Shown here: positions 1 to 64,000 of the stretch, piece by piece
Layout: each line of letters opens with the position of its first letter
Position numbering within the stretch: position 1 is the stretch's first letter
Assembly: GCA_048939765.1 (NCBI GenBank)
Contig: JBHLPF010000017.1
Location: 10,742-74,741, forward strand
Length of the DNA: 64,000 bases
Reading direction: 5' to 3'
Source of the DNA: Promethearchaeota archaeon
Lineage (GTDB): Archaea; Asgardarchaeota; Thorarchaeia; Thorarchaeales; Thorarchaeaceae
Notes under the pieces: generated by a model
Database searches by the model: none
What the model saw: only the letters and a program-made list of their open reading frames with translations
What the model was told of the DNA's origin: nothing
Position numbers and translations under genes: made by a program

Positions 1-1128
1 GCTGAGCTCAAGTTGGGGAGTACCTTTCATGAGACCCAGGGCTCTACCTACGGGCATCATCGCTGGAACCGGATACCATGCATCAAGCGGTATCTTTCCA
101 CCAGTCTGTTCCTCAATCAGATGGATGACATCGGGAATGGTGATTCTCATCTCGTTCCGTGCATTATGGTCAATGCGACCGGTGATGCTCACTGGCTGAA
201 AGTTGACACAACGAATTACATCCCTGTTCTCAACTGCATACTCGATGATACCGCCAACTTGGTCGTCGTTCACACCTCTGACGACGGTTGGTACAAGAAC
301 CAGAGACTCCATCCCAATCTCTCGAGCATTCTGAATGGCTTGCTTCTTGATAGGCAACAAATTTGAGCCTCGTGCTGCGATGTAGGGATCTGGCGTAATG
401 CCGTCAAACTGCATATACACCGTTGACAGTCCTGCGTCTCTGAGTTCCTGGAAATACTCCTTGCTCTTTCCAATCCTGATAGCGTTGCTCGCAATCTGGA
501 CGTGCCTAAAGCCCAACTCCTTGGCCCATCTTATGTACTGAGGTAGATGTTTGCTGACTGTTGGCTCACCACCAGCAAACTGAAGCGCAGGCGCCGGTAC
601 TGGCTCGTTGCTCCTGAGATTCTTCATCATGTCGAAGACTTCCTCAGGGGTAGGCTCGTAGACCGTTCCGCCTTCTGCAGCCACAGCAAAGCAGATTGGA
701 CATCTTAGATTGCATCTGTTCGTGACATCCAGAAGAGCCAGTGCAGTGTGTGATTTGTGTTCGGGACACTGTCCGCAGTCCTCTGGACATCCCTTTACTG
801 TTTCAGTTCTGGGATTGTCTAGACCGACAGACTTGTACCACCACTTAGACGCCTCCCTGAACATCTTGGCGTCACCCCAATAAACGTCAATGAACTCGCC
901 ATGCTCATCACAGGTCTTCTTGTACATGACCTTCCCATCTTCTTCATAGAGCGTGGCGTCAATTACCTTAACATCATTATTTGTCAAGAAGCACTCAGGA
1001 CAGATCGATTGTGTCTTGTAGGGAAGTTGCCTCTCGGGATACTTCTCTACCTGATACCTAGCATAACCGCCAGAATCCTCATGAGTGATGGGTTCCTCTG
1101 GAACCGGCTTGACTTCATCAGTTGCCAT
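1..1128 (-). CDS. tes: Radical SAM protein of the MJ0619/tetraether synthase (Tes, GDGT-MAS) family; 3' end runs off the window
   Basis: Not in the ORF track because the stop lies outside the window. Manual translation from ATG 1128 gives MATDEVKPVP..., with QSICPEC...KTCDEHG, CPEDCGQCPEHKSHTALALLDVTNRCNLRCPICFA (CxxxCxxC), QFAGGEPT, VYMQFDG and VNFQPVSITGR. Confidence 0.8.
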   Translation of the reverse strand, partial: MATDEVKPVPEEPITHEDSGGYARYQVEKYPERQLPYKTQSICPECFLTNNDVKVIDATLYEEDGKVMYKKTCDEHGEFIDVYWGDAKMFREASKWWYKSVGLDNPRTETVKGCPEDCGQCPEHKSHTALALLDVTNRCNLRCPICFAVAAEGGTVYEPTPEEVFDMMKNLRSNEPVPAPALQFAGGEPTVSKHLPQYIRWAKELGFRHVQIASNAIRIGKSKEYFQELRDAGLSTVYMQFDGITPDPYIAARGSNLLPIKKQAIQNAREIGMESLVLVPTVVRGVNDDQVGGIIEYAVENRDVIRCVNFQPVSITGRIDHNARNEMRITIPDVIHLIEEQTGGKIPLDAWYPVPAMMPVGRALGLMKGTPQLELS

Positions 1129-1253
1129 GAATCATTCCACTCCATAGTCACTATATGGTACCACCACTGAACAGGGTGGTATTTTGAACTCGGCTGCGAG
1201 GTTTTCGCAATATAACCTTTGTCCGAAACTTCCGAGTATGAAAAGGGGCATGG

Positions 1254-1565
1254 CTATTCTGACATCTTGAGGATGAATCCTTTATCGAATCCACCCCTCT
1301 CTTGGCGTTTCTTCAGTCGAATATCCTCAAGTGCTGCACGGCCGATTGATCGATGAACTAGAAGAGCTTCCAATGCTTCGAGGACGTCTGCAATCTCCTC
1401 ATCCACTCCTGAATCTAGCAGTTCTTGAGATTCCTCTACTATTTTATGTCGGATGAGCTTGTCAAGTTCAGTTCCAGTAGCAATACGAACCTGTGGGTTC
1501 CCACCGTTTTGCCTAATGATCTCAGGAATCCTGTCACGAACCAGCTTCTCTGGCAATATCTTCAC
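1254..1565 (-). CDS. MazG-like nucleoside triphosphate pyrophosphohydrolase (COG4997 type)
   Basis: KLVRDRIPEII, EESQE, EEIADVLE and KRQERGGF motifs. Confidence 0.85.
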   Translation of the reverse strand: MKILPEKLVRDRIPEIIRQNGGNPQVRIATGTELDKLIRHKIVEESQELLDSGVDEEIADVLEALEALLVHRSIGRAALEDIRLKKRQERGGFDKGFILKMSE

Positions 1566-1577
1566 CTTATACCTAAG

Positions 1578-2246
1578 TCAAAGGACAAGTGCAGTTTCAA
1601 CTTGATAACGAGCTTCAGCCAGAAATGCATCGATGGCGATTCCAAGGTCATCAGGTATCTCTGTAGTCCATGGTTCCTCAGCATCTCGTGCCATAGACTC
1701 AGTCATAGCACTGAAAGGGAGATACTTTGGGGTGAGTGTTTTGTCAAAGGAAACCGTGCCTATCCACTGGCCGTTGTGGATGACTTCGTATGTTGGCTGG
1801 TATTTCCTCAATGAATCAGGAACAATTGCATTCCAAAAGAAAGACATCCCATTGAATTGCCCGGGCTTCCCAAGAGCGATGGTATAGGTATCCATAGTGG
1901 CCTTTGCAGACTCCAAATCGTAGAGAATGCCAATGCGACAATTCAGGCATTGATTGAACTCGAGACCATCGCCGTTCGGTTTCACATAAGCGATGCCATT
2001 CTTCTCAATATTGTCGTCATTACAATGCACACACAAGTCCATTCCCCATCGAACTTCAAGATGATCCGCAAAAGGTCCTTGGAGGAATCGAACTCTGGCT
2101 TCTTCAAAAGCGGTTCGAACTGCGTCCTCACCTTCGTTGTCCATCTTCTTTCGAATAACGCTCCAGACTTCAAGAAGGTCTTGCCAAAGGACATTCAGTA
2201 CCATGTCCGCGAGCTTGTCTAAAGGCCTGTCTTCAAGTGAACTCAT
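1578..2246 (-). CDS. Hypothetical protein with two CxxC pairs (possible Zn site)
   Basis: 222-aa ORF, co-oriented and 12 nt from the next gene; CVHC...CLNC. Confidence 0.6.
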   Translation of the reverse strand: MSSLEDRPLDKLADMVLNVLWQDLLEVWSVIRKKMDNEGEDAVRTAFEEARVRFLQGPFADHLEVRWGMDLCVHCNDDNIEKNGIAYVKPNGDGLEFNQCLNCRIGILYDLESAKATMDTYTIALGKPGQFNGMSFFWNAIVPDSLRKYQPTYEVIHNGQWIGTVSFDKTLTPKYLPFSAMTESMARDAEEPWTTEIPDDLGIAIDAFLAEARYQVETALVL

Positions 2247-2530
2247 ATCCTTAGATCACCCTCGACTTCTTGATTACAGGAACTCTTCCATCGCAAGTGG
2301 CAATTAAGTCTTGGTCGTTTCAAGGTGCCAATATGAAGGTCAAGTATGGTTAGCCTAAGCTTTTTAACGGGGTCGGATGCAGGGAGGAGTACTAAAGGTG
2401 GACAAGGATGGATTGCCAAATTCACTAACACATGTGAAACTCAACGTAGTCCATTCTCTGATTGCGAACCTGTTCGGCTTTTGAAGAATTCTAGCTGCAT
2501 GGATAATCAGTACAGGAGTCGGTGATATAG

Positions 2531-5500
2531 ATGTTCGAGCCAGTACCCAATCAAGTTGATTTCGTTGCGCAGGAATATGAGACACTTAGGTTTTGGGAAG
2601 AGAAGCAGATCTTTGAGAAGCTGAGGAGATTGAGGGCGAAAGGCCCGATATGGTCCTTTATTGATGGTCCTATCACTGCCAACAATCCTATGGGCGTTCA
2701 TCATGGATGGGGACGAACATACAAGGACCTATACCATCGATTGAAAGCGATGCAGGGGCATCATACACGCTATCAGAATGGCTTTGATTGTCAGGGACTC
2801 TGGGTTGAAGTCAACGTTGAACGAGATATGGGTTTCAGGGGCAAGCAAGACATAGAAGACTATGGATTGGAGAAGTTCATCATATTGTGCAAGCAGCGGG
2901 TCTTGAAATATGCTGGAGTTATGACAGAGCAAAGCAAACGTCTAGGTTTTTGGATGGACTGGGACAACCTGGAGACTCTGAAGACACTACATGATGCTCT
3001 TGATGATAATCCAGTGGCAGTGATGACTCTCGAGGGTGTTGAAGGTCCAGTTACTGGCACGGTTGAGCAGCTCGTAGGAAGACTTGGTATGCCTGAACTT
3101 GGCGGATCATACTTCACATTCTCAGAAGAGAACAACTATACTATATGGACTGTGCTGAAGTCATGTCACGATAGAGGATGGATATACAAGGGCAGAGATG
3201 TCATGCCCTGGTGCGCTAGGTGTGGTACAGCCATCAGCCAACATGAAATAGTGACTGAAGGCTATCGCGAGCTGACTCATCCTAGCATAACGTTGAGATT
3301 CCCTTTGTTGGATCATGCGGGTGAAAGTCTCTTGGTATGGACAACGACTCCTTGGACTCTAAGCAGTAATGTGGCAGCTGCTGTTGGTCCCGAACTGACC
3401 TATGTCAAGGTTCGCCAGGGAGAGGAAACATTCTACTTAAGCCGTGGGACTCTGCATATGTTGAAGGGCGACTATGAAGTCGAGGAGGAGCTGCTTGGCT
3501 TTGACATGGAGGGCTGGGTCTATCATGGCCCCTTTGATGAGCTACCAGCTCAAAAAGAGAGCGGAGTTTCAGGAAAGCACAAAGTGATACTGTGGGATGA
3601 AGTGGGAGAAGAGGAAGGAACTGGTATAGTGCACATTGCTCCTGGATGCGGAGCTGAGGACTTCCAACTCTCCAAGGAGTTTGACCTTGTCGCAATAGCG
3701 CCTCTTACAGAAAATGGCATCTTTATCGATGGGTTTGACTGGTTGTCGGGGATGAGTGTCAAGGAAGTTGCCCAGCCAATCTTTGACAATCTGACTGAGA
3801 AGGGATTGACATACAAGGTTGAGGACTATACGCATCGATATCCTGTGTGCTGGCGTTGTCAGGAAGAATTGGTCTTTCGTCTTGTTGATGAGTGGTTCAT
3901 ATCCATGGGGACCAAACTTGACGTACCCTATGAGGAGGTCACGGATGAGCAGAAAGACGCCAATCTCCGTTATCAGATAATGGAGGTAGTTACTGATGAA
4001 ACCAACTGGCACCCCTCATTTGGAAAAGAGAGAGAGCTAGATTGGCTGCGGAACATGGATGACTGGATGATCTCCAAGAAACGATATTGGGGCCTTGCAC
4101 TGCCCATATGGGAGTGTGCGAGCTGCAGTCATTTCGAAGTGATAGGCAGCAGAGAGGAATTGAAAGAACGTGCTGTTGTTGGCTGGGACTCCTTCGAAGG
4201 TCATTCACCTCACAGACCATTCATCGATGAAATAGAGATAGAATGTGGTGAATGCGGCCAGAGAATGAAACGAATACCGGACGTGGGTAATCCCTGGTTG
4301 GATGCAGGAATAGTAGCAATGAGTACAATGAGGTACAACTCAGATAGGAAGTATTGGAACAAGTGGTACCCGGCAGAACTCATCAGCGAGAGTTTTCCAG
4401 GTCAATTCAGAAATTGGTTCTATAGCCTACTCGCAATGAGCACGATACTCGAACGCAAAGCACCATTCAGGCATGTCTTCACCTATGCAACTCTGACGGC
4501 TGAAGATGGGAGAGAGATGCACAAGTCATGGGGGAATATGATAGAGTTCAATGAAGCTGCTGATTCAATGGGTGTGGATGTGATGCGATGGCTCTTTTGT
4601 ACTCATAAACCTGAAAAGGACCTTGCCTTTGGGTATTCTCGAGGCGACGAAGTACGACGGCATTTTCTCATCCCTCTTTGGAATGTCTATTCATTCTTTG
4701 TCACATATGCACTCATAGACGGGTGGGTTCCCAAGACGGACCTGAAGACCTCGCCTAGCTTGCTAGACCGATGGATACTCTCCCGGATGAATGAGGTTAC
4801 TCGAGATGTCACTGCGTATTTGGAGTCATACGAACCTAACATGGCGGCAGCTGTTGTAGACCGATTCATAGATCATCTGAGTAACTGGTATCTCAGACGA
4901 AGTCGTCGCCGCTTCTGGGTAGAAGCCGGGTCGAGTGATGAGGAAGATGCTGACAAGAATGCGGCTTATGATACATTATATCGAGTCTTAGTGACCCTCT
5001 CTCGATTGCTAGCACCATTTGTACCGTTCGTGTCTGAAGTCATACATCAGAATTTAGTCCGTAGCGTGGAGTCAGGTGCACCAGAGAGCGTACATCATTG
5101 CGATTGGCCCTTGAGCGATTCTGTTGATGAGGAGCTTAACAGCGAGATGGCGCTTGTACTTAGATTGGTTTCTTTGGGACATGCAGCAAGAAACCAGGCA
5201 AATCGCAAGCTTCGACAACCATTGTCTGAGATAGCATTTGCTGTTGGAATGGACAAGGAGCGAGATGTCGTTATGCGCTATGCAGATTTGGTGGGGGATG
5301 AATTGAATGTCAAGCATGTTCGATTATTGGATGTTACTGGAGAAGTAGTGAGCTATCAGCTAAAACCGCTTCCAAAGCAACTGGGTCAGAAGTACGGCTC
5401 TCATTTCCCTGCACTTAGAAATGCAATACTCGGTCTAGATCCCCGTGAATCGTCGACACATCTTCAGGCTGGCGAATCCATTGAAGTAGAGGTGAACGGT

Positions 5501-5884
5501 GAGAAATTCGAGATACTACCTGATGAAGTCGAAGTCATAGTTGAAGCTAAAGAGGGCTTTTCGACAGCATCCGAGGGAGGATATCTTGCTGCCCTGACTA
5601 CCGAGTTAACGCCGGAACTGGAACTTGAAGGATTGGCAAGAGAATTTGTGAGACGGGTTCAAAACGTACGCAAGTCAGCCGATCTGAATGTTAATGATAG
5701 GATAGACATTCAGTATTCCTCAAGCAGCCGATTGGCGGAGGCGGTTGAGTCTCATCAGCAATATATCACAGAAGAAACACTAGCGAATAGCTTGAAACAG
5801 GCGAAGAAACCTGCTGGAGATTACCGAGAGGAATACAAGTTTGGCGACGAGAATCTTATGATAGCGATAGCTCTTAGTGAATAG
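2531..5884 (+). CDS. ileS: Isoleucyl-tRNA synthetase (IleRS2 type)
   Basis: DGPITANNPMGVHH, GFDCQGL, WTTTPWTL, GTGIVHIAPGCG, DWMISKKRYWG, EMHKSWGN; long IleRS2-type C-terminus. Confidence 0.97.
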   Translation: MFEPVPNQVDFVAQEYETLRFWEEKQIFEKLRRLRAKGPIWSFIDGPITANNPMGVHHGWGRTYKDLYHRLKAMQGHHTRYQNGFDCQGLWVEVNVERDMGFRGKQDIEDYGLEKFIILCKQRVLKYAGVMTEQSKRLGFWMDWDNLETLKTLHDALDDNPVAVMTLEGVEGPVTGTVEQLVGRLGMPELGGSYFTFSEENNYTIWTVLKSCHDRGWIYKGRDVMPWCARCGTAISQHEIVTEGYRELTHPSITLRFPLLDHAGESLLVWTTTPWTLSSNVAAAVGPELTYVKVRQGEETFYLSRGTLHMLKGDYEVEEELLGFDMEGWVYHGPFDELPAQKESGVSGKHKVILWDEVGEEEGTGIVHIAPGCGAEDFQLSKEFDLVAIAPLTENGIFIDGFDWLSGMSVKEVAQPIFDNLTEKGLTYKVEDYTHRYPVCWRCQEELVFRLVDEWFISMGTKLDVPYEEVTDEQKDANLRYQIMEVVTDETNWHPSFGKERELDWLRNMDDWMISKKRYWGLALPIWECASCSHFEVIGSREELKERAVVGWDSFEGHSPHRPFIDEIEIECGECGQRMKRIPDVGNPWLDAGIVAMSTMRYNSDRKYWNKWYPAELISESFPGQFRNWFYSLLAMSTILERKAPFRHVFTYATLTAEDGREMHKSWGNMIEFNEAADSMGVDVMRWLFCTHKPEKDLAFGYSRGDEVRRHFLIPLWNVYSFFVTYALIDGWVPKTDLKTSPSLLDRWILSRMNEVTRDVTAYLESYEPNMAAAVVDRFIDHLSNWYLRRSRRRFWVEAGSSDEEDADKNAAYDTLYRVLVTLSRLLAPFVPFVSEVIHQNLVRSVESGAPESVHHCDWPLSDSVDEELNSEMALVLRLVSLGHAARNQANRKLRQPLSEIAFAVGMDKERDVVMRYADLVGDELNVKHVRLLDVTGEVVSYQLKPLPKQLGQKYGSHFPALRNAILGLDPRESSTHLQAGESIEVEVNGEKFEILPDEVEVIVEAKEGFSTASEGGYLAALTTELTPELELEGLAREFVRRVQNVRKSADLNVNDRIDIQYSSSSRLAEAVESHQQYITEETLANSLKQAKKPAGDYREEYKFGDENLMIAIALSE

Positions 5885-5918
5885 CAGGAACCAGTTGATG
5901 AGATGCTTGAAACAGGGG

Positions 5919-7280
5919 TCATAGCCCTCCTGGCTTTCTCAAGAGAACATCAATCAGGGTGTGATAGAAATCAGCGTTCTCCTTTATTGAGGAAATCGAT
6001 ACCCACTCGTTGGGCCCGTGGGTGTTACCACCACGAGGGCCAAAGTCGAATAGCTCGCACCCCTCTCCGGCAAAGAAACGAGAATCAGATGCGCCATATC
6101 CCTCTATCACTCTGTACGGGATCTGTTCCTTCTCAAGTGCCCAACGTGCGGCTCGTATCAGGCGGGAATTTGGATCAGTGTCGACATACCCGACGCCAGG
6201 GCTCACACGTAATGAGAATAGATTAACACGTCCTTCCAATGCTCTCTGGATAGCCCTCTCCACAGCCTCTCCGTCATTTGTCATTGCACGAATATCACAA
6301 TAGAGAGACCAGAGGTCACCCTCAATGGATAACAGATTGGGCGAGATTATTCTCCCGTGGTCTGAATATTCAGTTGAGAAGGCCGCATTTGATAGGGGAA
6401 GAAGTGCTCTCATAAGTCCAGTCAGAGCTTCATCATACTCTGACTCCGGTTGTGACTCATCAGGATGGAGGAGGTCAACCTCAATCCATCCAGGTACGAC
6501 ATTTGATTTCAGGAAAGCTCCTCTAACATCCTTCACGACAGTATATGGATTTACATCAAGATATTTGGAGGCGGCTAGCATCGCATGCCGATCTACACTT
6601 GGCCGCATGTAGGCTGAGTGGCGGGATGTTGAGCCGAAAACATCGGTTTCGAATCTAATCGTTTCTGCTCGGCCTCGCATCTTGGCCATTGACTTCTTTG
6701 CCTTGATGTAGGTGGGCAAGACATTCCGTCGCCGATGAATGATTTGCTGACCAACGCTATCAGCTATGACTACATAATCTGGAAAAAGGCCCTGCTTGAC
6801 TAGATGTTCCTTGAGCTTGAATGCCCCATTTCTGCCTCCAATCTCCTCATCCCCACTAGCAGCGATGGTAACAGTACACGGAAAGGCACTCTCTTTCAGT
6901 CTATCCGCCAAGAGAAGAAGTGACACAATATTCCCCTTATTGTCGGATGAGCCTCGGCCATAGGCGATATCTCCATCAACACGGAGCTTGAAGGGATCAG
7001 ACTCCCATCCTTCACCCACAGGTACGACATCAAAATGGGCTAGGAAGAGAATTTTGAACTCACCCTGGCCATAGCGCCCATAGACCGTATGATAGCCCTC
7101 AAATTCGATTATTTCTGAGATAAGCCCAGCTTCTTCAAGTCTACTACCGATATACTGTGCGCAGTCTAGGTTTGCTCTTTTATCCAGTGGATCACTTATT
7201 GTCTGAAATGATACCAATGTTTCCAGTTCTTCTACAACATCCCCGTTCATTGCACTTGACCATGCCACATGGCTGGACAA
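5919..7280 (-). CDS. M20 family metallopeptidase/deacylase (ArgE/DapE-like)
   Basis: HFDVVP, GRGSSDNKG, DEEIGG and HGPNE metal-ligand motifs. Confidence 0.9.
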   Translation of the reverse strand: MSSHVAWSSAMNGDVVEELETLVSFQTISDPLDKRANLDCAQYIGSRLEEAGLISEIIEFEGYHTVYGRYGQGEFKILFLAHFDVVPVGEGWESDPFKLRVDGDIAYGRGSSDNKGNIVSLLLLADRLKESAFPCTVTIAASGDEEIGGRNGAFKLKEHLVKQGLFPDYVVIADSVGQQIIHRRRNVLPTYIKAKKSMAKMRGRAETIRFETDVFGSTSRHSAYMRPSVDRHAMLAASKYLDVNPYTVVKDVRGAFLKSNVVPGWIEVDLLHPDESQPESEYDEALTGLMRALLPLSNAAFSTEYSDHGRIISPNLLSIEGDLWSLYCDIRAMTNDGEAVERAIQRALEGRVNLFSLRVSPGVGYVDTDPNSRLIRAARWALEKEQIPYRVIEGYGASDSRFFAGEGCELFDFGPRGGNTHGPNEWVSISSIKENADFYHTLIDVLLRKPGGL

Positions 7281-7352
7281 ATATCCATCGATGTAGAGAT
7301 ATGAAAAGAAAGTGGTGGAGCGAAGACCAGCTGGTCGTCGCTCATGGTCATT

Positions 7353-9566
7353 CTAGGTTCGTTTGTAGATCCATCGACTCCAAGAGCCTATAGATGGCAT
7401 TTCCTCCGGCATACCTTTCCTTGCTCGAATCTCCAGAATCTTCTCTTCCTGCATATTTCCAGGGACTGGTTCAAAGCCTCGAAACTCGTAACCGAAGAAG
7501 CTTCTACCGGCAGCAGCACTGCGAAATTCATCTGCAATGCCAATTGTTTCCGCTGTCGGTAATGTGCCTCTGATTGTGACTGTGTCTTCCTCAGCCTCAA
7601 TCGTAACAATCTGACCTCGATGACCAGTAAGCACTTTGATGATGCCCCCCTGCGTGTCAGTTGGAGTCTTGATGTCCGCATTCAGAATTGGCTCGTAGAG
7701 ACCTGAAGCCCCAGTGAGGAAGCTCATGTTAAGACCAGAGCTGGTCATCGTAGCGACCTCGTTGTAGCCAGTGTGCGCAGGATCAGTGTGAACTGTTGCA
7801 TCTGTAAGGACTACCTTCACACCCATGACGGGCTCTCTTGCTATCGGTCCTTGGTCTATGAACTCACGAAATGTGGTCTCGAGATATGAGTAGATTCTGT
7901 CGAATCGCTGCACACCGCTCATGGCATCAACAAGCATGCTTGATTCGTAGATATCCAGAATCTTGCGGGCTTCCTTCGCATCCCATCCTGCCTCGTCACG
8001 GAGAATGGCTGCACGCTCGCGCGAGTTCATGTCCCTCGTAATCCGCTTTTTCCTGATGAGCTCAATAGCCTTCTCATCTAGGGGCTCTACATACAGTCTT
8101 AGACGATTATGACCGTTTGGAGATTTGGTGTGGAACTCTTGGCCACGTTCAGTAATCTTCTCACGATAGACAATGATTGGCTCAGATATGATGATCTTCA
8201 CCTGTTCATTGATACGTTTGGTCAGAATCTCAATTTGAAGAGGGTCAATCCCATCCAGTCTGTATTCTCCGGACTCCTTGTCGTGAATGAATCTCGCTGT
8301 TGGGTCAGCCATGATCCACTTTGAAACGACCTCACCTAGCTTCGCGATGTCCTGAGGATCAACTGGCTTGATGCTTCTGCTGACTACAGGTTCGCTTACA
8401 TATTCAATGGCTTCAAAGCCATGCATCTCAGAGTCCACTGCTACAAAAGACTCTCCGGATGGACACATAAATCCGAACACAGAGAAGAGATTCCCTGCTG
8501 GAACTTCTTCCATTGGCAGAATGTCAGTAATCTCTTGTACGCCAAGTCGTTTCACAGTGACGCTTTTCCTCATGTTGACAAGACGGATTGACTGTCCTGA
8601 TTTCACAGTACCTGAGAAAACTCTACCAATCAGTGTGGGCCTCTTGCTCTTTGGGTCGACAAAGATCTTGGTGATCATTCCGAGTAGCGGGCCTTTGCGA
8701 TCACACTCAAGAAGTGCCTTGCCTTCTGTGCTGTCAAGATCACCTTTCCAGATTCTCGGAATCTTGTAGGCTTGTGCTTCCTTTGGGTTGGGGAGGTGGT
8801 GTACTATCATCTCAAGAAGGGCATCATCCAGTGGGAGGTTCTCACGAAGCCACATCTCGTCGCCCTCGTTGTATTTCTCGAATACTACTTTGGCAGGAAC
8901 ACCTTTCTTTGCGAGCGTCTTATTTGTGAAAGCCCAACCGGTCTTTGCGCTTCCAATTGCAACACTGCCTTCCTCAAAGTTGACTCTCCATTCCTTTGCA
9001 TATTCAGGAGGAGCAACTTTCTTGATGAGTTCATTGACCTTTGAAGCTATGATGACAAGTCGCTCTCCAACCTTCTCAGGGGGGAGCTTCAACTCATTGA
9101 TCAATCTGTCCACTTTGTTAATGAAGAGGACTGGCTTGCATGCCTCGCCGCCTACTGCAAGTCGGATGTTCGTTTCAGTCTGCGTCATGACTCCCTCAAG
9201 TGCATCAACCAGAATGACGGCACCATCACTAGCGCGCAATGCACGTGAAACTTCTCCTGTGAAAGAGAGGTGTCCAGGCGTATCGGACAGCTGTACTAAA
9301 TACTCTTCTCCATCAACTTCGAAGTTTAGCAGAACAACAGAGGTGAAGATCGTGATTCCTCTTTCCTGCTCCTCGTCGTCACTGTCTGTCATAAGAGCCT
9401 GCCCAGCGGCTGCGTCACTCATGAGACCTGCACGGCGCATCAGATAGTCTGTTGTTGTTGTCTTGCCGTGATCGATGTGAGCGCTGATAGAGATGATTCT
9501 CTTATGCTCATAGTCATCTGACATTATTAGTCTCTTAATTGCGTCTGGGTCCTTTATCTTGACCAA
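7353..9566 (-). CDS. fusA: Elongation factor 2 family GTPase, probably the Asgard paralog aEF-2p
   Basis: AHIDHGKTT, RGITI, DTPGH, NKVD; domain IV loop HTDPAHTG rather than HxDxxHRG; not in a ribosomal protein operon. Confidence 0.9.
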   Translation of the reverse strand: MVKIKDPDAIKRLIMSDDYEHKRIISISAHIDHGKTTTTDYLMRRAGLMSDAAAGQALMTDSDDEEQERGITIFTSVVLLNFEVDGEEYLVQLSDTPGHLSFTGEVSRALRASDGAVILVDALEGVMTQTETNIRLAVGGEACKPVLFINKVDRLINELKLPPEKVGERLVIIASKVNELIKKVAPPEYAKEWRVNFEEGSVAIGSAKTGWAFTNKTLAKKGVPAKVVFEKYNEGDEMWLRENLPLDDALLEMIVHHLPNPKEAQAYKIPRIWKGDLDSTEGKALLECDRKGPLLGMITKIFVDPKSKRPTLIGRVFSGTVKSGQSIRLVNMRKSVTVKRLGVQEITDILPMEEVPAGNLFSVFGFMCPSGESFVAVDSEMHGFEAIEYVSEPVVSRSIKPVDPQDIAKLGEVVSKWIMADPTARFIHDKESGEYRLDGIDPLQIEILTKRINEQVKIIISEPIIVYREKITERGQEFHTKSPNGHNRLRLYVEPLDEKAIELIRKKRITRDMNSRERAAILRDEAGWDAKEARKILDIYESSMLVDAMSGVQRFDRIYSYLETTFREFIDQGPIAREPVMGVKVVLTDATVHTDPAHTGYNEVATMTSSGLNMSFLTGASGLYEPILNADIKTPTDTQGGIIKVLTGHRGQIVTIEAEEDTVTIRGTLPTAETIGIADEFRSAAAGRSFFGYEFRGFEPVPGNMQEEKILEIRARKGMPEEMPSIGSWSRWIYKRT

Positions 9567-9593
9567 TTGCTTTCACCTTATTTGCGAATAGTC

Positions 9594-9656
9594 TGACCCC
9601 AACTCCAAAGTCATAGTTCCGGGAGAACTAGGTCAGGGTCAACCGAAGGCCTCGGT
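9594..9656 (-). promoter_or_regulatory. Structured 5' leader of the EF-2 family gene
   Basis: Minus strand: 10-bp stem UGACCCUGAC/GUUGGGGUCA (two G-U pairs) enclosing UAGUUC/GAACUA, preceded by an ACCGA/UCGGU hairpin; TATA-like TTTTAA near 9685. Confidence 0.5.
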
Positions 9657-9707
9657 GGCTAGCGCGGAGAGCCTTATAGATTCTTAAAAGATTATCGTCA
9701 TAGGACC

Positions 9708-10493
9708 CTATTTTGTGGCTACTACAACCATACGCTCAGAATTTGCGGCATATGGCATCTTCGGAAGTTTGTTTTGCCCGTAGAGTTCGCTCCTGGAAAA
9801 GCCCACCTGTCTTAGGAGATCGCGAATTTCAAGTGCAGTGTACATTCGGATGTCGTTGCCAGCGAGTGCATCCTCATTCATCTCGATTATGCGGCCATTA
9901 GCCACATCAATGAATGATGCTGGCCGTCCTCTCAGAACTCCCGCTGGTGCATCGAGTACATGAGGCTCACTTAACAGATAGCCATCTTCTAGCTTTGTCC
10001 ATGTCTTATGGAAACGCGGAAGATTGTAGGGATTCATCAGGTCAAGCAGAAGCTTCCCGCCTTCGACGAGCGCATTGAATGACCCCTCAAGAACACGCTT
10101 GTTCTCATCATGATTGAAAAAGCCAAAGCTGTGACTCAGAAGCACTGCAGCATCAAACTGGCTTGGAAAATCAATCTCCCTCATGTCACCCATTGAGAGA
10201 TTCACCTCAAGATTGGCCTCAGCTGCCTTCTCCTTAGCAATTTTAATCAGCCTTGTTGAAAGGTCGAATCCAGAAACATTGATTCCGCGTTCTGCAAAAA
10301 GGATGCTCTGATCACCGGCTCCACAGGCTATGTCGAGCAGCTTCTTTCCTTTCTTCAAGCTCAAGGCATCCAGGCAGAATTCAACTACCATCTCATCATA
10401 TTGTTGAATTCCCGGAATGATTTGACGATATTTGACCCTGAACACTTCAGCCCAGAATTCATCCCAGCCAAAATCAACGCGCTCCATGTTCAC
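9708..10493 (-). CDS. Class I SAM-dependent methyltransferase
   Basis: LLDIACGAG motif I, GFDLS, GDMR, FDAAV, SFGFF. Confidence 0.92.
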   Translation of the reverse strand: MNMERVDFGWDEFWAEVFRVKYRQIIPGIQQYDEMVVEFCLDALSLKKGKKLLDIACGAGDQSILFAERGINVSGFDLSTRLIKIAKEKAAEANLEVNLSMGDMREIDFPSQFDAAVLLSHSFGFFNHDENKRVLEGSFNALVEGGKLLLDLMNPYNLPRFHKTWTKLEDGYLLSEPHVLDAPAGVLRGRPASFIDVANGRIIEMNEDALAGNDIRMYTALEIRDLLRQVGFSRSELYGQNKLPKMPYAANSERMVVVATK

Positions 10494-10565
10494 TCACTTG
10501 GCGATTCTTCTAAGTGCAGGTTGATATGAAGCTTGTTATGAGAATGACAGCTATTGTCGTGATCG

Positions 10566-10676
10566 AAAAGCAGCAGGAGGTGGAGAAGACCCGCAGCCTG
10601 TTGATCTCCGCCGGGAGGGACGCAGACTGAAGCAACAGGAACACAAAGCGTGAACGCGGGCCTTGCGTCTCCATCG
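10566..10676 (-). ncRNA. Candidate ~105-nt structured ncRNA of unknown family
   Basis: Terminal stems UGGAG/CUCCA and AAGGCCCGCG/UGCGGGUCUU (G-U pairs indicate the minus strand), inner CCUGUUG/CAACAGG and CUCC/GGAG; TTTATA about 25 nt upstream and a U4 tract downstream. Confidence 0.55.
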
Positions 10677-10843
10677 TTTTGAGACGGCCGTTTGGCCTAT
10701 AAATCTATAGGTTTTCGCTAAAATGCGCGCGCTCTTCGAAAAATCGAAAGTTCTTTCTTTTAGTTTTATATAGCAAAAATCGAAGTCAAAAGTCCGCTTT
10801 TGGCTGAAGGAGAAATCTATTGAACGGAAACAGCGTAAAAGGG

Positions 10844-10919
10844 TGGTAGCCCCGCCAGGACTCGAACCTGGGTCCAGTGGGCCAGAACCACTGATGCTGG
10901 ACCGCTACACCACGGGGCT
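10844..10919 (-). tRNA. tRNA-Gln (anticodon CUG), encoded CCA, no intron
   Basis: Reverse complement folds as a cloverleaf: AGCCCCG/CGGGGCT acceptor, AGTGG-TTCTGGC-CCACT anticodon arm, CCAGG-TTCGAGT-CCTGG T arm, 3' ACCA. Confidence 0.97.
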
Positions 10920-11017
10920 ATTGATAGAGGACCGATCTCTGGAGCTTCGCTCGTTCTGAACACCAAATTATCTTTTCGGTCAAGCTCGCATGAAAGAAGT
11001 ACATGGCAAATAGTAGA

Positions 11018-11911
11018 CTAAACGCCGACCTTGAAGATGAGCGAGTCCCTCAAGATGCGCTGAAACATCCTGAGGAGGTTCTTTCCTTCGGTGGCAACGG
11101 TGGCAAATACGGGATATCCTTCAAGCCCTAGCATCTGAATCATGCGGTCCACTGGGAGAGCATTTGGCAGGTCTCGTTTGTTCAGAGAAACCACGATGGG
11201 CAAGGTTGCCAGCCGATCGGTTCCAAGGGCGATTCGAAGCTCCTGAATCGAGGCCAGATTCTCATTCATCTGCTCGGGTGTGGAGTCTGCCATGAATATC
11301 ATGCCATCTACTCCTCGAAGAACGTTTATCCGCTGAGTAGCATGTCTTCGCTGACCCGCGACAGTAAAGACATCAAAAACCACCTTTTCACCAGCAGAAA
11401 CAGGGATGAAGTCAAAGTAAGTAGTCCGACCAAGCTCGTCTGAGATTTCAACAATTCTGCCCTTAGCTAGAGCTCTCACATTGGCAAAGAGCCACCTGAG
11501 TGCAGTTGTCTTTCCGGAGAGAGATGGACCATAGAATACGATCTTTATATGGATGCGTCCTTCCTCATCGCGCTTCAATGCCTCGCCAGCGACAATTTCT
11601 GATACCGATTGAGGTCTGATTTGCGCGGCGCGCGCAATATTGGAGGTTGCTTCTTCATCAATCCTCAGCTCAGTTGTAGCTGTACTAGCCACAAGTGTTC
11701 CAGTTGGAAGCGGTTCACGCCGCCCCACGCGGGGGGTTTCGCGGGGCGCCATGAAGGGTTCTCCCGGTGCAACTTCAATCTCAACGGGAGGGGTCGTTTC
11801 ACGAGGTTCTCCTAGGGGCTTACCTGATTCTGGAGCAGCATCTGGAGCCTCTTCTGCTTTCGGCTCTTCCTTCTTTTTGCCTTTGAATCGAGAAGCCAGC
11901 CTCCTGAGCAA
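11018..11911 (-). CDS. MglA-like small GTPase with a ~115-aa Pro/Glu-rich N-terminal extension
   Basis: KIVFYGPSLSGKTT, GRTTYFDF, TVAGQ, LRGVDG, NKRD. Confidence 0.88.
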   Translation of the reverse strand: MLRRLASRFKGKKKEEPKAEEAPDAAPESGKPLGEPRETTPPVEIEVAPGEPFMAPRETPRVGRREPLPTGTLVASTATTELRIDEEATSNIARAAQIRPQSVSEIVAGEALKRDEEGRIHIKIVFYGPSLSGKTTALRWLFANVRALAKGRIVEISDELGRTTYFDFIPVSAGEKVVFDVFTVAGQRRHATQRINVLRGVDGMIFMADSTPEQMNENLASIQELRIALGTDRLATLPIVVSLNKRDLPNALPVDRMIQMLGLEGYPVFATVATEGKNLLRMFQRILRDSLIFKVGV

Positions 11912-12022
11912 TTACAACCTCTCTCCGAAGATTTAGGGAGATGAAACCGGTCTTAAATCTTGGGGGGATTGTGTCCGCAGTGAGAGTGAGCTTTATCTGG
12001 TGCTTCAACTGGAAAACAAGGC

Positions 12023-13147
12023 ATGCCCGAAGTAATCGACTCCAATTTTGTCCAGAGGATGTTCCCCACCTTATTAGATATGGCCTATCTCAACAATGCT
12101 GCAACTGGCATCCCACCTATGACATGTGTGACGGCCATGAAGGAGTATTTGGACGATAGAATCACGGCCAAGGGAGATTTTGATGAAACGCTTGAGAAAA
12201 TAAAGGAAATTCGGGAACTCCTAGCGAATCTCTTGGGCGGAGCACGAAGAAACTTCGGGTTCATGCCTAACACTACATCTGGTGTAAACACGTTTGCTCA
12301 CAGCATAGAATATCCTGGGGGCTCTAATGTGGTACTATGCGACCTAGAGTTTCCAGCTAACTATATTCCTTGGCAGCATCTTTGTAGACAGCAAGGAGTG
12401 GAGTTGAGAGTTGTGAAGTCAAAGGAAGGGGCCGCTCCAACTGATGCCTTCAAGGAACTGGTTGATGAGAATACGAGAGTATTGGCAGTTAGCCAAGTGC
12501 AATTCGGTTCGGGATTTCGGTCAGACTTGAAGGCCCTTGCTGAGATAGTTCACGATATCGGAGGCTACCTCGTAGCTGACATCATTCAGGCTGCTGGATG
12601 GGCGGATACAAATCTTGTCAAGGAGGACGTGGATTTTGCGGCAGGACACGCACCAAAGTGGATGCTTGGCCCAATTGGAGCTGGCTATGTCTATGCGAGT
12701 GATAGTATTATGGAAGAGTTGACACCAAAGTATTTGGGTTGGTGGGGAGTCAAGGAATTCAGAGAGTTTGGGTACTTCGAGAGGGAACCATTTCCGGATG
12801 CGAAGATGTTCCAAATAGGGTCTCCAGCAATGATCGCGTATGTTGGACTGCTTGAATCTCTCCGGATGCTCACATCACTGCCAGCTAAGGAACGCGAAAG
12901 AAAGGCACTTGATAATGCGGACTATCTTCGGAAACGTCTTCGTGAGAAGGGTATTGAATACTACGAATTCGAGGAGAATCAGAGGTCGCCCATTGTTTCG
13001 TGTTCACCAGAAGATGTCGAAACCCTTGACAAGAAGCTAAAGAAGAATAGGATATACTGCTCAGTTCGTAACGGAAGACTCAGAGTTTCGCCGCATTTCT
13101 ATAATAATGAAGCCGAGATTGATAGATTGGTGGAGTTTATGGGGTGA
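12023..13147 (+). CDS. Class V PLP-dependent aminotransferase/lyase
   Basis: YLNNAATG, EFPAN, DIIQAAG, HAPKWMLGP (PLP Lys), RVSPHFYN; no SufS-type RxGxHC catalytic Cys motif. Confidence 0.9.
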   Translation: MPEVIDSNFVQRMFPTLLDMAYLNNAATGIPPMTCVTAMKEYLDDRITAKGDFDETLEKIKEIRELLANLLGGARRNFGFMPNTTSGVNTFAHSIEYPGGSNVVLCDLEFPANYIPWQHLCRQQGVELRVVKSKEGAAPTDAFKELVDENTRVLAVSQVQFGSGFRSDLKALAEIVHDIGGYLVADIIQAAGWADTNLVKEDVDFAAGHAPKWMLGPIGAGYVYASDSIMEELTPKYLGWWGVKEFREFGYFEREPFPDAKMFQIGSPAMIAYVGLLESLRMLTSLPAKERERKALDNADYLRKRLREKGIEYYEFEENQRSPIVSCSPEDVETLDKKLKKNRIYCSVRNGRLRVSPHFYNNEAEIDRLVEFMG

Positions 13148-13151
13148 CGAG

Positions 13152-13835
13152 ATGTTTAGACAAATCAGTGATAATGTCTACATCAGAGTAAGCAACTCCT
13201 TTGACTCAAATATCATCTTCATAAACGGAGGAAACAAGCAGATTCTAATCGATGCTGGGACTGGAATGAACCCGGATGGGCTGAATCAGGATCTTGTAGA
13301 GATTGGCTCATCTGTGGGAGAATTGACAGACATCATACTCACCCATAGTCATATAGATCACATCGGGGGTGTCCCACCAATCATCGCAGAATACAGTCCG
13401 ACTCTGCACCTTCACAAATCTGAAGGGGATATGATCAACTCTGGCGATATGCGACTGACCCTTTCTACCACCTTTGGAGTAGAACTACCACAGATGAAGA
13501 TAGATAGCCTTCTTGAGGAAGGGCAGGACCTTTCCCTTGGTGACGTTTGCTTCAAGGTACATAGCACTCCAGGTCACTCTATTGGCAGCATATGTCTGCA
13601 TATCGAAGATCAGGGGATTCTGATCACAGGTGACACCTTATTCTCAGGAGGTAGTTTCGGACGAGTTGACTTTCCCACAGGAGATCCTAACCAATTGGTT
13701 GAATCGTTGCGGAGGATCACAGAGTGGGAATTCGTCATAGCACTTCCAGGACATATGAATGCAATCACAAGTAATGCGAAGCAACACGCAGAGGCATCAT
13801 TCGCCATGGCAAGTAGAATGTTTAGGTACCAGTGA
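13152..13835 (+). CDS. MBL-fold metallo-hydrolase (glyoxalase II-like)
   Basis: THSHIDHIGG, TPGHS, TGDTLF, PGH; start set at ATG 13152, just after the upstream stop. Confidence 0.9.
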   Translation: MFRQISDNVYIRVSNSFDSNIIFINGGNKQILIDAGTGMNPDGLNQDLVEIGSSVGELTDIILTHSHIDHIGGVPPIIAEYSPTLHLHKSEGDMINSGDMRLTLSTTFGVELPQMKIDSLLEEGQDLSLGDVCFKVHSTPGHSIGSICLHIEDQGILITGDTLFSGGSFGRVDFPTGDPNQLVESLRRITEWEFVIALPGHMNAITSNAKQHAEASFAMASRMFRYQ

Positions 13836-14811
13836 TCGCTCGTTCTACCTCTTCCACCGACAACGGAGATACTTTGCCTGCATCTTTCTCGAATTTGGTG
13901 ACTTTTGACTCGAGAGCCTTCACAAGTGCATAGACAGACTCGCTCAGAGGGGTTTCAATGCCAAGATCTTTTGCTAGTCGTATAACCTCTCCCGTGATCG
14001 AGTCAATTTCGGTCTGCTTGCAGCATCGGATGTCTTGAAGCATGGAGTTGATGTTATCTGAAGTGGCCTTAGCAGTTCCAAGAGCATATCGGACTGGGTC
14101 GTCAGTGGTGAGCTCTATGCCCAATGCATCAGCCACGCTGGCGGTTTCCTCTACAAGCTTGATGACAAGTTCTCGAAGGCGCATGTCATTATAGATCTCT
14201 CCATTAGTCATGCCTGTGAGTGCCCCTATGGGATTGATACCGCAGTTGACAATAGTCTTGGTCCAAACAACACCCTCGATATTCTCAGAAGAAACTACAT
14301 TGAACCCTGCATTTCTCATTATCGCAACTACTGCCTCGACCATTTCCTGATTCTCTGGGAAGTGAGACCCAATCTCAGTGATTCCAGCCCCTGTAACAGT
14401 GACTTCTCCAGGTGCGGTCATTAATGCACCCATACAGGTTGTGGCCCTCAGTACTCTACGAGTTTCGAGGACCTTGGCTACTCTCTTCTCTGTACCGATT
14501 CCATTCTGGAGAACTAGAAAGTACGTCCCTCTCTTCACTAGGTGTTTCATTTTGCCTGCCGCTTCAACTGCATCATATGCTTTGGTTGTAATGAGGACTA
14601 AGTCAGCAGCATCGATATCCTCACTGTTTTGTGTGGCCCTAAGGGGGAGTGTGTGTTCGCCCAACACACCTTTGATTCTCAAGCCGCGTTTGTTGATAGC
14701 ATCCACATGGGGCTTTCTCCCTACTAGAAGAGTCACTTCTTCACCAGCAAGACTCAGCAATCCGCCATAGAGGCTTCCTATTGCTCCAGAGCCCATAATC
14801 ACAATCTTCAA
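13822..14811 (-). CDS. panE: 2-dehydropantoate 2-reductase
   Basis: GSGAIG, TTKAYD, LQNGIG, WTKTIVNCGINP, SMLQD, TEIDSITG; in an operon with PoK and PPS. Confidence 0.95.
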   Translation of the reverse strand: MKIVIMGSGAIGSLYGGLLSLAGEEVTLLVGRKPHVDAINKRGLRIKGVLGEHTLPLRATQNSEDIDAADLVLITTKAYDAVEAAGKMKHLVKRGTYFLVLQNGIGTEKRVAKVLETRRVLRATTCMGALMTAPGEVTVTGAGITEIGSHFPENQEMVEAVVAIMRNAGFNVVSSENIEGVVWTKTIVNCGINPIGALTGMTNGEIYNDMRLRELVIKLVEETASVADALGIELTTDDPVRYALGTAKATSDNINSMLQDIRCCKQTEIDSITGEVIRLAKDLGIETPLSESVYALVKALESKVTKFEKDAGKVSPLSVEEVERAITGT

Positions 14812-15596
14812 GGTTCGACCTCCTCGTAAGCCGCTTCAATTTGAGTAGCGAGATGAGTTTTTATGAGAGAGACCCCTCGACTTAGATTCCTCTGATTATC
14901 AAAGTCTGCAACAAGAGCATCCAGTTTTGCATGAGGCCAATCCTTCATCTCACGAGCGTACTGCACCATAAGGGGTACAGCCCTTACTATATTATCAACA
15001 ATAGTGATGTCGGAGAATATCGCTGTGCGTGACATCGGATTTAGGTCAATAGTTATCACAAACTTGCCAATTGCCTTCAGCGCCTCTGTCCTGTCTCCAT
15101 CTTCGAGAGGGACCAATACCACATCGGCCCTAGCTATCCCTTCTGAGTCAACCTTTCGTCTGTTGCTACTTAATTCGGGGATTGTTTCAGACGGCCTATC
15201 GTGTGTCCCCAGTACTTCTTTTGCACCAGCAGCCAGTAGAGCCTCAAGAATGGCATCTTCTCTCTCTGGCCGATAATAGAACAGGTTGATCTCCAGTGGT
15301 GCCTTAGTGAGCTCCGACAACTCAACGAGCTCATCTGGAACCAGAGCACAGACATTTCCATTTACACTGATGACAGGATGCTCTGCTAGCAGCATTGCAG
15401 CAACTGCGGCTCTGCATGCTCCTATAGCCTCGGTGTTTGTGATTTCACCAATCATATAGTCGAATGCCTCTCCACGACCATGAGCTAGAAGACCAGCGGT
15501 AGCAACAATTTTCTTCTCATGCCCCTCAATTATCTTCTCTCGAATGTCCAATGAAACTTTTCGAGGATGGTCTGCGGGCACGTCTATTTTCGTCAT
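14808..15596 (-). CDS. 4-phosphopantoate--beta-alanine ligase (archaeal PPS)
   Basis: AHGRGEAFDY, ISVNGN, VPLEDGDR, IDLNPMSRT. Confidence 0.95.
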   Translation of the reverse strand: MTKIDVPADHPRKVSLDIREKIIEGHEKKIVATAGLLAHGRGEAFDYMIGEITNTEAIGACRAAVAAMLLAEHPVISVNGNVCALVPDELVELSELTKAPLEINLFYYRPEREDAILEALLAAGAKEVLGTHDRPSETIPELSSNRRKVDSEGIARADVVLVPLEDGDRTEALKAIGKFVITIDLNPMSRTAIFSDITIVDNIVRAVPLMVQYAREMKDWPHAKLDALVADFDNQRNLSRGVSLIKTHLATQIEAAYEEVEP

Positions 15597-16528
15597 AGAA
15601 CCAACCTCCCACCATCTTCTGAAATGCCGGTCAGCTGGACTTGATTAGGATCCCAGATGTTTGACAAAATGCCAATAGCTTGCCCGGACTCATCATTCCG
15701 GCAGATGCAGAAAATTGAGTCCCCAAGCATCACCATACTTGAGTCATTTAGTCCGACCGCTTCAAGTTCATCAAGTGCTGATTGAACTTTAGGTGTCATT
15801 AGTCCAATTGAGTGAGCAAACTGTTTTGAATAGTGGATGATGCTCTCAAATGTAGGATTCGTTACAAGTTCCTCCATTAGCTCATCAGCTACTTTGATAA
15901 TATGCCCTCTATGCTCTTTGTTTGTGAGCACACTCTTGGTGTCAAGACCTGGAGCACCAGCAAGGACAATATCAAGGGATTCCTCGACAGGAATCTTGAC
16001 AGCCTCCCCAATTCCGGGTGCACCTGGTTTTGTACGGATTTCCACCCCGCCTGTTGTCTGTGCAATCACATCTCCAAGTCCAGTGCGATTGACGACCTCA
16101 GCATAATGTGCATGTTGTGCTGCAGCTAGAGAATCAGAATCAACGAGACTAGAGAGTGCAATTGCTGTTCCCAAAGCTCCTGCCCCAGAAGCACCAAAGC
16201 CTACACCAATAGGGAGCATCGACTCATGGTCAACCTCCACTTTGCAGACTCTTCCGTGTAGTTGTAGCAATCTCTGAATCACCGTCGTTGTCACTGGGGC
16301 TTTGATTGGTCTGCCGTTATACGCGACTGACACCTCTAGCTTCACGTTGTCCACCAATCTCACAGTCGTGCTAGTGCCGATATCCACACAGAATCCCGCT
16401 CCTATGGACCCACAACGAAGAGGGTCTTCATGCTCATCATGGATTCGAAAGATCCCTGTGATGTGTCCTGGCACAAAGGCTTGGGCAGTATCTAACGGGT
16501 TCTCTCCCTGTGATTTCAAGGTGGTCAT
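15593..16528 (-). CDS. Pantoate kinase (GHMP family, PoK)
   Basis: PGHITGIF, GSIGAG, LPIGVGFGASGA, AEVVNRTGLGDV, MVMLG; start placed at MTTLK. Confidence 0.93.
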   Translation of the reverse strand: MTTLKSQGENPLDTAQAFVPGHITGIFRIHDEHEDPLRCGSIGAGFCVDIGTSTTVRLVDNVKLEVSVAYNGRPIKAPVTTTVIQRLLQLHGRVCKVEVDHESMLPIGVGFGASGAGALGTAIALSSLVDSDSLAAAQHAHYAEVVNRTGLGDVIAQTTGGVEIRTKPGAPGIGEAVKIPVEESLDIVLAGAPGLDTKSVLTNKEHRGHIIKVADELMEELVTNPTFESIIHYSKQFAHSIGLMTPKVQSALDELEAVGLNDSSMVMLGDSIFCICRNDESGQAIGILSNIWDPNQVQLTGISEDGGRLVL

Positions 16529-16624
16529 ATCATCGCCTGCTTTTGTGCCTAATATATTCAACCATATACAATGTATCTTGTGTATATACATCAACCTACT
16601 AAACTATACAGCTTTCCGTATGTT

Positions 16625-17473
16625 CTACCCCTTCCCAAGGGGAACCAGACTGGTATATTGTTTGATGCGGGGGTCTGTGTTCTTTGGTGCGGGGAACCCC
16701 CATCTAGCATCTATATCACGGCCGCTGAGGTCGAAAACCTGAAAGCTTCCAGAGGACCAGGTGAGAGGACTAAAGCCAAGAAGAAGCGTCTGAGTCCTCC
16801 AGCTGGTGACAACCATATGCCGATGCATACCCGCGGTTGGCACCACAAGGAATACGTTTGACAACTCCATTAGCAACGATGTGCTGATTCTGTAGAAGAA
16901 GCTATATGTCTTACGATGCTCCTCGGTGCCCTGTTCGCGAAGGTCATTCAGATAGCGAATGATTGTTTCATCATGAACTGTAGGATCCATCACATCAGAG
17001 AGGTCTTCAACATCTACTACTACTGCGGTTTCGAAGTAGTAAGCAAGAGGGAACTCTGTGATGTGAAAGAGAATGAACTTGTCTTGAGTGATTATATTGT
17101 ACAGATGTTGGAATATAGCCTGCTTTGAGAATAGCATACTGACATCCAATTTGGCTGGTTCGAACTTGTCGGAGGCCTCAGAAACGACAAGGCGGAACAT
17201 GTCATCAAGCATGTCGCCGTCGTAGCCAATACGAACGACATGATAGGGCAATTCGCTAGAGTTCGGTTCCTTGTACCCTCGATAGGTCAAGAATTCATTG
17301 AAGTCACGCTGAAAAATGTCAACCTCATTGTCATTGTCAAGCACAAACAGAGATTGACTTGGAGTCCCAAAGGATGAGTGTACCTTGTCATATGCCTGAA
17401 ATCTGGCCCTCTTCTCAGGAATGAATTCACTGAAGATGTCAGGATCATGAGAAGAGTTAGCCAAAGTATTCAC
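16625..17473 (-). CDS. Hypothetical protein within the CoA biosynthesis cluster
   Basis: 282-aa ORF with an upstream GGCGG element; no recognisable motif. Confidence 0.65.
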   Translation of the reverse strand: MNTLANSSHDPDIFSEFIPEKRARFQAYDKVHSSFGTPSQSLFVLDNDNEVDIFQRDFNEFLTYRGYKEPNSSELPYHVVRIGYDGDMLDDMFRLVVSEASDKFEPAKLDVSMLFSKQAIFQHLYNIITQDKFILFHITEFPLAYYFETAVVVDVEDLSDVMDPTVHDETIIRYLNDLREQGTEEHRKTYSFFYRISTSLLMELSNVFLVVPTAGMHRHMVVTSWRTQTLLLGFSPLTWSSGSFQVFDLSGRDIDARWGFPAPKNTDPRIKQYTSLVPLGKG

Positions 17474-17751
17474 ACCGCCCTTAATGCTGGAAGATTCATC
17501 TTATTCATTCATCATGTTCTTGTCGGTCTTGCGTAAGAAACGTGCCCAACATGGCTTGATTGCCGCATCTGCCCTGTTTCGGCACTCCCGCACATTCAAG
17601 TCGACTCATATATTCTTTACCCACGTCTTGTCGGATGGTATTAAAGAAATGGTGTCCCTCTTCCTAAGAAGCTTGGTGCGACAGATTACAGGACTAGAGA
17701 GTTCGTTCAGTTTATCAACATGTGTTGATTGGTGTATCATGGGCGATTCTG

Positions 17752-18990
17752 ATGACACACACATCCAAACTCATCATCGGAAGCTTGAGTCAGTCGCTGA
17801 AAGGCAAGAAGATCGCATTGGGAATCACTGGCAGCGTAGCAGCAGTTGAGTGTGTGACCATTTCGAGGCTCTTGATGCGACATGGTGCAGAGGTATACCC
17901 GATAATGAGTCCAATGGCCCACAGGATAATCCATCCACACTTAATCGAGTGGGCGACGGGAAATCCCGTAGTTGTCGAGCTCACTGGGCAAATTGAACAC
18001 GTTGGTCTTGCTGGCAATCATGACGAACGGGTAGACCTCTACCTTATTGCACCCGCGACTGCGAATACTATTGGAAAAATCGCGAACGGCATAGATGACA
18101 CACCGGTGACCACTACAGCTACTTCTGCGATTGGTGCAGGAATCCCACTTCTGGTTGTACCAGCAATGCATCGCTCTATGTATGATCACCCAGGTGTTCT
18201 TGAAAACATGGAGAAACTTAGAGGAATGGGAGTACAAGTGATGAGTTCCAGGATGGAGGAAGCAAAGGCAAAGATACTGTCGCCTGATGCGATTCTTGAA
18301 CAAGTCATCTCAATGCTCAGTCCACAGGATCTTAATGGCAAGCACTTCGTTGTCACTGCAGGACCAACAAGAGGATGGATAGACAGAGTCAGATTCATCA
18401 CAAATCCGTCAAGTGGAAGAATGGGGATTGAACTAGCAAGGGAGATAGCCTTCAGAGGTGGCACTGTAGACCTAGTTATTGGCCCTACAGAATCAGAGCC
18501 TCCGACGGGCGTGGAAGTTGTCAATATTGAAACGACAGGTGAAATGTTGGATGCTGTATTGAGCTCTCTGAAGAGGACCAAGACGAGCGCTCTGATTTCT
18601 GCAGCAGCAGTTCTTGATTACACCCCACTCGAGAAGGAGGAGAGCAAGTTGGCGTCAGGTAAGAGCGGGCTCTCAATCAAACTCAGACCAACTCCGAAGA
18701 TAATCGAGGTGGTCCGTGAGAATTACAAGAAGATGTACATTGTTGGCTTCAAGGTAGAATCTGAAGTGTCAGACAAAGAGCTGGAGAAGCGAGCCAAGGC
18801 AAAGATTGAAGCAGGAATCTGCGATTTGGTAGTGGCTAATGATGCCTATCGAGAAGGAGTTGCGTTTGGTACTGACACAAACGAGGTGCTGATTGTTGGT
18901 TCTGAGGGAGTTGTGAAGAAGGTTCCACTATCTTCTAAGAGAGATGTGGCTAGAGAGATAGTGGATGTTATGATCCAGAGAATGAAATGA
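17752..18990 (+). CDS. coaBC: Bifunctional phosphopantothenoylcysteine decarboxylase/synthetase
   Basis: GITGSVAA, APATANTIGKIANGIDD, PAMH, TAGPT...RFITNPSSGRMG, AAAVLDY, VGFKVE. Confidence 0.96.
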   Translation: MTHTSKLIIGSLSQSLKGKKIALGITGSVAAVECVTISRLLMRHGAEVYPIMSPMAHRIIHPHLIEWATGNPVVVELTGQIEHVGLAGNHDERVDLYLIAPATANTIGKIANGIDDTPVTTTATSAIGAGIPLLVVPAMHRSMYDHPGVLENMEKLRGMGVQVMSSRMEEAKAKILSPDAILEQVISMLSPQDLNGKHFVVTAGPTRGWIDRVRFITNPSSGRMGIELAREIAFRGGTVDLVIGPTESEPPTGVEVVNIETTGEMLDAVLSSLKRTKTSALISAAAVLDYTPLEKEESKLASGKSGLSIKLRPTPKIIEVVRENYKKMYIVGFKVESEVSDKELEKRAKAKIEAGICDLVVANDAYREGVAFGTDTNEVLIVGSEGVVKKVPLSSKRDVAREIVDVMIQRMK

Positions 18991-19025
18991 TGAGAAGACC
19001 ACAATCTTCCCAATAGCCATTGGCT

Positions 19026-19388
19026 TTAGAGAATCTCGATCAATTTGTCAGCCATTCTTCGCATATCTACGAATATGAGGCCTAGCTGAGCATCAGGTCG
19101 CGCTAGGACCAGGATGAGCGCATGGTCGCCAACAGAAGTCATGAGGGTGTAGCCTTTGTCACCTTTGACATAGATCTCCATGAGACTTCCCCTATCCAGT
19201 TCATTCGTTGCCTTCTCTCCCAAGGAGAGTATCGCAGCGCTAATGGCTGCAACCATTTCTTGCTCACTCTCAGGCAATGCTGAAGAAATGGGAAGCCCAT
19301 CAAGAGAAACCAGAGCAGCACCTTCTACTCCAGGCACTGTTTCAAAGTCACGAATGATCTTATTGATGGTATCTACACGGCTGGACAT
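19026..19388 (-). CDS. Roadblock/LC7 (MglB-like) protein
   Basis: GVEGAALVSLDGLPISS, AAISAAILSLGE, AQLGLIF; start placed at MSSRV. Confidence 0.92.
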   Translation of the reverse strand: MSSRVDTINKIIRDFETVPGVEGAALVSLDGLPISSALPESEQEMVAAISAAILSLGEKATNELDRGSLMEIYVKGDKGYTLMTSVGDHALILVLARPDAQLGLIFVDMRRMADKLIEIL

Positions 19389-19488
19389 TCTAAAGCCTCT
19401 GGGGTGTCCTAACGGAGATAGGTCGATTCGTGATGCTATAAAACCTTGCTGTAACAGAGTCATAACAGACCGCTATTTTTGCGCATTT

Positions 19489-22400
19489 CTAGACCCCAAA
19501 GAACTCCTTTGGATCGGCCTTTGCATCCTCCTTCTTGCGCCATTCGCGTTCTGCCTTCCGACGACGACTTTCCTCCTTCTCACGTCGACGCTCTTCCTTG
19601 CTCATGCGCTTCGTCTTCTTGGACACTCTGTCGCCACGTTTTCTCCTAGTATAGATTGAGGCTCCAACAATTGCAGCGAACACTCCTCCAACCAATAGGA
19701 GTAGTTCCCATGGAAAGGCACGGATGGTCATGAAACCATGTAGAACTACTGTGAGTGAGTCATATCCCGCTTTTGCACCAGTCAAGTGCAAACTATACGT
19801 ACCGACACGGCCCCGTGTCCAGTCTTCAGTAAGTGTCATTGTATACAGACCAGGTTCTGCTGATGCAACGACTGTGATCTCGGTCGAATTCAACCATGAA
19901 TGCAGGCTGACTTGCCCAATACCAGCACCACTGCGAGTCGTGATTTCCAGCGTAATGATGACTCGATCGCCCTCCCAGATGATAATCTGATTCAGACTTG
20001 CTGCATGAAGAACCAACGATGGCATGCTACTCCACAATGCAGCATTTACGACCGTCTGGTTGCGAGCAGTCCCAGTAGGACGCGTTGTAGTCACAGCAAG
20101 CTTCCCTGAACCAACCACGCCTGCCAAGATGACCGGATTTGTGCCCTCCGTGGCTAGAACCGTCATGTTCTCTGGAAAGGAAGTGAAATGATCTTGATAG
20201 TCAATTGATGACGTCAATACATTTGGCATTGACATGAGCGGATGATTCGGGTCCTCAATCACAATTGTTGAACCGGAGCTTGTGCCTGTGGACACTGCCC
20301 AAGGGAGCCAACTCAAATCACCCGAAACACCCATGAGAACGAGTGTACCGCCTAGCTCGACATAGCTCTTGATGTCTTGGGTCATCGGGACCAGGCCTGT
20401 TGAGAGAGATGGAAGCGAACCGGGCTCAACCAAAACAGTAGATCGTAGAGGCAAGAGCCATTGAGAATCCGTAATATTTGAATCATCATAGAAATCATGA
20501 GCTATTGAAAAATCATCCAGAGTTCGGGGCAGGTAATCAGTTGTACCTAGAGCAGCGACTGCTGGAACTCCTCGGCCCGGCTGATGTTCATCAAGTGATA
20601 TATCACCTGGATCAACAGAAGAGATTCGCGGGGAACTTGCCGGAGAGTATAGATGCACTTCTGGATCACCAAAGAGCACCTGCTGGTCCCCATAGTCACG
20701 TGGATCACGACCTATCAGCGGATCAGAATAGTCGTGCGAAATCCTAGCAAGGGCCTCACTGAGGGCAGAACCCGTCGTGTTGCCACTACAGAGAGCTTCA
20801 GTTATCTGAATTGAAAGAGTCCCTGCGGGCTGGAAGTATACTGTCCGAGGAGAAGCGACCACTCCCACGGCTCCGTGCTCCATTAGCATGATAGGGAGCC
20901 TTGTCCCACCTAGTAGGCAGGCAGTCAAGATGACGATTGGAGAGCCAATGTTACCTATTGTAGCCTCCAAATCGTCAGTTGATTTCATCACATGATGAGC
21001 GTATTCAGCTTCATAGGCAACTGGGTTCACCAGATGATCAGCGTCAGAGGGACTTTCACGGGTTGTCTCACTGACTTCAAATCCCCATTTGGCATCTTGG
21101 TCCCTTAGAGAGAAAAGACCTGGGCCATTCGGTCGCTGAGGAGGGTCTCGAGGGCCTTGGGTCAGAGTACCATGAGTGCTCATAGACCAAAGAGCAAGCT
21201 GAGTGTCTACTGTGGCAAAGACTTCATCGGCACCGACGTGAGTTACTACATTGAAATCAGCGTCCTGAAGGGCCGTTGTGGTGTCTTCAATCTGCCAAAT
21301 CTCATAGCCATTGAGGAAGTTATCTACGAAGGGCGATCCATCAGTGTAGGCATAGAATGTTAGCATCGCATCATCGGCGGAGTCAGATGTCAGGAATAGG
21401 AATCTATGATGTGCAGCCCTGTTAATCAGGACCGAAGCTAGTGCGGGGTCTCCAGTCGGTATGCGTCCAGCTTGGAAATGACTCTGCAATGATCTATCGA
21501 AGCTGACTTTGATGAGCTCTGGCGAAGACACAACAACGACTGATTGCGGATCAGTTGCATTGTATGCCCCGCGATCGGCAAGAAAGACTTCAAAATCATT
21601 CACCGATTGCCTCATTGAGTAGGTATTTGGAATTCGTTCATCATACCAGCCATTTTCGTGCCTTGTAGTCCATCTACTTGTTATGTAGATGTCAATCTCG
21701 GGACCTATCAGATATGGCGCCCAAGTTTCCTCGGCTCTTGTTGTGAGGTAATTGTCATCACCGCACAGTGAGAATATCGGCGCGCCGTGAAATGCCGCTG
21801 AATATGCAGCAGGGGCGAATACTTCATTTCCATTTCCGAAGGGCACAGTCACCACAATGTCATTCTCTTCAGACAACGCCCTAATCCATTGTGTCGTCAG
21901 AAGGTAGCTCTCCAAGGAAGTTAAGAAGGAGAAGGCGTCGAGTTCGGTTTCCAGGGCAGCGGCATGGATGTTTGCAGGATCGACCAGAAAGCTGACATTG
22001 ACACCTAGTTTCTGAACTGCATTGCGTGTGGCTTCTGGAATTGAATCCTCTGTCACGTAGAGTAGCGGCGCATTGAGCAATGATGCAAGAACAGCTCCAT
22101 TAGCTGCCGATTCGAGATATGCCTGGAGGCCAGAGGGCAATGTTGATACGGCCCAAGAGAGATCCACATTATTCTCTTCTTCGGTGGCATCAATCCAGGA
22201 TAGCAGTATTGTCCAGTCCCCGGCCACGGGGTATGGAATCTCCACTGTTTCACTGCTAAGGCCAGCCAAGATACTGCCTGCAGGAGCCCATTGAACCAGT
22301 CTACCACTTGGACCCACGAGTGCCAGATTGAGATCTGTTGCGGAGTTATCCCAGGTTATCGTGGCATTGAGCCATTGAGCATCCGAGGGAACAGATACCG

Positions 22401-23331
22401 TTTGAGTAAAGCCCGGATGATATTTCACCTCACAGCTTAGGTCGGTAGTTCCAGATGATAGGCGCTCAACAGCCATGGTCCAGGTTCCGTCTTGTGTCTT
22501 CGGGTACCAGAACTTCAGGGGAACTAGCGAAGCAACATATGATGGCTGTCGCTCGAAATACACTTGACTATATACGGAGTAGTCTACAATTGCACCGTTT
22601 GGATCGCGAAGTTGATGTGTATGCAGGTCACTACCTGACCAATCGAATGATCCTTCCATCCAACCTGCGGATGTAGGAGGCGTGAAGGTGATGTTAGCAA
22701 TTTCTGTGTAATTGACAATTGTATTTGAGGTATAAGAAGACAAAGCCGCGTCAACAAACTGGAAACTTGCTTCTCCAGATGTCACTGAGGGTGCCGGGAA
22801 ACTGTCCTTGGCCAATGCGAAGACTGCAATATCGCTTGTAGCCCAATCCATCGCTGCAAGTTGTGCTGCAACCTCTGCGGAGTCAGATGCTGTGATCCGA
22901 GGATATACCTGTACTCCGGTCATGTCCTGAATGCTATCCACAAGAGAGTTGGACAGGTTTCCGACACCAACTATCTGGGTAGGACCCCCATCTGGTTCAA
23001 GATATTCAGTCCAATCATTTACAAGCCATGCTTCGGACTGAGAACCGGAGGCCATGATGAGGGGAGATATGTATTGATTTCCTCCGGATAGAAAGACACT
23101 ATTTGGAATACCAGCCATATATGCGAATTCGTCGAAATATGAGGAGGAATCCTGAGCAACGAAGGTAGCTCTCCTCATTGGAATGGTTTCATTTGGCATG
23201 CTGCTTAACAATGATTCTTGTAGCGGTGCAACGGTACTGGCGCTATACATTTTGCTAGGTAGTGCTACAAGTGGCATGAAAAGAGGCGCCAGGATCAAGA
23301 ACAGCAGCAAAACCGCCATTTGCTTCTGCAT
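19489..23331 (-). CDS. Large secreted, C-terminally membrane-anchored protein with CWB2-like repeats and a C25/gingipain-like (clan CD) domain
   Basis: Signal peptide MQKQMAVLLLFLILAP; NGAVLASLLNAPLLYV; STHG...LTACL...VLFGDP; C-terminal TM followed by a basic tail. Confidence 0.7.
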   Translation of the reverse strand: MQKQMAVLLLFLILAPLFMPLVALPSKMYSASTVAPLQESLLSSMPNETIPMRRATFVAQDSSSYFDEFAYMAGIPNSVFLSGGNQYISPLIMASGSQSEAWLVNDWTEYLEPDGGPTQIVGVGNLSNSLVDSIQDMTGVQVYPRITASDSAEVAAQLAAMDWATSDIAVFALAKDSFPAPSVTSGEASFQFVDAALSSYTSNTIVNYTEIANITFTPPTSAGWMEGSFDWSGSDLHTHQLRDPNGAIVDYSVYSQVYFERQPSYVASLVPLKFWYPKTQDGTWTMAVERLSSGTTDLSCEVKYHPGFTQTVSVPSDAQWLNATITWDNSATDLNLALVGPSGRLVQWAPAGSILAGLSSETVEIPYPVAGDWTILLSWIDATEEENNVDLSWAVSTLPSGLQAYLESAANGAVLASLLNAPLLYVTEDSIPEATRNAVQKLGVNVSFLVDPANIHAAALETELDAFSFLTSLESYLLTTQWIRALSEENDIVVTVPFGNGNEVFAPAAYSAAFHGAPIFSLCGDDNYLTTRAEETWAPYLIGPEIDIYITSRWTTRHENGWYDERIPNTYSMRQSVNDFEVFLADRGAYNATDPQSVVVVSSPELIKVSFDRSLQSHFQAGRIPTGDPALASVLINRAAHHRFLFLTSDSADDAMLTFYAYTDGSPFVDNFLNGYEIWQIEDTTTALQDADFNVVTHVGADEVFATVDTQLALWSMSTHGTLTQGPRDPPQRPNGPGLFSLRDQDAKWGFEVSETTRESPSDADHLVNPVAYEAEYAHHVMKSTDDLEATIGNIGSPIVILTACLLGGTRLPIMLMEHGAVGVVASPRTVYFQPAGTLSIQITEALCSGNTTGSALSEALARISHDYSDPLIGRDPRDYGDQQVLFGDPEVHLYSPASSPRISSVDPGDISLDEHQPGRGVPAVAALGTTDYLPRTLDDFSIAHDFYDDSNITDSQWLLPLRSTVLVEPGSLPSLSTGLVPMTQDIKSYVELGGTLVLMGVSGDLSWLPWAVSTGTSSGSTIVIEDPNHPLMSMPNVLTSSIDYQDHFTSFPENMTVLATEGTNPVILAGVVGSGKLAVTTTRPTGTARNQTVVNAALWSSMPSLVLHAASLNQIIIWEGDRVIITLEITTRSGAGIGQVSLHSWLNSTEITVVASAEPGLYTMTLTEDWTRGRVGTYSLHLTGAKAGYDSLTVVLHGFMTIRAFPWELLLLVGGVFAAIVGASIYTRRKRGDRVSKKTKRMSKEERRREKEESRRRKAEREWRKKEDAKADPKEFFGV

Positions 23332-23460
23332 TCCAGCCGTCAAGGTACGTACTCCTATCTCTGAATGCAAAACACATCAGAATGTGACATATAGTGTTTT
23401 TTCATGTGGCTTCTTGTGTGAAATATCAATAAAATCCGCCATGGGACGAACATATGCCTG

Positions 23461-24393
23461 CTACTCGACGAAATCCAGAAGGTCTTCATCAAAGTCGTCA
23501 TCTGGACCTTCAGGTTCCTCTTCTTCATCAGGTAATGCATCGATTATATCGTCAATCACCCGTCTCAACCTACGTCTAGTAGATTTGGGTATGTCCCAGA
23601 GCTTCTGTTCCGCCCGCTCAACAACCTCTCTCGCAATATCGTAGATTTCCGCATCCAGATAGTTCTGTGCTGCCTCAGTGAAGTGCTCAGCGGACTTCCT
23701 CTGATTCCCATCCATCTCTGCAATGTCTCCCAGTAGGGAAAGAGCATCCGCTATTCCTGCTTTGTCGTCAATGTCACGATAGATCTTGAGAGCCTTCTTG
23801 AACTCCTTATCAGCTGACACCCAATCTTCCTTATCTGCATAGGCATTGCCAACATCCATAATGGTGCTAGCTACACCCTGCTGATTGTCAACTGTTTTGT
23901 AGGCCTTCTGAGCTTTCTTGAAGAAGGATAGAGCTTGATCGAACTCACCGAGACCGTTTTTTGCGAGGGCCAGCGCATACATTGCATCCGCAGCACCGTC
24001 CTCATTAGATGTCTTTTGAAAGAGCTTGATTGCTTTCTCACATGATTTAGCGGCTTCCTCCCATTGTTCGAGGTTGATTTGTGCCACTCCGAGGTTGTAC
24101 AAGGCATCACTGATGCCATTTTCATCTTTCAGCTCGGTGTAGATATTCAGCGAGTCCTTGAAGCAATTTAGCGCCTCTTCATATTCAGCTACTGACATGT
24201 AGATGTTTCCGACTGCATTGAGTATTTTCGCTGCATCGTCTTTTGCTCCAGCTTCTAGGGCTGCATTTGCCTGCTCCAAAAGCTCAGCTGGATCCAAATC
24301 ATCTATTTCAGCATCTTCTTCGCTCAAGAGGGACTCACCTTCAAGTGAAGAAAGTGGCGGACTCCATCTCTTTTGAGCCTTTCTGCGCATCAC
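23461..24393 (-). CDS. TPR-repeat protein with acidic termini
   Basis: About five 40-aa repeats (e.g. ALYNLGVAQINLEQWEEAAKSCEKAI). Confidence 0.9.
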   Translation of the reverse strand: MMRRKAQKRWSPPLSSLEGESLLSEEDAEIDDLDPAELLEQANAALEAGAKDDAAKILNAVGNIYMSVAEYEEALNCFKDSLNIYTELKDENGISDALYNLGVAQINLEQWEEAAKSCEKAIKLFQKTSNEDGAADAMYALALAKNGLGEFDQALSFFKKAQKAYKTVDNQQGVASTIMDVGNAYADKEDWVSADKEFKKALKIYRDIDDKAGIADALSLLGDIAEMDGNQRKSAEHFTEAAQNYLDAEIYDIAREVVERAEQKLWDIPKSTRRRLRRVIDDIIDALPDEEEEPEGPDDDFDEDLLDFVE

Positions 24394-25094
24394 TAACGAG
24401 CCATTATCAAGTTGGGATTCTCTAGAAGAGCTCTTACAGCATCCTTAACCTCAAATTGTTCGTCGCCAACCTGCACTTCAAGGAGCTTTCTAAGCTCGAA
24501 TCTTCGAAGGTATCCGACTGCCTGTTCTCTTTCGACATTGAGCCCCTTCATTAGTTTCGCGAGGCCATTCTTGGATCCGCTGTACTCTGCAAACTTGGAG
24601 AAGACACTACTCCATTGCATCATAGTGAGGAACAGAAGTGTTCTCAGAACTCTGTCAACGTTTTCACCGGTCTTTGCAGAGCACGGAATCACCGCTTGAC
24701 CAGCCAGGAATGTCATGTTATTGCGAAGTTGGTCCACTGGCCTGGCTTCAGGTAAGTCCTGCTTGTTTGCAGCCACAACACAGGGCACTCCTGGAAGAAA
24801 GAATGCAATTTCTCTGAAGAACAACTTTGCTCTTGCGTCGGACTCTGGATCAGCCGAGTCAACTGCAAAGATTATTCCGTCTGCGCCTTCACTCAGGATT
24901 TTCCTTATAGTTCTGAACCGGAGAAGGCCCGGTGTTCCGAACAGAAAAACACTAAGTCCCCCAACATTGGCCATGCCATGGTCCATAGCTATGGTGGTGC
25001 CTCGACGTTCGATATTGATGCATTGGCCATCAGTAATGTGATTCACAAGGAGGCTTTTTCCAGATTCGTACGGCCCTGTGACGATAATCTTCAT
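24393..25094 (-). CDS. Small GTPase (MglA/COG2229-like) with a C-terminal helical/HTH-like extension
   Basis: GPYESGKS, TTIAMDHG, LFGTPGL, ANKQD, CSAK. Confidence 0.88.
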   Translation of the reverse strand: MKIIVTGPYESGKSLLVNHITDGQCINIERRGTTIAMDHGMANVGGLSVFLFGTPGLLRFRTIRKILSEGADGIIFAVDSADPESDARAKLFFREIAFFLPGVPCVVAANKQDLPEARPVDQLRNNMTFLAGQAVIPCSAKTGENVDRVLRTLLFLTMMQWSSVFSKFAEYSGSKNGLAKLMKGLNVEREQAVGYLRRFELRKLLEVQVGDEQFEVKDAVRALLENPNLIMAR

Positions 25095-25193
25095 GGAACT
25101 GCACCTGTGTTCTTACAGAGGGTTGATTCCAGAGTAAAACTCTGAGTGTTAAATGGTTTGCCGTCTTCTACTCAGCCTGTTATAATCCGCTCC

Positions 25194-25287
25194 CTTTCGT
25201 TTACACTTGTAGAAATGAGTGACAAAGTGAGACCGGCCGCTCGCAGCAGCAGTCCTCCACCTTCATCCCGTGAGTGGTTTACGAAAG
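25194..25287 (-). promoter_or_regulatory. Candidate SECIS stem-loop in the selD 3' UTR
   Basis: Starts 3 nt after the stop: outer CUUUCGU/ACGAAAG and CACU/AGUG pairs, inner GAUGAAGGUGGAGGACUG-CUGC(UGCGA)GCGG-CCGGUCUCACUUUGUC hairpin. Confidence 0.5.
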
Positions 25288-25290
25288 ATA

Positions 25291-26334
25291 TCATGGGAAC
25301 TCGGTCTCAATGAACTCTACACCCTTAGCCAGTTTGGCCTCAGGCGTTCCCATGGGCTCTGCTGATTCGCCAATGATCCAGCAAGGCAGCCCTTTCCCTC
25401 TGAGAATGTCACAGAACTCATTTACTTTTTCGGGTTGGAGGAAGACTAGCATCCCCCCAGCTGTTTCAGCAGCTAATCCCGCTCTGAGTTTGTGACCAAA
25501 GAAGGCGGCCAAATCAAGACTTCCTTGTATAACAGGTACCTGATTTATCAGAACATCTACGCCGCTTCTTCTGGCGACAGTTCTCGCATGGCCTAGAAGG
25601 CCAAATCCTGTGACATCTGTCGCCGCTTGAGCACCGACCTCCTTCATAGCTTCAGCAACCTCAAGATTGCTAAATGTCATGATTTTCACTGCAGTTTCCT
25701 GCATTTTACGGAGTTCTTGCTCATTGAACTCAGCTAGAAGTGCATCACGTTTTTCATCCTGTAGATCTCTGTAGGACCTCATGGCAGATTGGATGCCAAG
25801 AGGCTTTGTCAAGACTATCTTGTTGCCGGGTTTGGCTCCATGAGAGTAGATTATTTCGTGTGGCTGAGCAATGCCAAGACATATTCCTCCAAAGACAGGG
25901 ATGGGGTTCGTAATTGTCTGGCCACCGGTAACGCTGCTATCGTGCCGTTTCATGAAATCATCCATCCCTTTGAGAACGCCAACAACGATATCTACATCCA
26001 TCTCCTTAGGATAACCAACGAAGGCTTGAAGCGATACGAGTTGAGTCGCCCCCATAGCGAAGACGTCATTGGAAGCATTGCAGGCCACAATCTCTCCCTG
26101 TATGTGCGGGTCATCGTGAATTGGCGTAAAGATGTCGACATTCTCGACTATGGCCACCTGGTCGTTGAGGACGCGAACCACAGCATCATCGCCGACTTCA
26201 CTCGCGCACGAAGTACCTAGCGACAGAATGCCTGTTTTCTCTAGAAGAAGGTCTAGATCGCCTTGCTTGACTTTACAGCTTCATCCATGGGTAGTAACCA
26301 TTGCAGTCAGTCGCACCTTATGCACTTGGTACAT
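25291..26334 (-). CDS. selD: Selenophosphate synthetase, a selenoprotein (UGA=Sec at codon 18, nt 26281-26283)
   Basis: From ATG 26334 (GGAGG upstream): MYQVHKVRLTAMVTTHG-U-SCKVKQGDL..., in frame with GDDAVV, NVDIFTP, NASNDVFAMG, GGQT, LTKPLG, TDVTGFGLLGH, ETAGG. Confidence 0.95.
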
Positions 26335-26467
26335 CGCCTCCGATTATTTATGGCCATAGGCCCAAAATGCTTAGTGGATGGCCCAGTAATAAAATGTCTT
26401 GTGGGCTGCTTCACAATCCTTATAGCAATATCCAGAAACCTGTCTTGTCAACCAGGAGTGAGAGGTC

Positions 26468-27913
26468 GTGAATATCAAAAAGCTGTCTGAGAACCTGTTC
26501 GAGATTCCTCAAGATACAAAACCATGCATGACTGTGCCTGTCAAAATCTATGCTTCTAGTTCTCTTGTCCAAAAGATGAAGCAAGACAAGACATTCGAGC
26601 AGGGGGCAAACGTTGCATGTCTGCCAGGCATATATTCTCACAGCACTATTCTTCCGGATGGCCATCAAGGGTATGGTTTCCCGATTGGCGGAGTAGCAGC
26701 CACTGATTATGAGAGTGGAGTGATATCCCCAGGTGGAGTGGGCTATGATATCAATTGTGGCGTTCGGGTGCTAACAACAAATCTGGATGAGGGAGATGTC
26801 AGACCGAAGCTAAGAGACCTGATAGAAACTCTCTTTCGTGATGTGCCCACTGGAGTAGGAAGAAGCGGAAAAATCCAGCTCTCAGATATGAGAGGCATTG
26901 AAGAGGTTCTAAAGAATGGGGCAGCTTGGGCTGTGGAAGAGGGATATGGGTGGGAAGAAGACCTGGACCATATCGAGGCGGGCGGTAATCTCGATATTGC
27001 AGATGCGTCAAAGGTTTCACAGCATGCAAAGAAGAGGGGGATGAGTCAGGTAGGAACACTCGGATCCGGAAATCACTTCCTCGAAATACAACTGGTCGAT
27101 GAGATTTATGATGAAGTCGCCGCAAGAGCCATGAACATAACAAGGAAGGGACAAGTCACGGTCATGATACATAGCGGCTCGAGAGGACTAGGTCATCAGG
27201 TATGCAGCGATTACATCAAGACTATGACCCAGGCCATGTCGAAGTATAACATTCAGGTTCCGGACAGAGAGCTCTGCAGTGCGCCTACAACATCTCCAGA
27301 GGGGCAGGCGTACCTTGGTGCAATGAGTGCAGCTGCCAACTTTGCGTGGGCCAACAGGCAGACCATGATGCACTGGACACGCGAGGTGTTCTCAAAAATT
27401 ATGGGACAGTCCGCTGAGGAGTTGGAGATGAAACTGATCTACGATGTTGCTCACAACATGGGAAAAGTGGAGGAGCATGACATCGAAGGAAGAAGAAGGA
27501 GAGTTGTTGTCCATAGAAAGGGTGCAACTCGTGCATTTCCAGCAGAGCATCCAGAAACCCCTTCGGAGTACAAGAGCATAGGACAACCCGTCCTGATTCC
27601 GGGCACAATGGGAACGGCATCCTATATCCTTGTAGGAAATCCTAAGGGCATGGAGCTGACGTTTGGCTCAACCGCCCATGGAGCAGGCCGGTTTATGAGC
27701 AGAAGTCGGGCCAAGAAGCAATTCTACGGTAAGGAGATTCAAAGCAGTCTTGCACGAGAAGGCATCATCGTGAAAGCTGCAAAGGGAATAGTCATCGCAG
27801 AAGAAGCCCCAGGAGCCTACAAGGATGTAGATGAAGTTGTGAGGGTTTCAGACGCTGTCGGTATTGCTACCAAGGCTGTGAGACTTCGTCCCATTGGTGT
27901 CATCAAGGGCTAG
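26468..27913 (+). CDS. rtcB: RNA-splicing ligase RtcB (no intein)
   Basis: PDGHQGYGFPIGG, VGYDINCG, GTLGSGNHF, HSGSRG, DVAHN, HRKGAT, HGAGR, EEAPGAYK. Confidence 0.98.
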   Translation: MNIKKLSENLFEIPQDTKPCMTVPVKIYASSSLVQKMKQDKTFEQGANVACLPGIYSHSTILPDGHQGYGFPIGGVAATDYESGVISPGGVGYDINCGVRVLTTNLDEGDVRPKLRDLIETLFRDVPTGVGRSGKIQLSDMRGIEEVLKNGAAWAVEEGYGWEEDLDHIEAGGNLDIADASKVSQHAKKRGMSQVGTLGSGNHFLEIQLVDEIYDEVAARAMNITRKGQVTVMIHSGSRGLGHQVCSDYIKTMTQAMSKYNIQVPDRELCSAPTTSPEGQAYLGAMSAAANFAWANRQTMMHWTREVFSKIMGQSAEELEMKLIYDVAHNMGKVEEHDIEGRRRRVVVHRKGATRAFPAEHPETPSEYKSIGQPVLIPGTMGTASYILVGNPKGMELTFGSTAHGAGRFMSRSRAKKQFYGKEIQSSLAREGIIVKAAKGIVIAEEAPGAYKDVDEVVRVSDAVGIATKAVRLRPIGVIKG

Positions 27914-28840
27914 GTTTCTGCTGCGCTCCTTTGAGGCGATGTCCACCATAACTAATGCAATTCCGAGTAGAATCACACCAAAGCCAATCATAGTCAGCGC
28001 CGTTGGCATTTCCCCAAGAAATATGACTGCAAGCAATGTTGCACCAATCGGCTCGCCCAGTACAGCAGAGGATACCACGTAGGCGGGCACCAAAGTGAGC
28101 AGATAATTGTTTACGGAGTGTCCAAGCGCGGTTGGAAAGATAGCAAGTGCCAGAAATATGATGACTTCGCGTGGGTCAAAGACAAGAACATTCAGACCCA
28201 GTGCCATGCAAAGCGGCAGAGTGGCAACTGCTGCGGATAGATAGACAACCGAAGTGTACACCGTAATGGGTAGTCCTTCAGCATACCTCCTTCCACCTAT
28301 GAAGTAGACTGCCAGAAAGAGAGCACTAAGCAGTGCAAGGGAGTCACCAGTGAGTGCGCCAAATCCTTCAGATATGAGGTCATTCCAAGCAAGAAGAATT
28401 GCTCCTCCCACTGCAACCAAAACGCCCATCCATGATTTTCTTCTCAACGATTCACCAAGAACCAACGTGGAAAAGATGGCGGTAAAGATTGGTGATGTAT
28501 TCACTAGAACCACACTTGCGGCAACGGTTGTCATGAAGAGAGATGTGAACCAAGTTGCGAAGTGAAAAGAGAGGACGATGCCAATGGCGGCTAACCAAAT
28601 CCAAGTTGCCTTCAATTGCGATCTCCGAAACGCTTTGAAATCCCCTCTGACTGCGCCGACACTGGCCATGATTATTGACCCATAGAGAGTCCTCCAGAAG
28701 ACGATTACCAAGGGAGGAGAGAGAATTGGATTGGCGAATCTGATTAGTATGCTCGCACTTGAAACCATTGAAACAGCAAGAATTAGGAGCATTACTGTGC
28801 GCGAATTGATGCCTGAGTCAATTCTTGGCTGTTCAATCAT
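27848..28840 (-). CDS. DMT/EamA family transporter
   Basis: About 10 TM segments in two EamA repeats; TSPIF and GEPIGA motifs. Confidence 0.9.
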   Translation of the reverse strand: MIEQPRIDSGINSRTVMLLILAVSMVSSASILIRFANPILSPPLVIVFWRTLYGSIIMASVGAVRGDFKAFRRSQLKATWIWLAAIGIVLSFHFATWFTSLFMTTVAASVVLVNTSPIFTAIFSTLVLGESLRRKSWMGVLVAVGGAILLAWNDLISEGFGALTGDSLALLSALFLAVYFIGGRRYAEGLPITVYTSVVYLSAAVATLPLCMALGLNVLVFDPREVIIFLALAIFPTALGHSVNNYLLTLVPAYVVSSAVLGEPIGATLLAVIFLGEMPTALTMIGFGVILLGIALVMVDIASKERSRNLALDDTNGTKSHSLGSNTDSV

Positions 28841-28853
28841 CTCAAAATCACAC

Positions 28854-29342
28854 TCAGGTTGTCAGTGAATTGCACGAAACACAGCGAAGTTGATCCTTGG
28901 ATGCTTCAACGACATGAGAATCGCAAACGGGACAATCATCAACAATGAGGCTAGCATAGTCGATTCTGTCTAACACTTGCGTCACTTCATCGATATCTAG
29001 ATAATTGAAAAGCACTTTCCCTGGCGCCCCAGCAACCATTCTTGATAGACCTCCAGATGCGGAGTCAAAGAACATAAGGATTGGCTTGGATAGCTCGATT
29101 GCCAGCATAATCTCCATTCCAACACCGTGTGAGGGACTTGAAACTTCTGCGACAAGAAAATCGCAGGCTCGCACCATGCGAACGTCTCGTTCATAGATTT
29201 CCTCTGGACCTGCAGGAGGATAGAGTTGAGGGGCAAAGACCTCAATCCCTTTCGCTTCTAGCAGATCAATGACGACTCTGTAGAAATCATCACGCCTGTC
29301 TTCAGCATGGATTATTGGACCGGATAGATATGCCAAGGTCAT
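28854..29342 (-). CDS. Nucleoside 2-deoxyribosyltransferase/DNPH1-like N-glycosidase with a C-terminal Zn ribbon
   Basis: YLSGPI, YERD, CDFLVAEVSSPSHGVGME; CPVC...CVSC. Confidence 0.85.
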   Translation of the reverse strand: MTLAYLSGPIIHAEDRRDDFYRVVIDLLEAKGIEVFAPQLYPPAGPEEIYERDVRMVRACDFLVAEVSSPSHGVGMEIMLAIELSKPILMFFDSASGGLSRMVAGAPGKVLFNYLDIDEVTQVLDRIDYASLIVDDCPVCDSHVVEASKDQLRCVSCNSLTT

Positions 29343-29373
29343 TCTTGACTTCACCACGATACGCAATGGCGAC

Positions 29374-29733
29374 CTATTCGCTTATCTCATCAGTCGGTGG
29401 CCTTTTTCTCAATTCTGAAATGGATGGAAGGGACTCATCGTCTTCAATGATCTCGAACCGTCCAGAGTGTCCAAGCGAGAGCTGCATCTTGCCCTGCCAT
29501 TCTTTGGCCCAGCCGTCTGTGATCTTGATGACCAATCCAGCAGAAAGTGCGGCGCCTTGACCAAAACCCCATAGACTCAGAATAGTGGTTCCGGTATGGT
29601 CAGCTACAAGGACCTCAGTGAGCTGTGTCTTGCGGCCTCCTCGAGCTCGAACAATTCGGGGGGGCGCAACTGAAACTACTCTTACAATTAGGTCAGATAC
29701 ATTCTTTCCTATTTCGACTTCATTCAGCTTCAA
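29374..29733 (-). CDS. Single OB-fold ssDNA-binding (SSB/RPA-like) protein
   Basis: LVADHTGTTILSLWG, IKITDGWAKEWQGKMQLSLG; TTG start after GAGGT. Confidence 0.85.
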   Translation of the reverse strand: MKLNEVEIGKNVSDLIVRVVSVAPPRIVRARGGRKTQLTEVLVADHTGTTILSLWGFGQGAALSAGLVIKITDGWAKEWQGKMQLSLGHSGRFEIIEDDESLPSISELRKRPPTDEISE

Positions 29734-29824
29734 ATGATTACCTCGCAGTGACTGCGTTTCCTCGAACGTGTACACAATGGGTATACGGTCTCAGATGAGT
29801 CTTACGTGCAATTCAGAAATGAGT

Positions 29825-31579
29825 CTATGGATTCTCGTCACTTGACTCGTCTTCTGTTTTGTCGTCGGAAGAAGTACCTAGAATCGAATCTATCTCGAAA
29901 ATTGCGTCCAAGTCCACTGAAGCTATGTCGGCAGAGGCCTTTTCTTTTCTGGATGGTTCGAATACATCAAGAATCAAATCTAATTCTTTCTTCAAATCAT
30001 CATCCAGTTCTTTATCGACTTCCTCTTCTTCTCCGTTTACCGGGAGAACTTCGTCGTGGGAGAATGCTTCTAATGCGGTTTCAAGATCTTCTTTCGATAC
30101 CTTCTCAATCTCAGCACTGATGATTTCATCAGCTTCCAAAGCCTCAAAGATGAGATCAATAGCCATTTGGCGCCCATTGTCCTCAACAACCATTTCCTCT
30201 GCTGGCGACTCCTCAGGAACAAACTCAATGTTCACTTGATCTCCCGCATGTGAGATTGGCTCAGCCTCGACTTCCACTATTCCCAGTTCTTCTTCAGATG
30301 GCTCAGAGGCTTCTCCAGGAATCTCTTCGTCCACAGCAACTTCAGCTGTGACGTCCTCAACCATTTCCACGTCAGGGACTTCGTGAAGCTCCATTGCGAG
30401 TTCATCCTCAAATAGCTCTTCGGCTTCTGCTTCTTCCTCTTCCGCAGCTTCATCTTGTGCGGCTTCAATTGCCTCTGTTTCTTCAGGCTCAGTCTCCTGT
30501 GGCGCCGCTTCATCAATCTCCTCAACAACTTCTTCGATTACCTCGTATTCCTCTGCGTCCTCTATTATATGACCATCCTCGTCGACGAGAATCTCCTCAA
30601 CTACCTCAACTTCTTCGTAGTCCTCATCCTCTTCGTGCAAACGCGCAGCCCTGGCCTCCACTTCTGCGATGGCATCCTCAGTTGCTTCATCTGCAAATCT
30701 CAGCAGTTGTCTAGCAGGTAGGTCTGGTAAGGCAACACCAACATATGTTGCAGCAGCGTTCATCAGAATCCGTAGCATCTCATCCCGTCTGCTCTTATCT
30801 ATCGCCACCATTGGATAGGTGGGAACTCCGAGGATTTTCTGTACAACTTCAGGTTTCATCACATTGGGCTTGTCCTGCTTATTCGCGATTGCAAACAAAG
30901 GCACCTTAGGAGCATCCCTTCTAATCAGTTTGAGAATATCCTTGCTGATAATAACATTACGAAGGGAAGAGTCGCATACCAAGAATATGACGTCCGCACC
31001 GTGGAAGTAGAAGCGCCATAGTTTTCTGAAACGTTCCTGGCCTGCAAAGTCCCACAAGACCAGGGAGTAGTTCCCGAAACGGATATTCTCCACTGTTTCA
31101 AGATTTAGAGCGATTGTTGGTACATACTGGGTTGGTGGTGTGTCTCCTAGAAGCAAGTGCAGAGTAGTTGTCTTTCCAACACCGCCCTCACCAACTAGAG
31201 CTATTTTGAGTTTAGTTATGATTGATGATTCAATAATGAATTCGTACTCATTTATCATTGTCTGTAGTCCGGACTGGAGTATTCGGTTCTTGATGGCTAT
31301 CGCTCCATCTCGCAGCTTATCTGTGATTGCTCGTTCATCCTCATGCGCATCTGTCACATAGACCAGCAAGAGGTCTTCGACTACTTCGGTCGCCATGTAC
31401 TTGTCTTCATCAATGACAAGTGGTAGCTCGGTGAAACTATCGGGAGAAGATTCCTGAATCTCACTCCTCGTTCCTAGAAACTCACGAATCTCGCTTTCTG
31501 GAACATCTATTGGCCAATACTTCGAGCTCGCAAGAATTTGGCTTGTGGATATGCGTATCAGGTAGGTCTTGATGATCAA
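29825..31579 (-). CDS. Arf-like GTPase with an N-terminal longin-like domain and a ~290-aa acidic tail
   Basis: GEGGVGKTT, YVPTI, WDFAGQERFRKLWRFYF, ANKQD; Glu/Asp-rich C-terminal half. Confidence 0.85.
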   Translation of the reverse strand: MIIKTYLIRISTSQILASSKYWPIDVPESEIREFLGTRSEIQESSPDSFTELPLVIDEDKYMATEVVEDLLLVYVTDAHEDERAITDKLRDGAIAIKNRILQSGLQTMINEYEFIIESSIITKLKIALVGEGGVGKTTTLHLLLGDTPPTQYVPTIALNLETVENIRFGNYSLVLWDFAGQERFRKLWRFYFHGADVIFLVCDSSLRNVIISKDILKLIRRDAPKVPLFAIANKQDKPNVMKPEVVQKILGVPTYPMVAIDKSRRDEMLRILMNAAATYVGVALPDLPARQLLRFADEATEDAIAEVEARAARLHEEDEDYEEVEVVEEILVDEDGHIIEDAEEYEVIEEVVEEIDEAAPQETEPEETEAIEAAQDEAAEEEEAEAEELFEDELAMELHEVPDVEMVEDVTAEVAVDEEIPGEASEPSEEELGIVEVEAEPISHAGDQVNIEFVPEESPAEEMVVEDNGRQMAIDLIFEALEADEIISAEIEKVSKEDLETALEAFSHDEVLPVNGEEEEVDKELDDDLKKELDLILDVFEPSRKEKASADIASVDLDAIFEIDSILGTSSDDKTEDESSDENP

Positions 31580-31730
31580 TTAGGTTTCACCATCTAATTG
31601 GCAAATCATGGTTTATTTCCGATACTAAGATTAGCTTCGAATGCTATTTTAAAGCATTCACGGTCAACCCTTCGTATTTGGCATTATGTTGCCTTATACA
31701 GAATTCTAACGTGGCAGAAACAGATAGACT

Positions 31731-31980
31731 GTGTTGGGACGCAGAGGCTCGCCAGGCGACCCTCCGCATCCGTCGGGCCTTCAGGCTGAACGCAGCGAAA
31801 ATTCTCTTTGCGCAAGTATTGTTTGCAAGGGGATTCATCCTCTTGAAGCGCATGCTCCAAGAGTCCAATGCTAGAACTCGTAAGGGACCGTGTGTTGTGA
31901 ATGCGAGTTCTTTTGACGGGGAAGTCGTGCGTTCCGCGACAAAGGCAGCCCACACCATACGGTGCGGACCAACCGACACC
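31731..31980. ncRNA. Candidate ~250-nt multi-helix structured element, strand unresolved
   Basis: GC-rich island in a 545-nt intergenic gap with at least six helices, e.g. GGATGCGGAGG/CCTCTGCGTCC, GAACTCG/CGAGTTC, CCGCACC/GGTGTGG, and ends GTGTTGG/CCGACAC. Confidence 0.5.
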
Positions 31981-32124
31981 TTGATGCTGTAACATAAGAA
32001 GCTTTCTGGTTTCCGAAATAACGAATAGACGGTTCATGAACGGATAGTGGCCCCAAAAAAGGGTGTTTGACAGACCAGCATTTGCTGAGGGGTATAGAAC
32101 ATGAAGTGGATTACGAAACTCCGC

Positions 32125-33264
32125 CTATCGTGGAAAGTTGTCCCTCAGAAGTCGCAGATGGTGATGAACCATCTCCATCGCCCTTGGATCATCAGGAGTC
32201 TTCTCCAGATCAGTGACCAATGTCTGGAGGAAGTACTCAGGGAAGAAGAGCCTTACACGAATATCGTTGAGAAGGAACAGCCATTTGTCATATTCACCGG
32301 ATGCTCCCTTTCTTCTTCGTTCCGAAACCACTCGATACTTCTTCAAGGTTTGAATAGCCTGCTTTAGTTCCTTGGGAGGAATGCCAAGGGTGGCTTCGAG
32401 CTCGGAGATGTTTACGGGTCTACGCCTGAGCTCATTCAGAGTGTCGTAGCAGTCTGGATCTGCAAGAATAGATGCTACGGATACGGTATCCTCAGGTGTC
32501 TTTTGCCATTCTGTAAGGAACTCAAGGACCTCTGACTTGTACTCCGCAGTGAGTTCGGGATCAAGCACAGATCCTGCAGATTCCATTGCCAGCAACGGAG
32601 GAGCGCGAAACACCTCAAGATCCTTTATCATGAATACACAGGTTCGGCCGATTTCATCGACCCATTCACTCTTTACAAGACCTAGCTCTTCGAATGGAGC
32701 GATGATTGAATCGACCGAAACGCTAGGTAGACCGGTAACCATCTTGAGCCATTCCTCAAGATCCTCTTTGGAGATGCCTCCCTTCCAGAGTTTTGGGAAG
32801 ACCGCTCGTGAAATCTCATCCGAAAAGAGACGGGCAAGTCGTGACTCATCAGTCATGCCAGCCAGTCGAATAATCCGTCTGTATGTGTTGTCGAGCTCTG
32901 TCTTGAGCTCTGCATCAGTCATCGCAACAACAGCATTCGTTAGCGGGGATACAATTGAAGTAATTGCAGCCTCGTAGACCTTAGGATCTTCAGAGGGGGT
33001 CAGTAGCAAACTGATACAGTATTGCTCCTCCTCTCTTACAATCCCAGTATAGTAGGAGGCTACATTGTATTCTTCTCCTCCAATGCGAACACTGAGGGAT
33101 GAGAAACCAGCTGTGGCGTCACCCATAGCGTGCGAGGTGAATATTCTCATGATCTCGGTGTTCAAGTCTTCTCGGTAATAGTCCGCGAAGTCGGCTGGAA
33201 CCTTGGCCTTCAGCACTGCGCCAATTTTACTGTCCCAGTCGATCAAGAGCATGGCAACGGGCAT
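32125..33264 (-). CDS. Longin/uDENN-like protein with winged-helix domains (NPRL2-like architecture)
   Basis: N-terminal MLLIDWDSKIGAVLKAKVP pattern; YCISLLL strand; C-terminal wHTH (ISELEATLGIPPKELKQAIQTLKKY). Confidence 0.6.
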   Translation of the reverse strand: MPVAMLLIDWDSKIGAVLKAKVPADFADYYREDLNTEIMRIFTSHAMGDATAGFSSLSVRIGGEEYNVASYYTGIVREEEQYCISLLLTPSEDPKVYEAAITSIVSPLTNAVVAMTDAELKTELDNTYRRIIRLAGMTDESRLARLFSDEISRAVFPKLWKGGISKEDLEEWLKMVTGLPSVSVDSIIAPFEELGLVKSEWVDEIGRTCVFMIKDLEVFRAPPLLAMESAGSVLDPELTAEYKSEVLEFLTEWQKTPEDTVSVASILADPDCYDTLNELRRRPVNISELEATLGIPPKELKQAIQTLKKYRVVSERRRKGASGEYDKWLFLLNDIRVRLFFPEYFLQTLVTDLEKTPDDPRAMEMVHHHLRLLRDNFPR

Positions 33265-33399
33265 CTTTCTATCTCCGGTCCCTGTATAGACTGGTCTATA
33301 GGAGCTAGTCTGAGACGTTCAACGGTGAGTGCCTAAAAAAGCTTGTCACTAGATGCTCCGCATAACCCTATGGGGCTCCCTTTTGGAGCCATTTGGACC

Positions 33400-34062
33400 T
33401 CAAGTTTGACCATTTTTCTGCTTCTGGATGTACTCCGTGATATGATAATGTACCTCGGCAGTCACAAGCTCTATTGATCTCCTTGCATCAATGAAGACGA
33501 AATTGCCTATGTCCTCCTCAGTCATCTCAAGGTATGCCCGTCGAACCCTGACCAAACGATCATATTGCTCAAACTGCGCATTGAGGCTGCCTTTTCTTTC
33601 GCTGACTCTTTTCAGGCCCATTTCAACTGGCACATCAAGAATAAACACGATGTCAGGCTCTGGGGCGGATATCTCCTCTCGATTCCGCCTCAAGATGTCC
33701 TTCCAATGCAATCCAGTGCTTGCAGACTGATATGCTCCAGTTGCAAAGAAATACCGGTCCATGAGGATAATCTTCCCTGATTCTAGAGCTGGTAGAATAC
33801 GATTTTGGACGTGCCATTCTCTGTCACGAATAAACAACTCCAGCTCTTCTTCCGGGGTGAGTTCACCCTTTAGAGACCGTGCCCGAATCTCTTGACCCCA
33901 ATCACTCTCATCTGTTGGCTCTCTAAGCCTCTTGACATCATAGCCTTCATCAATCATAGCATCAATTAGTCGGTCGCATACGGCCGTTTTTCCAGCACCA
34001 TCCACGCCCTCTAGGACAAAAAGCATACCTTTCACAGTTGAGATTACTCCTATGTCATGCAT
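33400..34062 (-). CDS. tmk: Thymidylate kinase
   Basis: LEGVDGAGKT, REPT, MDRY, AYQ, PDIVFILDV. Confidence 0.95.
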   Translation of the reverse strand: MHDIGVISTVKGMLFVLEGVDGAGKTAVCDRLIDAMIDEGYDVKRLREPTDESDWGQEIRARSLKGELTPEEELELFIRDREWHVQNRILPALESGKIILMDRYFFATGAYQSASTGLHWKDILRRNREEISAPEPDIVFILDVPVEMGLKRVSERKGSLNAQFEQYDRLVRVRRAYLEMTEEDIGNFVFIDARRSIELVTAEVHYHITEYIQKQKNGQT

Positions 34063-34190
34063 TGAATTCCCGGACTCGCTCCTGTATTAGATGCTTCGGT
34101 GATGTAATATGTCCGGATAGCACCATCTACTCACCCATGAGTAGCTTCCTATCGCCATACAATGTTTATTAGGAACATGAATCAGTATTC

Positions 34191-34400
34191 ATGTGAGAAC
34201 CAAGGGGATCTCAAGGTATTCTCTCGACGTGGACACTCGAGGTGAGAAATCGGTAGGGCATCCCCCTCCCATGTAACAAACTGCGATAGCGACTTGCGTC
34301 CAACCGCGTTCGTTCGTTCTTTGGGTCCCCTTTATAGGGGGGCCAAGGTCCCCTTGCAGAGTTCTCATGCCCCCGATTCGCTATGTCGTGTGTCCACGAC
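34191..34400 (+). ncRNA. Candidate ~210-nt riboswitch-like or independent structured RNA
   Basis: P1 UGAGAAC/GUUCUCA plus CAAGGGGAUC/GGUCCCCUUG, two inner hairpins, and a 3' tail complementary to three internal segments; TTTATTA about 25 nt upstream; G-U pairs favour the plus strand. Confidence 0.6.
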
Positions 34401-34450
34401 CCAATTCAAATCAAAGGTCAAATCAGGAATGTTTATTTGTCAACAACTTG

Positions 34451-34472
34451 TAGGATAGGTTAACCTATCCTA
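34451..34472. promoter_or_regulatory. Perfect 22-bp palindrome, candidate operator
   Basis: TAGGATAGGTTAACCTATCCTA, between a TATA-like TTTATTT (~34432) and the start of the DUF4430-like gene. Confidence 0.6.
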
Positions 34473-34480
34473 GGGATTGA

Positions 34481-35005
34481 GTGGGCTTGAACCGTCTGAG
34501 AATATTGATGCTTGTCATTGTATTAATGGTGATTCCTGTAGGCGCTTCGAGCCACAATGTTGCCATTTCGCACTATCTTGGACCAAATGCTAGTGGCGTA
34601 TCGCTGCATATCGACTACGGTAATGGGACCACATCTACCCATACCGAGGTTGAAGGGCTGACTGTTCTAGACATCACTGAATCCGTGGCAATAGTTCAAG
34701 TGGACTGGACTGGCGATCTTGCCTTTGTATATTCAATCAATGGAGTGTCCAGTAAGGAAGAAACAGGACTCTGGTGGCAGTTTTGGGTCAACGGTGAATT
34801 CTCTTCAGTCGCAGCTAACCTCTATGAGGTTCAGGAGAACGATACGATAATCTGGAGATTCACTGACTCCCAAGTGGAACCTCCATCGACCACAACGCCT
34901 GAGAACCCTGGACGGTATGCACCACTTGCTGTTGCGTCTGTTGGACTTGGATCTCTGGGAGTAGGTTTCTTGGCAGCCCTCTACCTAATGAGAAGGAGGA
35001 ACTGA
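34481..35005 (+). CDS. DUF4430 (transcobalamin C-terminal-like) membrane-anchored protein
   Basis: Signal peptide; FVYSINGV, WWQFWVNGE, DTIIWRF; C-terminal TM plus RRRN. Confidence 0.8.
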   Translation: MGLNRLRILMLVIVLMVIPVGASSHNVAISHYLGPNASGVSLHIDYGNGTTSTHTEVEGLTVLDITESVAIVQVDWTGDLAFVYSINGVSSKEETGLWWQFWVNGEFSSVAANLYEVQENDTIIWRFTDSQVEPPSTTTPENPGRYAPLAVASVGLGSLGVGFLAALYLMRRRN

Positions 35006-35013
35006 TAACAGAT

Positions 35014-35760
35014 ATGAAGAAACAAGCCAGTCCATTCTTTCTTATTGTGCTTTTCCTCATCGCGCCAGCTACAGGAACTCCAACGGATTACAATCCGAAT
35101 CTTATGCCAAGGGATTCCGTCCCCACTAGAATAACTTGGAATGTAATAGAGGCTCCTGAAGCAGCATTTTCCTTATGGTTCTCAGGGACAGGGAATTGGC
35201 TGGCTCAGGAAGGCAGTCAAATGACATTCAATATTACCGGTATCAATAGCGACGTAGAGGGGCAATTGGAACTTGGTAATGTCACCTTGACATCAAATGA
35301 TACAAACATAGCCAAGGATCTAACGCTGGGGGTGTGGGGCCTCACTCCCTGGCATCCAGGCCTAGTAGTGAAAATTGGAGATATCAACCTTGAGAGTCTG
35401 AACCAGACTGCATTCGCTGCTGCCGAGAGAGTTGCAGGCAACTATCTAAATGGTACAATGGAGTCATCCTTTGAACCTGTGGAATCTAATGGAAGACTGT
35501 ATGATTGTATTGTCTTTCAATATGAACAGGATCCTACAGGCTTTGGAGAACCGCAAATGACCACTCTTGCTTATGATACTGAAACGGGAGTTCTTGTAAA
35601 AGCCAACACGAGCTACTCATTTGGTGTTCCCTATATCCTGATTCTTGGGCTCGAAGGAATTCATATTCCCGGAGTGGACCCAATCCTTGTCTGGGCAGGA
35701 TTCGCGATTGCTGGAGTGGTGCTAATCATAGTTACTGTTGTCATTAGAACCAGAAGATAG
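35014..35760 (+). CDS. Secreted membrane-anchored hypothetical protein
   Basis: Signal peptide, beta-rich body with YDTETGVLV, C-terminal TM plus RTRR. Confidence 0.75.
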   Translation: MKKQASPFFLIVLFLIAPATGTPTDYNPNLMPRDSVPTRITWNVIEAPEAAFSLWFSGTGNWLAQEGSQMTFNITGINSDVEGQLELGNVTLTSNDTNIAKDLTLGVWGLTPWHPGLVVKIGDINLESLNQTAFAAAERVAGNYLNGTMESSFEPVESNGRLYDCIVFQYEQDPTGFGEPQMTTLAYDTETGVLVKANTSYSFGVPYILILGLEGIHIPGVDPILVWAGFAIAGVVLIIVTVVIRTRR

Positions 35761-35771
35761 AATGGAGTTGC

Positions 35772-36377
35772 ATGGAATTGCAGATGGAGATCAATCAGCA
35801 GGCGTCGATAGCACGAAGCCGCCAAGTCGCCATAACTGCAATCATGACTGCTCTCGCACTGGTGGGCAACTATGTCTTTGTTGCTATACCCAATGTAGAA
35901 CTAGGTTCCGGGATTCTCTTTGTGACGGCGTACCTATTTGGATTCCAGACTGGCGCTTCATGTGCAGTGCTGATGGCCATCATTTTTGGCTCAATAAACC
36001 CTTGGGGAGGCCTTGTACCACAAATCTGGCTAACACAAGTCATAGGATGGTTATACATTACTGCTGCAGGTGCTCTAATGGGGAGAGATAGGCATGGATT
36101 TAGTCACTCTATGAGAGATGTATGGATACTTGGATTCATGGGAGCATTCCTGACATTCTTCTTTGATATGCTCACGAATCTTGGCTATTCATGGGCGTTT
36201 GGAATACCGTATTGGCTTGCTATTGTTTCAGGATTTCCCTTCATGGTCGTTCATATAGTATCAAATGCCATAATCTTTGGAGCTGTGGCGCCCCGACTGG
36301 ACATAATAATCCGGAGCCAATTCTCGTCACAAATATGGAGTACTGAAACAGAAATATTGGGGCTGAGCGAAGAGTAA
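35772..36377 (+). CDS. ECF transporter S component (CbrT-like)
   Basis: IMTALAL, IPNVE, about six TMs, GFPFMVVHIVSNAIIF. Confidence 0.82.
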   Translation: MELQMEINQQASIARSRQVAITAIMTALALVGNYVFVAIPNVELGSGILFVTAYLFGFQTGASCAVLMAIIFGSINPWGGLVPQIWLTQVIGWLYITAAGALMGRDRHGFSHSMRDVWILGFMGAFLTFFFDMLTNLGYSWAFGIPYWLAIVSGFPFMVVHIVSNAIIFGAVAPRLDIIIRSQFSSQIWSTETEILGLSEE

Positions 36378-36400
36378 AAAGTGAGCCTGGATAGAAGAGT

Positions 36401-37048
36401 TTGGAGCGTCCTAGCGTGTCTTGGAAAGAGAAATTCATTCAGCTTGTAGGGGCAGCAGATGGCAGAGTGGCTCCTGCATTCGGACCTCATCATGCAGCAG
36501 TGGCTTTGGTGATGATTGGACGTGAACAGCCACTCGGCAGATATGAGCTCTGCCAGAATCTTTCTGTGGGAGAAGGAAGTGCGCGTACTCTTTTGAAGCG
36601 TCTAACAGAGTCTGGGTATATTTCTCCGGAAGGAAAGCAGGGGCAGAGGCTGACTGATAGAGGACAGGAGCTGTTTGAGGAGGTTTCTAAGGAAGTCCCT
36701 ATAGGCCTATTTCTTGATGCACCAGCTCTTGTCATGCATAAGAATGCATATGCAAATCTCATCAGAAACAAGGGCGATGACGTGAAGGACGGGATTAGGC
36801 AAAGAGATGAAGCTATCATTCAAGGAGGAGGATATGATAGTGCAGGAGCTACTACTCTGATTATGAGAAATGGCTCTATTGTCATGCCGCCAGATGACTT
36901 TCATACACTCATTGAGTATGAGAGAGAGACTCTTCTAATTCTTGAGAGCTTAAGACCTGAAGAAAATGATGTCATTATCATTGGGTCAGCAGACGACCCC
37001 AATCTCGCGCGCGAAGTTGCAATGGCAGCTGTTATGACGCTTTTCTGA
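36401..37048 (+). CDS. Winged-helix protein (DUF2111/DUF4443-like)
   Basis: PLGRYELCQNLSVGEGSARTLLKRL HTH; GIRQRDEAI...GATTL. Confidence 0.75.
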   Translation: MERPSVSWKEKFIQLVGAADGRVAPAFGPHHAAVALVMIGREQPLGRYELCQNLSVGEGSARTLLKRLTESGYISPEGKQGQRLTDRGQELFEEVSKEVPIGLFLDAPALVMHKNAYANLIRNKGDDVKDGIRQRDEAIIQGGGYDSAGATTLIMRNGSIVMPPDDFHTLIEYERETLLILESLRPEENDVIIIGSADDPNLAREVAMAAVMTLF

Positions 37049-37059
37049 GAGGAATCAAT

Positions 37060-37887
37060 ATGCAGATGGACCTGTTCGGGAATGTCCCTCAAGTTGTGAT
37101 AGATGTCCATGAAACGGGCGGAAAACGAACAAATGCAGTCAAACAACTAATGAGCATGCTTGACAAGGAAGAGATTTCCTACACTGTAGAGAAAATACCT
37201 ATTGGAGACGTTTTGGGACCTGAAGGGATTGCAATAGAGAGAAAGACAGTATCTGACCTTGTCAACACCCTAAAGGGCAGTGCAGCTGGAGTACCTCGAT
37301 TCACGAAGCAGATGGACGCACTTCTCAAGTACGACAAGCCGTATCTTCTGATTGAGAATATTCTAGCAATTCGACGCGATCCACTGAAAGGCTGTGTATA
37401 TGTGCCATTCAAGACAAAGCAGACAAAGGGACGGCCTTACGTTGTCACAATGGAGAGGGCAAATTACATTCACCCAAGCGCTCTGGATGCCCTGATTGAA
37501 AGCGTACAGGAAAAAGGAATCAAGGTAATCTCAGGGTTTAACGCCTCACATTCTGCGGGATTGCTATTCGGCATAATCACTGAGCAGACAGAGAATGAAG
37601 ACGGAAAAGGAAGAAGGCTTCCAGTAATCAGAACTCGAAAAGGGCTGGACTCAGTTGAGGATGAGCAGGAGTTCTTTGTAGCCGGATTTCCCGGCATCAA
37701 TGTCGTTCGAGCAAGAAGTTTGCTGGAGAGATTTGGGTCTCCTTTTGAGATCGTCACTCGCACTGATGAGTGGACTAAGCTACCTGGAATAGGACCAAAG
37801 ACAGTCGAGTCAGCTAAGAAATTGCTCTACTCAGATTATGTGCCACCAAAGGACAATGATGAGAAGATAGATGAGGAAGAGGGCTAG
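37060..37887 (+). CDS. ERCC4/XPF-type structure-specific nuclease (short form, with HhH2)
   Basis: IDVHE, GD, IERKTVSDL, LLIE; FPGINVVRA and LPGIGPKT HhH motifs. Confidence 0.9.
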   Translation: MQMDLFGNVPQVVIDVHETGGKRTNAVKQLMSMLDKEEISYTVEKIPIGDVLGPEGIAIERKTVSDLVNTLKGSAAGVPRFTKQMDALLKYDKPYLLIENILAIRRDPLKGCVYVPFKTKQTKGRPYVVTMERANYIHPSALDALIESVQEKGIKVISGFNASHSAGLLFGIITEQTENEDGKGRRLPVIRTRKGLDSVEDEQEFFVAGFPGINVVRARSLLERFGSPFEIVTRTDEWTKLPGIGPKTVESAKKLLYSDYVPPKDNDEKIDEEEG

Positions 37888-37952
37888 CTCGCAAGTTTTA
37901 AAAAGTGAAACTATTCTATGGCGATATAATACCTAGGAGAAGGTGCTATCTC

Positions 37953-39041
37953 GTGGGAGACGTTCGCATAGCGATTGCAGGACTTGGGAACTGTGCATCT
38001 GCATTGATCCAAGGAGTGCATTATTACAAAGACGCAAAGGCTGAGGATGAAGTACCAGGTCTGATGCATGTTGATTTCGGAGGATACTTCCCCAAAGATT
38101 TGAAGTTCGTGGCTGCTTTTGAAGCCAATAGGAGAAAAATCGGAAAGGACATCGCAGACGCAATATGGGAGGAGCCAAACTGCTGTGTGCCCTTCTATCG
38201 TGATGTCCCAAAGACAGGTGTAGAAGTCCTGCCAGGACCGATATCAGATGGAGTAGCCCCACATATGAGAGAATCGTTCTTCGCCTATGACGAGAACGAA
38301 ACGGAACCTGTCAATGTTGCAGAGGAACTTAGAAAGTCAAAGGCAGATATGTTAGTTTCATATCTTCCTGTCGGTAGTGCAGAAGCTGCAAGAATCTACG
38401 CAGATGCGGCGATTGAAGCGGAAGTCGGTTTCATAAATGCATTTCCTGAATTCATCGTTTCAGATCCGAATAGCCCCCATGCTCAAGCCTTTGAAAAGAA
38501 AGGAATTCCTGCTGCAGGAGATGATATTAAGAGCCAGCTTGGCGCCACTATTCTGCACCGCGTTCTAGCTCAACTCTTTGATAAGAGGGGTTTAATCCTC
38601 CAAAACACATACCAGCTGAACATAGGCGGAAACACAGACTTTGAAAATATGCAGGTCGAGAACAGACTTCAATCCAAGAGAATCAGTAAGACCGAGGCAG
38701 TCACAAGTTGCGTTGAGTATGAACTACCTACAAAGATTGGGCCCAGTGACTATGTCCCGTTCCTTGAGGACAACAAGGTGTGCTACATCAGCATGCGTTC
38801 CAAGGCTTTTGGAGACCTGCCAATTGATCTCAGTCTGAAACTGTCTGTTCAAGATTCACCCAATTCAGCCGGTGTAATAATTGACGTTGCCAGGGCTGTC
38901 AAGATCGCTCTGGACCGTGGTATTGGCGGCGAACTTTCGAGCATTTGCTCCTATAGCTTCAAACACCCAAGGTACCAGATAGATGATTTTGAAGCAAGAA
39001 AGCGTGTCGATGAGTTCATCGAAGGAAAGCGCGAGAGATAG
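37953..39041 (+). CDS. ino1: myo-inositol-1-phosphate synthase
   Basis: AGLGNCASALIQG, YLPVGS, GDDIKSQLGAT, QLNIGGNTDF, KRISKT, DSPNSAG; GTG start at 37953 assumed. Confidence 0.96.
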   Translation: MGDVRIAIAGLGNCASALIQGVHYYKDAKAEDEVPGLMHVDFGGYFPKDLKFVAAFEANRRKIGKDIADAIWEEPNCCVPFYRDVPKTGVEVLPGPISDGVAPHMRESFFAYDENETEPVNVAEELRKSKADMLVSYLPVGSAEAARIYADAAIEAEVGFINAFPEFIVSDPNSPHAQAFEKKGIPAAGDDIKSQLGATILHRVLAQLFDKRGLILQNTYQLNIGGNTDFENMQVENRLQSKRISKTEAVTSCVEYELPTKIGPSDYVPFLEDNKVCYISMRSKAFGDLPIDLSLKLSVQDSPNSAGVIIDVARAVKIALDRGIGGELSSICSYSFKHPRYQIDDFEARKRVDEFIEGKRER

Positions 39042-39062
39042 AACACATGGATGATGGAATCC

Positions 39063-39094
39063 ATCTGGTCCAGCCTTCGCATACTGGACCAGAT
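39063..39094. terminator. 11-bp perfect inverted repeat between convergent genes
   Basis: ATCTGGTCCAG-N10-CTGGACCAGAT between the ino1 and M42 peptidase stops. Confidence 0.5.
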
Positions 39095-39108
39095 ATCTCT
39101 TCTAGAAA

Positions 39109-40251
39109 CTAGAGCTCAGTGAAGCTCTTGACAGTCTTTTCATCGAGCCTCTTTATCACTTCAACTAGAAGACCTATGGCATTCTCGACATCTGACAGGT
39201 CAATCATTCCATGATGCGAATGAACATGTCTCGTTGGAATCCCGATAAACAGTGAAGGAGCGCCCATTCCCGTGATGTGGATAACTCCAGCATCAGTTCC
39301 TCCGAACTTCAGAAATGCTGGTTGATGTCTGAAACCCTTCTCCTCTGCGATATCCAGGACGAACTGACGGAATTTCGGATTTGGGATCATTGATCCATCT
39401 CCAGCTGAGATTGATACACCTTTACCCATCTTTTGAACAAGGCCCTTGACTCCAGGCACATCACCCGAAATATCGACATCAAGTGCAAATCCTATATCTG
39501 GTAGAAGCATCTGTGCAGCTGTTCTGGCACCTCTCAATCCAAGCTCCTCTTGCGTCGTGGATACTGCATAGATGATGTTTGGATGCGAGATGTTCTCCTC
39601 AGACAGTCTTCTCAGTACTTCTAGTGCAATAAAGACACCAATCCGATCGTCGAATGCTTTTGAAACCGCTAGCGTGACGTCTCTGACTTCTTCTTCCGCA
39701 TCTTTATCGTCTTCGTTCTTCTTCTCTTTCCGGGTTCGCTCCATTATCCTAAAAATGGAGTTTGGTACAGCGGGGTCGCCAACTCGAATTCCTAACTCCT
39801 TCACCTCTTTCGGCGAGTTGCACCCGACGTCAATGAACATCTTCTCCTTTGTAACCACCTTGGAACGTTCTTCAGGGCTCAGTACATGGGGAGGAGGAGC
39901 TCCGATAACACCAATAATCTTCTCAGTTCCGCGAGAGGGTTTGATTATGACTTCTTGTGTGAGAAGCGTCTGGTCCCACCAACCGCCTAGTTGATGAAAA
40001 CGGAGATATCCATTCTTTTCGATTTCAGTTATCACAAAACCGATTTCGTCTACATGCCCTGCAAGCATGAGTTTTGGTCCTTTGTCCCCTCTGCGGAACA
40101 CAACCGAGCCCATTCGGTCATAAAGGACCTCATCTGCGTACTTGGCCCCATGGTCTCTAGCAATCTTCTGCGCCTCATGTTCATGACCGCTAGGCCCGAA
40201 TGAATTGCATAAGGCTTCTAGGAGTTTGACATCAATCTTCTTTCCTGCCAT
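39109..40251 (-). CDS. M42 family (TET) aminopeptidase
   Basis: GPSGHE, AGHVDEIG, KAFDDRIG, QEELGLRGA, GGTDAG, RHVHS. Confidence 0.95.
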   Translation of the reverse strand: MAGKKIDVKLLEALCNSFGPSGHEHEAQKIARDHGAKYADEVLYDRMGSVVFRRGDKGPKLMLAGHVDEIGFVITEIEKNGYLRFHQLGGWWDQTLLTQEVIIKPSRGTEKIIGVIGAPPPHVLSPEERSKVVTKEKMFIDVGCNSPKEVKELGIRVGDPAVPNSIFRIMERTRKEKKNEDDKDAEEEVRDVTLAVSKAFDDRIGVFIALEVLRRLSEENISHPNIIYAVSTTQEELGLRGARTAAQMLLPDIGFALDVDISGDVPGVKGLVQKMGKGVSISAGDGSMIPNPKFRQFVLDIAEEKGFRHQPAFLKFGGTDAGVIHITGMGAPSLFIGIPTRHVHSHHGMIDLSDVENAIGLLVEVIKRLDEKTVKSFTEL

Positions 40252-40346
40252 TGAACTCACTTCAGAGTAGTTTCTGTAGAATGATGCTCCAGGGATTCAA
40301 ATCAGGTAAAGTAGTTTCGGTCCAGGCAGGAGAGATGATGTACTTG

Positions 40347-40883
40347 CTAAATGCTCGATTTTGCAAGCAGGCTGAATGCTTCTTCCACGTTTTGGCCACT
40401 CAATGCGCTGGTCTCCAGGTAGGCCACCAGATTATATTCTTGAGCAAACTCCATACCCATCTCAGTGGTGATAACACGCTCATGTTCAAGATCAACCTTG
40501 TTGGCAAGGAGGATTATAGGAATCCGTTCGCCCAAGGCATTCTCTGTTTCTTCTATCCATTTGGGAAGCTCAATGTATGTGCTTTTTCTGGTGGTGTCAA
40601 AAACTAGCAGGGCACCTTTCGACCCTCTATAGTAGCTCCCACGAATGAAATCGAATCGCTGCTGTCCAGCTAAGTCCCAGACCAAGAGTTTGACTACGAC
40701 AGAGTTTCCATTATTATCCGGCACCGCCACAGTCTTCACTGCAAACTGGGAACCGATGGTTACTATATACTGCTCCGAAAACTTCTGCGTAAGGAACCGA
40801 TTTACAAGTGCGGTCTTGCCACTGCCACCGGCTCCTATCATGACAACCTTACGCATGAAATCAAATTCCGCAGCTTTAGCCAA
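40347..40883 (-). CDS. Rab-like small GTPase, without a C-terminal prenylation Cys motif
   Basis: GAGGSGKT, TIGSQF, WDLAGQQRF, YYRGS, ANKVD, ETSA. Confidence 0.93.
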   Translation of the reverse strand: MAKAAEFDFMRKVVMIGAGGSGKTALVNRFLTQKFSEQYIVTIGSQFAVKTVAVPDNNGNSVVVKLLVWDLAGQQRFDFIRGSYYRGSKGALLVFDTTRKSTYIELPKWIEETENALGERIPIILLANKVDLEHERVITTEMGMEFAQEYNLVAYLETSALSGQNVEEAFSLLAKSSI

Positions 40884-41114
40884 GTCGGTCCCTCGTGAAA
40901 TCCATTATGCTCGTTCATATCTCAGCAGTGCACAATGCTGGAATCAATGAGAGCTGGGTTTGACCATATTTAGCCTTTTATGGCATTTAATGGAGTGGCA
41001 AACTCATTCTCACATCAAAATAGGTTGGCGCCCTATTCATAGTTTCGCGTCTGAGTCTGGAAGAGATTATAACGGGTGTTACCGGGGTCGTACCTGTCGG
41101 GAGGACGACGCAGC

Positions 41115-41300
41115 ATGCGGCTTATCACTGTAAAGATGAGTGAGATTTATGCAGATGGATTGGATAAGCTGGTTGAGATTGGTATGTATCCGTCCAGGAG
41201 CGAAGCAATAAGAGTGGCAATCCGTGATCTGTTGCGCCGAGAGCTGTGGCCGAGAGATGGAGGGCCTCTTTTGATGGATGATGACACCGACTCAGGGTGA
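41115..41300 (+). CDS. Ribbon-helix-helix (CopG family) regulator
   Basis: MRLITVKM...LDKLVEIGMYPSRSEAIRVAIRDLL. Confidence 0.92.
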   Translation: MRLITVKMSEIYADGLDKLVEIGMYPSRSEAIRVAIRDLLRRELWPRDGGPLLMDDDTDSG

Positions 41301-41382
41301 GCTGCATTCCCCCCCAAAACACAAATTAGTATAAATCTGTGAACCAAATCATATAGAGCGTACAATCGGAGGTTTCACGCCA

Positions 41383-41904
41383 TTGAATCTCAGAGTTCTT
41401 TTCAAGAGTATAAAATTCGCTTTCCGCGCCAAGAGACGTGTGTTTACTTTCATTGTAATCTATGCGTTTCTAATTGTGATGGTGTCACGTGGACTGGCCT
41501 CAGGAACAGATCAACTCCTTTGGCTCTTTGCCGCATTTGTGCTGGCAACACTATATGCAGTCCTGATTGCACAGTCCAGAGCAAAGGATATCGCGATTCT
41601 CAAATGTGTTTCATGGAACAACAATGACATATTCCTAATCATGGTCGGAGAAGTGGTTCTTGTATCACTCTCGGCATTCCTATTGGTGTTTCAAATAAGT
41701 GTTGAACTGCTTGGTTTAGTGGCTTATTTCGAACCATTGTTTGACACAGGCTTTCTCGATGGTCTACAAGCATTGCTTGCAGTTCCACTTGGGGACCTCC
41801 TGGTCACTCTATTTGTAATTGTGGTATTGCAGCTACCAGGCCTCTATCTGGCGCAACGAAGAGCCATGATGATTGCACCGATGAGAGCACTAAGGGAGGA
41901 ATGA
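41383..41904 (+). CDS. Minimal FtsX-like ABC permease
   Basis: RAKDIAILKCV, PMRALREE; about four TMs and no large extracellular loop. Confidence 0.8.
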   Translation: MNLRVLFKSIKFAFRAKRRVFTFIVIYAFLIVMVSRGLASGTDQLLWLFAAFVLATLYAVLIAQSRAKDIAILKCVSWNNNDIFLIMVGEVVLVSLSAFLLVFQISVELLGLVAYFEPLFDTGFLDGLQALLAVPLGDLLVTLFVIVVLQLPGLYLAQRRAMMIAPMRALREE

Positions 41905-41906
41905 AA

Positions 41907-42584
41907 ATGGCAAACGCAATAATCCAACTCGAAGATGTAAACAAGGAGTTCGGCAAAGGGAAAAACACTGTCGCTGCGCTGAAAGACATCAATCTTGAGA
42001 TTCAACAAGGCGAGTTCGTAGCTGTGGTGGGACCGTCAGGATGTGGAAAATCCACATTGCTTCATGTTATGGCTGGCCTAGAACAACCGACAACCGGTAG
42101 AGTTCTCCTAGATGCTGTTGATGTCACTCTAATCAGTGAGAGGGACCTCCCCAAAGTGAGAGCTCAAAAGATAGGATTCGTCTTTCAGGCATTCCTGCTC
42201 ATAGAGGATCTCACCGCATACGAAAATGTTGAGTCAGTCCTCTGGCCAAATGAAGAGCTGACAAAAGAATCCCAAGAGAAGATGGCACTAGAAGTTCTCC
42301 GAGATGTTGACATGCTCGAGAGAAGAGATCACTTTCCGCGTCAGATGAGCGGCGGGGAACAGCAGCGTGTGGCAATTGCGAGAGCTTTAGTAAATAGGCC
42401 TCCAATTCTCTTCTGTGATGAACCCACCGGAAATCTAGACAGCAAGATAGGCGACAGCATCATGAAGGAGATTGCGAACCTTGCCAGAGAAAAGAACATG
42501 ACCGTCGTCTTAGTCACACATAATGAGGACTTGACCAAGTACGCTAAGCGCGTTCTTCGCATGAAGGATGGAGCCATCAGATAG
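41907..42584 (+). CDS. ABC transporter ATP-binding protein (LolD/MacB type)
   Basis: GPSGCGKS, MSGGEQQRVAIARAL, DEPTGNLD, VTHN. Confidence 0.95.
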   Translation: MANAIIQLEDVNKEFGKGKNTVAALKDINLEIQQGEFVAVVGPSGCGKSTLLHVMAGLEQPTTGRVLLDAVDVTLISERDLPKVRAQKIGFVFQAFLLIEDLTAYENVESVLWPNEELTKESQEKMALEVLRDVDMLERRDHFPRQMSGGEQQRVAIARALVNRPPILFCDEPTGNLDSKIGDSIMKEIANLAREKNMTVVLVTHNEDLTKYAKRVLRMKDGAIR

Positions 42585-42677
42585 ACCTCACTGATTGAAG
42601 TGCCTTGACCTGGCTGAACCAAAGCTTAAGATGGATAATCAGCCAGGTCTGTACATCTTTTTGGAGCGCAGACGAAA

Positions 42678-43508
42678 ATGCAAAAGGCCAACTGCAGCAA
42701 GCAAGAGGAACTCGCTGAAGAGAAAGCTGCAGATGGATTCAATGAGGAGGCGATGGACCTCTTTGAATCAGCCGCAGAGTGTTGGAGACGCTGGGAGTCA
42801 TTTGCTAGAGCTGCCAACTGCTTCGAACGTGCCTATGAGCACGCAATGCTCGCCCACAGGTATTCAAAGGCTGCTAATGCTATGATTGAAGGAGGGTACT
42901 CGTGGATCAAAGAGGGACATCACGACAAGTTTGAGATTGACTGCCAAATAGCAGCGGAAGCATACATCTTAGCTGCTGAGAATGAAAAGGACCCGTCTTA
43001 TTTTGTGGAGGGCTCATTGTGCGCTATAACCGGCGGTGATATTGAACTGGCAAAACAGCTTATACATGCAGCTGCTGAAACTACGAAGGGACAGATTAGA
43101 GAACTGATTATCTTTGCCTTGATGTTGAGTGAATATGACTTCGGAGATGCAGACCGCTATATTGAAGAAGTCCTCCAAACAGCGGTCGATAGGATGACTG
43201 TCGGTAAGGCGCATCGATACCTCTACTTGATTCTTACAGGTTTCATTCGTACATCATTGGAATCTGAAGCAGCTGTTACAATGACAAGTCTGGTTGAAAG
43301 TACAGGCATGAAAGAGGAGAAACTGGCAAAATTGGTGAGAAAAGGCATTCAGGAAGGATTGATTCCCGCCTACTATGATACGGACTCTAGGGAGCTTGTT
43401 GTAGACACTGACAGATACGATGTTTCTGCACTCGCAGATAGAAAAGGTCCGATCATGAGCCGGGATCTAGATGACCCTGGCGCTTGGGACCTTGATTTGG
43501 AGGAGTGA
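42678..43508 (+). CDS. Alpha-solenoid (SNAP/TPR-like) protein with a C-terminal PCI-like winged helix
   Basis: AMDLFESAAECW/AANCFERA helical repeats; VTMTSLVESTGM...LVRKGIQEGLIPAYYD. Confidence 0.6.
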   Translation: MQKANCSKQEELAEEKAADGFNEEAMDLFESAAECWRRWESFARAANCFERAYEHAMLAHRYSKAANAMIEGGYSWIKEGHHDKFEIDCQIAAEAYILAAENEKDPSYFVEGSLCAITGGDIELAKQLIHAAAETTKGQIRELIIFALMLSEYDFGDADRYIEEVLQTAVDRMTVGKAHRYLYLILTGFIRTSLESEAAVTMTSLVESTGMKEEKLAKLVRKGIQEGLIPAYYDTDSRELVVDTDRYDVSALADRKGPIMSRDLDDPGAWDLDLEE

Positions 43509-43658
43509 CTGCTACTGCAACATCCAATTAACATTGATATTCGAATCATAGCATGATTGAAGCTGCATTCACTGGCTTCGATATCCGAGTCAGCAGCAAA
43601 CGTTTTTAGTACGATTGCAGACTCTCAATCGACGGCCCCCATTGCAAAGGTGGTTTAG

Positions 43659-43880
43659 ATGGCTGAAGGCCTAAAGTGGTTGCAGTGCCCTGTCTGTAAG
43701 AAGACGATTTCTTGGAAGGTTCCAGACCAGGCACTCAAGAAAGTCACACGCTTTCCTGTGGCTATAGTCGTCAAGCACGATGACCACAATTTGGTCTGTT
43801 ATGTTGATAGTCATCTACAACTCGCTGATACTGAGGTTGCAGCAGCCTATGTAGAAGGCAAATCAAAGGATGATGAATGA
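43659..43880 (+). CDS. Small putative Zn-binding protein
   Basis: CPVC plus HDDH; AGGTGG upstream of the ATG. Confidence 0.7.
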   Translation: MAEGLKWLQCPVCKKTISWKVPDQALKKVTRFPVAIVVKHDDHNLVCYVDSHLQLADTEVAAAYVEGKSKDDE

Positions 43881-43896
43881 GCGTCCGAATCTGTTT

Positions 43897-44460
43897 TCAC
43901 TTCAGACCATTATCCATAGCCCATTCAAGCACTCTCGATGCTTGCGCGCTGGCCATGCCCCAATTCATGAGCTTGTCAATCAAGCTGCGGATGCCTGACA
44001 CCCAATCCGAAAGAACATCCTCAATTCTCCCACGCATGCCTGGCTCATGGACCTCTTTAAGAAATGGCAGTAGCTTATCGACCCAAGTCTGAGATAGGAC
44101 TAATAGAGTTTCGAGTCTTGCAATCCACTCTTGTCGTGGCAAGCCGCTGAGAGTCTGAGCAACAGCTAAGTGATAGTCATACTGCGCAGTAATATATCTC
44201 AAGCGCCAGCTAATGACCTCAATCAGAAGTGTGCGATAGTCATTATTCGGTGCAGTTCTGATCAGAAGGGTTAGGAAACGTTCGGACATCTCGTCTGCAG
44301 ACTGACTCGCTTCATAGTATAATGCCATGGCTTGCTGATGCTGCTCATCAGCCAGAAGCTCATCAGCCTCACTCACTGCACTCTTGAAACGTTCAAGCAG
44401 CTGGCGAGTGGTGCTGTCTGAGGGAAGGTCTGCATCATTCTGGTCCAGGTTCACTAACAT
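43897..44460 (-). CDS. All-helical hypothetical protein
   Basis: 187-aa amphipathic-helix ORF with GGTGA upstream. Confidence 0.7.
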   Translation of the reverse strand: MLVNLDQNDADLPSDSTTRQLLERFKSAVSEADELLADEQHQQAMALYYEASQSADEMSERFLTLLIRTAPNNDYRTLLIEVISWRLRYITAQYDYHLAVAQTLSGLPRQEWIARLETLLVLSQTWVDKLLPFLKEVHEPGMRGRIEDVLSDWVSGIRSLIDKLMNWGMASAQASRVLEWAMDNGLK

Positions 44461-44626
44461 TCACCGACTAGCTTAGTGGAATAGCAGGAAACAAACAGGC
44501 AGAAGTGGATGAAATTTGCCTCATCGAGGAAGTCCACACATCAATGTTGTCTTCCAGCGCCAATTTTGTCCATTGGTTCCTTGCATGATTCGCGATTCTT
44601 CAAGCGATAAACGCCCTAAAAGATGT

Positions 44627-45631
44627 CTATGATGTCCTCGCCTTGTCAAGAGCACCGTCTAGCGGCGGAATGTTGCTCTTCTTGTAGTCATCAGAGGCTT
44701 CAGTCCAATGCATAAACTCAGGGGATGGCGGATACTCAGAATAGAGAGAAGGCCTCGTTGATTCCAGACACCGATTCTCGATTGCAAGCGACTCTGCCAC
44801 ACTCACAATATGATTGCCGGCGCTTTCAGCAACCTCCTTGATGGGATGCAGCCAACTTGACCACTTCTTTGATCTCATGAGGTGGTGGTCAACAACGACA
44901 AGTGGAATTCTGGTTGCAAGACTCGTTAGTGATAGAAATGCAGATTGTCTATGGTGTTCCTCGAATTTTCTCAAATAGATAGGCGGCCCACCAACTAGCA
45001 AAATATCAGGAGACGTAGACAGGATATACTTCAAATCCTCTTGAACGACAGGACCCTGAAGGTCAGGAGCAAACGTCACAGAGTGGCCCTCATGTTCGAT
45101 TGAGGTTGCGATTACGTACCCGAGTCTTGTGTCATAGGGTCCATGTGATAGTGGCTTTGAGCAAACAACCTTCGTCGCTCCAAATTCAAAGGTTCTGCCG
45201 TCGCTCCAATTTAGCCTCTCTGAGATTGGTTGAACATCCTTCTCAAAATAGAATCCTCTTCGCCGCTGAGAGGGATTGATATTGTCTCTATTGTCCTTTG
45301 CAAGAATCACCTTCCCATCGAACAGCCTTCGAAGTTCTTCGCGCGAACTCAAGTTGTAGCGGAAATCTGTAAATCCCGGACGAACATGGTCATAATGATA
45401 GTGAGATATTGAAAGGACATCTGCCTTCCTTGACTCCACAAAGATTCTCTCAAGGCTTTTAATGAGTGTTTGATACTCAATGGGATGAGGCTCAAGACGC
45501 TCTCGCATTGCCAGCGCAGCTGAGGGATCAAGCGCCATCGAGATGTCAGGAGTCTTCACCAATGTGCAAAACGACCGCACTCCTAGGCTTTCTGCGGCTA
45601 GGGGCACAACTTCTATTTCGCCAGTTCGCAC
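44627..45631 (-). CDS. UPF0282-family MBL-fold hydrolase
   Basis: AAESLGVRS, ISHYHYDH, SQRRRG, DLQGP, GGPP, VDHHLMR. Confidence 0.9.
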   Translation of the reverse strand: MRTGEIEVVPLAAESLGVRSFCTLVKTPDISMALDPSAALAMRERLEPHPIEYQTLIKSLERIFVESRKADVLSISHYHYDHVRPGFTDFRYNLSSREELRRLFDGKVILAKDNRDNINPSQRRRGFYFEKDVQPISERLNWSDGRTFEFGATKVVCSKPLSHGPYDTRLGYVIATSIEHEGHSVTFAPDLQGPVVQEDLKYILSTSPDILLVGGPPIYLRKFEEHHRQSAFLSLTSLATRIPLVVVDHHLMRSKKWSSWLHPIKEVAESAGNHIVSVAESLAIENRCLESTRPSLYSEYPPSPEFMHWTEASDDYKKSNIPPLDGALDKARTS

Positions 45632-46131
45632 TATGCAGCCTTCCTGTAGTAGTTTAGTGTGTAATCTCCTTTATCATGCTCTAACTCAGCTTCGTATACA
45701 TATGGAGTGTCATTCGCCTCCCTAAAACAGTCAAACATGAACAAATCAGATGGTAGGAATTCGGAACGACGCGCATCAATCTCATCCAAAGTGAAGAGCG
45801 CCAGTTCACCTTCTCTATGCGATTCACTGTAGCTGTCAATCTCACCATAGCCGACGAAAATCAAGAAGTGATTCACGAGCGCACTATCGCTTTGGACTAA
45901 TCTTTCCGAGACAACTCCTCTATACTCGTAGCTGGGGAGGGAGGCTGCACCGGTTTCTTCCAAGACCTCTCGTTTTGCTGCTTCAAGTATATGTTCCCCA
46001 ATTCCTACCTTCCCACCTACTAGGCTCCACAGGTTCTCGTAGGGGTAGTTTGCACGCTTTAGGAAGAGATACCGGTCCTTGTAGCGGAGAATGCTTATCA
46101 CGATTGGAATCATGGAAGTCACCGGGAACAC
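45631..46131 (-). CDS. NUDIX hydrolase
   Basis: Nudix box GGKVGIGEHILEAAKREVLEETG. Confidence 0.92.
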   Translation of the reverse strand: MFPVTSMIPIVISILRYKDRYLFLKRANYPYENLWSLVGGKVGIGEHILEAAKREVLEETGAASLPSYEYRGVVSERLVQSDSALVNHFLIFVGYGEIDSYSESHREGELALFTLDEIDARRSEFLPSDLFMFDCFREANDTPYVYEAELEHDKGDYTLNYYRKAA

Positions 46132-46245
46132 CTCACAGTGTATGTTTTGACAATAGCTATTTCGGCGAGCTCGGCTTTAAACCTAGGGAGTGAAGGAGGC
46201 GAACATTCAAAGCGCTCGCTATCTCTTGGGCTGTAGGTCTTTAGA

Positions 46246-47691
46246 GTGAGCACAATCATCTCCGAAGCAATAGCGGACGAAGTACTGTCGAAGATTATGC
46301 CAACCAAAGAGGAGATTGAGAATCAGGCCACAGTGATTTCAAACCTCAGGAATGCTCTTGAACGATATGCGATTGAGAATGGATTTGCATTTCATTCGAT
46401 CGAGCCTCAAGGCTCGACAGGGGAGAAACAGACGCAACTCAGAGGTGCTTCAGATATAGATCTCTTTGTCATTCTCTCGCAAGACGACTACCCAGAGATA
46501 ATGAGTTGGGATCCAAAGAGAAAAGGAAAGGCCGTAGACAGCCTCATGGACAGCATGGTGGATAACTGGTTCAAACCAGCACTGTCTAGAATCGAAGCTA
46601 GTTCGATTCAGAAAGCGTACTCTCAGCATCCCTATTTGTCCCTTGAGATGATGGGATTTGAAGTCGATATAGTGTCCTGCTTTCTCATTTCTCAGAAAGA
46701 TTTAGAGAGAAACGGGCCAATTACTGCGATGGACAGGACTGTCCATCATTCCAAATATGTATCCAAGAATATAGGATCGCTTCGAAATGATGCTAGGATT
46801 CTGAAGTCATTTGTACGAGCTTGCCACGCTTACGGAGATAGATGTGCTGTCGGACATATGGGATTCACAGGCTATGCCCTAGAGCTTCTTGTCATTTTGA
46901 AGGGAGGAGTTGATGAGGCTATTAGAGCAATTCTTGATCTCGGCACTACTCCTCTGGATCCTTTCCATAGGAGCTTGGCGGACCTCAGAAAGACGCCAGC
47001 CTTCAGAGATGACAGCATATTCATCATAGATCCTACGGACCCGGGCAGGAATGTCGCATCAAGTTTTGACCAGAGATCGTTTCGACTCTTGAAGGTATTA
47101 TCAAGTCAATTAATTGCAGCAGCCAAGGAAGGTAATTCCAGCAAAGTCCAGGAGCTTCTCTTAGAGAAACCAATCCCGACTACTGCGGTGCCAAAATGGT
47201 TTGAAAAACACAGTTCTGTTCGTGAATTCAAATCGGATGGCTCAGTCCACTATACCATCTTGAGAGATAAGATTCATAGTTTCGCAAGAAGAGCCGCTGG
47301 CGAGTTATCCAAAGAGAATACGGGAGAACCGCGATTTGGCGAAATACTCACCGAGGTATACTTTGAAGGATCTTCATACGCTGTTGGATTCATAATTGAG
47401 AAGCCCGAAATACCGGAGAAGTACGATAGAAAAGGCCCGCCGATATCGATGAGAGATGCCTCAGGCAGCTTCCGTCAGGCACATCCAGATGCCGTTGAGA
47501 GAGATGGACATCTTTGGATAGAAGAGACACGTATGTGGACCTCTGGAGAGGATTATGTTGAATCCCTTATGGAGAGTGTTGCTATCAGTGGCCTTGCACT
47601 GACAATCAAAACTGAAACCTCTTCCAAGCTGTTGAATATCATGATGGACTGGGTGCTTCTCGCTGAGCCCGACTATCCTTCATTGAAGTGA
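46246..47691 (+). CDS. cca: Archaeal (class I) CCA-adding enzyme
   Basis: GS...TQLRGASDIDLF, HPY, VDIV, TAMDRT, GFTGYALELL, IIDPTDPGRNVAS, GPP. Confidence 0.9.
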   Translation: MSTIISEAIADEVLSKIMPTKEEIENQATVISNLRNALERYAIENGFAFHSIEPQGSTGEKQTQLRGASDIDLFVILSQDDYPEIMSWDPKRKGKAVDSLMDSMVDNWFKPALSRIEASSIQKAYSQHPYLSLEMMGFEVDIVSCFLISQKDLERNGPITAMDRTVHHSKYVSKNIGSLRNDARILKSFVRACHAYGDRCAVGHMGFTGYALELLVILKGGVDEAIRAILDLGTTPLDPFHRSLADLRKTPAFRDDSIFIIDPTDPGRNVASSFDQRSFRLLKVLSSQLIAAAKEGNSSKVQELLLEKPIPTTAVPKWFEKHSSVREFKSDGSVHYTILRDKIHSFARRAAGELSKENTGEPRFGEILTEVYFEGSSYAVGFIIEKPEIPEKYDRKGPPISMRDASGSFRQAHPDAVERDGHLWIEETRMWTSGEDYVESLMESVAISGLALTIKTETSSKLLNIMMDWVLLAEPDYPSLK

Positions 47692-47722
47692 AAGAGTTTA
47701 AGGAGACCCTTGTTCTTTCTAA

Positions 47723-48811
47723 GTGGTGGAGATAGAATTGGTGATTAGGGGAATAGCTTTCATCCATCAACCTCTATCTGACTCGCATGCCCAACCGTTC
47801 CCCAAGCCAAATATCGAAGCGTTCGAAACTCCGCTGAGAATTCAGGTGGCTTACAAGTACCTTGAAGAAAGTGGCGTGCTTAGAGAGATGAAAGTATGCG
47901 AAGCAAATCGTGCCAAGCTTGATGACGCACTGCTAGTTCACTCGCCATACCTTGTTCATACAGTTGAGATAATGTCAGACTTGGGAAGTGGATATCTTGG
48001 CGAATCATCATACGCGAGTCCTGGCTTGCTTCGCTCTGCATTGCATGCCCTTGGCGGCGCAATTCAATCTGCAAAGCTTGTATCAGAAGGTGACACCAGA
48101 CATGCCTTCGCATTGGTACGGCCGCCTGGACATCATGCATCGACTTCAACTTCGATGGGTCTATGCTACTTCAACAACATTGCCGTTGCTGCGAGGACTG
48201 TGATTGCAAGAGAGGACGTAAATCGAATTACGATTCTTGATATTGACAATCACTTTGGAAATGGGACAGCAGAGATATTCTATGCGGATCCGAATATCCA
48301 GTATATCTCTGTGCATGAATATGACTACGAGAATTTTGGCGTAGGACACTTTGACGAGATTGGATGTGGTAAGGGGAAGGGAAAGACCATCAACATACCC
48401 CTTGTTGAAACGAGCCCTAACATATCCTATGAGTCGGCATTGAAGCAGATAGTAACTCCAGCTTTAGAAAGCTTCAAACCAGACATCATAGGAGTCTCTG
48501 CTGGATTCGATGCGCACTATGCGGACCCAGTAGGAAACATGGATGTCGATTCGAGAACCTACTGGCTCATTGGAAAGCTCGTGGAGAAGACTGTGTCTGC
48601 GTTGAGAATGAAGGGTTCATTTTGGATTCTTGAAGGAGGATACAATCCATTTGTGCTTGGTTCAAGCATAAGAGCGAGTCTGGAGGGCCTGCAAAGCAAG
48701 AAACTCCCTCAACTCGATGACCAGGTCGATCGCGAGAGGCACGAGATGGTAATAGAGTCCAATGAGGAGATTATTGAGAAGGTCTTGGAAACAGTCTCAC
48801 CCTATTTCTGA
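47723..48811 (+). CDS. Zn-dependent histone deacetylase family protein
   Basis: RPPGHHA, GLCYFNN, DIDNHFGNGT, SAGFDAH, LEGGY. Confidence 0.93.
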   Translation: MVEIELVIRGIAFIHQPLSDSHAQPFPKPNIEAFETPLRIQVAYKYLEESGVLREMKVCEANRAKLDDALLVHSPYLVHTVEIMSDLGSGYLGESSYASPGLLRSALHALGGAIQSAKLVSEGDTRHAFALVRPPGHHASTSTSMGLCYFNNIAVAARTVIAREDVNRITILDIDNHFGNGTAEIFYADPNIQYISVHEYDYENFGVGHFDEIGCGKGKGKTINIPLVETSPNISYESALKQIVTPALESFKPDIIGVSAGFDAHYADPVGNMDVDSRTYWLIGKLVEKTVSALRMKGSFWILEGGYNPFVLGSSIRASLEGLQSKKLPQLDDQVDRERHEMVIESNEEIIEKVLETVSPYF

Positions 48812-48914
48812 GGAAGGTAAGCAACAATTTGCTAGGACTGCCAAATAGTTCCATGCACAACGTTTTAAGGCCACACAACTTGGGCGATTTCAGAACCAGC
48901 AATGGTGAGCATAT

Positions 48915-49202
48915 TTGGGTAAAAAGAGAAAATCCGGTGGCCGAAGCAAGGGCAGCGCAGGAAAGTCCAAGACCGTCCAGTGCTCCAAATGTGGACGAAT
49001 TGTCCCAGCTGATAAGGCCAAGAGATATACAAAGCGGGTATCGGCTGTGGATCCACAGCTTGCACGTGAACTCCGCCAACAAGGGAGTTTCATTCAAACC
49101 CGTAAGACCACAGCATATTACTGCATCAGCTGCGCAGTGCACTCTGGAAAGGTCCAGATTCGACAAGCAACTGAGCGGAAAACAAAACCTGGCCGCCGCT
49201 AA
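48915..49202 (+). CDS. rps26e: 30S ribosomal protein S26e (eS26)
   Basis: KKRKSGGRSKG, VQCSKCGRIVPADKAK, YCISCAVH. Confidence 0.96.
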   Translation: MGKKRKSGGRSKGSAGKSKTVQCSKCGRIVPADKAKRYTKRVSAVDPQLARELRQQGSFIQTRKTTAYYCISCAVHSGKVQIRQATERKTKPGRR

Positions 49203-49277
49203 TAGACTAAACACAACATGTCAGATATTACTGTCTCGCGTACATCGAGGGACCCATCATATTAGCTGGTTCTCCAA

Positions 49278-49880
49278 ATGATGGAACAAGTAACTCATCT
49301 GAGATTCATTTTGTATTTGCCTCAACTCGCTGAAGCTGGGAGCTTCCATCTCAAAGACTTGCCAGGATCAGGAAAAAGAATAGACGTTCTATGCCGCTCT
49401 CTGGCCGCATGTTTCGACTGGGGACCTTCAACTCTTGATAAATCCAGATTAGAGGTTATTGCCCTTGATGGTAAGGCAGCTTGTCTTCGAATCAGAGATC
49501 CAGATACAGATTTGCCAAGGGGGGAGGTCTGGTGGGCAAGTGCAGTCAAAGATGCATTGAACGGAGATCCTCCTCCGTTCATAGATGTTGAAAATCAGAC
49601 CTTGGAGAGCCTCTTCAAGGAAATCTTGGCCAATGACGATGAACGCCTATGGGTGCTAGATGAAACCGGTAAAGCCTTACTCGAAGAGAATGAGTCGATA
49701 TTGAATGCTCAGAACAGCTTCGTCATTGGGGGATATAGAGGATTTGATTCTGAGGCGCTGAAAGCCTTTGATGACCACAGCATTTATCGACTCTCTCTAG
49801 GAACAAATAGCTACCTTACGAGTCATTGCATTGCAGCGATAATATCAATATATGAAGAGATGATTCATGATGTCAGGTGA
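49278..49880 (+). CDS. trmY: tRNA pseudouridine(54)-N1-methyltransferase (SPOUT)
   Basis: LKDLPGSGKRIDVLCR, FVIGGYRG, LSLG...SHCI. Confidence 0.8.
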   Translation: MMEQVTHLRFILYLPQLAEAGSFHLKDLPGSGKRIDVLCRSLAACFDWGPSTLDKSRLEVIALDGKAACLRIRDPDTDLPRGEVWWASAVKDALNGDPPPFIDVENQTLESLFKEILANDDERLWVLDETGKALLEENESILNAQNSFVIGGYRGFDSEALKAFDDHSIYRLSLGTNSYLTSHCIAAIISIYEEMIHDVR

Positions 49881-49881
49881 A

Positions 49882-50217
49882 ATGTCCAAAAGGCAGTCAA
49901 GAGCGGTAGAAAGACTCGTGAACAAACTGACCAAGGAAATGCTCTGGATTTACATTCTTAGACTGCTCCAAGAAAGACCACACTATGGGTATGAGATTAA
50001 GGAACTCGTGACGAAGAGATTCGGATTTTCGCCTGCTACAGTGAGCGGATATGCAATCATTTACCGTCTACAGAGAGATGGTCTCATACAGAGTCAAGCG
50101 TCTGGTGATTCAACAAGAAAATACTACGAGATAACGGAGAAAGGCATTGAAGCAATGATACTTGCCAAGGATTTCCTCTCTTCAACCATATCAAGAGTGT
50201 TCGATGTCACCGAGTAA
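49882..50217 (+). CDS. PadR family transcriptional regulator
   Basis: ILRLLQERPHYGYEI, RKYYEITEKG. Confidence 0.93.
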   Translation: MSKRQSRAVERLVNKLTKEMLWIYILRLLQERPHYGYEIKELVTKRFGFSPATVSGYAIIYRLQRDGLIQSQASGDSTRKYYEITEKGIEAMILAKDFLSSTISRVFDVTE

Positions 50218-51108
50218 TTAGCGAATAGTGATTCCCTCAAGTATTTGCTCAGTCCTCTGTTGAATAACATTGCGTTCCAATCTGAAATCGATACCTGCGG
50301 GGGACTCAACAACAATGCTTGCAACGGCTGAGGCGAAGGCTCCGCATTCTGAGATTGGATTTTCTTCTAGCATCTTTGCAGCAAAAGCGGCCAGATATGA
50401 ATCGCCTGCGCCAATGCCATTGGCCGTATTGATTTTGTAAGCAGGAATACGGTAGAAATCCTTTCCGTCGAACGCAATACTACCTTCATCCGAAAGCGTG
50501 ACTATTCCTAAGTCGGATCCTGATTCAACCAGCATCTCAACAGCCAGAAAGGGATCATCTTCACCCGTCAATATCTTGGACTCTAGACGATTTGGCTTCA
50601 CAACATCAATGAAGCCTAGTATTTCGCCTGCTACGCGATGATTCCCCATAAGTCGGACTCGATTGTCATCACTAACTCTCCTAAACCGGGGGTCGAGAAG
50701 AATGATTGAGTCAGAAGAGTCATGCAGCCATTCAATAAACTCAGCGTGAATCTCACGAAGTACTGGGCTGAGCAAAATCATCTTTGCCCTTAGGAATTCA
50801 TCTGGAATGTCGCGAATTCTTATCTCATTCCTTGTTCCGATCAAGTTCGCGAATTCGTTCCCTTTTAGGTCTAGAGCGACTTGAAACCTACTAGTTTCAT
50901 CAGATTCAGTCAAGAAGAACTCGATATCGTGTCTGTCAAGGACCTGAGTTGCCTCACTCAGGAACTCATTACCAACAGTTCCCACTAATGCGACATTCTC
51001 GATCCCCAAATTCGCCGCTGTGACTGCGGTATATACAGCTCCACTTGCTAGCACCATGGAGCCATTCTCATAATAGGCTGGATTGCCAATGACAACAATG
51101 TCATACAT
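50218..51108 (-). CDS. PfkB family carbohydrate kinase
   Basis: KPNRLE, VTLSDEGS, GAGDSY. Confidence 0.9.
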   Translation of the reverse strand: MYDIVVIGNPAYYENGSMVLASGAVYTAVTAANLGIENVALVGTVGNEFLSEATQVLDRHDIEFFLTESDETSRFQVALDLKGNEFANLIGTRNEIRIRDIPDEFLRAKMILLSPVLREIHAEFIEWLHDSSDSIILLDPRFRRVSDDNRVRLMGNHRVAGEILGFIDVVKPNRLESKILTGEDDPFLAVEMLVESGSDLGIVTLSDEGSIAFDGKDFYRIPAYKINTANGIGAGDSYLAAFAAKMLEENPISECGAFASAVASIVVESPAGIDFRLERNVIQQRTEQILEGITIR

Positions 51109-51112
51109 CGGC

Positions 51113-51841
51113 CTATTCTTCACCCTCCGTTTGCAGGATGATCTTGTGCGCATATGCCAACCGTTGAACTACAGTAATGTGTGACAGTATTCCGACTATT
51201 ACTACGCACAGCGTTAGGATGTTTGTTATTCTAATAGCCACAAACAAATCCATCACAGCCCCAGGCAATATAGCCAAGAAATCAAACCAGATGTTCGTCG
51301 AGGGTAGCGCCAGTAGTAGAATCCCTGCAAAAGTGAGGATGAGCTTCTCCTGTCTCTCAGCAATGCCCACTGAGCAGTTCTCCATTCCTCCTACCGACTC
51401 TGCCTTGGCTCGTGAAAAACTTGCCATAATCATTCCGAATAACGAGAAGACTCCCCAGAACCACGGGAGATAGCTCTCGTTTGGTGTTATAATCCACCAT
51501 GCGACTGGTGTCGTCACAGTGGGTCCCATCATCAATCCCAAGATGAATAGAAACTCAGCATATCGGTCAAGAGTGTGGTCGAATGTTGCCCCGAACTTTG
51601 ATCCCAGATTTGCCGCCCGGGCAACGGCTCCATCAAACATGTCCATGACGACTGTTAGGAGCATGAGAAGAAAGCCTATCATGAGATCACCTAGAAAGAA
51701 GAAGTATGCACTCACCAGAGCAACCAACACGGTGAGTCCAGTTATCATATTTGGAGTAAGTCCAGTCCTAGCTAACACTCGCCCCACTGGCATCATGATG
51801 TTCTGATATCTTTCTCGCAGTTTTCCAAGCATGAGCTTCAC
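51113..51841 (-). CDS. CDP-alcohol phosphatidyltransferase (archaetidylinositol phosphate synthase-like)
   Basis: TPNMIT, DMFDGAVARA...FGATFDHTLDR, SRAKAE, GIAER. Confidence 0.9.
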   Translation of the reverse strand: MKLMLGKLRERYQNIMMPVGRVLARTGLTPNMITGLTVLVALVSAYFFFLGDLMIGFLLMLLTVVMDMFDGAVARAANLGSKFGATFDHTLDRYAEFLFILGLMMGPTVTTPVAWWIITPNESYLPWFWGVFSLFGMIMASFSRAKAESVGGMENCSVGIAERQEKLILTFAGILLLALPSTNIWFDFLAILPGAVMDLFVAIRITNILTLCVVIVGILSHITVVQRLAYAHKIILQTEGEE

Positions 51842-51906
51842 ATTTCCAGGACCTGGGGTCGGGCTTCGCCGATTTGACTTGCGTTAATAAACGTGTTGTG
51901 GGGTGC

Positions 51907-53574
51907 TCAAAGCACACTCGTAATGCGATTGAGAACCCAGTCATTGCCAAGAAGGTTTAGGAAGCCACCCAATCTTGGACCTGATTTTCGGGATAACAGA
52001 ACCCTATAGAGAACAACAAATGCTCTCTTATCCTTCAGGCCCACTGAACGAGCAGTTTCAAAGACTTTGCTCTGCAAATCCTCATCATCAAGAGGCTCAC
52101 CCTTCAAGACCTCAGAGAATCTTCGAAGAAAATCGCGGTCATTATCAGTTAGAGTGTTTATAATCTCCTTAGGCACAGATTCCGAAACCTCGACCTTGTC
52201 ACGGTCGGTTCCATACTCATGGGCCCAAGTTTTTGCCCGATGGAGTCTGATTTGAATCAGCTCTCTTGCTTCAGGGGGTACTGCATCGAGTCCATGCTGC
52301 TTCTTGAGTACTTGCTCGCATCTCTCGAGCATAGTCTTTGACCCAAGGATATCCTCCATCTGTGAGGTTATGACAGCGAATTTGAACGGTAGCTTTGGAA
52401 TATACTCCTCTGGAACATCTCCAACAAGACAAAGAGGGTACAAAAGCCGGATGTATTCGGCTCGCTCCTCAGTAGTTTCCTCAAGACCATAGTAGGCCCT
52501 CTCGAATCTATCAAAGTCATCCACCGCGTCAGGAATTCGTTCAGGTTGTAAGTCAATTGCTCTCTCAAGCGGGGGTCTTAGCACTATGTATCGATAAAGC
52601 TCAGGAGGCGCGATAGACAACCAGACCTTTGGGCTGAACACAATACCTTCAGAGGTTGACATGTCACGTCCTCCAATGCGTACCCACTCAAAAGGAACTT
52701 TCACTGGGCCCTCCCAGCCAAAGACTCGTCGTGATATCTCCAGACCAGTGTCAAAGGAACCGCCTTTCACAGAATGGTCTTTTCCTGCTGGCTCACATGT
52801 CACGTTTAGCACGTACCATTTAGCTGGCCAATCAATTCTCCAAGAGAGTTTTACTCGAAGTCCATCAAGAGGCGCTTCATCACTGTGACCACATGACGGA
52901 CATGAAAAGGATGCCTTGTCAGTAACAGGATCATAGTCTGTGATTCTGTTAACAACTATTTCCCCCTTCGCACCTGCCTGAATACGTCCACAGGAGGGAC
53001 AGAATACAGAGGCGGGATACCAATTCTTCATAGATTCGACATAGTCTGCCTTTTGTTCATCATTGAAATCACTGGCTACATATTCAATGAGTATCTCACG
53101 AATGACTTCCGTGTTCTTCAAACACAACCTAATGGCTTCCAGCATTTCCGGAGTTTCGTATAGTTTGCTTTGCCATATCACTTCTGGATTAACACCGAAT
53201 TGTGGAAATGTTTCTATGAACTCATTGGCCGCATGAGCCGCGAAACTCTCGCAACAACCAAACTCATCAGGAACCTGAGAATATGGTATTCCAAGCCAAT
53301 CTTCAAGAAGGAGTGACACACTGGCGGGAAATGAACGCACCGGATCATAGTCATCGGCCACAAAGAGAGTCCTTGCCTTCTTTCCAGCTTCGATGAGTTT
53401 TCGTTTGATGACATCAGCTATTATGAGCTCGCGGACGAACCCAATGGGGATGCTACCACTTATGCTCTTCCCGGTAGAAACCAAGTACTCGTCGACGTCG
53501 CGTTCTAGAACAGTGTCGACCACATCACTTATCCAGTGGATGCTGTACTCATCTTCTGGAGACTCATTCGACAC
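51907..53574 (-). CDS. lysS: Class I lysyl-tRNA synthetase
   Basis: ADDYDP, CPSCG Zn knuckles, KLSWRIDWPAKW, EPAGKDH, GPRLG; HIGH/KMSKS equivalents are PIGF/DMSTSEG. Confidence 0.93.
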   Translation of the reverse strand: MSNESPEDEYSIHWISDVVDTVLERDVDEYLVSTGKSISGSIPIGFVRELIIADVIKRKLIEAGKKARTLFVADDYDPVRSFPASVSLLLEDWLGIPYSQVPDEFGCCESFAAHAANEFIETFPQFGVNPEVIWQSKLYETPEMLEAIRLCLKNTEVIREILIEYVASDFNDEQKADYVESMKNWYPASVFCPSCGRIQAGAKGEIVVNRITDYDPVTDKASFSCPSCGHSDEAPLDGLRVKLSWRIDWPAKWYVLNVTCEPAGKDHSVKGGSFDTGLEISRRVFGWEGPVKVPFEWVRIGGRDMSTSEGIVFSPKVWLSIAPPELYRYIVLRPPLERAIDLQPERIPDAVDDFDRFERAYYGLEETTEERAEYIRLLYPLCLVGDVPEEYIPKLPFKFAVITSQMEDILGSKTMLERCEQVLKKQHGLDAVPPEARELIQIRLHRAKTWAHEYGTDRDKVEVSESVPKEIINTLTDNDRDFLRRFSEVLKGEPLDDEDLQSKVFETARSVGLKDKRAFVVLYRVLLSRKSGPRLGGFLNLLGNDWVLNRITSVL

Positions 53575-53622
53575 CTGACTGTCACCATGTTCAACCTTAG
53601 TCCTATGCTAAAGAAGATTGCT

Positions 53623-55476
53623 CTAGACGGAGAACTCAGTGACACGAAGTTCTGATTTGCTCTGGAAAAGCAGGTATACAGGGACAGCAGCCAGGATTAC
53701 AACTATCAAAAGAGCAACAAGTGTAGTGACCATTGAAACTGGCAGATAGAGAAGAGAGGGGACTGCTGCCTCAGGAATCAGGAAGTAAATGCTGAAGAGA
53801 GTAGCTACGAACACTGCTGGAATTCCTGATTTCATGCCAATATCAGTGCCCTCAGCAATCATGACCTTGACGATAAATGATGGTTTGGCACCGATTGATT
53901 TCATTATGATGTAGTCACGCAGTCTGCCGAATACGGATACAAGAAGGTAATTCATCAGACTAAGAAAAGCGCTCAGCAATGCCATTATTGGGAGTGGTTG
54001 AAGTAACAACCAGAATGCACCAATCGTTTCTAGGTTTTCTTCCAAGAGGTCTTGTTGGAGATAAATTCCAAATCCATACTCCTGCGCGAAACTCTCAATC
54101 CGAGCTATCGTCGTAGAATCGTATCTTTCAAGTTGAACCAAGACGAGGTTCGCTCCTGAAGCCCCAAGAAGGACCTGCATCAGTTCCAAATCCATAAAAG
54201 CTACCGCACCGCCATTCAGAATATCAAAGGCAACGGCACTGACATTGAGCGACGAGCCGCTGACCTCCAGTTTTTGCACAAGAGGATCATCGTACATCGT
54301 AGCGGCAATCTGGCCGCCAATCCATACATCGAGGTCTGAACTGACTTCTTGTCCGTCGAAGAACCAATTTGACACTGTGGAATCCCAATCGAGACCCACA
54401 ATTAATGCTGTGCCCTGTCGTCCTTGACCTATGCTCTCATATTGGTTAAAAGTTGGATTCCATATGATGCCGGGACCCTCACGTATGTTTGCATAAGACA
54501 ACAACCTGAGGTCCACCGTTTCCACGCCTGGGAGCTCGGTCACATTTCCAATGAGATTTGAGGGAACCATGTATGAGCTATTCAGATAGTCAAACGACTC
54601 GTCCAACAGCTCGCCGCCGTTGAGAGAATATGCAGCATAATATTGGCCCAATAAGCCAGGATCACCAATGGCTACAACGTCTGAACCCATCGATCTGATG
54701 ATATATGCATCAGTGGTCGATTCTACAATGCCGCCACCAATCCATAGTATAGATGCCAACGATATACTCAGAAACAGGCTTAGCAATGTGCGGCCAGACC
54801 CCCTAAATCTACGTCCTGTACCCTTGGTAGCTATTCGAAAAGGCAGTCCAAAGGTGTCCAGATATCCCGCTCTTCTAACCTTGGACCCAATTTCAGGGTT
54901 CAGTGCAGCTATTGGAGATTCATGGACAGTATCATAGATTGGCTTTTGTGCAGCATAGAAACCGATGACGAGGTAGATTGCTGCGTATGCAAGGACCTGG
55001 AGCCATGGGAAATCAAAAGAGAAGCTGAGAGTCGGTACACGTGATGCTAGCCACGCTAAACCAAGCATGTAGACTATTGCTCCTGCAGCAATCCCAACAA
55101 TCACACTGGTTCCAAGAAGAATCAAAGCTTGAGCCATGAAGTGATCGAAAATCGTATCCATCAGCGTGCCGATTGATTTCATGAGCCCTATGTCCTTACG
55201 TCGTGTGACAACTTCTAGAGAGATTGTACTGGATACTACAACGACTCCAAGTGAAAGAGCCAGTAGAAGTGTTGCCCATATGAAGGTCTCAAAGAAGATT
55301 GCAAAAGCACCAGAAATCCCTCCAGAGGTGATAATGGAGGTCACATCAAGCAAGGCATTTCCAAATAATAGAAGGAATGTAGTGGCGGCAACTACTGTTG
55401 TCAGTGATGCGAAGATAAGAGAAGTCCTGAACGGGCGTCGCTTCAGGTCCTTTGAGGCATAGTCTTGTTCAGACAT
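53623..55476 (-). CDS. FtsX/MacB-like ABC permease (two FtsX domains)
   Basis: RRKDIGLMKSIG and RLRDYIIMKSIGAK; multiple TMs and one large extracellular loop. Confidence 0.9.
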   Translation of the reverse strand: MSEQDYASKDLKRRPFRTSLIFASLTTVVAATTFLLLFGNALLDVTSIITSGGISGAFAIFFETFIWATLLLALSLGVVVVSSTISLEVVTRRKDIGLMKSIGTLMDTIFDHFMAQALILLGTSVIVGIAAGAIVYMLGLAWLASRVPTLSFSFDFPWLQVLAYAAIYLVIGFYAAQKPIYDTVHESPIAALNPEIGSKVRRAGYLDTFGLPFRIATKGTGRRFRGSGRTLLSLFLSISLASILWIGGGIVESTTDAYIIRSMGSDVVAIGDPGLLGQYYAAYSLNGGELLDESFDYLNSSYMVPSNLIGNVTELPGVETVDLRLLSYANIREGPGIIWNPTFNQYESIGQGRQGTALIVGLDWDSTVSNWFFDGQEVSSDLDVWIGGQIAATMYDDPLVQKLEVSGSSLNVSAVAFDILNGGAVAFMDLELMQVLLGASGANLVLVQLERYDSTTIARIESFAQEYGFGIYLQQDLLEENLETIGAFWLLLQPLPIMALLSAFLSLMNYLLVSVFGRLRDYIIMKSIGAKPSFIVKVMIAEGTDIGMKSGIPAVFVATLFSIYFLIPEAAVPSLLYLPVSMVTTLVALLIVVILAAVPVYLLFQSKSELRVTEFSV

Positions 55477-56218
55477 TGGAGGACAGCACTCCATTTTCCA
55501 TATTGAGATGACGTGCGCCTTTTGTTCTGACAATAGCATTGTCGTGTGTCATCACAATCACCGATTTGCCAGACTGATGCAATACTTGCAGAAGGTCGCG
55601 TACCATCTTCGCACTCTGCATGTCCAGATTAGCTGTTGGTTCGTCAGCTAGGATTATTGGAGGGTCATTCGCCATAGCTCTGGCAATTGCGACCCTCTGC
55701 TGTTCACCAGAGCTTAACTGCCAAGGAAGATGATCAGTCCGTTCTTCAAGCCACACCCTCTCAAGCAGTTTGAGTGAATCATCCTGAATTTCCTCTAGAC
55801 TCTTGTCAGTCAATTGCATTGGGAACATGACGTTTTCAAGAGCAGTGAGCGTAGATATCAGGTTATAGCTCTGAAATATGAAACCAGTATTCGAAAGACG
55901 AAAAGTTGCTCTGAAGGACTCATCATAGTCACCTATTGGAACATCCATAACAAACACCCTGCCCTCTGTTGCATAGTCTATCGCGCCGATAATGTTGAGC
56001 AGAGTCGTCTTGCCGGATCCTGATGCTCCTGTAATCGCCACAAAGTCGCCCATTCCAACTTCGAGCGTGACTTTGTCGAGAGCTGTAATTTCTCGTCGCC
56101 CCAATGAGTATCTTCTCGATACCTCTAGGAGCCGCACTGCAAACTTGACTCTATCAGTGCTTACAGATTCAACTGTGTCATAGGTCTCATCAACCACCCA
56201 TGCATCATCATCTGACAT
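55469..56218 (-). CDS. ABC transporter ATP-binding protein (LolD type)
   Basis: GASGSGKT, LSSGEQQRVAIARA, DEPTANLD. Confidence 0.95.
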   Translation of the reverse strand: MSDDDAWVVDETYDTVESVSTDRVKFAVRLLEVSRRYSLGRREITALDKVTLEVGMGDFVAITGASGSGKTTLLNIIGAIDYATEGRVFVMDVPIGDYDESFRATFRLSNTGFIFQSYNLISTLTALENVMFPMQLTDKSLEEIQDDSLKLLERVWLEERTDHLPWQLSSGEQQRVAIARAMANDPPIILADEPTANLDMQSAKMVRDLLQVLHQSGKSVIVMTHDNAIVRTKGARHLNMENGVLSSNV

Positions 56219-56255
56219 ATTTGGGGAATCTCCTGTGCCAATCTAACACAATGTT

Positions 56256-56282
56256 AGGTCATCCTGACCTGACCTCAGGTCA
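56256..56282. promoter_or_regulatory. Cluster of four AGGTCA/TGACCT hexamers, candidate operator
   Basis: AGGTCA 56256, TGACCT 56265 and 56270, AGGTCA 56277; about 25 nt downstream of a minus-strand TTTATC. Confidence 0.5.
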
Positions 56283-56317
56283 GCTCTGGTTGAAAGATAA
56301 ATCTAGAGGTATCTCAA

Positions 56318-57115
56318 TTACTGTACTAGTAGGCCAAGAGAGAGTATAGAACTTTGAGCCCAATCGCTTAGTACAAGAGGCTTCTCCCGTCCAAAGACGC
56401 GAATGGTTCGGAGGATATCGGCGTCAACTAGTCCACTCACATAGTAGCTTACGAGGCTTTTGTCAACTGAGAGTGTCCTACTCAATTCAGCCTGTGTGAT
56501 TCTACCGTTGCTGGCACATTCCATCAAGATTGAATGAATCGTTGGATTTCTAGAGAATGCTGCTAATCGCAATACGTGATCCTCTGAGGAATAGCCATTA
56601 AGGAACAAGTGCCTGGCATTGCCGTTCCTAACAGATACTATCATCTCTTCATTCTCAAGATTGTTTAGATGATATTGAAGAGCTCCCATCGCACAGCCGA
56701 TGTTTCTGTGAAGCTCTCTAAGGTGGATACCCGGATATGTGGATATTTCATCAATAACACGGTCACGTAGCTTCTGAAGTTGTTCTTGATCCCTTCTTTC
56801 AAGGGTGATAGTACCTAATGCTAGGACCAGAGAGCCCGATATAATAGAGCTGGATAGACCATCAAAGGAAACTACTAAGGTGCCAATTCCAGACATCAAT
56901 GAACTCGCACGGAAATCAATTGTTGATGTGTTATGCAGCCATAGCATGCTGATATGAATGTCCATGACAGGTGCTGCCGAAGAATCAGAAACCTCCTGAG
57001 CAATGATGTGAGCGTTAGCTGGGCCAAAACTGGAGAGAACTAGACCTGTTAGACTTGTCGCGAGTAGAAGGAATGACAGTCCAACTATGAAGTTCCTGAA
57101 AATCCTTGAGCCCAT
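56318..57115 (-). CDS. Membrane-anchored double winged-helix transcriptional regulator (COG3398-like)
   Basis: N-terminal TM(s); PGIHLRELHR...ALQYHL and ITQAELSRTL...VSYYV. Confidence 0.85.
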   Translation of the reverse strand: MGSRIFRNFIVGLSFLLLATSLTGLVLSSFGPANAHIIAQEVSDSSAAPVMDIHISMLWLHNTSTIDFRASSLMSGIGTLVVSFDGLSSSIISGSLVLALGTITLERRDQEQLQKLRDRVIDEISTYPGIHLRELHRNIGCAMGALQYHLNNLENEEMIVSVRNGNARHLFLNGYSSEDHVLRLAAFSRNPTIHSILMECASNGRITQAELSRTLSVDKSLVSYYVSGLVDADILRTIRVFGREKPLVLSDWAQSSILSLGLLVQ

Positions 57116-57197
57116 TGTCTATCTTCCGCCTGTCATTATGTGTCTATCAATATCAATTAAGCGATTAGAATGATTAAGGAACGTACTACATTTCAAC

Positions 57198-57776
57198 TTA
57201 TCCACGTGTAGGATACGTGAGTGTTATCTTGAACCTGCAGGCATCACCCTTGGCAGACATGCACGTGTCTTCTACAATGATTAGCTTCTCATGGCCCATT
57301 CTGTTGTAGTCTGTAAGGTACTCCATCACAGCTTCTATGAATCCTCTGAGGAAGTAGCAAGATGGTTCTTCCGCCTCATAGCCAGATGCATAGGGATTAT
57401 CTTGAATCCGAATGATTGCCTCCTCATCTAGGAATAGCTTGTACAGGTTCTCAATCTCAACTTCGCCAAATGGCACAATCAATGTCTTGAGTGCCATTCT
57501 TAGAAACTCAACAATTCCCTTGAAATCACCTGGAGGCTTCTGATTTGCGACTTTGAAGTATTCACCCTGTGCCTCCAGACCAGCTAGTCTACCGGCACTG
57601 TAATAGAGGTCCTTGAGACGATCAGGGAACATCACCTCGATACGATTCCCAATCTTATTCCATGTCTTGGCGAAGAACGCTCTCATGAGGTCTTTTTCTT
57701 TGAGCCGGCTTTGCCACCAAGGAATAACGGCGTCTCGCTTAGACATTACAACGTCTCCGAAGTTGGATGAACGCAT
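57198..57776 (-). CDS. V4R domain protein
   Basis: YYSAGRLAG, PFGEV, PSCYFLRGFIEA, EDTCMSAKGDACRF. Confidence 0.88.
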   Translation of the reverse strand: MRSSNFGDVVMSKRDAVIPWWQSRLKEKDLMRAFFAKTWNKIGNRIEVMFPDRLKDLYYSAGRLAGLEAQGEYFKVANQKPPGDFKGIVEFLRMALKTLIVPFGEVEIENLYKLFLDEEAIIRIQDNPYASGYEAEEPSCYFLRGFIEAVMEYLTDYNRMGHEKLIIVEDTCMSAKGDACRFKITLTYPTRG

Positions 57777-57806
57777 TAGCGGTGTTAAGTTCTTTGTTTA
57801 GACCTA

Positions 57807-58280
57807 CTAAACAAGACGTATATTCCATGTGCAATTATCAGCACCGGTAGCTTTGCAGAGCTCTTGGAAGACCTTGGCATCAACGCCCTTGAACTCAAGA
57901 ATCACCTCTAGAATGCCGCTGAAAGCTTCACAATAGCCAAATCCCCTCATTCCCTCAAGCGTGATTTCCTGGCACCAAATACAGTCCTTATCAACGACTC
58001 TTATAGATCCTCGTGCGGATTTCATGTCCACGTCGGTGGGTTTCCGGTCAAAGAGCAGCTTGTAGATGCTATCTATAAGCTTCGCAACATCTTCACGGGT
58101 CATCACTGTATCCCTTGTCTTTTCTGCGAGCTCGGTTGTAAGGTAAAGATGAGACCCCATCTCCCTTCCCATGTCACGAAGTCGTTGATTGGCCTCATCG
58201 ATGCTGCTAGTTTCTGAGAGGACTCTATCAACCCACTGAGCATATAGACTTAGGAATAATGGATTTTCGACGTTTGCCAT
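57807..58280 (-). CDS. TRAPP Bet3-like/V4R protein
   Basis: LFLSLYAQWV...ANQRLRDMGREMG matches the Bet3 N-terminal pattern; CIWC, YCEAFSGILE, ELCKATGADNC. Confidence 0.85.
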   Translation of the reverse strand: MANVENPLFLSLYAQWVDRVLSETSSIDEANQRLRDMGREMGSHLYLTTELAEKTRDTVMTREDVAKLIDSIYKLLFDRKPTDVDMKSARGSIRVVDKDCIWCQEITLEGMRGFGYCEAFSGILEVILEFKGVDAKVFQELCKATGADNCTWNIRLV

Positions 58281-58304
58281 TTAGATGGACCTCACTCAAG
58301 TTGT

Positions 58305-59297
58305 TTAGATAGTCTTGCCAATCATTTTGATACCGAATTTCTTGTTGCGGGCGATGGATTGAATCACATTGGTATGTTGAATCCCTAGTTTTTCTGCAAT
58401 TTCCTCAGTAGTCCTACTACCATCACAGAGTCTTAGTATCTCGACATCTCCGTCCTGAATCTTTGACAGGCTTCCAAGAAACTTGGGACACTTCACGAAT
58501 CGACCTATGGTGTCCTCAGAAGCAGCCACAGTTCCTTCAGTACACAAGGGAGCCTCGACTATGCCTTTTGAAGCAGCCCACTTGATAAGTTCAGCAACTC
58601 TCTCATTTGGCTGAAACATTGAATCAGCAATTTCTGCAATCGTAACAGTACTATCCACTAGCATTAAGACATCAAAACCGAAGTTGCCATGTGCCTGTTT
58701 CATTTCCTTGTGCAAATCCGAATCTAGATTGAGAGCATCTCCGTAACCTAGACCTCGCTTCGGAATTGTAGTGGACTGAACGTTGAATGCTTCTGGAGGT
58801 CTGGCCTCTTCTTCTAGACTGTGTTCGGGTTCGGTTTCAATTAGTTCCTCAGGCTCCGGCACCACAAACTCAGGCTCACTAACCTCTGGTGAAGTTGATG
58901 CCGCCTGCATTGCTATGCTTTCAAGCACTTTCAGGTTGGATTCTGCTGATTCCTCAAATTCGTCTGGTGGCGGCGGGAGCTCGATGCCTTCCAATAGTCT
59001 CAGAACATTCTTAGTCTTAGCAATAGCAAGGCCAAGCTGCAACTCTGTGACATACAGGACAGTCAGTATCCAATTCATATCAACCGGAGAAAGCACTACT
59101 AGGCCTCGGTCTGTGTCTATCGTCATAAGGCGCAAATCAGTCTGATACAGATTGATGCTATCCCTGACCCTGGGGAATAGCTCTGATGGAAAAGAGAAGC
59201 TCACAAATGGTCTGCCAGCCTTCGTCATCAGCGAATAGCCGAGAACCTGTTCATCGAATCTCAGTTTTGCGAGGGCTCTTTCCAAATCGCTGCTCAT
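58305..59297 (-). CDS. Roadblock domain-linker-two winged-helix fusion protein
   Basis: VLGYSLMTKAG...QLGL aligns with the roadblock at 19026; LVDSTVTIAEIA and LCDGSRTTEEIA; paralog of 61243-62226. Confidence 0.75.
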   Translation of the reverse strand: MSSDLERALAKLRFDEQVLGYSLMTKAGRPFVSFSFPSELFPRVRDSINLYQTDLRLMTIDTDRGLVVLSPVDMNWILTVLYVTELQLGLAIAKTKNVLRLLEGIELPPPPDEFEESAESNLKVLESIAMQAASTSPEVSEPEFVVPEPEELIETEPEHSLEEEARPPEAFNVQSTTIPKRGLGYGDALNLDSDLHKEMKQAHGNFGFDVLMLVDSTVTIAEIADSMFQPNERVAELIKWAASKGIVEAPLCTEGTVAASEDTIGRFVKCPKFLGSLSKIQDGDVEILRLCDGSRTTEEIAEKLGIQHTNVIQSIARNKKFGIKMIGKTI

Positions 59298-59520
59298 ATC
59301 TGCACCTCTATGCCGTTTTGGACCAGCCTTTAATTGCCTCTGCTTGGTTTCCATCGGTGGTGGTCTGAAAAGCATTGCGGTTTCACAAAGAGAGATTTCA
59401 TAGCGCCCAGAGATTCACATGCCTCTGAAAGAGCACAGTCAATTGAATTCGAGTCTTGGAAACCGTTAAGAGGCTCATTTATACGCCAAAGCACGACACG
59501 AGATTTGAAGAGGCCACATC

Positions 59521-60102
59521 ATGAGAAATATGTTGGGTGGACTGCTGGCAGCATTCATTGGCTCATGGCTATTGGTGTTCACATTGAATCTGAGCCAGCC
59601 AGCTTATCCGCAAGGACTGATTTTTCTCTGGGGGTTTCTAACAGGCAGTCAATACTTGAGTCACACATACACGGTTCTTTCAGATCCCTTTACTCTTGTA
59701 TCATATCTTCTTGTATGGCTAATCATGGGTCTTATTGTAGCTCCATTCTCGAAGTCAGGATGGAATTCAGTTAGAACTGCAATCTGGGCAGGTGTATGGA
59801 TCAGTATTTGGGCAGTGACCTCGATACTCCTCTTGAATCCTGATTTCTGGAGCGATCCAAATCGCAACTGGAGCCTTCTCATATTGTTCACATCAACGAT
59901 TATGACTGCTAGCATCACACTCTTGTCAGCCTACCCAGTAACTAGAATCATTCGACTGGCATTTCGCGAGAGAGAATCACCAATACCAGAAAGAATAGAA
60001 GCTAGATGTCAATGTGGGGCGGTGTTCAAGTCAAAACCCATGGTGTGCTCTGAATGCGGTAGAACCTTGTCGTATAAGCAATCAATTGACGATAATGCCT
60101 AG
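59521..60102 (+). CDS. 4-TM membrane protein with a C-terminal Zn ribbon
   Basis: Hydrophobic segments; CQCG...CSECG. Confidence 0.8.
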   Translation: MRNMLGGLLAAFIGSWLLVFTLNLSQPAYPQGLIFLWGFLTGSQYLSHTYTVLSDPFTLVSYLLVWLIMGLIVAPFSKSGWNSVRTAIWAGVWISIWAVTSILLLNPDFWSDPNRNWSLLILFTSTIMTASITLLSAYPVTRIIRLAFRERESPIPERIEARCQCGAVFKSKPMVCSECGRTLSYKQSIDDNA

Positions 60103-60617
60103 CTTCGTTCTCTAGTAATGCCTCCCCCAAGGATGCCCCCGACCACAGCAGCAATCGAGGGATAGATTGACCCATATAGCACTGCTTCAAGGATTATCAT
60201 AGATCCGCCTCCAAACAGAGCCATGATGTCTGTAGTCTGGACAGCAAAGACAAGAAGCCATGTCAGAAACGCTCCAGTCACTACGGCGAACAGAGCTGCA
60301 AGAATCCCTGAGAGAATGTCGCGAGCAAAGAGGCCTGCTACGAGGCCGCCAGTCCCCCAAGCGAGAGCCATCAAGACTGTGCTGCCTTGGGCGCCGGTCG
60401 CCAGATGAGCACCTAGACCTGTAAATCCAACGATGGGGGGATAGAGAACCGTGCCAACTACTGCAAATCGCATCTCTAGATCGGTCCACGAGAGGAAATC
60501 AGATACTATTGTTGAGGATATAAGATCCTCAGGCATGACACCGCCAAAGGTTAGTACGACAAAGGCGATTGCAAAGGCAGTGATTAAACCGGTGAATGTG
60601 CCAAGAAGTTGACCCAA
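60099..60617 (-). CDS. Gly-rich multi-pass membrane protein
   Basis: Four to five TMs with GxxxG motifs; lies downstream of the Bet3-like gene. Confidence 0.78.
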   Translation of the reverse strand: MGQLLGTFTGLITAFAIAFVVLTFGGVMPEDLISSTIVSDFLSWTDLEMRFAVVGTVLYPPIVGFTGLGAHLATGAQGSTVLMALAWGTGGLVAGLFARDILSGILAALFAVVTGAFLTWLLVFAVQTTDIMALFGGGSMIILEAVLYGSIYPSIAAVVGGILGGGITRERS

Positions 60618-60715
60618 GCGCGGCCCTCCGATATGTCTACTATGCTCTTCTCGATACGTGCTTTTATATACATATGCGCGACGGCACGGTGAAATTGCCT
60701 AGATTTGTGTGGTGA

Positions 60716-61240
60716 TTAGTAGTTCTGCGTAGATTCTGGATATTTCCTCAGAGTCCACGTACAGGCATCATCACCGAGCGCTTTGCAGGATTCTTGGAAA
60801 CTATCAGCCTTGAATCCTCTAAGCTCCATAACAGCGTCAAATACCCCGGAGACAATATTGCAGTATTGTAAGCCAGGCATATCGGTGACTTCAACTCCCG
60901 CACAGATTGGACAATTAGCATCCGTGAACTTTATGGTGTTCTTGTCATCACTGACCCAAATGTCTGTGAATTCTTGACCAGAATTGACCTTGTATGCCAA
61001 TCCAAGAGTGTCGGCGAACTCGTGAAACTCACCAGCGTGTTGGCGGATTCTGTCGGCATAATCCATTAGCAGGGTTTCTCCAACCTTGAATCCGATCTGT
61101 TTCATCTTGCGATTGATTTCTTCCACACTCTCGCTTCCAGCCATGAGTAGATTCATCATCTCTCTATAACTCGCTTGGAATAGAACCTTAGAGACCTTAT
61201 CGGTCATAAATGACCAAGCAATCTTGCCTTTGATTCCCAT
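60716..61240 (-). CDS. TRAPP Bet3-like/V4R protein
   Basis: KVSKVLFQASYREMM...INRKMKQIGFKVGETLLMDY; CPIC, YCNIVSGV, ESCKALGDDAC. Confidence 0.87.
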   Translation of the reverse strand: MGIKGKIAWSFMTDKVSKVLFQASYREMMNLLMAGSESVEEINRKMKQIGFKVGETLLMDYADRIRQHAGEFHEFADTLGLAYKVNSGQEFTDIWVSDDKNTIKFTDANCPICAGVEVTDMPGLQYCNIVSGVFDAVMELRGFKADSFQESCKALGDDACTWTLRKYPESTQNY

Positions 61241-61242
61241 TA

Positions 61243-62226
61243 TTATAACACCCCTGGTTCAGTGTCCATCTTCTTGCTTTTACGTGCGAAACGTAGTGTT
61301 TTGCCCCGATAGGGAAGTATACTTTGCAGAGCCTGGAAATATGGAATACCTAGTTCTTGGGCAATTTCCTGGAGAGAGCGATTGCCATCGCACAAAGACA
61401 GAAGATCTCGATGTTCTTTCTTTGCTTTCTTCAATTGGCCTTCAAAGATTGGCAGCTCAACAATCTCGACGGCGCCAGTCTCTTGGGTATCAGGACACTC
61501 CACTCGAACTATCTTTCTGGGTACACACCAGCGAATTACTCCAAGCGCTTCTTCGACTCCACGGCCAAGACTCTCAGCAATCTTGAAAATTGTCCGTTTC
61601 TCATCAGCCATCAGCAGGATATCAATTCCGATATTTGCAAATCTGGCTTTGATTTCTTTGTTGAGCTCGGATTCAAGAACCATCGTTTCATTATACTTCT
61701 CTCCACGAAAGACAACACAACCATGTCTAATCTCCACTTCCGGTTCTGCCACAGCAGGTTCAACTTCAGCTACTGGCTCCAACTCTGTTTCAGGCAAAGC
61801 TGGCTCGATAACAGTTTCTGAAGCCAGAATTCTCGCGGACTCCTCCATTTGAACGCGGAGGGGGGGCTCTGGTTGTATAGCGGGTGTTGGCGGCGGAGGC
61901 AGATTGACACTCTTCATTAGATTGATTACTTCCGTTGCCTTCTGAAGAGCCACTCCAAGCTGCAAGTCTGGCAGAAAGAGTACTGCAAGTACCCAATTCC
62001 CATCTATTCTAGACAGTATGACTGTGCCTTCTCCTGTCATGACATTCATCATCTTCAAAGAGTCTGAATGAATCCGCATAGCACCTTGTATTTGTGGAAG
62101 AACCTCATCAGGAAGAGAGAATGAAAGAAATGGCTGACCATCGTTCGTGATTAGAGCGTATCCGCTGACAGTGTCATCGAATTTGAGTTTGGTCAAAACA
62201 CGCTCTAATTCCAAGAAGACGCACAC
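61243..62226 (-). CDS. Roadblock domain-linker-two winged-helix fusion protein
   Basis: VSGYALITNDG...QLGV; MADEKRTIFKIA; LCDGNRSLQEIA; paralog of 58305-59297. Confidence 0.75.
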   Translation of the reverse strand: MCVFLELERVLTKLKFDDTVSGYALITNDGQPFLSFSLPDEVLPQIQGAMRIHSDSLKMMNVMTGEGTVILSRIDGNWVLAVLFLPDLQLGVALQKATEVINLMKSVNLPPPPTPAIQPEPPLRVQMEESARILASETVIEPALPETELEPVAEVEPAVAEPEVEIRHGCVVFRGEKYNETMVLESELNKEIKARFANIGIDILLMADEKRTIFKIAESLGRGVEEALGVIRWCVPRKIVRVECPDTQETGAVEIVELPIFEGQLKKAKKEHRDLLSLCDGNRSLQEIAQELGIPYFQALQSILPYRGKTLRFARKSKKMDTEPGVL

Positions 62227-62256
62227 CTGTTTTCCATTTGTGGTTGTTCGAATGTA

Positions 62257-63375
62257 TCAAACACGGTTAACAAGTCTTTCGCCGAGAGACTCAAGGGGAG
62301 GATTGGAACGGAGGAAATCTATTGTTTCTTCGCGAGAAGGGTGAGAGGCGTCGATAGAAGAAACGTATTGTGATGCGACTGCATTGGCAAGTGATAGTCG
62401 GTCGAAGGCCTCCAGGTTCTGAAGTGTGCCATAGATATCCCCGGCATTCCATGCGTCTCCGGCCCCGCAAGCAATCCTGCCTACTACGTCAAATGCAGGA
62501 GCCATGGTAAGTTTGTCCTCCAAGAGTGAAGCAGTGAAATGTTGAGTATGCAGATCAATCCTTGTCCCTGTTTCAGATGAAACGACCTTCGCAGCAGATA
62601 GCCAGTCCTCTGGTTCAGAGGATAGATGGTCCCAACGGCTGTTCTTTCCACTGATAGCCCATGCAAACCAACGAGCTTCATTCTCATTCAGACTCACAAT
62701 GTCAACCATGCCTTGGGCCAAGACGTTTCTGGCCAGCGGTTCTACGATTTCTAAATTGCCTGATGGGTCACCAACATCCATGAATCTGATGGCCTTGGAG
62801 GATGCCCCGACCATCTCAAAAAGGTCATGTGCAAGTTCGGGTGCATCAGGATTGTGGTTCAGGTTGAGAAGAGCGACCAAATTACTTGCATGGATTGCTG
62901 ACAGGTCCTCTTCAGTTAAATCGGAGAGTGAGAACTCTGCAGCCGAGCCGCTATCACTCACCATGAGATTCACTCGTCTGCCTTCATGTTCAAGCTCAAT
63001 TGACACCGTTGAGGATAATCTGCCGTCAGTGTGAACATGACTCAGGTCAAGGTCGGAACTGACCAGTGTCGGAAGCAGTGTTGAACCATAATCATCTGTC
63101 GTGATGATTAATACAGGATCCAGACCAAGCATGAGAAGGGCTGATGCTGTGTTCACAGAATTGCCTCCTCGACGTAGGAACTGCTTGTTGCCTAGGAGGT
63201 TTCCTCCACCCTGCCTGGCCAATGCTGTCAGACCTTCAATGAAGTCATCAAATTGCCCTGCAATGACAAAATGATCGACATAAAAGTCTGGCAGAATTAC
63301 TGGTCGTCCTACATCAATTGGGTTTTCCAAAGCCTTGATGAGCCGGTCGTACTCCAGCTCCATCGCCTCCATCAA
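62257..63375 (-). CDS. PfkB family carbohydrate kinase
   Basis: GGNSVNTA, SLNENEA, GAGDAWNAG. Confidence 0.88.
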   Translation of the reverse strand: MMEAMELEYDRLIKALENPIDVGRPVILPDFYVDHFVIAGQFDDFIEGLTALARQGGGNLLGNKQFLRRGGNSVNTASALLMLGLDPVLIITTDDYGSTLLPTLVSSDLDLSHVHTDGRLSSTVSIELEHEGRRVNLMVSDSGSAAEFSLSDLTEEDLSAIHASNLVALLNLNHNPDAPELAHDLFEMVGASSKAIRFMDVGDPSGNLEIVEPLARNVLAQGMVDIVSLNENEARWFAWAISGKNSRWDHLSSEPEDWLSAAKVVSSETGTRIDLHTQHFTASLLEDKLTMAPAFDVVGRIACGAGDAWNAGDIYGTLQNLEAFDRLSLANAVASQYVSSIDASHPSREETIDFLRSNPPLESLGERLVNRV

Positions 63376-63390
63376 TGAACTGACACAACA

Positions 63391-63849
63391 TCAGATCTTC
63401 TTTAATGCAGCCTTCACCATGGATGTGATTCTATCTTCCTTAATACCGGTCTTCTTGGCCACTTTATCAATCTCACAGTATGCCAAATCGGATAGTGACC
63501 TGATGCCAGCCGCTACTAGTTCTTCTGCCTCGTCCTTCTTAACGGCTCTCAAAGATGATAGCTCTTTAACCGCCTTATCATCCTTCTTGGTCCGCTTTGG
63601 CTCAGTCACTTCTGTCTTAGTCATCTCAGCAATAAGGTCATCTAGGTCTTTGATATACTGCTTTAGAGCCTCCACGTTCTCATCGTGAGCCGTCTTCCGT
63701 CTGACATCTATTATGAGCCCCATTTGTCGCGCTTCTTCAATCCTAAGTCCTGCCTGCGTCATTTCATCAATACTGAATCCACGACCTCGGCGCGGAACTC
63801 CCTTTCCAGGTGATTTAACCCGGGGCTCTGCTGCCATTTCGAAGCTCAT
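63391..63849 (-). CDS. rpl13e: Ribosomal protein L13e fused to a C-terminal helix-hairpin-helix domain
   Basis: RRGRGFSIDEM...GLIIDVRRKT...ENVEAL; then LRAVKKDEAEELVAAGIRSLSDLA...KTGI. Confidence 0.9.
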   Translation of the reverse strand: MSFEMAAEPRVKSPGKGVPRRGRGFSIDEMTQAGLRIEEARQMGLIIDVRRKTAHDENVEALKQYIKDLDDLIAEMTKTEVTEPKRTKKDDKAVKELSSLRAVKKDEAEELVAAGIRSLSDLAYCEIDKVAKKTGIKEDRITSMVKAALKKI

Positions 63850-64000
63850 AGAGAATCACCAAATTTGGCACGCCAGCCTGTGGACTGCTTATTAGGCTTT
63901 CGAGATGGCAATGACTTGCGTATTATATAGGAGTGACTGGCTTTGACCGAGGTCGTTTGTTTTCCTGTAATACCTCCAGAACGAGCACTACAACCTGTGC

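Follow-up and report, generated by a model that had tools for sequence, protein, structure and literature searches.

The stretch of DNA analysed here (the window, 64,000 nt) contains on its minus strand what genome comparison indicates is a real non-coding RNA gene, belonging to a new RNA family specific to Thorarchaeota. The evidence comes from the anatomy of the gene, its conserved structure and distribution, an invariant seed in the RNA, a conserved site complementary to that seed elsewhere in the genome, and a sibling RNA. Our preferred explanation, which we consider probable and well short of certain, is that the product is a trans-acting antisense small RNA (sRNA) that pairs with the leader of a gene for a 90-aa protein, masks the ribosome-binding site and represses translation. 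Mechanisms of this kind are already known; the RNA family and the circuit are new.

A first-pass annotation had proposed a self-contained, unannotated small RNA gene at this locus, and this is borne out by a promoter, a T-rich tract, covariation in helices P1 and P3, and one copy in each sampled genome of the family. The features are listed in Table 1. The TTTATA box is present, with GGAGA 25 nt past it on the minus strand, and so are the seven-base-pair arm CCUGUUG/CAACAGG and the CUUUU end that had been described. The terminal stem with its 4-nt bulge also exists; it comprises 13 bp (5 + 8) rather than the 15 first counted, and the bulge reads CGCA. The suggestion that GACGCA (10669-10664) might pair with UGCGUC (10624-10619) in a pseudoknot or alternative fold stands only as far as complementarity in this one genome. 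The pseudoknot or switch is not conserved: outside the genus the bulge becomes CACA and its partner UACGUC, two changes that do not compensate each other.

Table 1. Positions of the sRNA gene, its parts, its neighbours in the window, and the two related loci on other contigs of the same genome (G000).
Feature	Position	Strand	Remarks
TTTATA box	10703-10698	minus	read from sequence; inside palindrome CCTATAGATTTATAGG
Promoter block	10695-10710	minus	TTTATA box and palindrome
Structured sRNA core closed by P1	10582-10672	minus	91 nt; R1 score and covariation
P1a 5' strand, GGAGA	10668-10672	minus	pairs with UCUCC, 10582-10586
5' bulge in P1, CGCA	10664-10667	minus	length and sequence differ among genera
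P1b 5' strand, AGGCCCGC	10656-10663	minus	pairs with GCGGGUCU, 10587-10594
Variable region, optional P2 hairpin	10640-10655	minus	ends in semi-conserved GAGUUU-like junction
P3 5' strand, CCUGUUG	10633-10639	minus	pairs with CAACAGG, 10597-10603
Apical arm	10604-10632	minus	5-nt bulge, irregular helix GUCU-G-CGUC / GGCG-G-AGAU, 6-nt loop CCUCCC; MFE and centroid fold
Seed, CCCUCCCGGCGG	10608-10619	minus	apical; complementary to leader of 90-aa gene
3' tail, pyrimidine/U tract	10566-10581	minus	CUUUU at 10570-10566; probable oligo-U termination region
tRNA-Gln(CUG)	10844-10919	minus	upstream neighbour; ARAGORN and Rfam
Class I SAM-dependent methyltransferase gene	9708-10493	minus	downstream neighbour
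Methyltransferase promoter motif, CATAACAAGCTTCATATCAA	10521-10540	minus	separate, conserved; ~40 nt before start codon
90-aa gene	contig C69, start codon at 7840	minus	leader holds target motif
Sibling sRNA gene	contig C98, about 4300-4225	minus	own genome; total ~65-70 nt

Even distant genera share the promoter block with 100% identity over about 23 nt, and the spacing from box to GGAGA is 25 nt in nearly all homologues. At the other end, every homologue has a T-rich tract immediately after the 3' strand of P1, although the sequence of the tract itself is not conserved; the 3' tail would act as a terminator. With the core at 91 nt and the longest version at 107 nt, we estimate a transcript of about 95-105 nt. 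Between these limits, the bulge in P1 measures 2-5 nt in other genera (GA, AUUCA, AUA etc.), and the stretch is fully paired in one locus (L065). The region between P1 and P3 ranges from ~11 to 35 nt and forms a hairpin in most genera, missing in L015, L017 and L028. The register of the apical helix shifts in some genera, and in every case the alignment places the loop at the apex. Within the seed, CCUCCCGGCG shows no change in any of the 38 aligned homologues, and the loop bases of the seed have a predicted unpaired probability of 0.91-1.0. The apical stem of the sRNA itself (CGUC/GGCG) likewise requires the GGCG of the seed, and this role could explain the invariance of the seed even without a target.

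Folding the single sequence gives a minimum free energy of -40.3 kcal/mol (z = -1.78), and 8 of 200 shuffled sequences fold equally well. This is only mildly better than the shuffles and is unconvincing when taken alone; with a z-score of only -1.78, the case for the sRNA rests on comparison across genomes. RNAalifold, run on plain MAFFT alignments, recovered the fold only partly owing to indels, and for this reason the structure was set by hand, the alignment rebuilt with the model, and the pairs then counted. In the resulting alignment of 38 homologues (A2), 93% of cells pair, vs 86% after column shuffling and 43-52% with slid partners, counts to be read with the caveat that A2 was fitted to the covariance model. 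Changes on both sides occur in 17 of the 28 pairs of this alignment, a number reached by none of 500 shuffles. They are found somewhere in the family for all eight pairs of P1b and for six of the seven in P3, and 95.8% of the P1a cells are paired in the model-based alignment. Compensatory swaps, which had been proposed as a check on the gene, are thus present: GACAG/CUGUC replaces GGAGA/UCUCC in P1a in two genera, UUCG/CGAA and UCCG/CGGA replace CCCG/CGGG in P1b, and CCUAUUC/GAAUA-GG and CCUGCUG/CUGCAGG replace CCUGUUG/CAACAGG in P3. Helices P1 and P3 are supported by this covariation.

The distribution of the element was followed at three levels. A BLAST-type search of relatives detects it in 15 of 16 congeneric genomes and in most of the family's genera, the best conserved stretch being 10641-10581 of the window. 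Thirty homologues were extracted and aligned (A1), and a covariance model with the hand-set structure (R1) was built from them. R1 scores 102.8 bits at the copy in the window, its sole significant match in that genome. The phylum was searched with strict filters in a sample of 151 genomes: all 26 sampled members of the family, from 14 genera, have exactly one match each, and none is found in 124 genomes from 26 other families; five genomes from outside the family were searched again with normal filters and were still negative. Finally, a gapped pattern scan of the GTDB species representatives, followed by R1, confirms 44 copies. The titles of their records read Candidatus Thorarchaeota, Promethearchaeota, uncultured archaeon and, once, 'Hermodarchaeota'; the copy with the last label scores the same as a Thorarchaeota copy. 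Pattern matches in bacterial and methanogen representatives were not confirmed by R1. The sister-family genome G037 has an ORF directly after tRNA-Gln, with no such RNA and no R1 match. Another sequence considered as a relative (element A) was set aside, having no match to R1 and a different C-rich tract.

Several known classes of RNA were considered and rejected. The first-pass annotation had noted that there is no T-loop and no match to 5S, SRP, tRNA or C/D patterns, and the database scans agree: in 10400-10950, Rfam 15, both at gathering thresholds and at E<=10, reports only tRNA-Gln (with two chance rows elsewhere), and ARAGORN likewise reports tRNA-Gln(CUG) and nothing at the sRNA. With no T-loop and with ARAGORN and the Rfam tRNA model negative, we discard a tRNA, including tRNA-Sec and intron-containing or split forms; the CUUCAGU loop, which could be taken for an anticodon loop (would-be UCA), varies freely between genera. 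Read by eye, the alignment argues against an archaeal H/ACA guide RNA, in that only 1-3 nt lie on the 3' side of the junction, there is no GA/AG K-turn, and the 3' trinucleotide varies (ACC, ACA, AUU, ACU, CUC and others). The C (RUGAUGA) and D (CUGA) motifs of archaeal C/D box sRNAs are absent by the same reading; the one string that resembles a C box, CGAUGGA, is upstream of the sRNA and not conserved (GUUGGA or GUCGGA elsewhere). Replacement of the SRP RNA or RNase P RNA by a reduced form is rejected because this genome and its relatives have canonical Archaea_SRP and RNaseP_arch RNAs. As an antisense guide to rRNA the sRNA also fails, RNAduplex of the apical region against the contig with the rRNA operon giving irregular duplexes and no clean site.

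Two further identities concern the immediate surroundings of the gene. The overlapping mini-ORFs (54 aa on the minus strand, 30-38 aa on the plus strand) had been named as a possible source of the conservation, and in this genome an ATG at 10674 does open a frame of 54 codons. We regard a small protein-coding gene as having a negligible chance of being correct: the start codon of the 54-aa frame is missing in 15 of the 38 homologues, many carry in-frame stops, lengths differ by 1 or 2 nt among genera, and conservation ends where P1 ends, not where the ORF does. Under the other, the RNA would regulate the downstream methyltransferase gene in cis, as its leader or a riboswitch. In 28 of 30 loci the methyltransferase lies 3' of the sRNA and shares its strand, the RNA is aptamer-like in having a closed fold of several helices and invariant loop bases, and an orthologue of the methyltransferase was not found in five genomes from other families of the phylum, where the best matches are 27-34% identical. 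However, a conserved promoter motif belonging to the methyltransferase keeps a constant distance from the start codon, while anything from 67 to 213 nt separates this motif from the sRNA, and in L022 the gap includes ~1 kb of unrelated DNA. The RNA does not keep the fixed 5'-leader position of a riboswitch class, with the variable gap, the intervening promoter and the 1-kb insertion in L022 all separating it from the gene; the T-rich tract comes directly after P1; and no Rfam riboswitch matches. Nor does adjacency carry functional information, because the whole neighbourhood (Arf-like GTPase, tRNA-Gln, sRNA, methyltransferase, EF-2 paralogue) is syntenic across the family; tRNA-Gln adjoins the sRNA in 18 of 22 homologous loci scanned. 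We therefore find a leader or riboswitch highly improbable. At the sequence level the sRNA gene has what an independent transcription unit needs, namely a conserved TATA box, a T-rich tract and a separate promoter downstream.

The seed leads from the sRNA to a candidate target. Its complement, CGCCGGGAGG, occurs three times in the 3.37-Mb genome: in the sRNA gene, in the sibling gene on contig C98, and in the leader of the 90-aa gene on contig C69. In the last of these, CCGCCGGGAGGG is a perfect 12-nt complement of the seed. The C69 leader has a TATA box and, ~25 nt on, a hairpin CUGUC...GACAG that holds the motif in its loop; the motif, 8-12 nt before the start codon, contains the Shine-Dalgarno (SD) sequence GGGAGG, itself ~9 nt from the AUG. 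Five or six of the paired bases (CCUCC:GGAGG) are a generic anti-SD/SD match, and the specific part is the CCGCC:GGCGG extension with the flanking C/G. With half of the complementarity generic in this way, a seed match in a single genome is weak evidence, and the case for the target depends, as we read the alignments, on the seed and the leader site being conserved together.

Both are conserved. Of ~47 orthologous leaders, drawn from 16 genera, only one departs from C[G/A]CCGGGAGG at this position, reading CTGCCGGGAGG with one mismatch, and the flanks vary; with one exception, CCGCCGGGAGG(G) overlaps the SD of the 90-aa gene in these leaders. When leaders are folded individually, the motif lies within a hairpin loop in most, and the inner stem of this hairpin shows modest covariation (77.5% paired, with 8 of 500 shuffles equally good). 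Contiguous complementarity between sRNA and leader amounts to 10-13 nt in each of the 27 genomes with both partners. Matched changes in the two molecules are seen in G029 (GGCGA in the sRNA, UCGCC in the leader) and in G134 (GUCCUCCC and GGGAGGAC, respectively). GGCGA also occurs in the sRNA of G027, G071, G124 and G158 with no matching change in the leader; since four genomes tolerate an unmatched change there, the 12th (outermost) pair is dispensable, leaving a core of 10-11 bp. For the genome of the window, the predicted energy of the hybrid is -28.4 kcal/mol, with opening costs of +9.0 and +9.0 and a net value of -10.4 kcal/mol, and the loop bases of sRNA and leader are both predicted to be unpaired.

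Some other matches to the motif were also considered. One on contig C47, with one mismatch, lies in a hairpin within a coding region and was judged to be a chance occurrence. In G028, an 8-copy array of the 11-mer is a 15-nt tandem repeat at a contig end; it was read as a putative coding 5-residue repeat, not as a sponge. In one genus, a second mRNA-like leader carries the motif 13 nt before an AUG, which hints at a small regulon.

The match on C98 is the antisense of a sibling sRNA gene. This gene has a TATA-like box, a start ~25 nt later at GG(C/U)GUCC and a U-rich tail, and its RNA folds into two stems rich in G-U pairs. Its strand is fixed by these pairs, because they would be A-C mismatches on the opposite strand. 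The apical region reads GUCCUCCCGGCGGC, and the small hairpin CGUC[CUCCC]GGCG is common to the sibling and the sRNA in the window. The 14-mer GTCCTCCCGGCGGC is found in 32 of 61 genomes of the family and in 10 of 16 genera, with no match to a reversed control. Up to 14 bp, including one G-U pair, are predicted between the sibling and the leader of the 90-aa gene, and the sibling probably acts on the same site as the sRNA in the window. One seed on two differently built RNAs is the pattern expected of sibling sRNAs.

The mechanism that we favour would proceed as follows. P1 and P3 would hold up the apical hairpin that displays CCCUCCCGGCGG; the apex of the sRNA and the leader hairpin would make a loop-loop contact; a duplex of 10-13 bp with CCGCCGGGAGGG would then form over the ribosome-binding site; and the resulting block of initiation would repress the 90-aa gene. 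Repression is likelier than activation because the duplex covers the whole SD. We infer the expression of the sRNA and its sibling, their pairing in vivo and the direction of regulation from sequence comparison.

Other explanations of the same motif were weighed against this one. Conservation of P1/P1b (ACCCG/CGGGU), P3 and the GAGUUU junction exceeds what a scaffold for displaying the seed should need, which suggests an additional protein partner. Taken further, the RNA could be a protein-bound structural RNA (an RNP component or protein sponge), with the hairpin CGUC[C(C)UCCC]GGCG as the protein site and the complementarity to the mRNA secondary or coincidental; the binder might be, for instance, a KH protein or another with a preference for C-rich sequence, or else a factor whose usual ligand is the anti-SD end of 16S rRNA. 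The recurrence of the same small hairpin in two differently built sRNAs and the single copy per sampled genome, as for a housekeeping RNA, fit such a role. It would leave unexplained, however, the invariance of the exact complement, five non-SD bases included, in one leader throughout 16 genera, and the matched changes in G029 and G134; moreover, the neighbourhood (Arf-like GTPase, generic class I methyltransferase, EF-2 paralogue) links to no candidate protein. We hold this explanation to be unlikely. The motif might instead work in DNA, as a 12-bp transcription-factor site at three loci (sRNA, sibling and 90-aa gene) where orientation is irrelevant. It does lie ~15-55 bp downstream of three promoters, and the 90-aa gene has other DNA-level control in the form of CGT[GT]TAC repeats. 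Yet the motif sits at an RNA hairpin apex in all three transcripts, their stems covary or carry G-U pairs that exist only in the transcribed strand, and in the mRNA it falls on the SD, correctly spaced from the AUG, so that an operator seems very unlikely.

The remaining alternative arises from a resemblance to tRNA-Asn. Further matches to the 11-mer, for which SRP RNA was considered and rejected, are the 3' ends of multi-intron tRNA-Asn(GUU) genes. In many genomes the seed equals the 3' strands of the T-stem and acceptor stem of tRNA-Asn, and the leader motif equals the 5' strands of the acceptor and T-stem. Among 17 tRNA-Asn-type 3' ends in the family, 10 have CCUCC, 3 have CCUGC and 4 have CCUAC; the tRNA-Asn of the genome of the window (C68:26271-26286) reads CCUGC. 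The identity is thus frequent and not conserved, and it may be a coincidence, a trace of origin, or mimicry. If the sRNA were derived from the 3' half of tRNA-Asn(GUU) or mimicked it, its duplex with the leader would reproduce the acceptor/T helix, and a tRNA-binding factor would read it. In keeping with this, the 10 family 3' ends with CCUCC read CCTCCCGGCGGC (the gene structure was read in L200), the CCUGUU of the sRNA, as in the tRNA-Asn anticodon loop, lies ~20 nt 5' of the seed, and the probability that an 11-mer matches any tRNA by chance is estimated at roughly 1 in 1000. Such a chance match is made likelier by the frequency of GCCGCCG among acceptor stems and of GGAGG among T-stems. 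Furthermore, the T-stem varies (CCUCC, CCUGC, CCUAC) even within the genus, whereas seed and leader are invariant, and the sRNA has no T-loop, no D-arm and no tRNA score at any threshold. Descent from or mimicry of the tRNA half is in our judgement quite unlikely. The narrower claim of functional mimicry, in which the duplex of seed and leader, matching base for base the coaxial acceptor/T-stem helix that tRNA-Asn(GUU) has in many Thorarchaeota, would be recognised by a factor that binds tRNA-Asn, is very doubtful, and we know of no archaeal RNA-RNA tRNA mimic of this kind. If it were true, expression of a lineage-specific 90-aa protein would be coupled to tRNA-Asn metabolism.

The presumptive target is, by its conservation, a real gene. 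Of 61 genomes of the family, 48 have the 90-codon ORF at 65-100% identity, among them 22 of the 23 of high quality. Its relatives in databases are only hypothetical proteins of Thorarchaeota; it belongs to no Pfam family, has no significant Foldseek match in the PDB, and no informative neighbour in the ESM Atlas. The AlphaFold model is an alpha-beta4-alpha structure with a mean pLDDT of 75.6. The CGT[GT]TAC repeats flank the TATA box of the gene; with such repeats in the promoter in addition to the hairpin leader that contains the SD, the gene appears to be controlled at two levels.

Comparable regulators are known from other organisms. In archaea, sRNA162 of Methanosarcina mazei acts in trans in a similar manner, a single-stranded region pairing with an mRNA so that its ribosome-binding site is masked (PMC3510493). 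It uses an unstructured linker for this purpose, whereas the sRNA in Thorarchaeota would bring an apical hairpin loop to face a target hairpin loop. The two have no similarity of sequence or structure and belong to different lineages, and sRNA162 was tested by experiment whereas the sRNA described here is read from sequence. Among bacteria, RsaE and RoxS are structured sRNAs whose conserved C-rich loops pair with G-rich Shine-Dalgarno regions in broad regulons, and some bacterial anti-SD sRNAs with C-rich loops are siblings with one common seed. The Thorarchaeota sRNA is unrelated to RsaE and RoxS in sequence, has one dominant conserved target, and its seed extends 5-6 nt beyond the anti-SD. 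The kissing-loop antisense RNAs CopA and CopT of plasmids, which are cis-encoded and fully complementary, progress from loop-loop nucleation to an extended duplex and a translation block. Nucleation between two hairpin loops is also what we propose for the sRNA and the leader; unlike CopA and CopT, these are encoded in trans, on different contigs, with a match of 10-13 nt.

No known prokaryotes are more closely related to eukaryotes than the Asgard archaea, most of which are genetically intractable. Our literature search found no paper that describes an sRNA regulator in Asgard archaea. The R1 covariance model can be used to annotate the sRNA in Thorarchaeota assemblies. The 90-aa protein, restricted to Thorarchaeota, is singled out as tightly controlled, with repeats in its promoter, its SD in a hairpin, and two candidate sRNAs. 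Taken together, a single-copy sRNA found family-wide, a sibling that shares its seed and a conserved mRNA partner make up a concrete candidate for a post-transcriptional circuit, one that can be tested with synthetic RNAs alone.

The seed of the structured small RNA gene in the window (sRNA), its invariant C-rich apical stretch, recurs elsewhere in the source genome (G000). A second, smaller RNA family bears it as GUCCUCCCGGCGGC and has its own TATA-like box, stems rich in G-U and a U-rich tail; its 14-mer was found in 32 of the 61 family genomes, and the reversed control in none. The seed also equals the 3' strand of tRNA-Asn (T-stem plus acceptor) in many genomes, but not in G000, where that strand has CCUGC. 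By eye, the tRNA-Asn(GUU) gene of G000 contains four introns, one of them in the T-loop, and ARAGORN missed the intron-interrupted genes on both C68 and L200. The features discussed here are collected in the table.

Locations of features in and beyond the window (G000, source genome; other G numbers, relatives' genomes; L, extracted loci; C, contigs)
Feature	Location	Strand
Conserved motif CAT[GA]ACAAGCTTCATATC	window 10521-10540	minus
Perfect palindrome CCTATA-GATT-TATAGG, holding the sRNA TATA box	window 10695-10710	minus
Class I methyltransferase gene, adjoining the sRNA	window 9708-10493	minus
Second small RNA family, ~65-70 nt	G000 C98, about 4300-4225 (L247:1463-1541:-), outside window	minus
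tRNA-Asn(GUU), several introns	G000 C68, about 26470-26270, outside window; also L200:196-331:-	minus
90-aa gene, Thorarchaeota-only	G000 C69, 7571-7900 (L151:1069-1400:-), outside window	minus
Further leader-like region	L216, L218, L219 (genus g5 genomes G161, G168, G020)	
Element A, GC-rich structured candidate	G000 C87, 9817-9955 (L038:818-956:-), outside window	minus
Array of 8 or more tandem copies of the 15-nt repeat CCGCCGGGAGGACCA	L250:230-377, G028 C113, contig end	

The leader of the 90-aa gene, to which the seed is complementary, forms a hairpin that contains the gene's SD, and two CGT[GT]TAC repeats, likely a transcription-factor site, flank the TATA box. The protein has a predicted alpha-beta4-alpha fold and no family in Pfam. 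In genus g5, the further leader-like region comprises, in order, a GGTATAT box, a hairpin and CCGCCGGGAGGAC, the last standing 13 nt upstream of an AUG; within g5, the seed may have this region as a second target.

The apparent excess of the seed-derived 11-mer in G028 is due to the tandem repeat, which we read as a putative coding repeat of five residues. In the G010 assembly (L011:1650-1860), a run of Ns precedes an incomplete second copy of the sRNA 3' end, which probably reflects a join made in assembly and not a genuine duplication. Element A, 787 nt upstream of the window start, has a CCCCCCUCCU tract and an end reading CCACCUCCU; R1, the covariance model built from sRNA homologues, gives no match to it. 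Element A differs from the sRNA, and any kinship between them is unproven.

In the window, the palindrome at the sRNA promoter is 100% conserved even in distant genera; it may bind a regulator or act as a bidirectional element. Nearly every genus keeps the CAT[GA] motif ~40 nt upstream of the methyltransferase start codon, where it probably represents the BRE/TATA region of that gene or a regulator site. The methyltransferase itself is 60-93% identical across the family, and identity falls to just 27-34% for its top hits in five genomes from other Asgard families; on these identities, it may be lineage-specific too.

Follow-up and report, generated by a model that had tools for sequence, protein, structure and literature searches.

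The 418-nt intergenic gap between the gene for thymidylate kinase (tmk) and a run of plus-strand genes houses a structured RNA of about 205 nt (plus strand, about 34195 to about 34400), which is a new family restricted to one Thorarchaeota family. It is probably a stand-alone structured noncoding RNA (ncRNA) gene with its own promoter, a reading to which we give slightly better than even odds (roughly 55%). Comparison with its homologues indicates that the RNA is real, evolutionarily conserved, and folded. To our knowledge, Asgard archaea have yielded few structured RNAs apart from the universal ones, and archaea as a whole hardly any riboswitches. No paper describing this RNA was found in the literature. 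Its well-supported pseudoknotted fold, near-invariant 19-nt center, and clear genomic address make it a ready experimental target. If the RNA senses a ligand, one would have to ask how a riboswitch operates with the eukaryote-like transcription of archaea, and an Asgard riboswitch class would show how archaeal transcription can come under such control. If the RNA is a component of a ribonucleoprotein (RNP), it would mark a lineage-specific machine.

Positions are those of the 64-kb window, the whole stretch of DNA that was analyzed. The tmk gene lies on the minus strand (33400-34062; Pfam Thymidylate_kin, E 2e-40). The sequence TTAGATGCTTCGGT (34087-34100, minus strand) is kept across genera; it precedes the tmk start codon by about 25-40 nt and probably serves as BRE/TATA for a leaderless tmk mRNA. 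The first gene 3' of the RNA encodes a DUF4430 protein (34481-35005, plus strand) and is followed, also on the plus strand, by genes for a 248-aa protein without a family (p248), an ECF S-component-like (ECF-S-like) protein (35772-36377; a weak PF07155 match, E 0.003, below the cut-off), a DUF4443/winged-helix protein (36401-37048), and then ERCC4/XPF and inositol-1-phosphate synthase, which are co-directional with the DUF4430 run. Transcobalamin-like B12 binders have a C-terminal domain of the DUF4430 type (PMC4350170). Because the ECF-S-like match falls below the cut-off, the label "cobalamin uptake" depends on DUF4430 alone. The six co-directional genes from DUF4430 through inositol-1-phosphate synthase (34481-39041, plus strand) are separated by gaps of merely 9-24 nt, and thus the "uptake operon" may form only the first part of a longer unit.

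The fold is organized by a long interrupted helix, designated helix P1 in the RNAalifold consensus. Its 5' strand (34231-34261, plus strand) comprises GGACACUCGA, GGUGA, a 3-nt bulge, AUCGG, and GGGCAU; its 3' strand (34367-34395, plus strand), which covariation also supports, comprises AUGCCC, CCGAU, UCGCU, and UCGUGUGUCC. The paired segments are 34231-40/34386-95, 34241-45/34378-82, 34249-53/34373-77, and 34256-61/34367-72. Helices 1 to 3 of helix P1 are 88-97% paired, with changes on both sides in 19 of 26 pairs; for example, GGGCAU/AUGCCC becomes GGACAC/GUGUCC or GGAUAC/GUAUCC, and CUCG/CGAG becomes CGUG/CACG. All of the pairings quoted in the initial annotation of this DNA are present at the positions that it gave, and two of its three tail pairings were confirmed in homologues: the tail-to-loop pairing around GGACAC/GUGUCC, with a conserved register of 34231-34240 with 34386-34395, and AAUCGG..GGGCAU with AUGCCC-CCGAUU. 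The third, UCGCUAU (34378-84) with AUAGCGA (34286-92), is probably due to chance, as AUAGCGA is invariant and its 3' partner is free to vary; positions 34378-82 covary instead with GGUGA at 34241-45. The outermost segment of helix P1 differs between genera, with a local hairpin added in two and an unrelated GGCGCC pairing in one.

Helix P1 (34231-61/34367-95) closes a junction bearing two hairpins (34283-317 and 34324-44), both of which had been proposed previously and were recovered in homologues. The junction strand J1 (CCCCCUCCCAUGUAACAAACU; 34262-34282, plus strand) is unpaired in the alignments, and its sequence is kept within three genera and different in the others. Hairpin P2 (34283-34317, plus strand) has three 4-bp segments (GCGA/UCGU, GCGA/UCGU, and UGCG/CGCG) and the loop UCCAAC. 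It is 96-100% paired and nearly invariant; both strands of the middle segment are jointly lost in one genus, and in one species (G011, L039:1501-1750) a 32-nt hairpin-forming insertion falls precisely in the loop. Hairpin P3 (GGUCCCCUU / AGGGGGGCC; 34324-34344, plus strand) is 95.5% paired, shows double-sided change in 7 of 8 pairs, and is missing from one genus. The divergent copy of genome G023 (L051:1501-1595), which no longer adjoins tmk, is partly duplicated in hairpin P2 and has lost some of its 5' half.

The two-part closing stem of the initial annotation was borne out by the homologue comparison as 34195-34210/34347-34366. Its 5' strand (plus strand), GAGAAC (34195-200) and AAGGGGAUC (34202-210), pairs with GUUCUC (34361-66) and GGUCCCCUU (34347-55), respectively. 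The 3' strand, GGUCCCCUU-GCAGA-GUUCUC (plus strand), in which GCAGA is unpaired, is conserved more strongly than any other part of the RNA and is invariant or nearly so over six genera. A genome-wide search allowing <=3 mismatches found neither another copy of the invariant 19-mer nor an antisense match to it. The two strands are complementary in nearly all homologues, spanning six genera, with duplex z values of -2 to -3.6 versus shuffles in most of them. In an anchored search, 6/6 and 7-9/9 pairs were found in 14 of 14 sequences from genera g1, g9, and g23; the other genera mostly had 4-6 and 6-8 pairs, with an ambiguous register in g7 and g6, and the divergent G023 copy scored 5 and 5. In a model built with the pseudoknot helix replacing the long helix, pseudoknot helix 1 was 95.9% paired and 3 of its 6 pairs were doubly changed. 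Because its 3' strand hardly varies, the pseudoknot is supported mainly by one-sided substitutions (A or G facing U, U or C facing G). The 5' end pairs back onto the 3' strand of the junction to form a pseudoknot abutting the long helix. The pseudoknot 3' strand runs to 34366 and is followed immediately, at 34367, by that of helix P1, and since no linker intervenes the two helices can stack end to end.

The same elements had originally been described as switch-like. However, homologues conserve the tail helix as well as the 5'-end stem, and a single structure can accommodate both, which favors a pseudoknot over a switch. The alternative tail hairpin, GUCGUG/CACGAC, is not conserved; it occurs solely in this genome and its closest relatives and is probably fortuitous. 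A conserved switch between two copies of GGUCCCCUU was also rejected, because both copies are found in this genus alone. RNAfold places the 5'-end stem in its minimum free energy structure and the tail helix in its centroid, a disagreement that arises because the program cannot draw both helices together.

Pair conservation was evaluated with 25-30 homologues. In the 25-sequence model alignment, standard pairs occupied 95.7% of cells, compared with 28-47% when the partners were slid by 1-3 columns; 29 of 46 pairs had changed on both sides, and none of 500 shuffles matched any of these measures. Fitting the alignments to the models favors such counts, and the raw MAFFT alignments display identical pair changes. 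The RNA core is invariant in genomes in which the neighboring tmk protein is ~60% identical. Flanking intergenic DNA is unalignable across the six genera, and the combination of such flanks with an invariant core and compensatory changes shows purifying selection on the fold. Indels within the RNA are not multiples of three, and one insertion falls in a hairpin loop. A protein-coding reading of the open reading frames at 34189-34368 (minus strand) and 34294-34458 (plus strand) was rejected for this reason and because neither had a Pfam hit. The folding energy of the plus strand (226 nt) had a z value of -3.05 versus dinucleotide shuffles, of which 1 in 200 was equally good, but that of the minus strand was nearly as good (z = -2.55), and energy by itself therefore cannot decide the strand. 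Many conserved G-U pairs would read C-A on the opposite strand, which demonstrates that the plus strand is the RNA strand.

By BLAST against relatives, the RNA occurs once per genome in two other genera as well as in most genomes of its own, and sequence conservation ends near 34400-34410. Among 87 genomes of the class, a covariance model (R1) detected a single copy in each of 27, all within one family: 12 of 16 genomes in genus g1, 7 of 7 in g7, 3 of 3 in g6, 2 of 2 in g9, and the one genome each of g8 (1/1) and g23 (1/1). R1 found none in 28 g5 genomes and none in ten further genera, and a broader model (R2) found none in 125 genomes from 26 other families of the phylum (Asgard). Searches of the genome and the window with filters off yielded no paralogue or second copy. 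An exact-word scan of all GTDB species returned just Thorarchaeota-type metagenome-assembled genomes and chance matches, and metagenomes contributed five additional close copies. In a two-gene tree, which is thin (402 columns), genera lacking the RNA fall among those bearing it with supports of 0.86-0.97, a placement that suggests that the RNA was lost repeatedly. Its confinement to six genera, together with this apparent repeated loss, identifies it as an accessory rather than a universal RNA.

Both of the TATA-like elements noted previously, at 34165-71 and 34432-38, are present and conserved. The first is part of a conserved BRE/TATA-like element, CAATGTTTATTAGG (34160-34173, plus strand; TATA 34165-34171), designated promoter P1, and its TATA lies about 25-30 nt before the first conserved base of the RNA. 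A counterpart is found at an equal distance in every genus, and the spacer to the RNA varies. The second is promoter P2 of the downstream operon (AATGTTTATTTG; 34428-34439, plus strand; TATA 34432-34438), which is not part of the RNA. It is conserved ahead of a perfect 22-bp palindrome, TAGGATAGGTTAACCTATCCTA (34451-34472), in genera with and without the RNA. The palindrome lies outside the RNA, is unique in the genome, and is kept in sequence without covariation across genera whether the RNA is present or absent. Its position over the predicted start site is that expected of an operator, and in genomes missing the transporter genes it stands immediately before DUF4443-ERCC4. The palindrome is probably the operator of the operon and probably that of the DUF4443 winged-helix protein.

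The RNA is separate from promoter P2 and the palindrome of the DUF4430 operon. Four genera that lack the RNA have the corresponding flanking genes and a spacer of only 150-200 nt, which contains the tmk promoter motif, promoter P2, and the palindrome and nothing more. Conversely, three g7 genomes lack the genes for DUF4430, p248, and the ECF-S protein, yet their RNA core is intact and the RNA-P2-palindrome arrangement abuts DUF4443-ERCC4. One g1 genome has a solute-binding protein gene (SBP_bac_5) 3' of the RNA, and one g9 genome has a PAS protein gene there. The RNA is thus retained when either neighbor changes, and its retention without the transporter genes marks it as a unit of its own. 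Because promoter P2 and the palindrome are kept without the RNA and the RNA is kept without the transporter genes, a stand-alone ncRNA, with its own promoter at a fixed distance and conservation independent of the flanking genes, is the best reading. It is also the best supported of the three readings offered in the initial annotation, one of which was a stand-alone pseudoknotted ncRNA with the genes driven by the second TATA.

According to the stand-alone reading, the archaeal TATA element at 34165-71 would be the RNA's own promoter, with the start and 3' end as predicted here. The scaffold of long helix, hairpins, and pseudoknot would present a putative binding site for a small molecule or protein, the likely functional center being GGUCCCCUU-GCAGA-GUUCUC with its unpaired GCAGA. 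The RNA would then act as a self-contained molecule, either a sensor or an RNP component, and not as an obligatory operon leader.

An alternative possibility is that the RNA is a riboswitch-type leader of a new class. Promoter P1 would then be a second, RNA-controlled entry to the operon, and a putative ligand, perhaps a corrinoid, would decide whether P1 transcripts stop before P2 and the operator or read through into DUF4430-p248-ECF-S and beyond. The RNA does have a conserved, covariation-supported fold of the aptamer type, a compact pseudoknotted junction with invariant unpaired bases. It resembles orphan riboswitch candidates and aptamer-like junction RNAs (cobalamin RF00174, ZTP-type pseudoknot) in its size of ~200 nt, multihelix junction, long closing helix, long-range pseudoknot, invariant unpaired nucleotides, and location upstream of and co-oriented with transporter genes. 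It is co-oriented with the next gene in 27 of 27 genomes and lies directly upstream of the same P2/operator in about 23, which fits a cis role as well as inherited synteny. DUF4430-p248-ECF-S lies downstream of the RNA in most genomes, and all of these loci are syntenic and hence not independent. The transcobalamin-like domain type of DUF4430 would suit a corrinoid ligand. U-tracts of 4-5 occur within 10-60 nt 3' of the RNA in several genera, and a scan for bacterial-type promoters and terminators found none. In this genus the first T-rich tract after the RNA is the TATA box of P2, and since no clear oligo-U terminator separates the RNA from the operon, P1 transcripts may run into it.

However, the RNA does not behave as a 5' leader whose gene depends on the upstream promoter, because a conserved TATA and operator intervene, and this complete promoter-operator combination occurs without the RNA in four genera. 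The RNA also persists in the three species without the three transporter genes and in the two with unrelated downstream genes. Unlike the aptamer-like junction RNAs, it comes with a promoter of its own, is separated from the genes by another complete promoter and an operator, and matches no Rfam model in sequence or structure. No conserved expression platform was found here, but such platforms are poorly defined in archaea; the alternative tail hairpin and second GGUCCCCUU copy are genus specific. Furthermore, riboswitches are rare in archaea and are mainly of the TPP and fluoride classes (PMC5473149). We therefore regard a leader function as on balance unlikely. The more specific proposal of a first Asgard-native riboswitch class, in which a ligand sensor with its own promoter gates read-through into a corrinoid-uptake operon in parallel to a protein repressor at P2, is doubtful.

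Searches for known identities are consistent with a new family. No Rfam 15 family was found at gathering score or at E<=10, either for the locus or for 18 divergent homologues searched with lax filters, and the sole Rfam hit, a CRISPR repeat model match to hairpin P3, was rejected as a chance match on the wrong strand. An ARAGORN scan of the locus found nothing tRNA-like. Inspection of the GAA bulge and GCAGA loop ruled against a K-turn, as there are no tandem G-A pairs.

A self-processing or catalytic RNA, such as a ribozyme in which a 5'-end pseudoknot positions the cleavage site (HDV-like, glmS), is suggested by the invariant, unpaired GCAGA. The strand order, in which the 5' strand, one strand of the second helix, and the hairpins are followed by the partner of the 5' strand and then by that of the second helix, also resembles that of nested pseudoknot ribozymes. 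Such a ribozyme is nevertheless very improbable: the RNA fits none of the Rfam ribozyme families, lacks a P1.1/P4-like element and a linker between its two 3' strands, and differs from most small ribozymes in being a single-copy element with a fixed location.

Within the 64-kb window, ATGTTTATT occurs solely at 34162-34170 (promoter P1) and 34429-34437 (promoter P2), bracketing the RNA, and in two relatives the promoter repeat is 12 nt long (CAATGTTTATTA). Because they share this word, promoter P1 looks like a duplicate of P2 or an insertion footprint, and recombination between the two copies could remove the RNA cleanly. The ~265-nt piece bracketed by the copies, which themselves could be a target duplication, could be regarded as a functionless insertion or duplication relic, as the whole unit is cleanly present or absent between genera and genera without the RNA are placed among RNA-bearing ones in the two-gene tree. 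A functionless relic is hardly credible, however, given the purifying selection evident over six genera with unalignable flanks and the single copy without a paralogue.

Membership in the cobalamin riboswitch family, as a highly diverged representative, had been suggested by the position next to DUF4430 and by a faint likeness to what we take to be cobalamin motifs (GGUGAGAAAUC; CCC..UGUAA), but this is close to refuted: RF00174 and related cobalamin models gave nothing at E<=10 for the locus or 18 homologues, the best RF00174 score in the genome (13.3 bits) maps elsewhere, two of the genera lack the UGUAA-like stretch, and the architecture differs, with the 5' end in a pseudoknot and no B12 box.

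Stand-alone RNAs with sensor functions have precedents in EutX and Rli55 of Enterococcus and Listeria, B12-controlled small RNAs in which a canonical AdoCbl riboswitch is used to sequester a known regulator protein. The RNA described here is likewise a structured, sensor-like RNA predicted to be in its own transcription unit beside related genes, but it has no recognizable known aptamer. With RNase P RNA and SRP RNA it shares a single copy, its own promoter, and a strongly conserved pseudoknotted fold. It is neither of these, as the genome-wide family models place RNase P RNA on contig C46 and SRP RNA on contig C12, and, in contrast to them, it is limited to six genera and apparently was lost repeatedly.

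Beyond tmk, a gene for a 379-aa protein (32125-33264, minus strand) encodes a product that is 84-99% identical across genera, compared with ~60% for the adjacent thymidylate kinase. Judged by these identities, the protein is unusually constrained. It belongs to no Pfam family; residues 262-318 alone give a weak signal, for a winged helix of the ArsR type.
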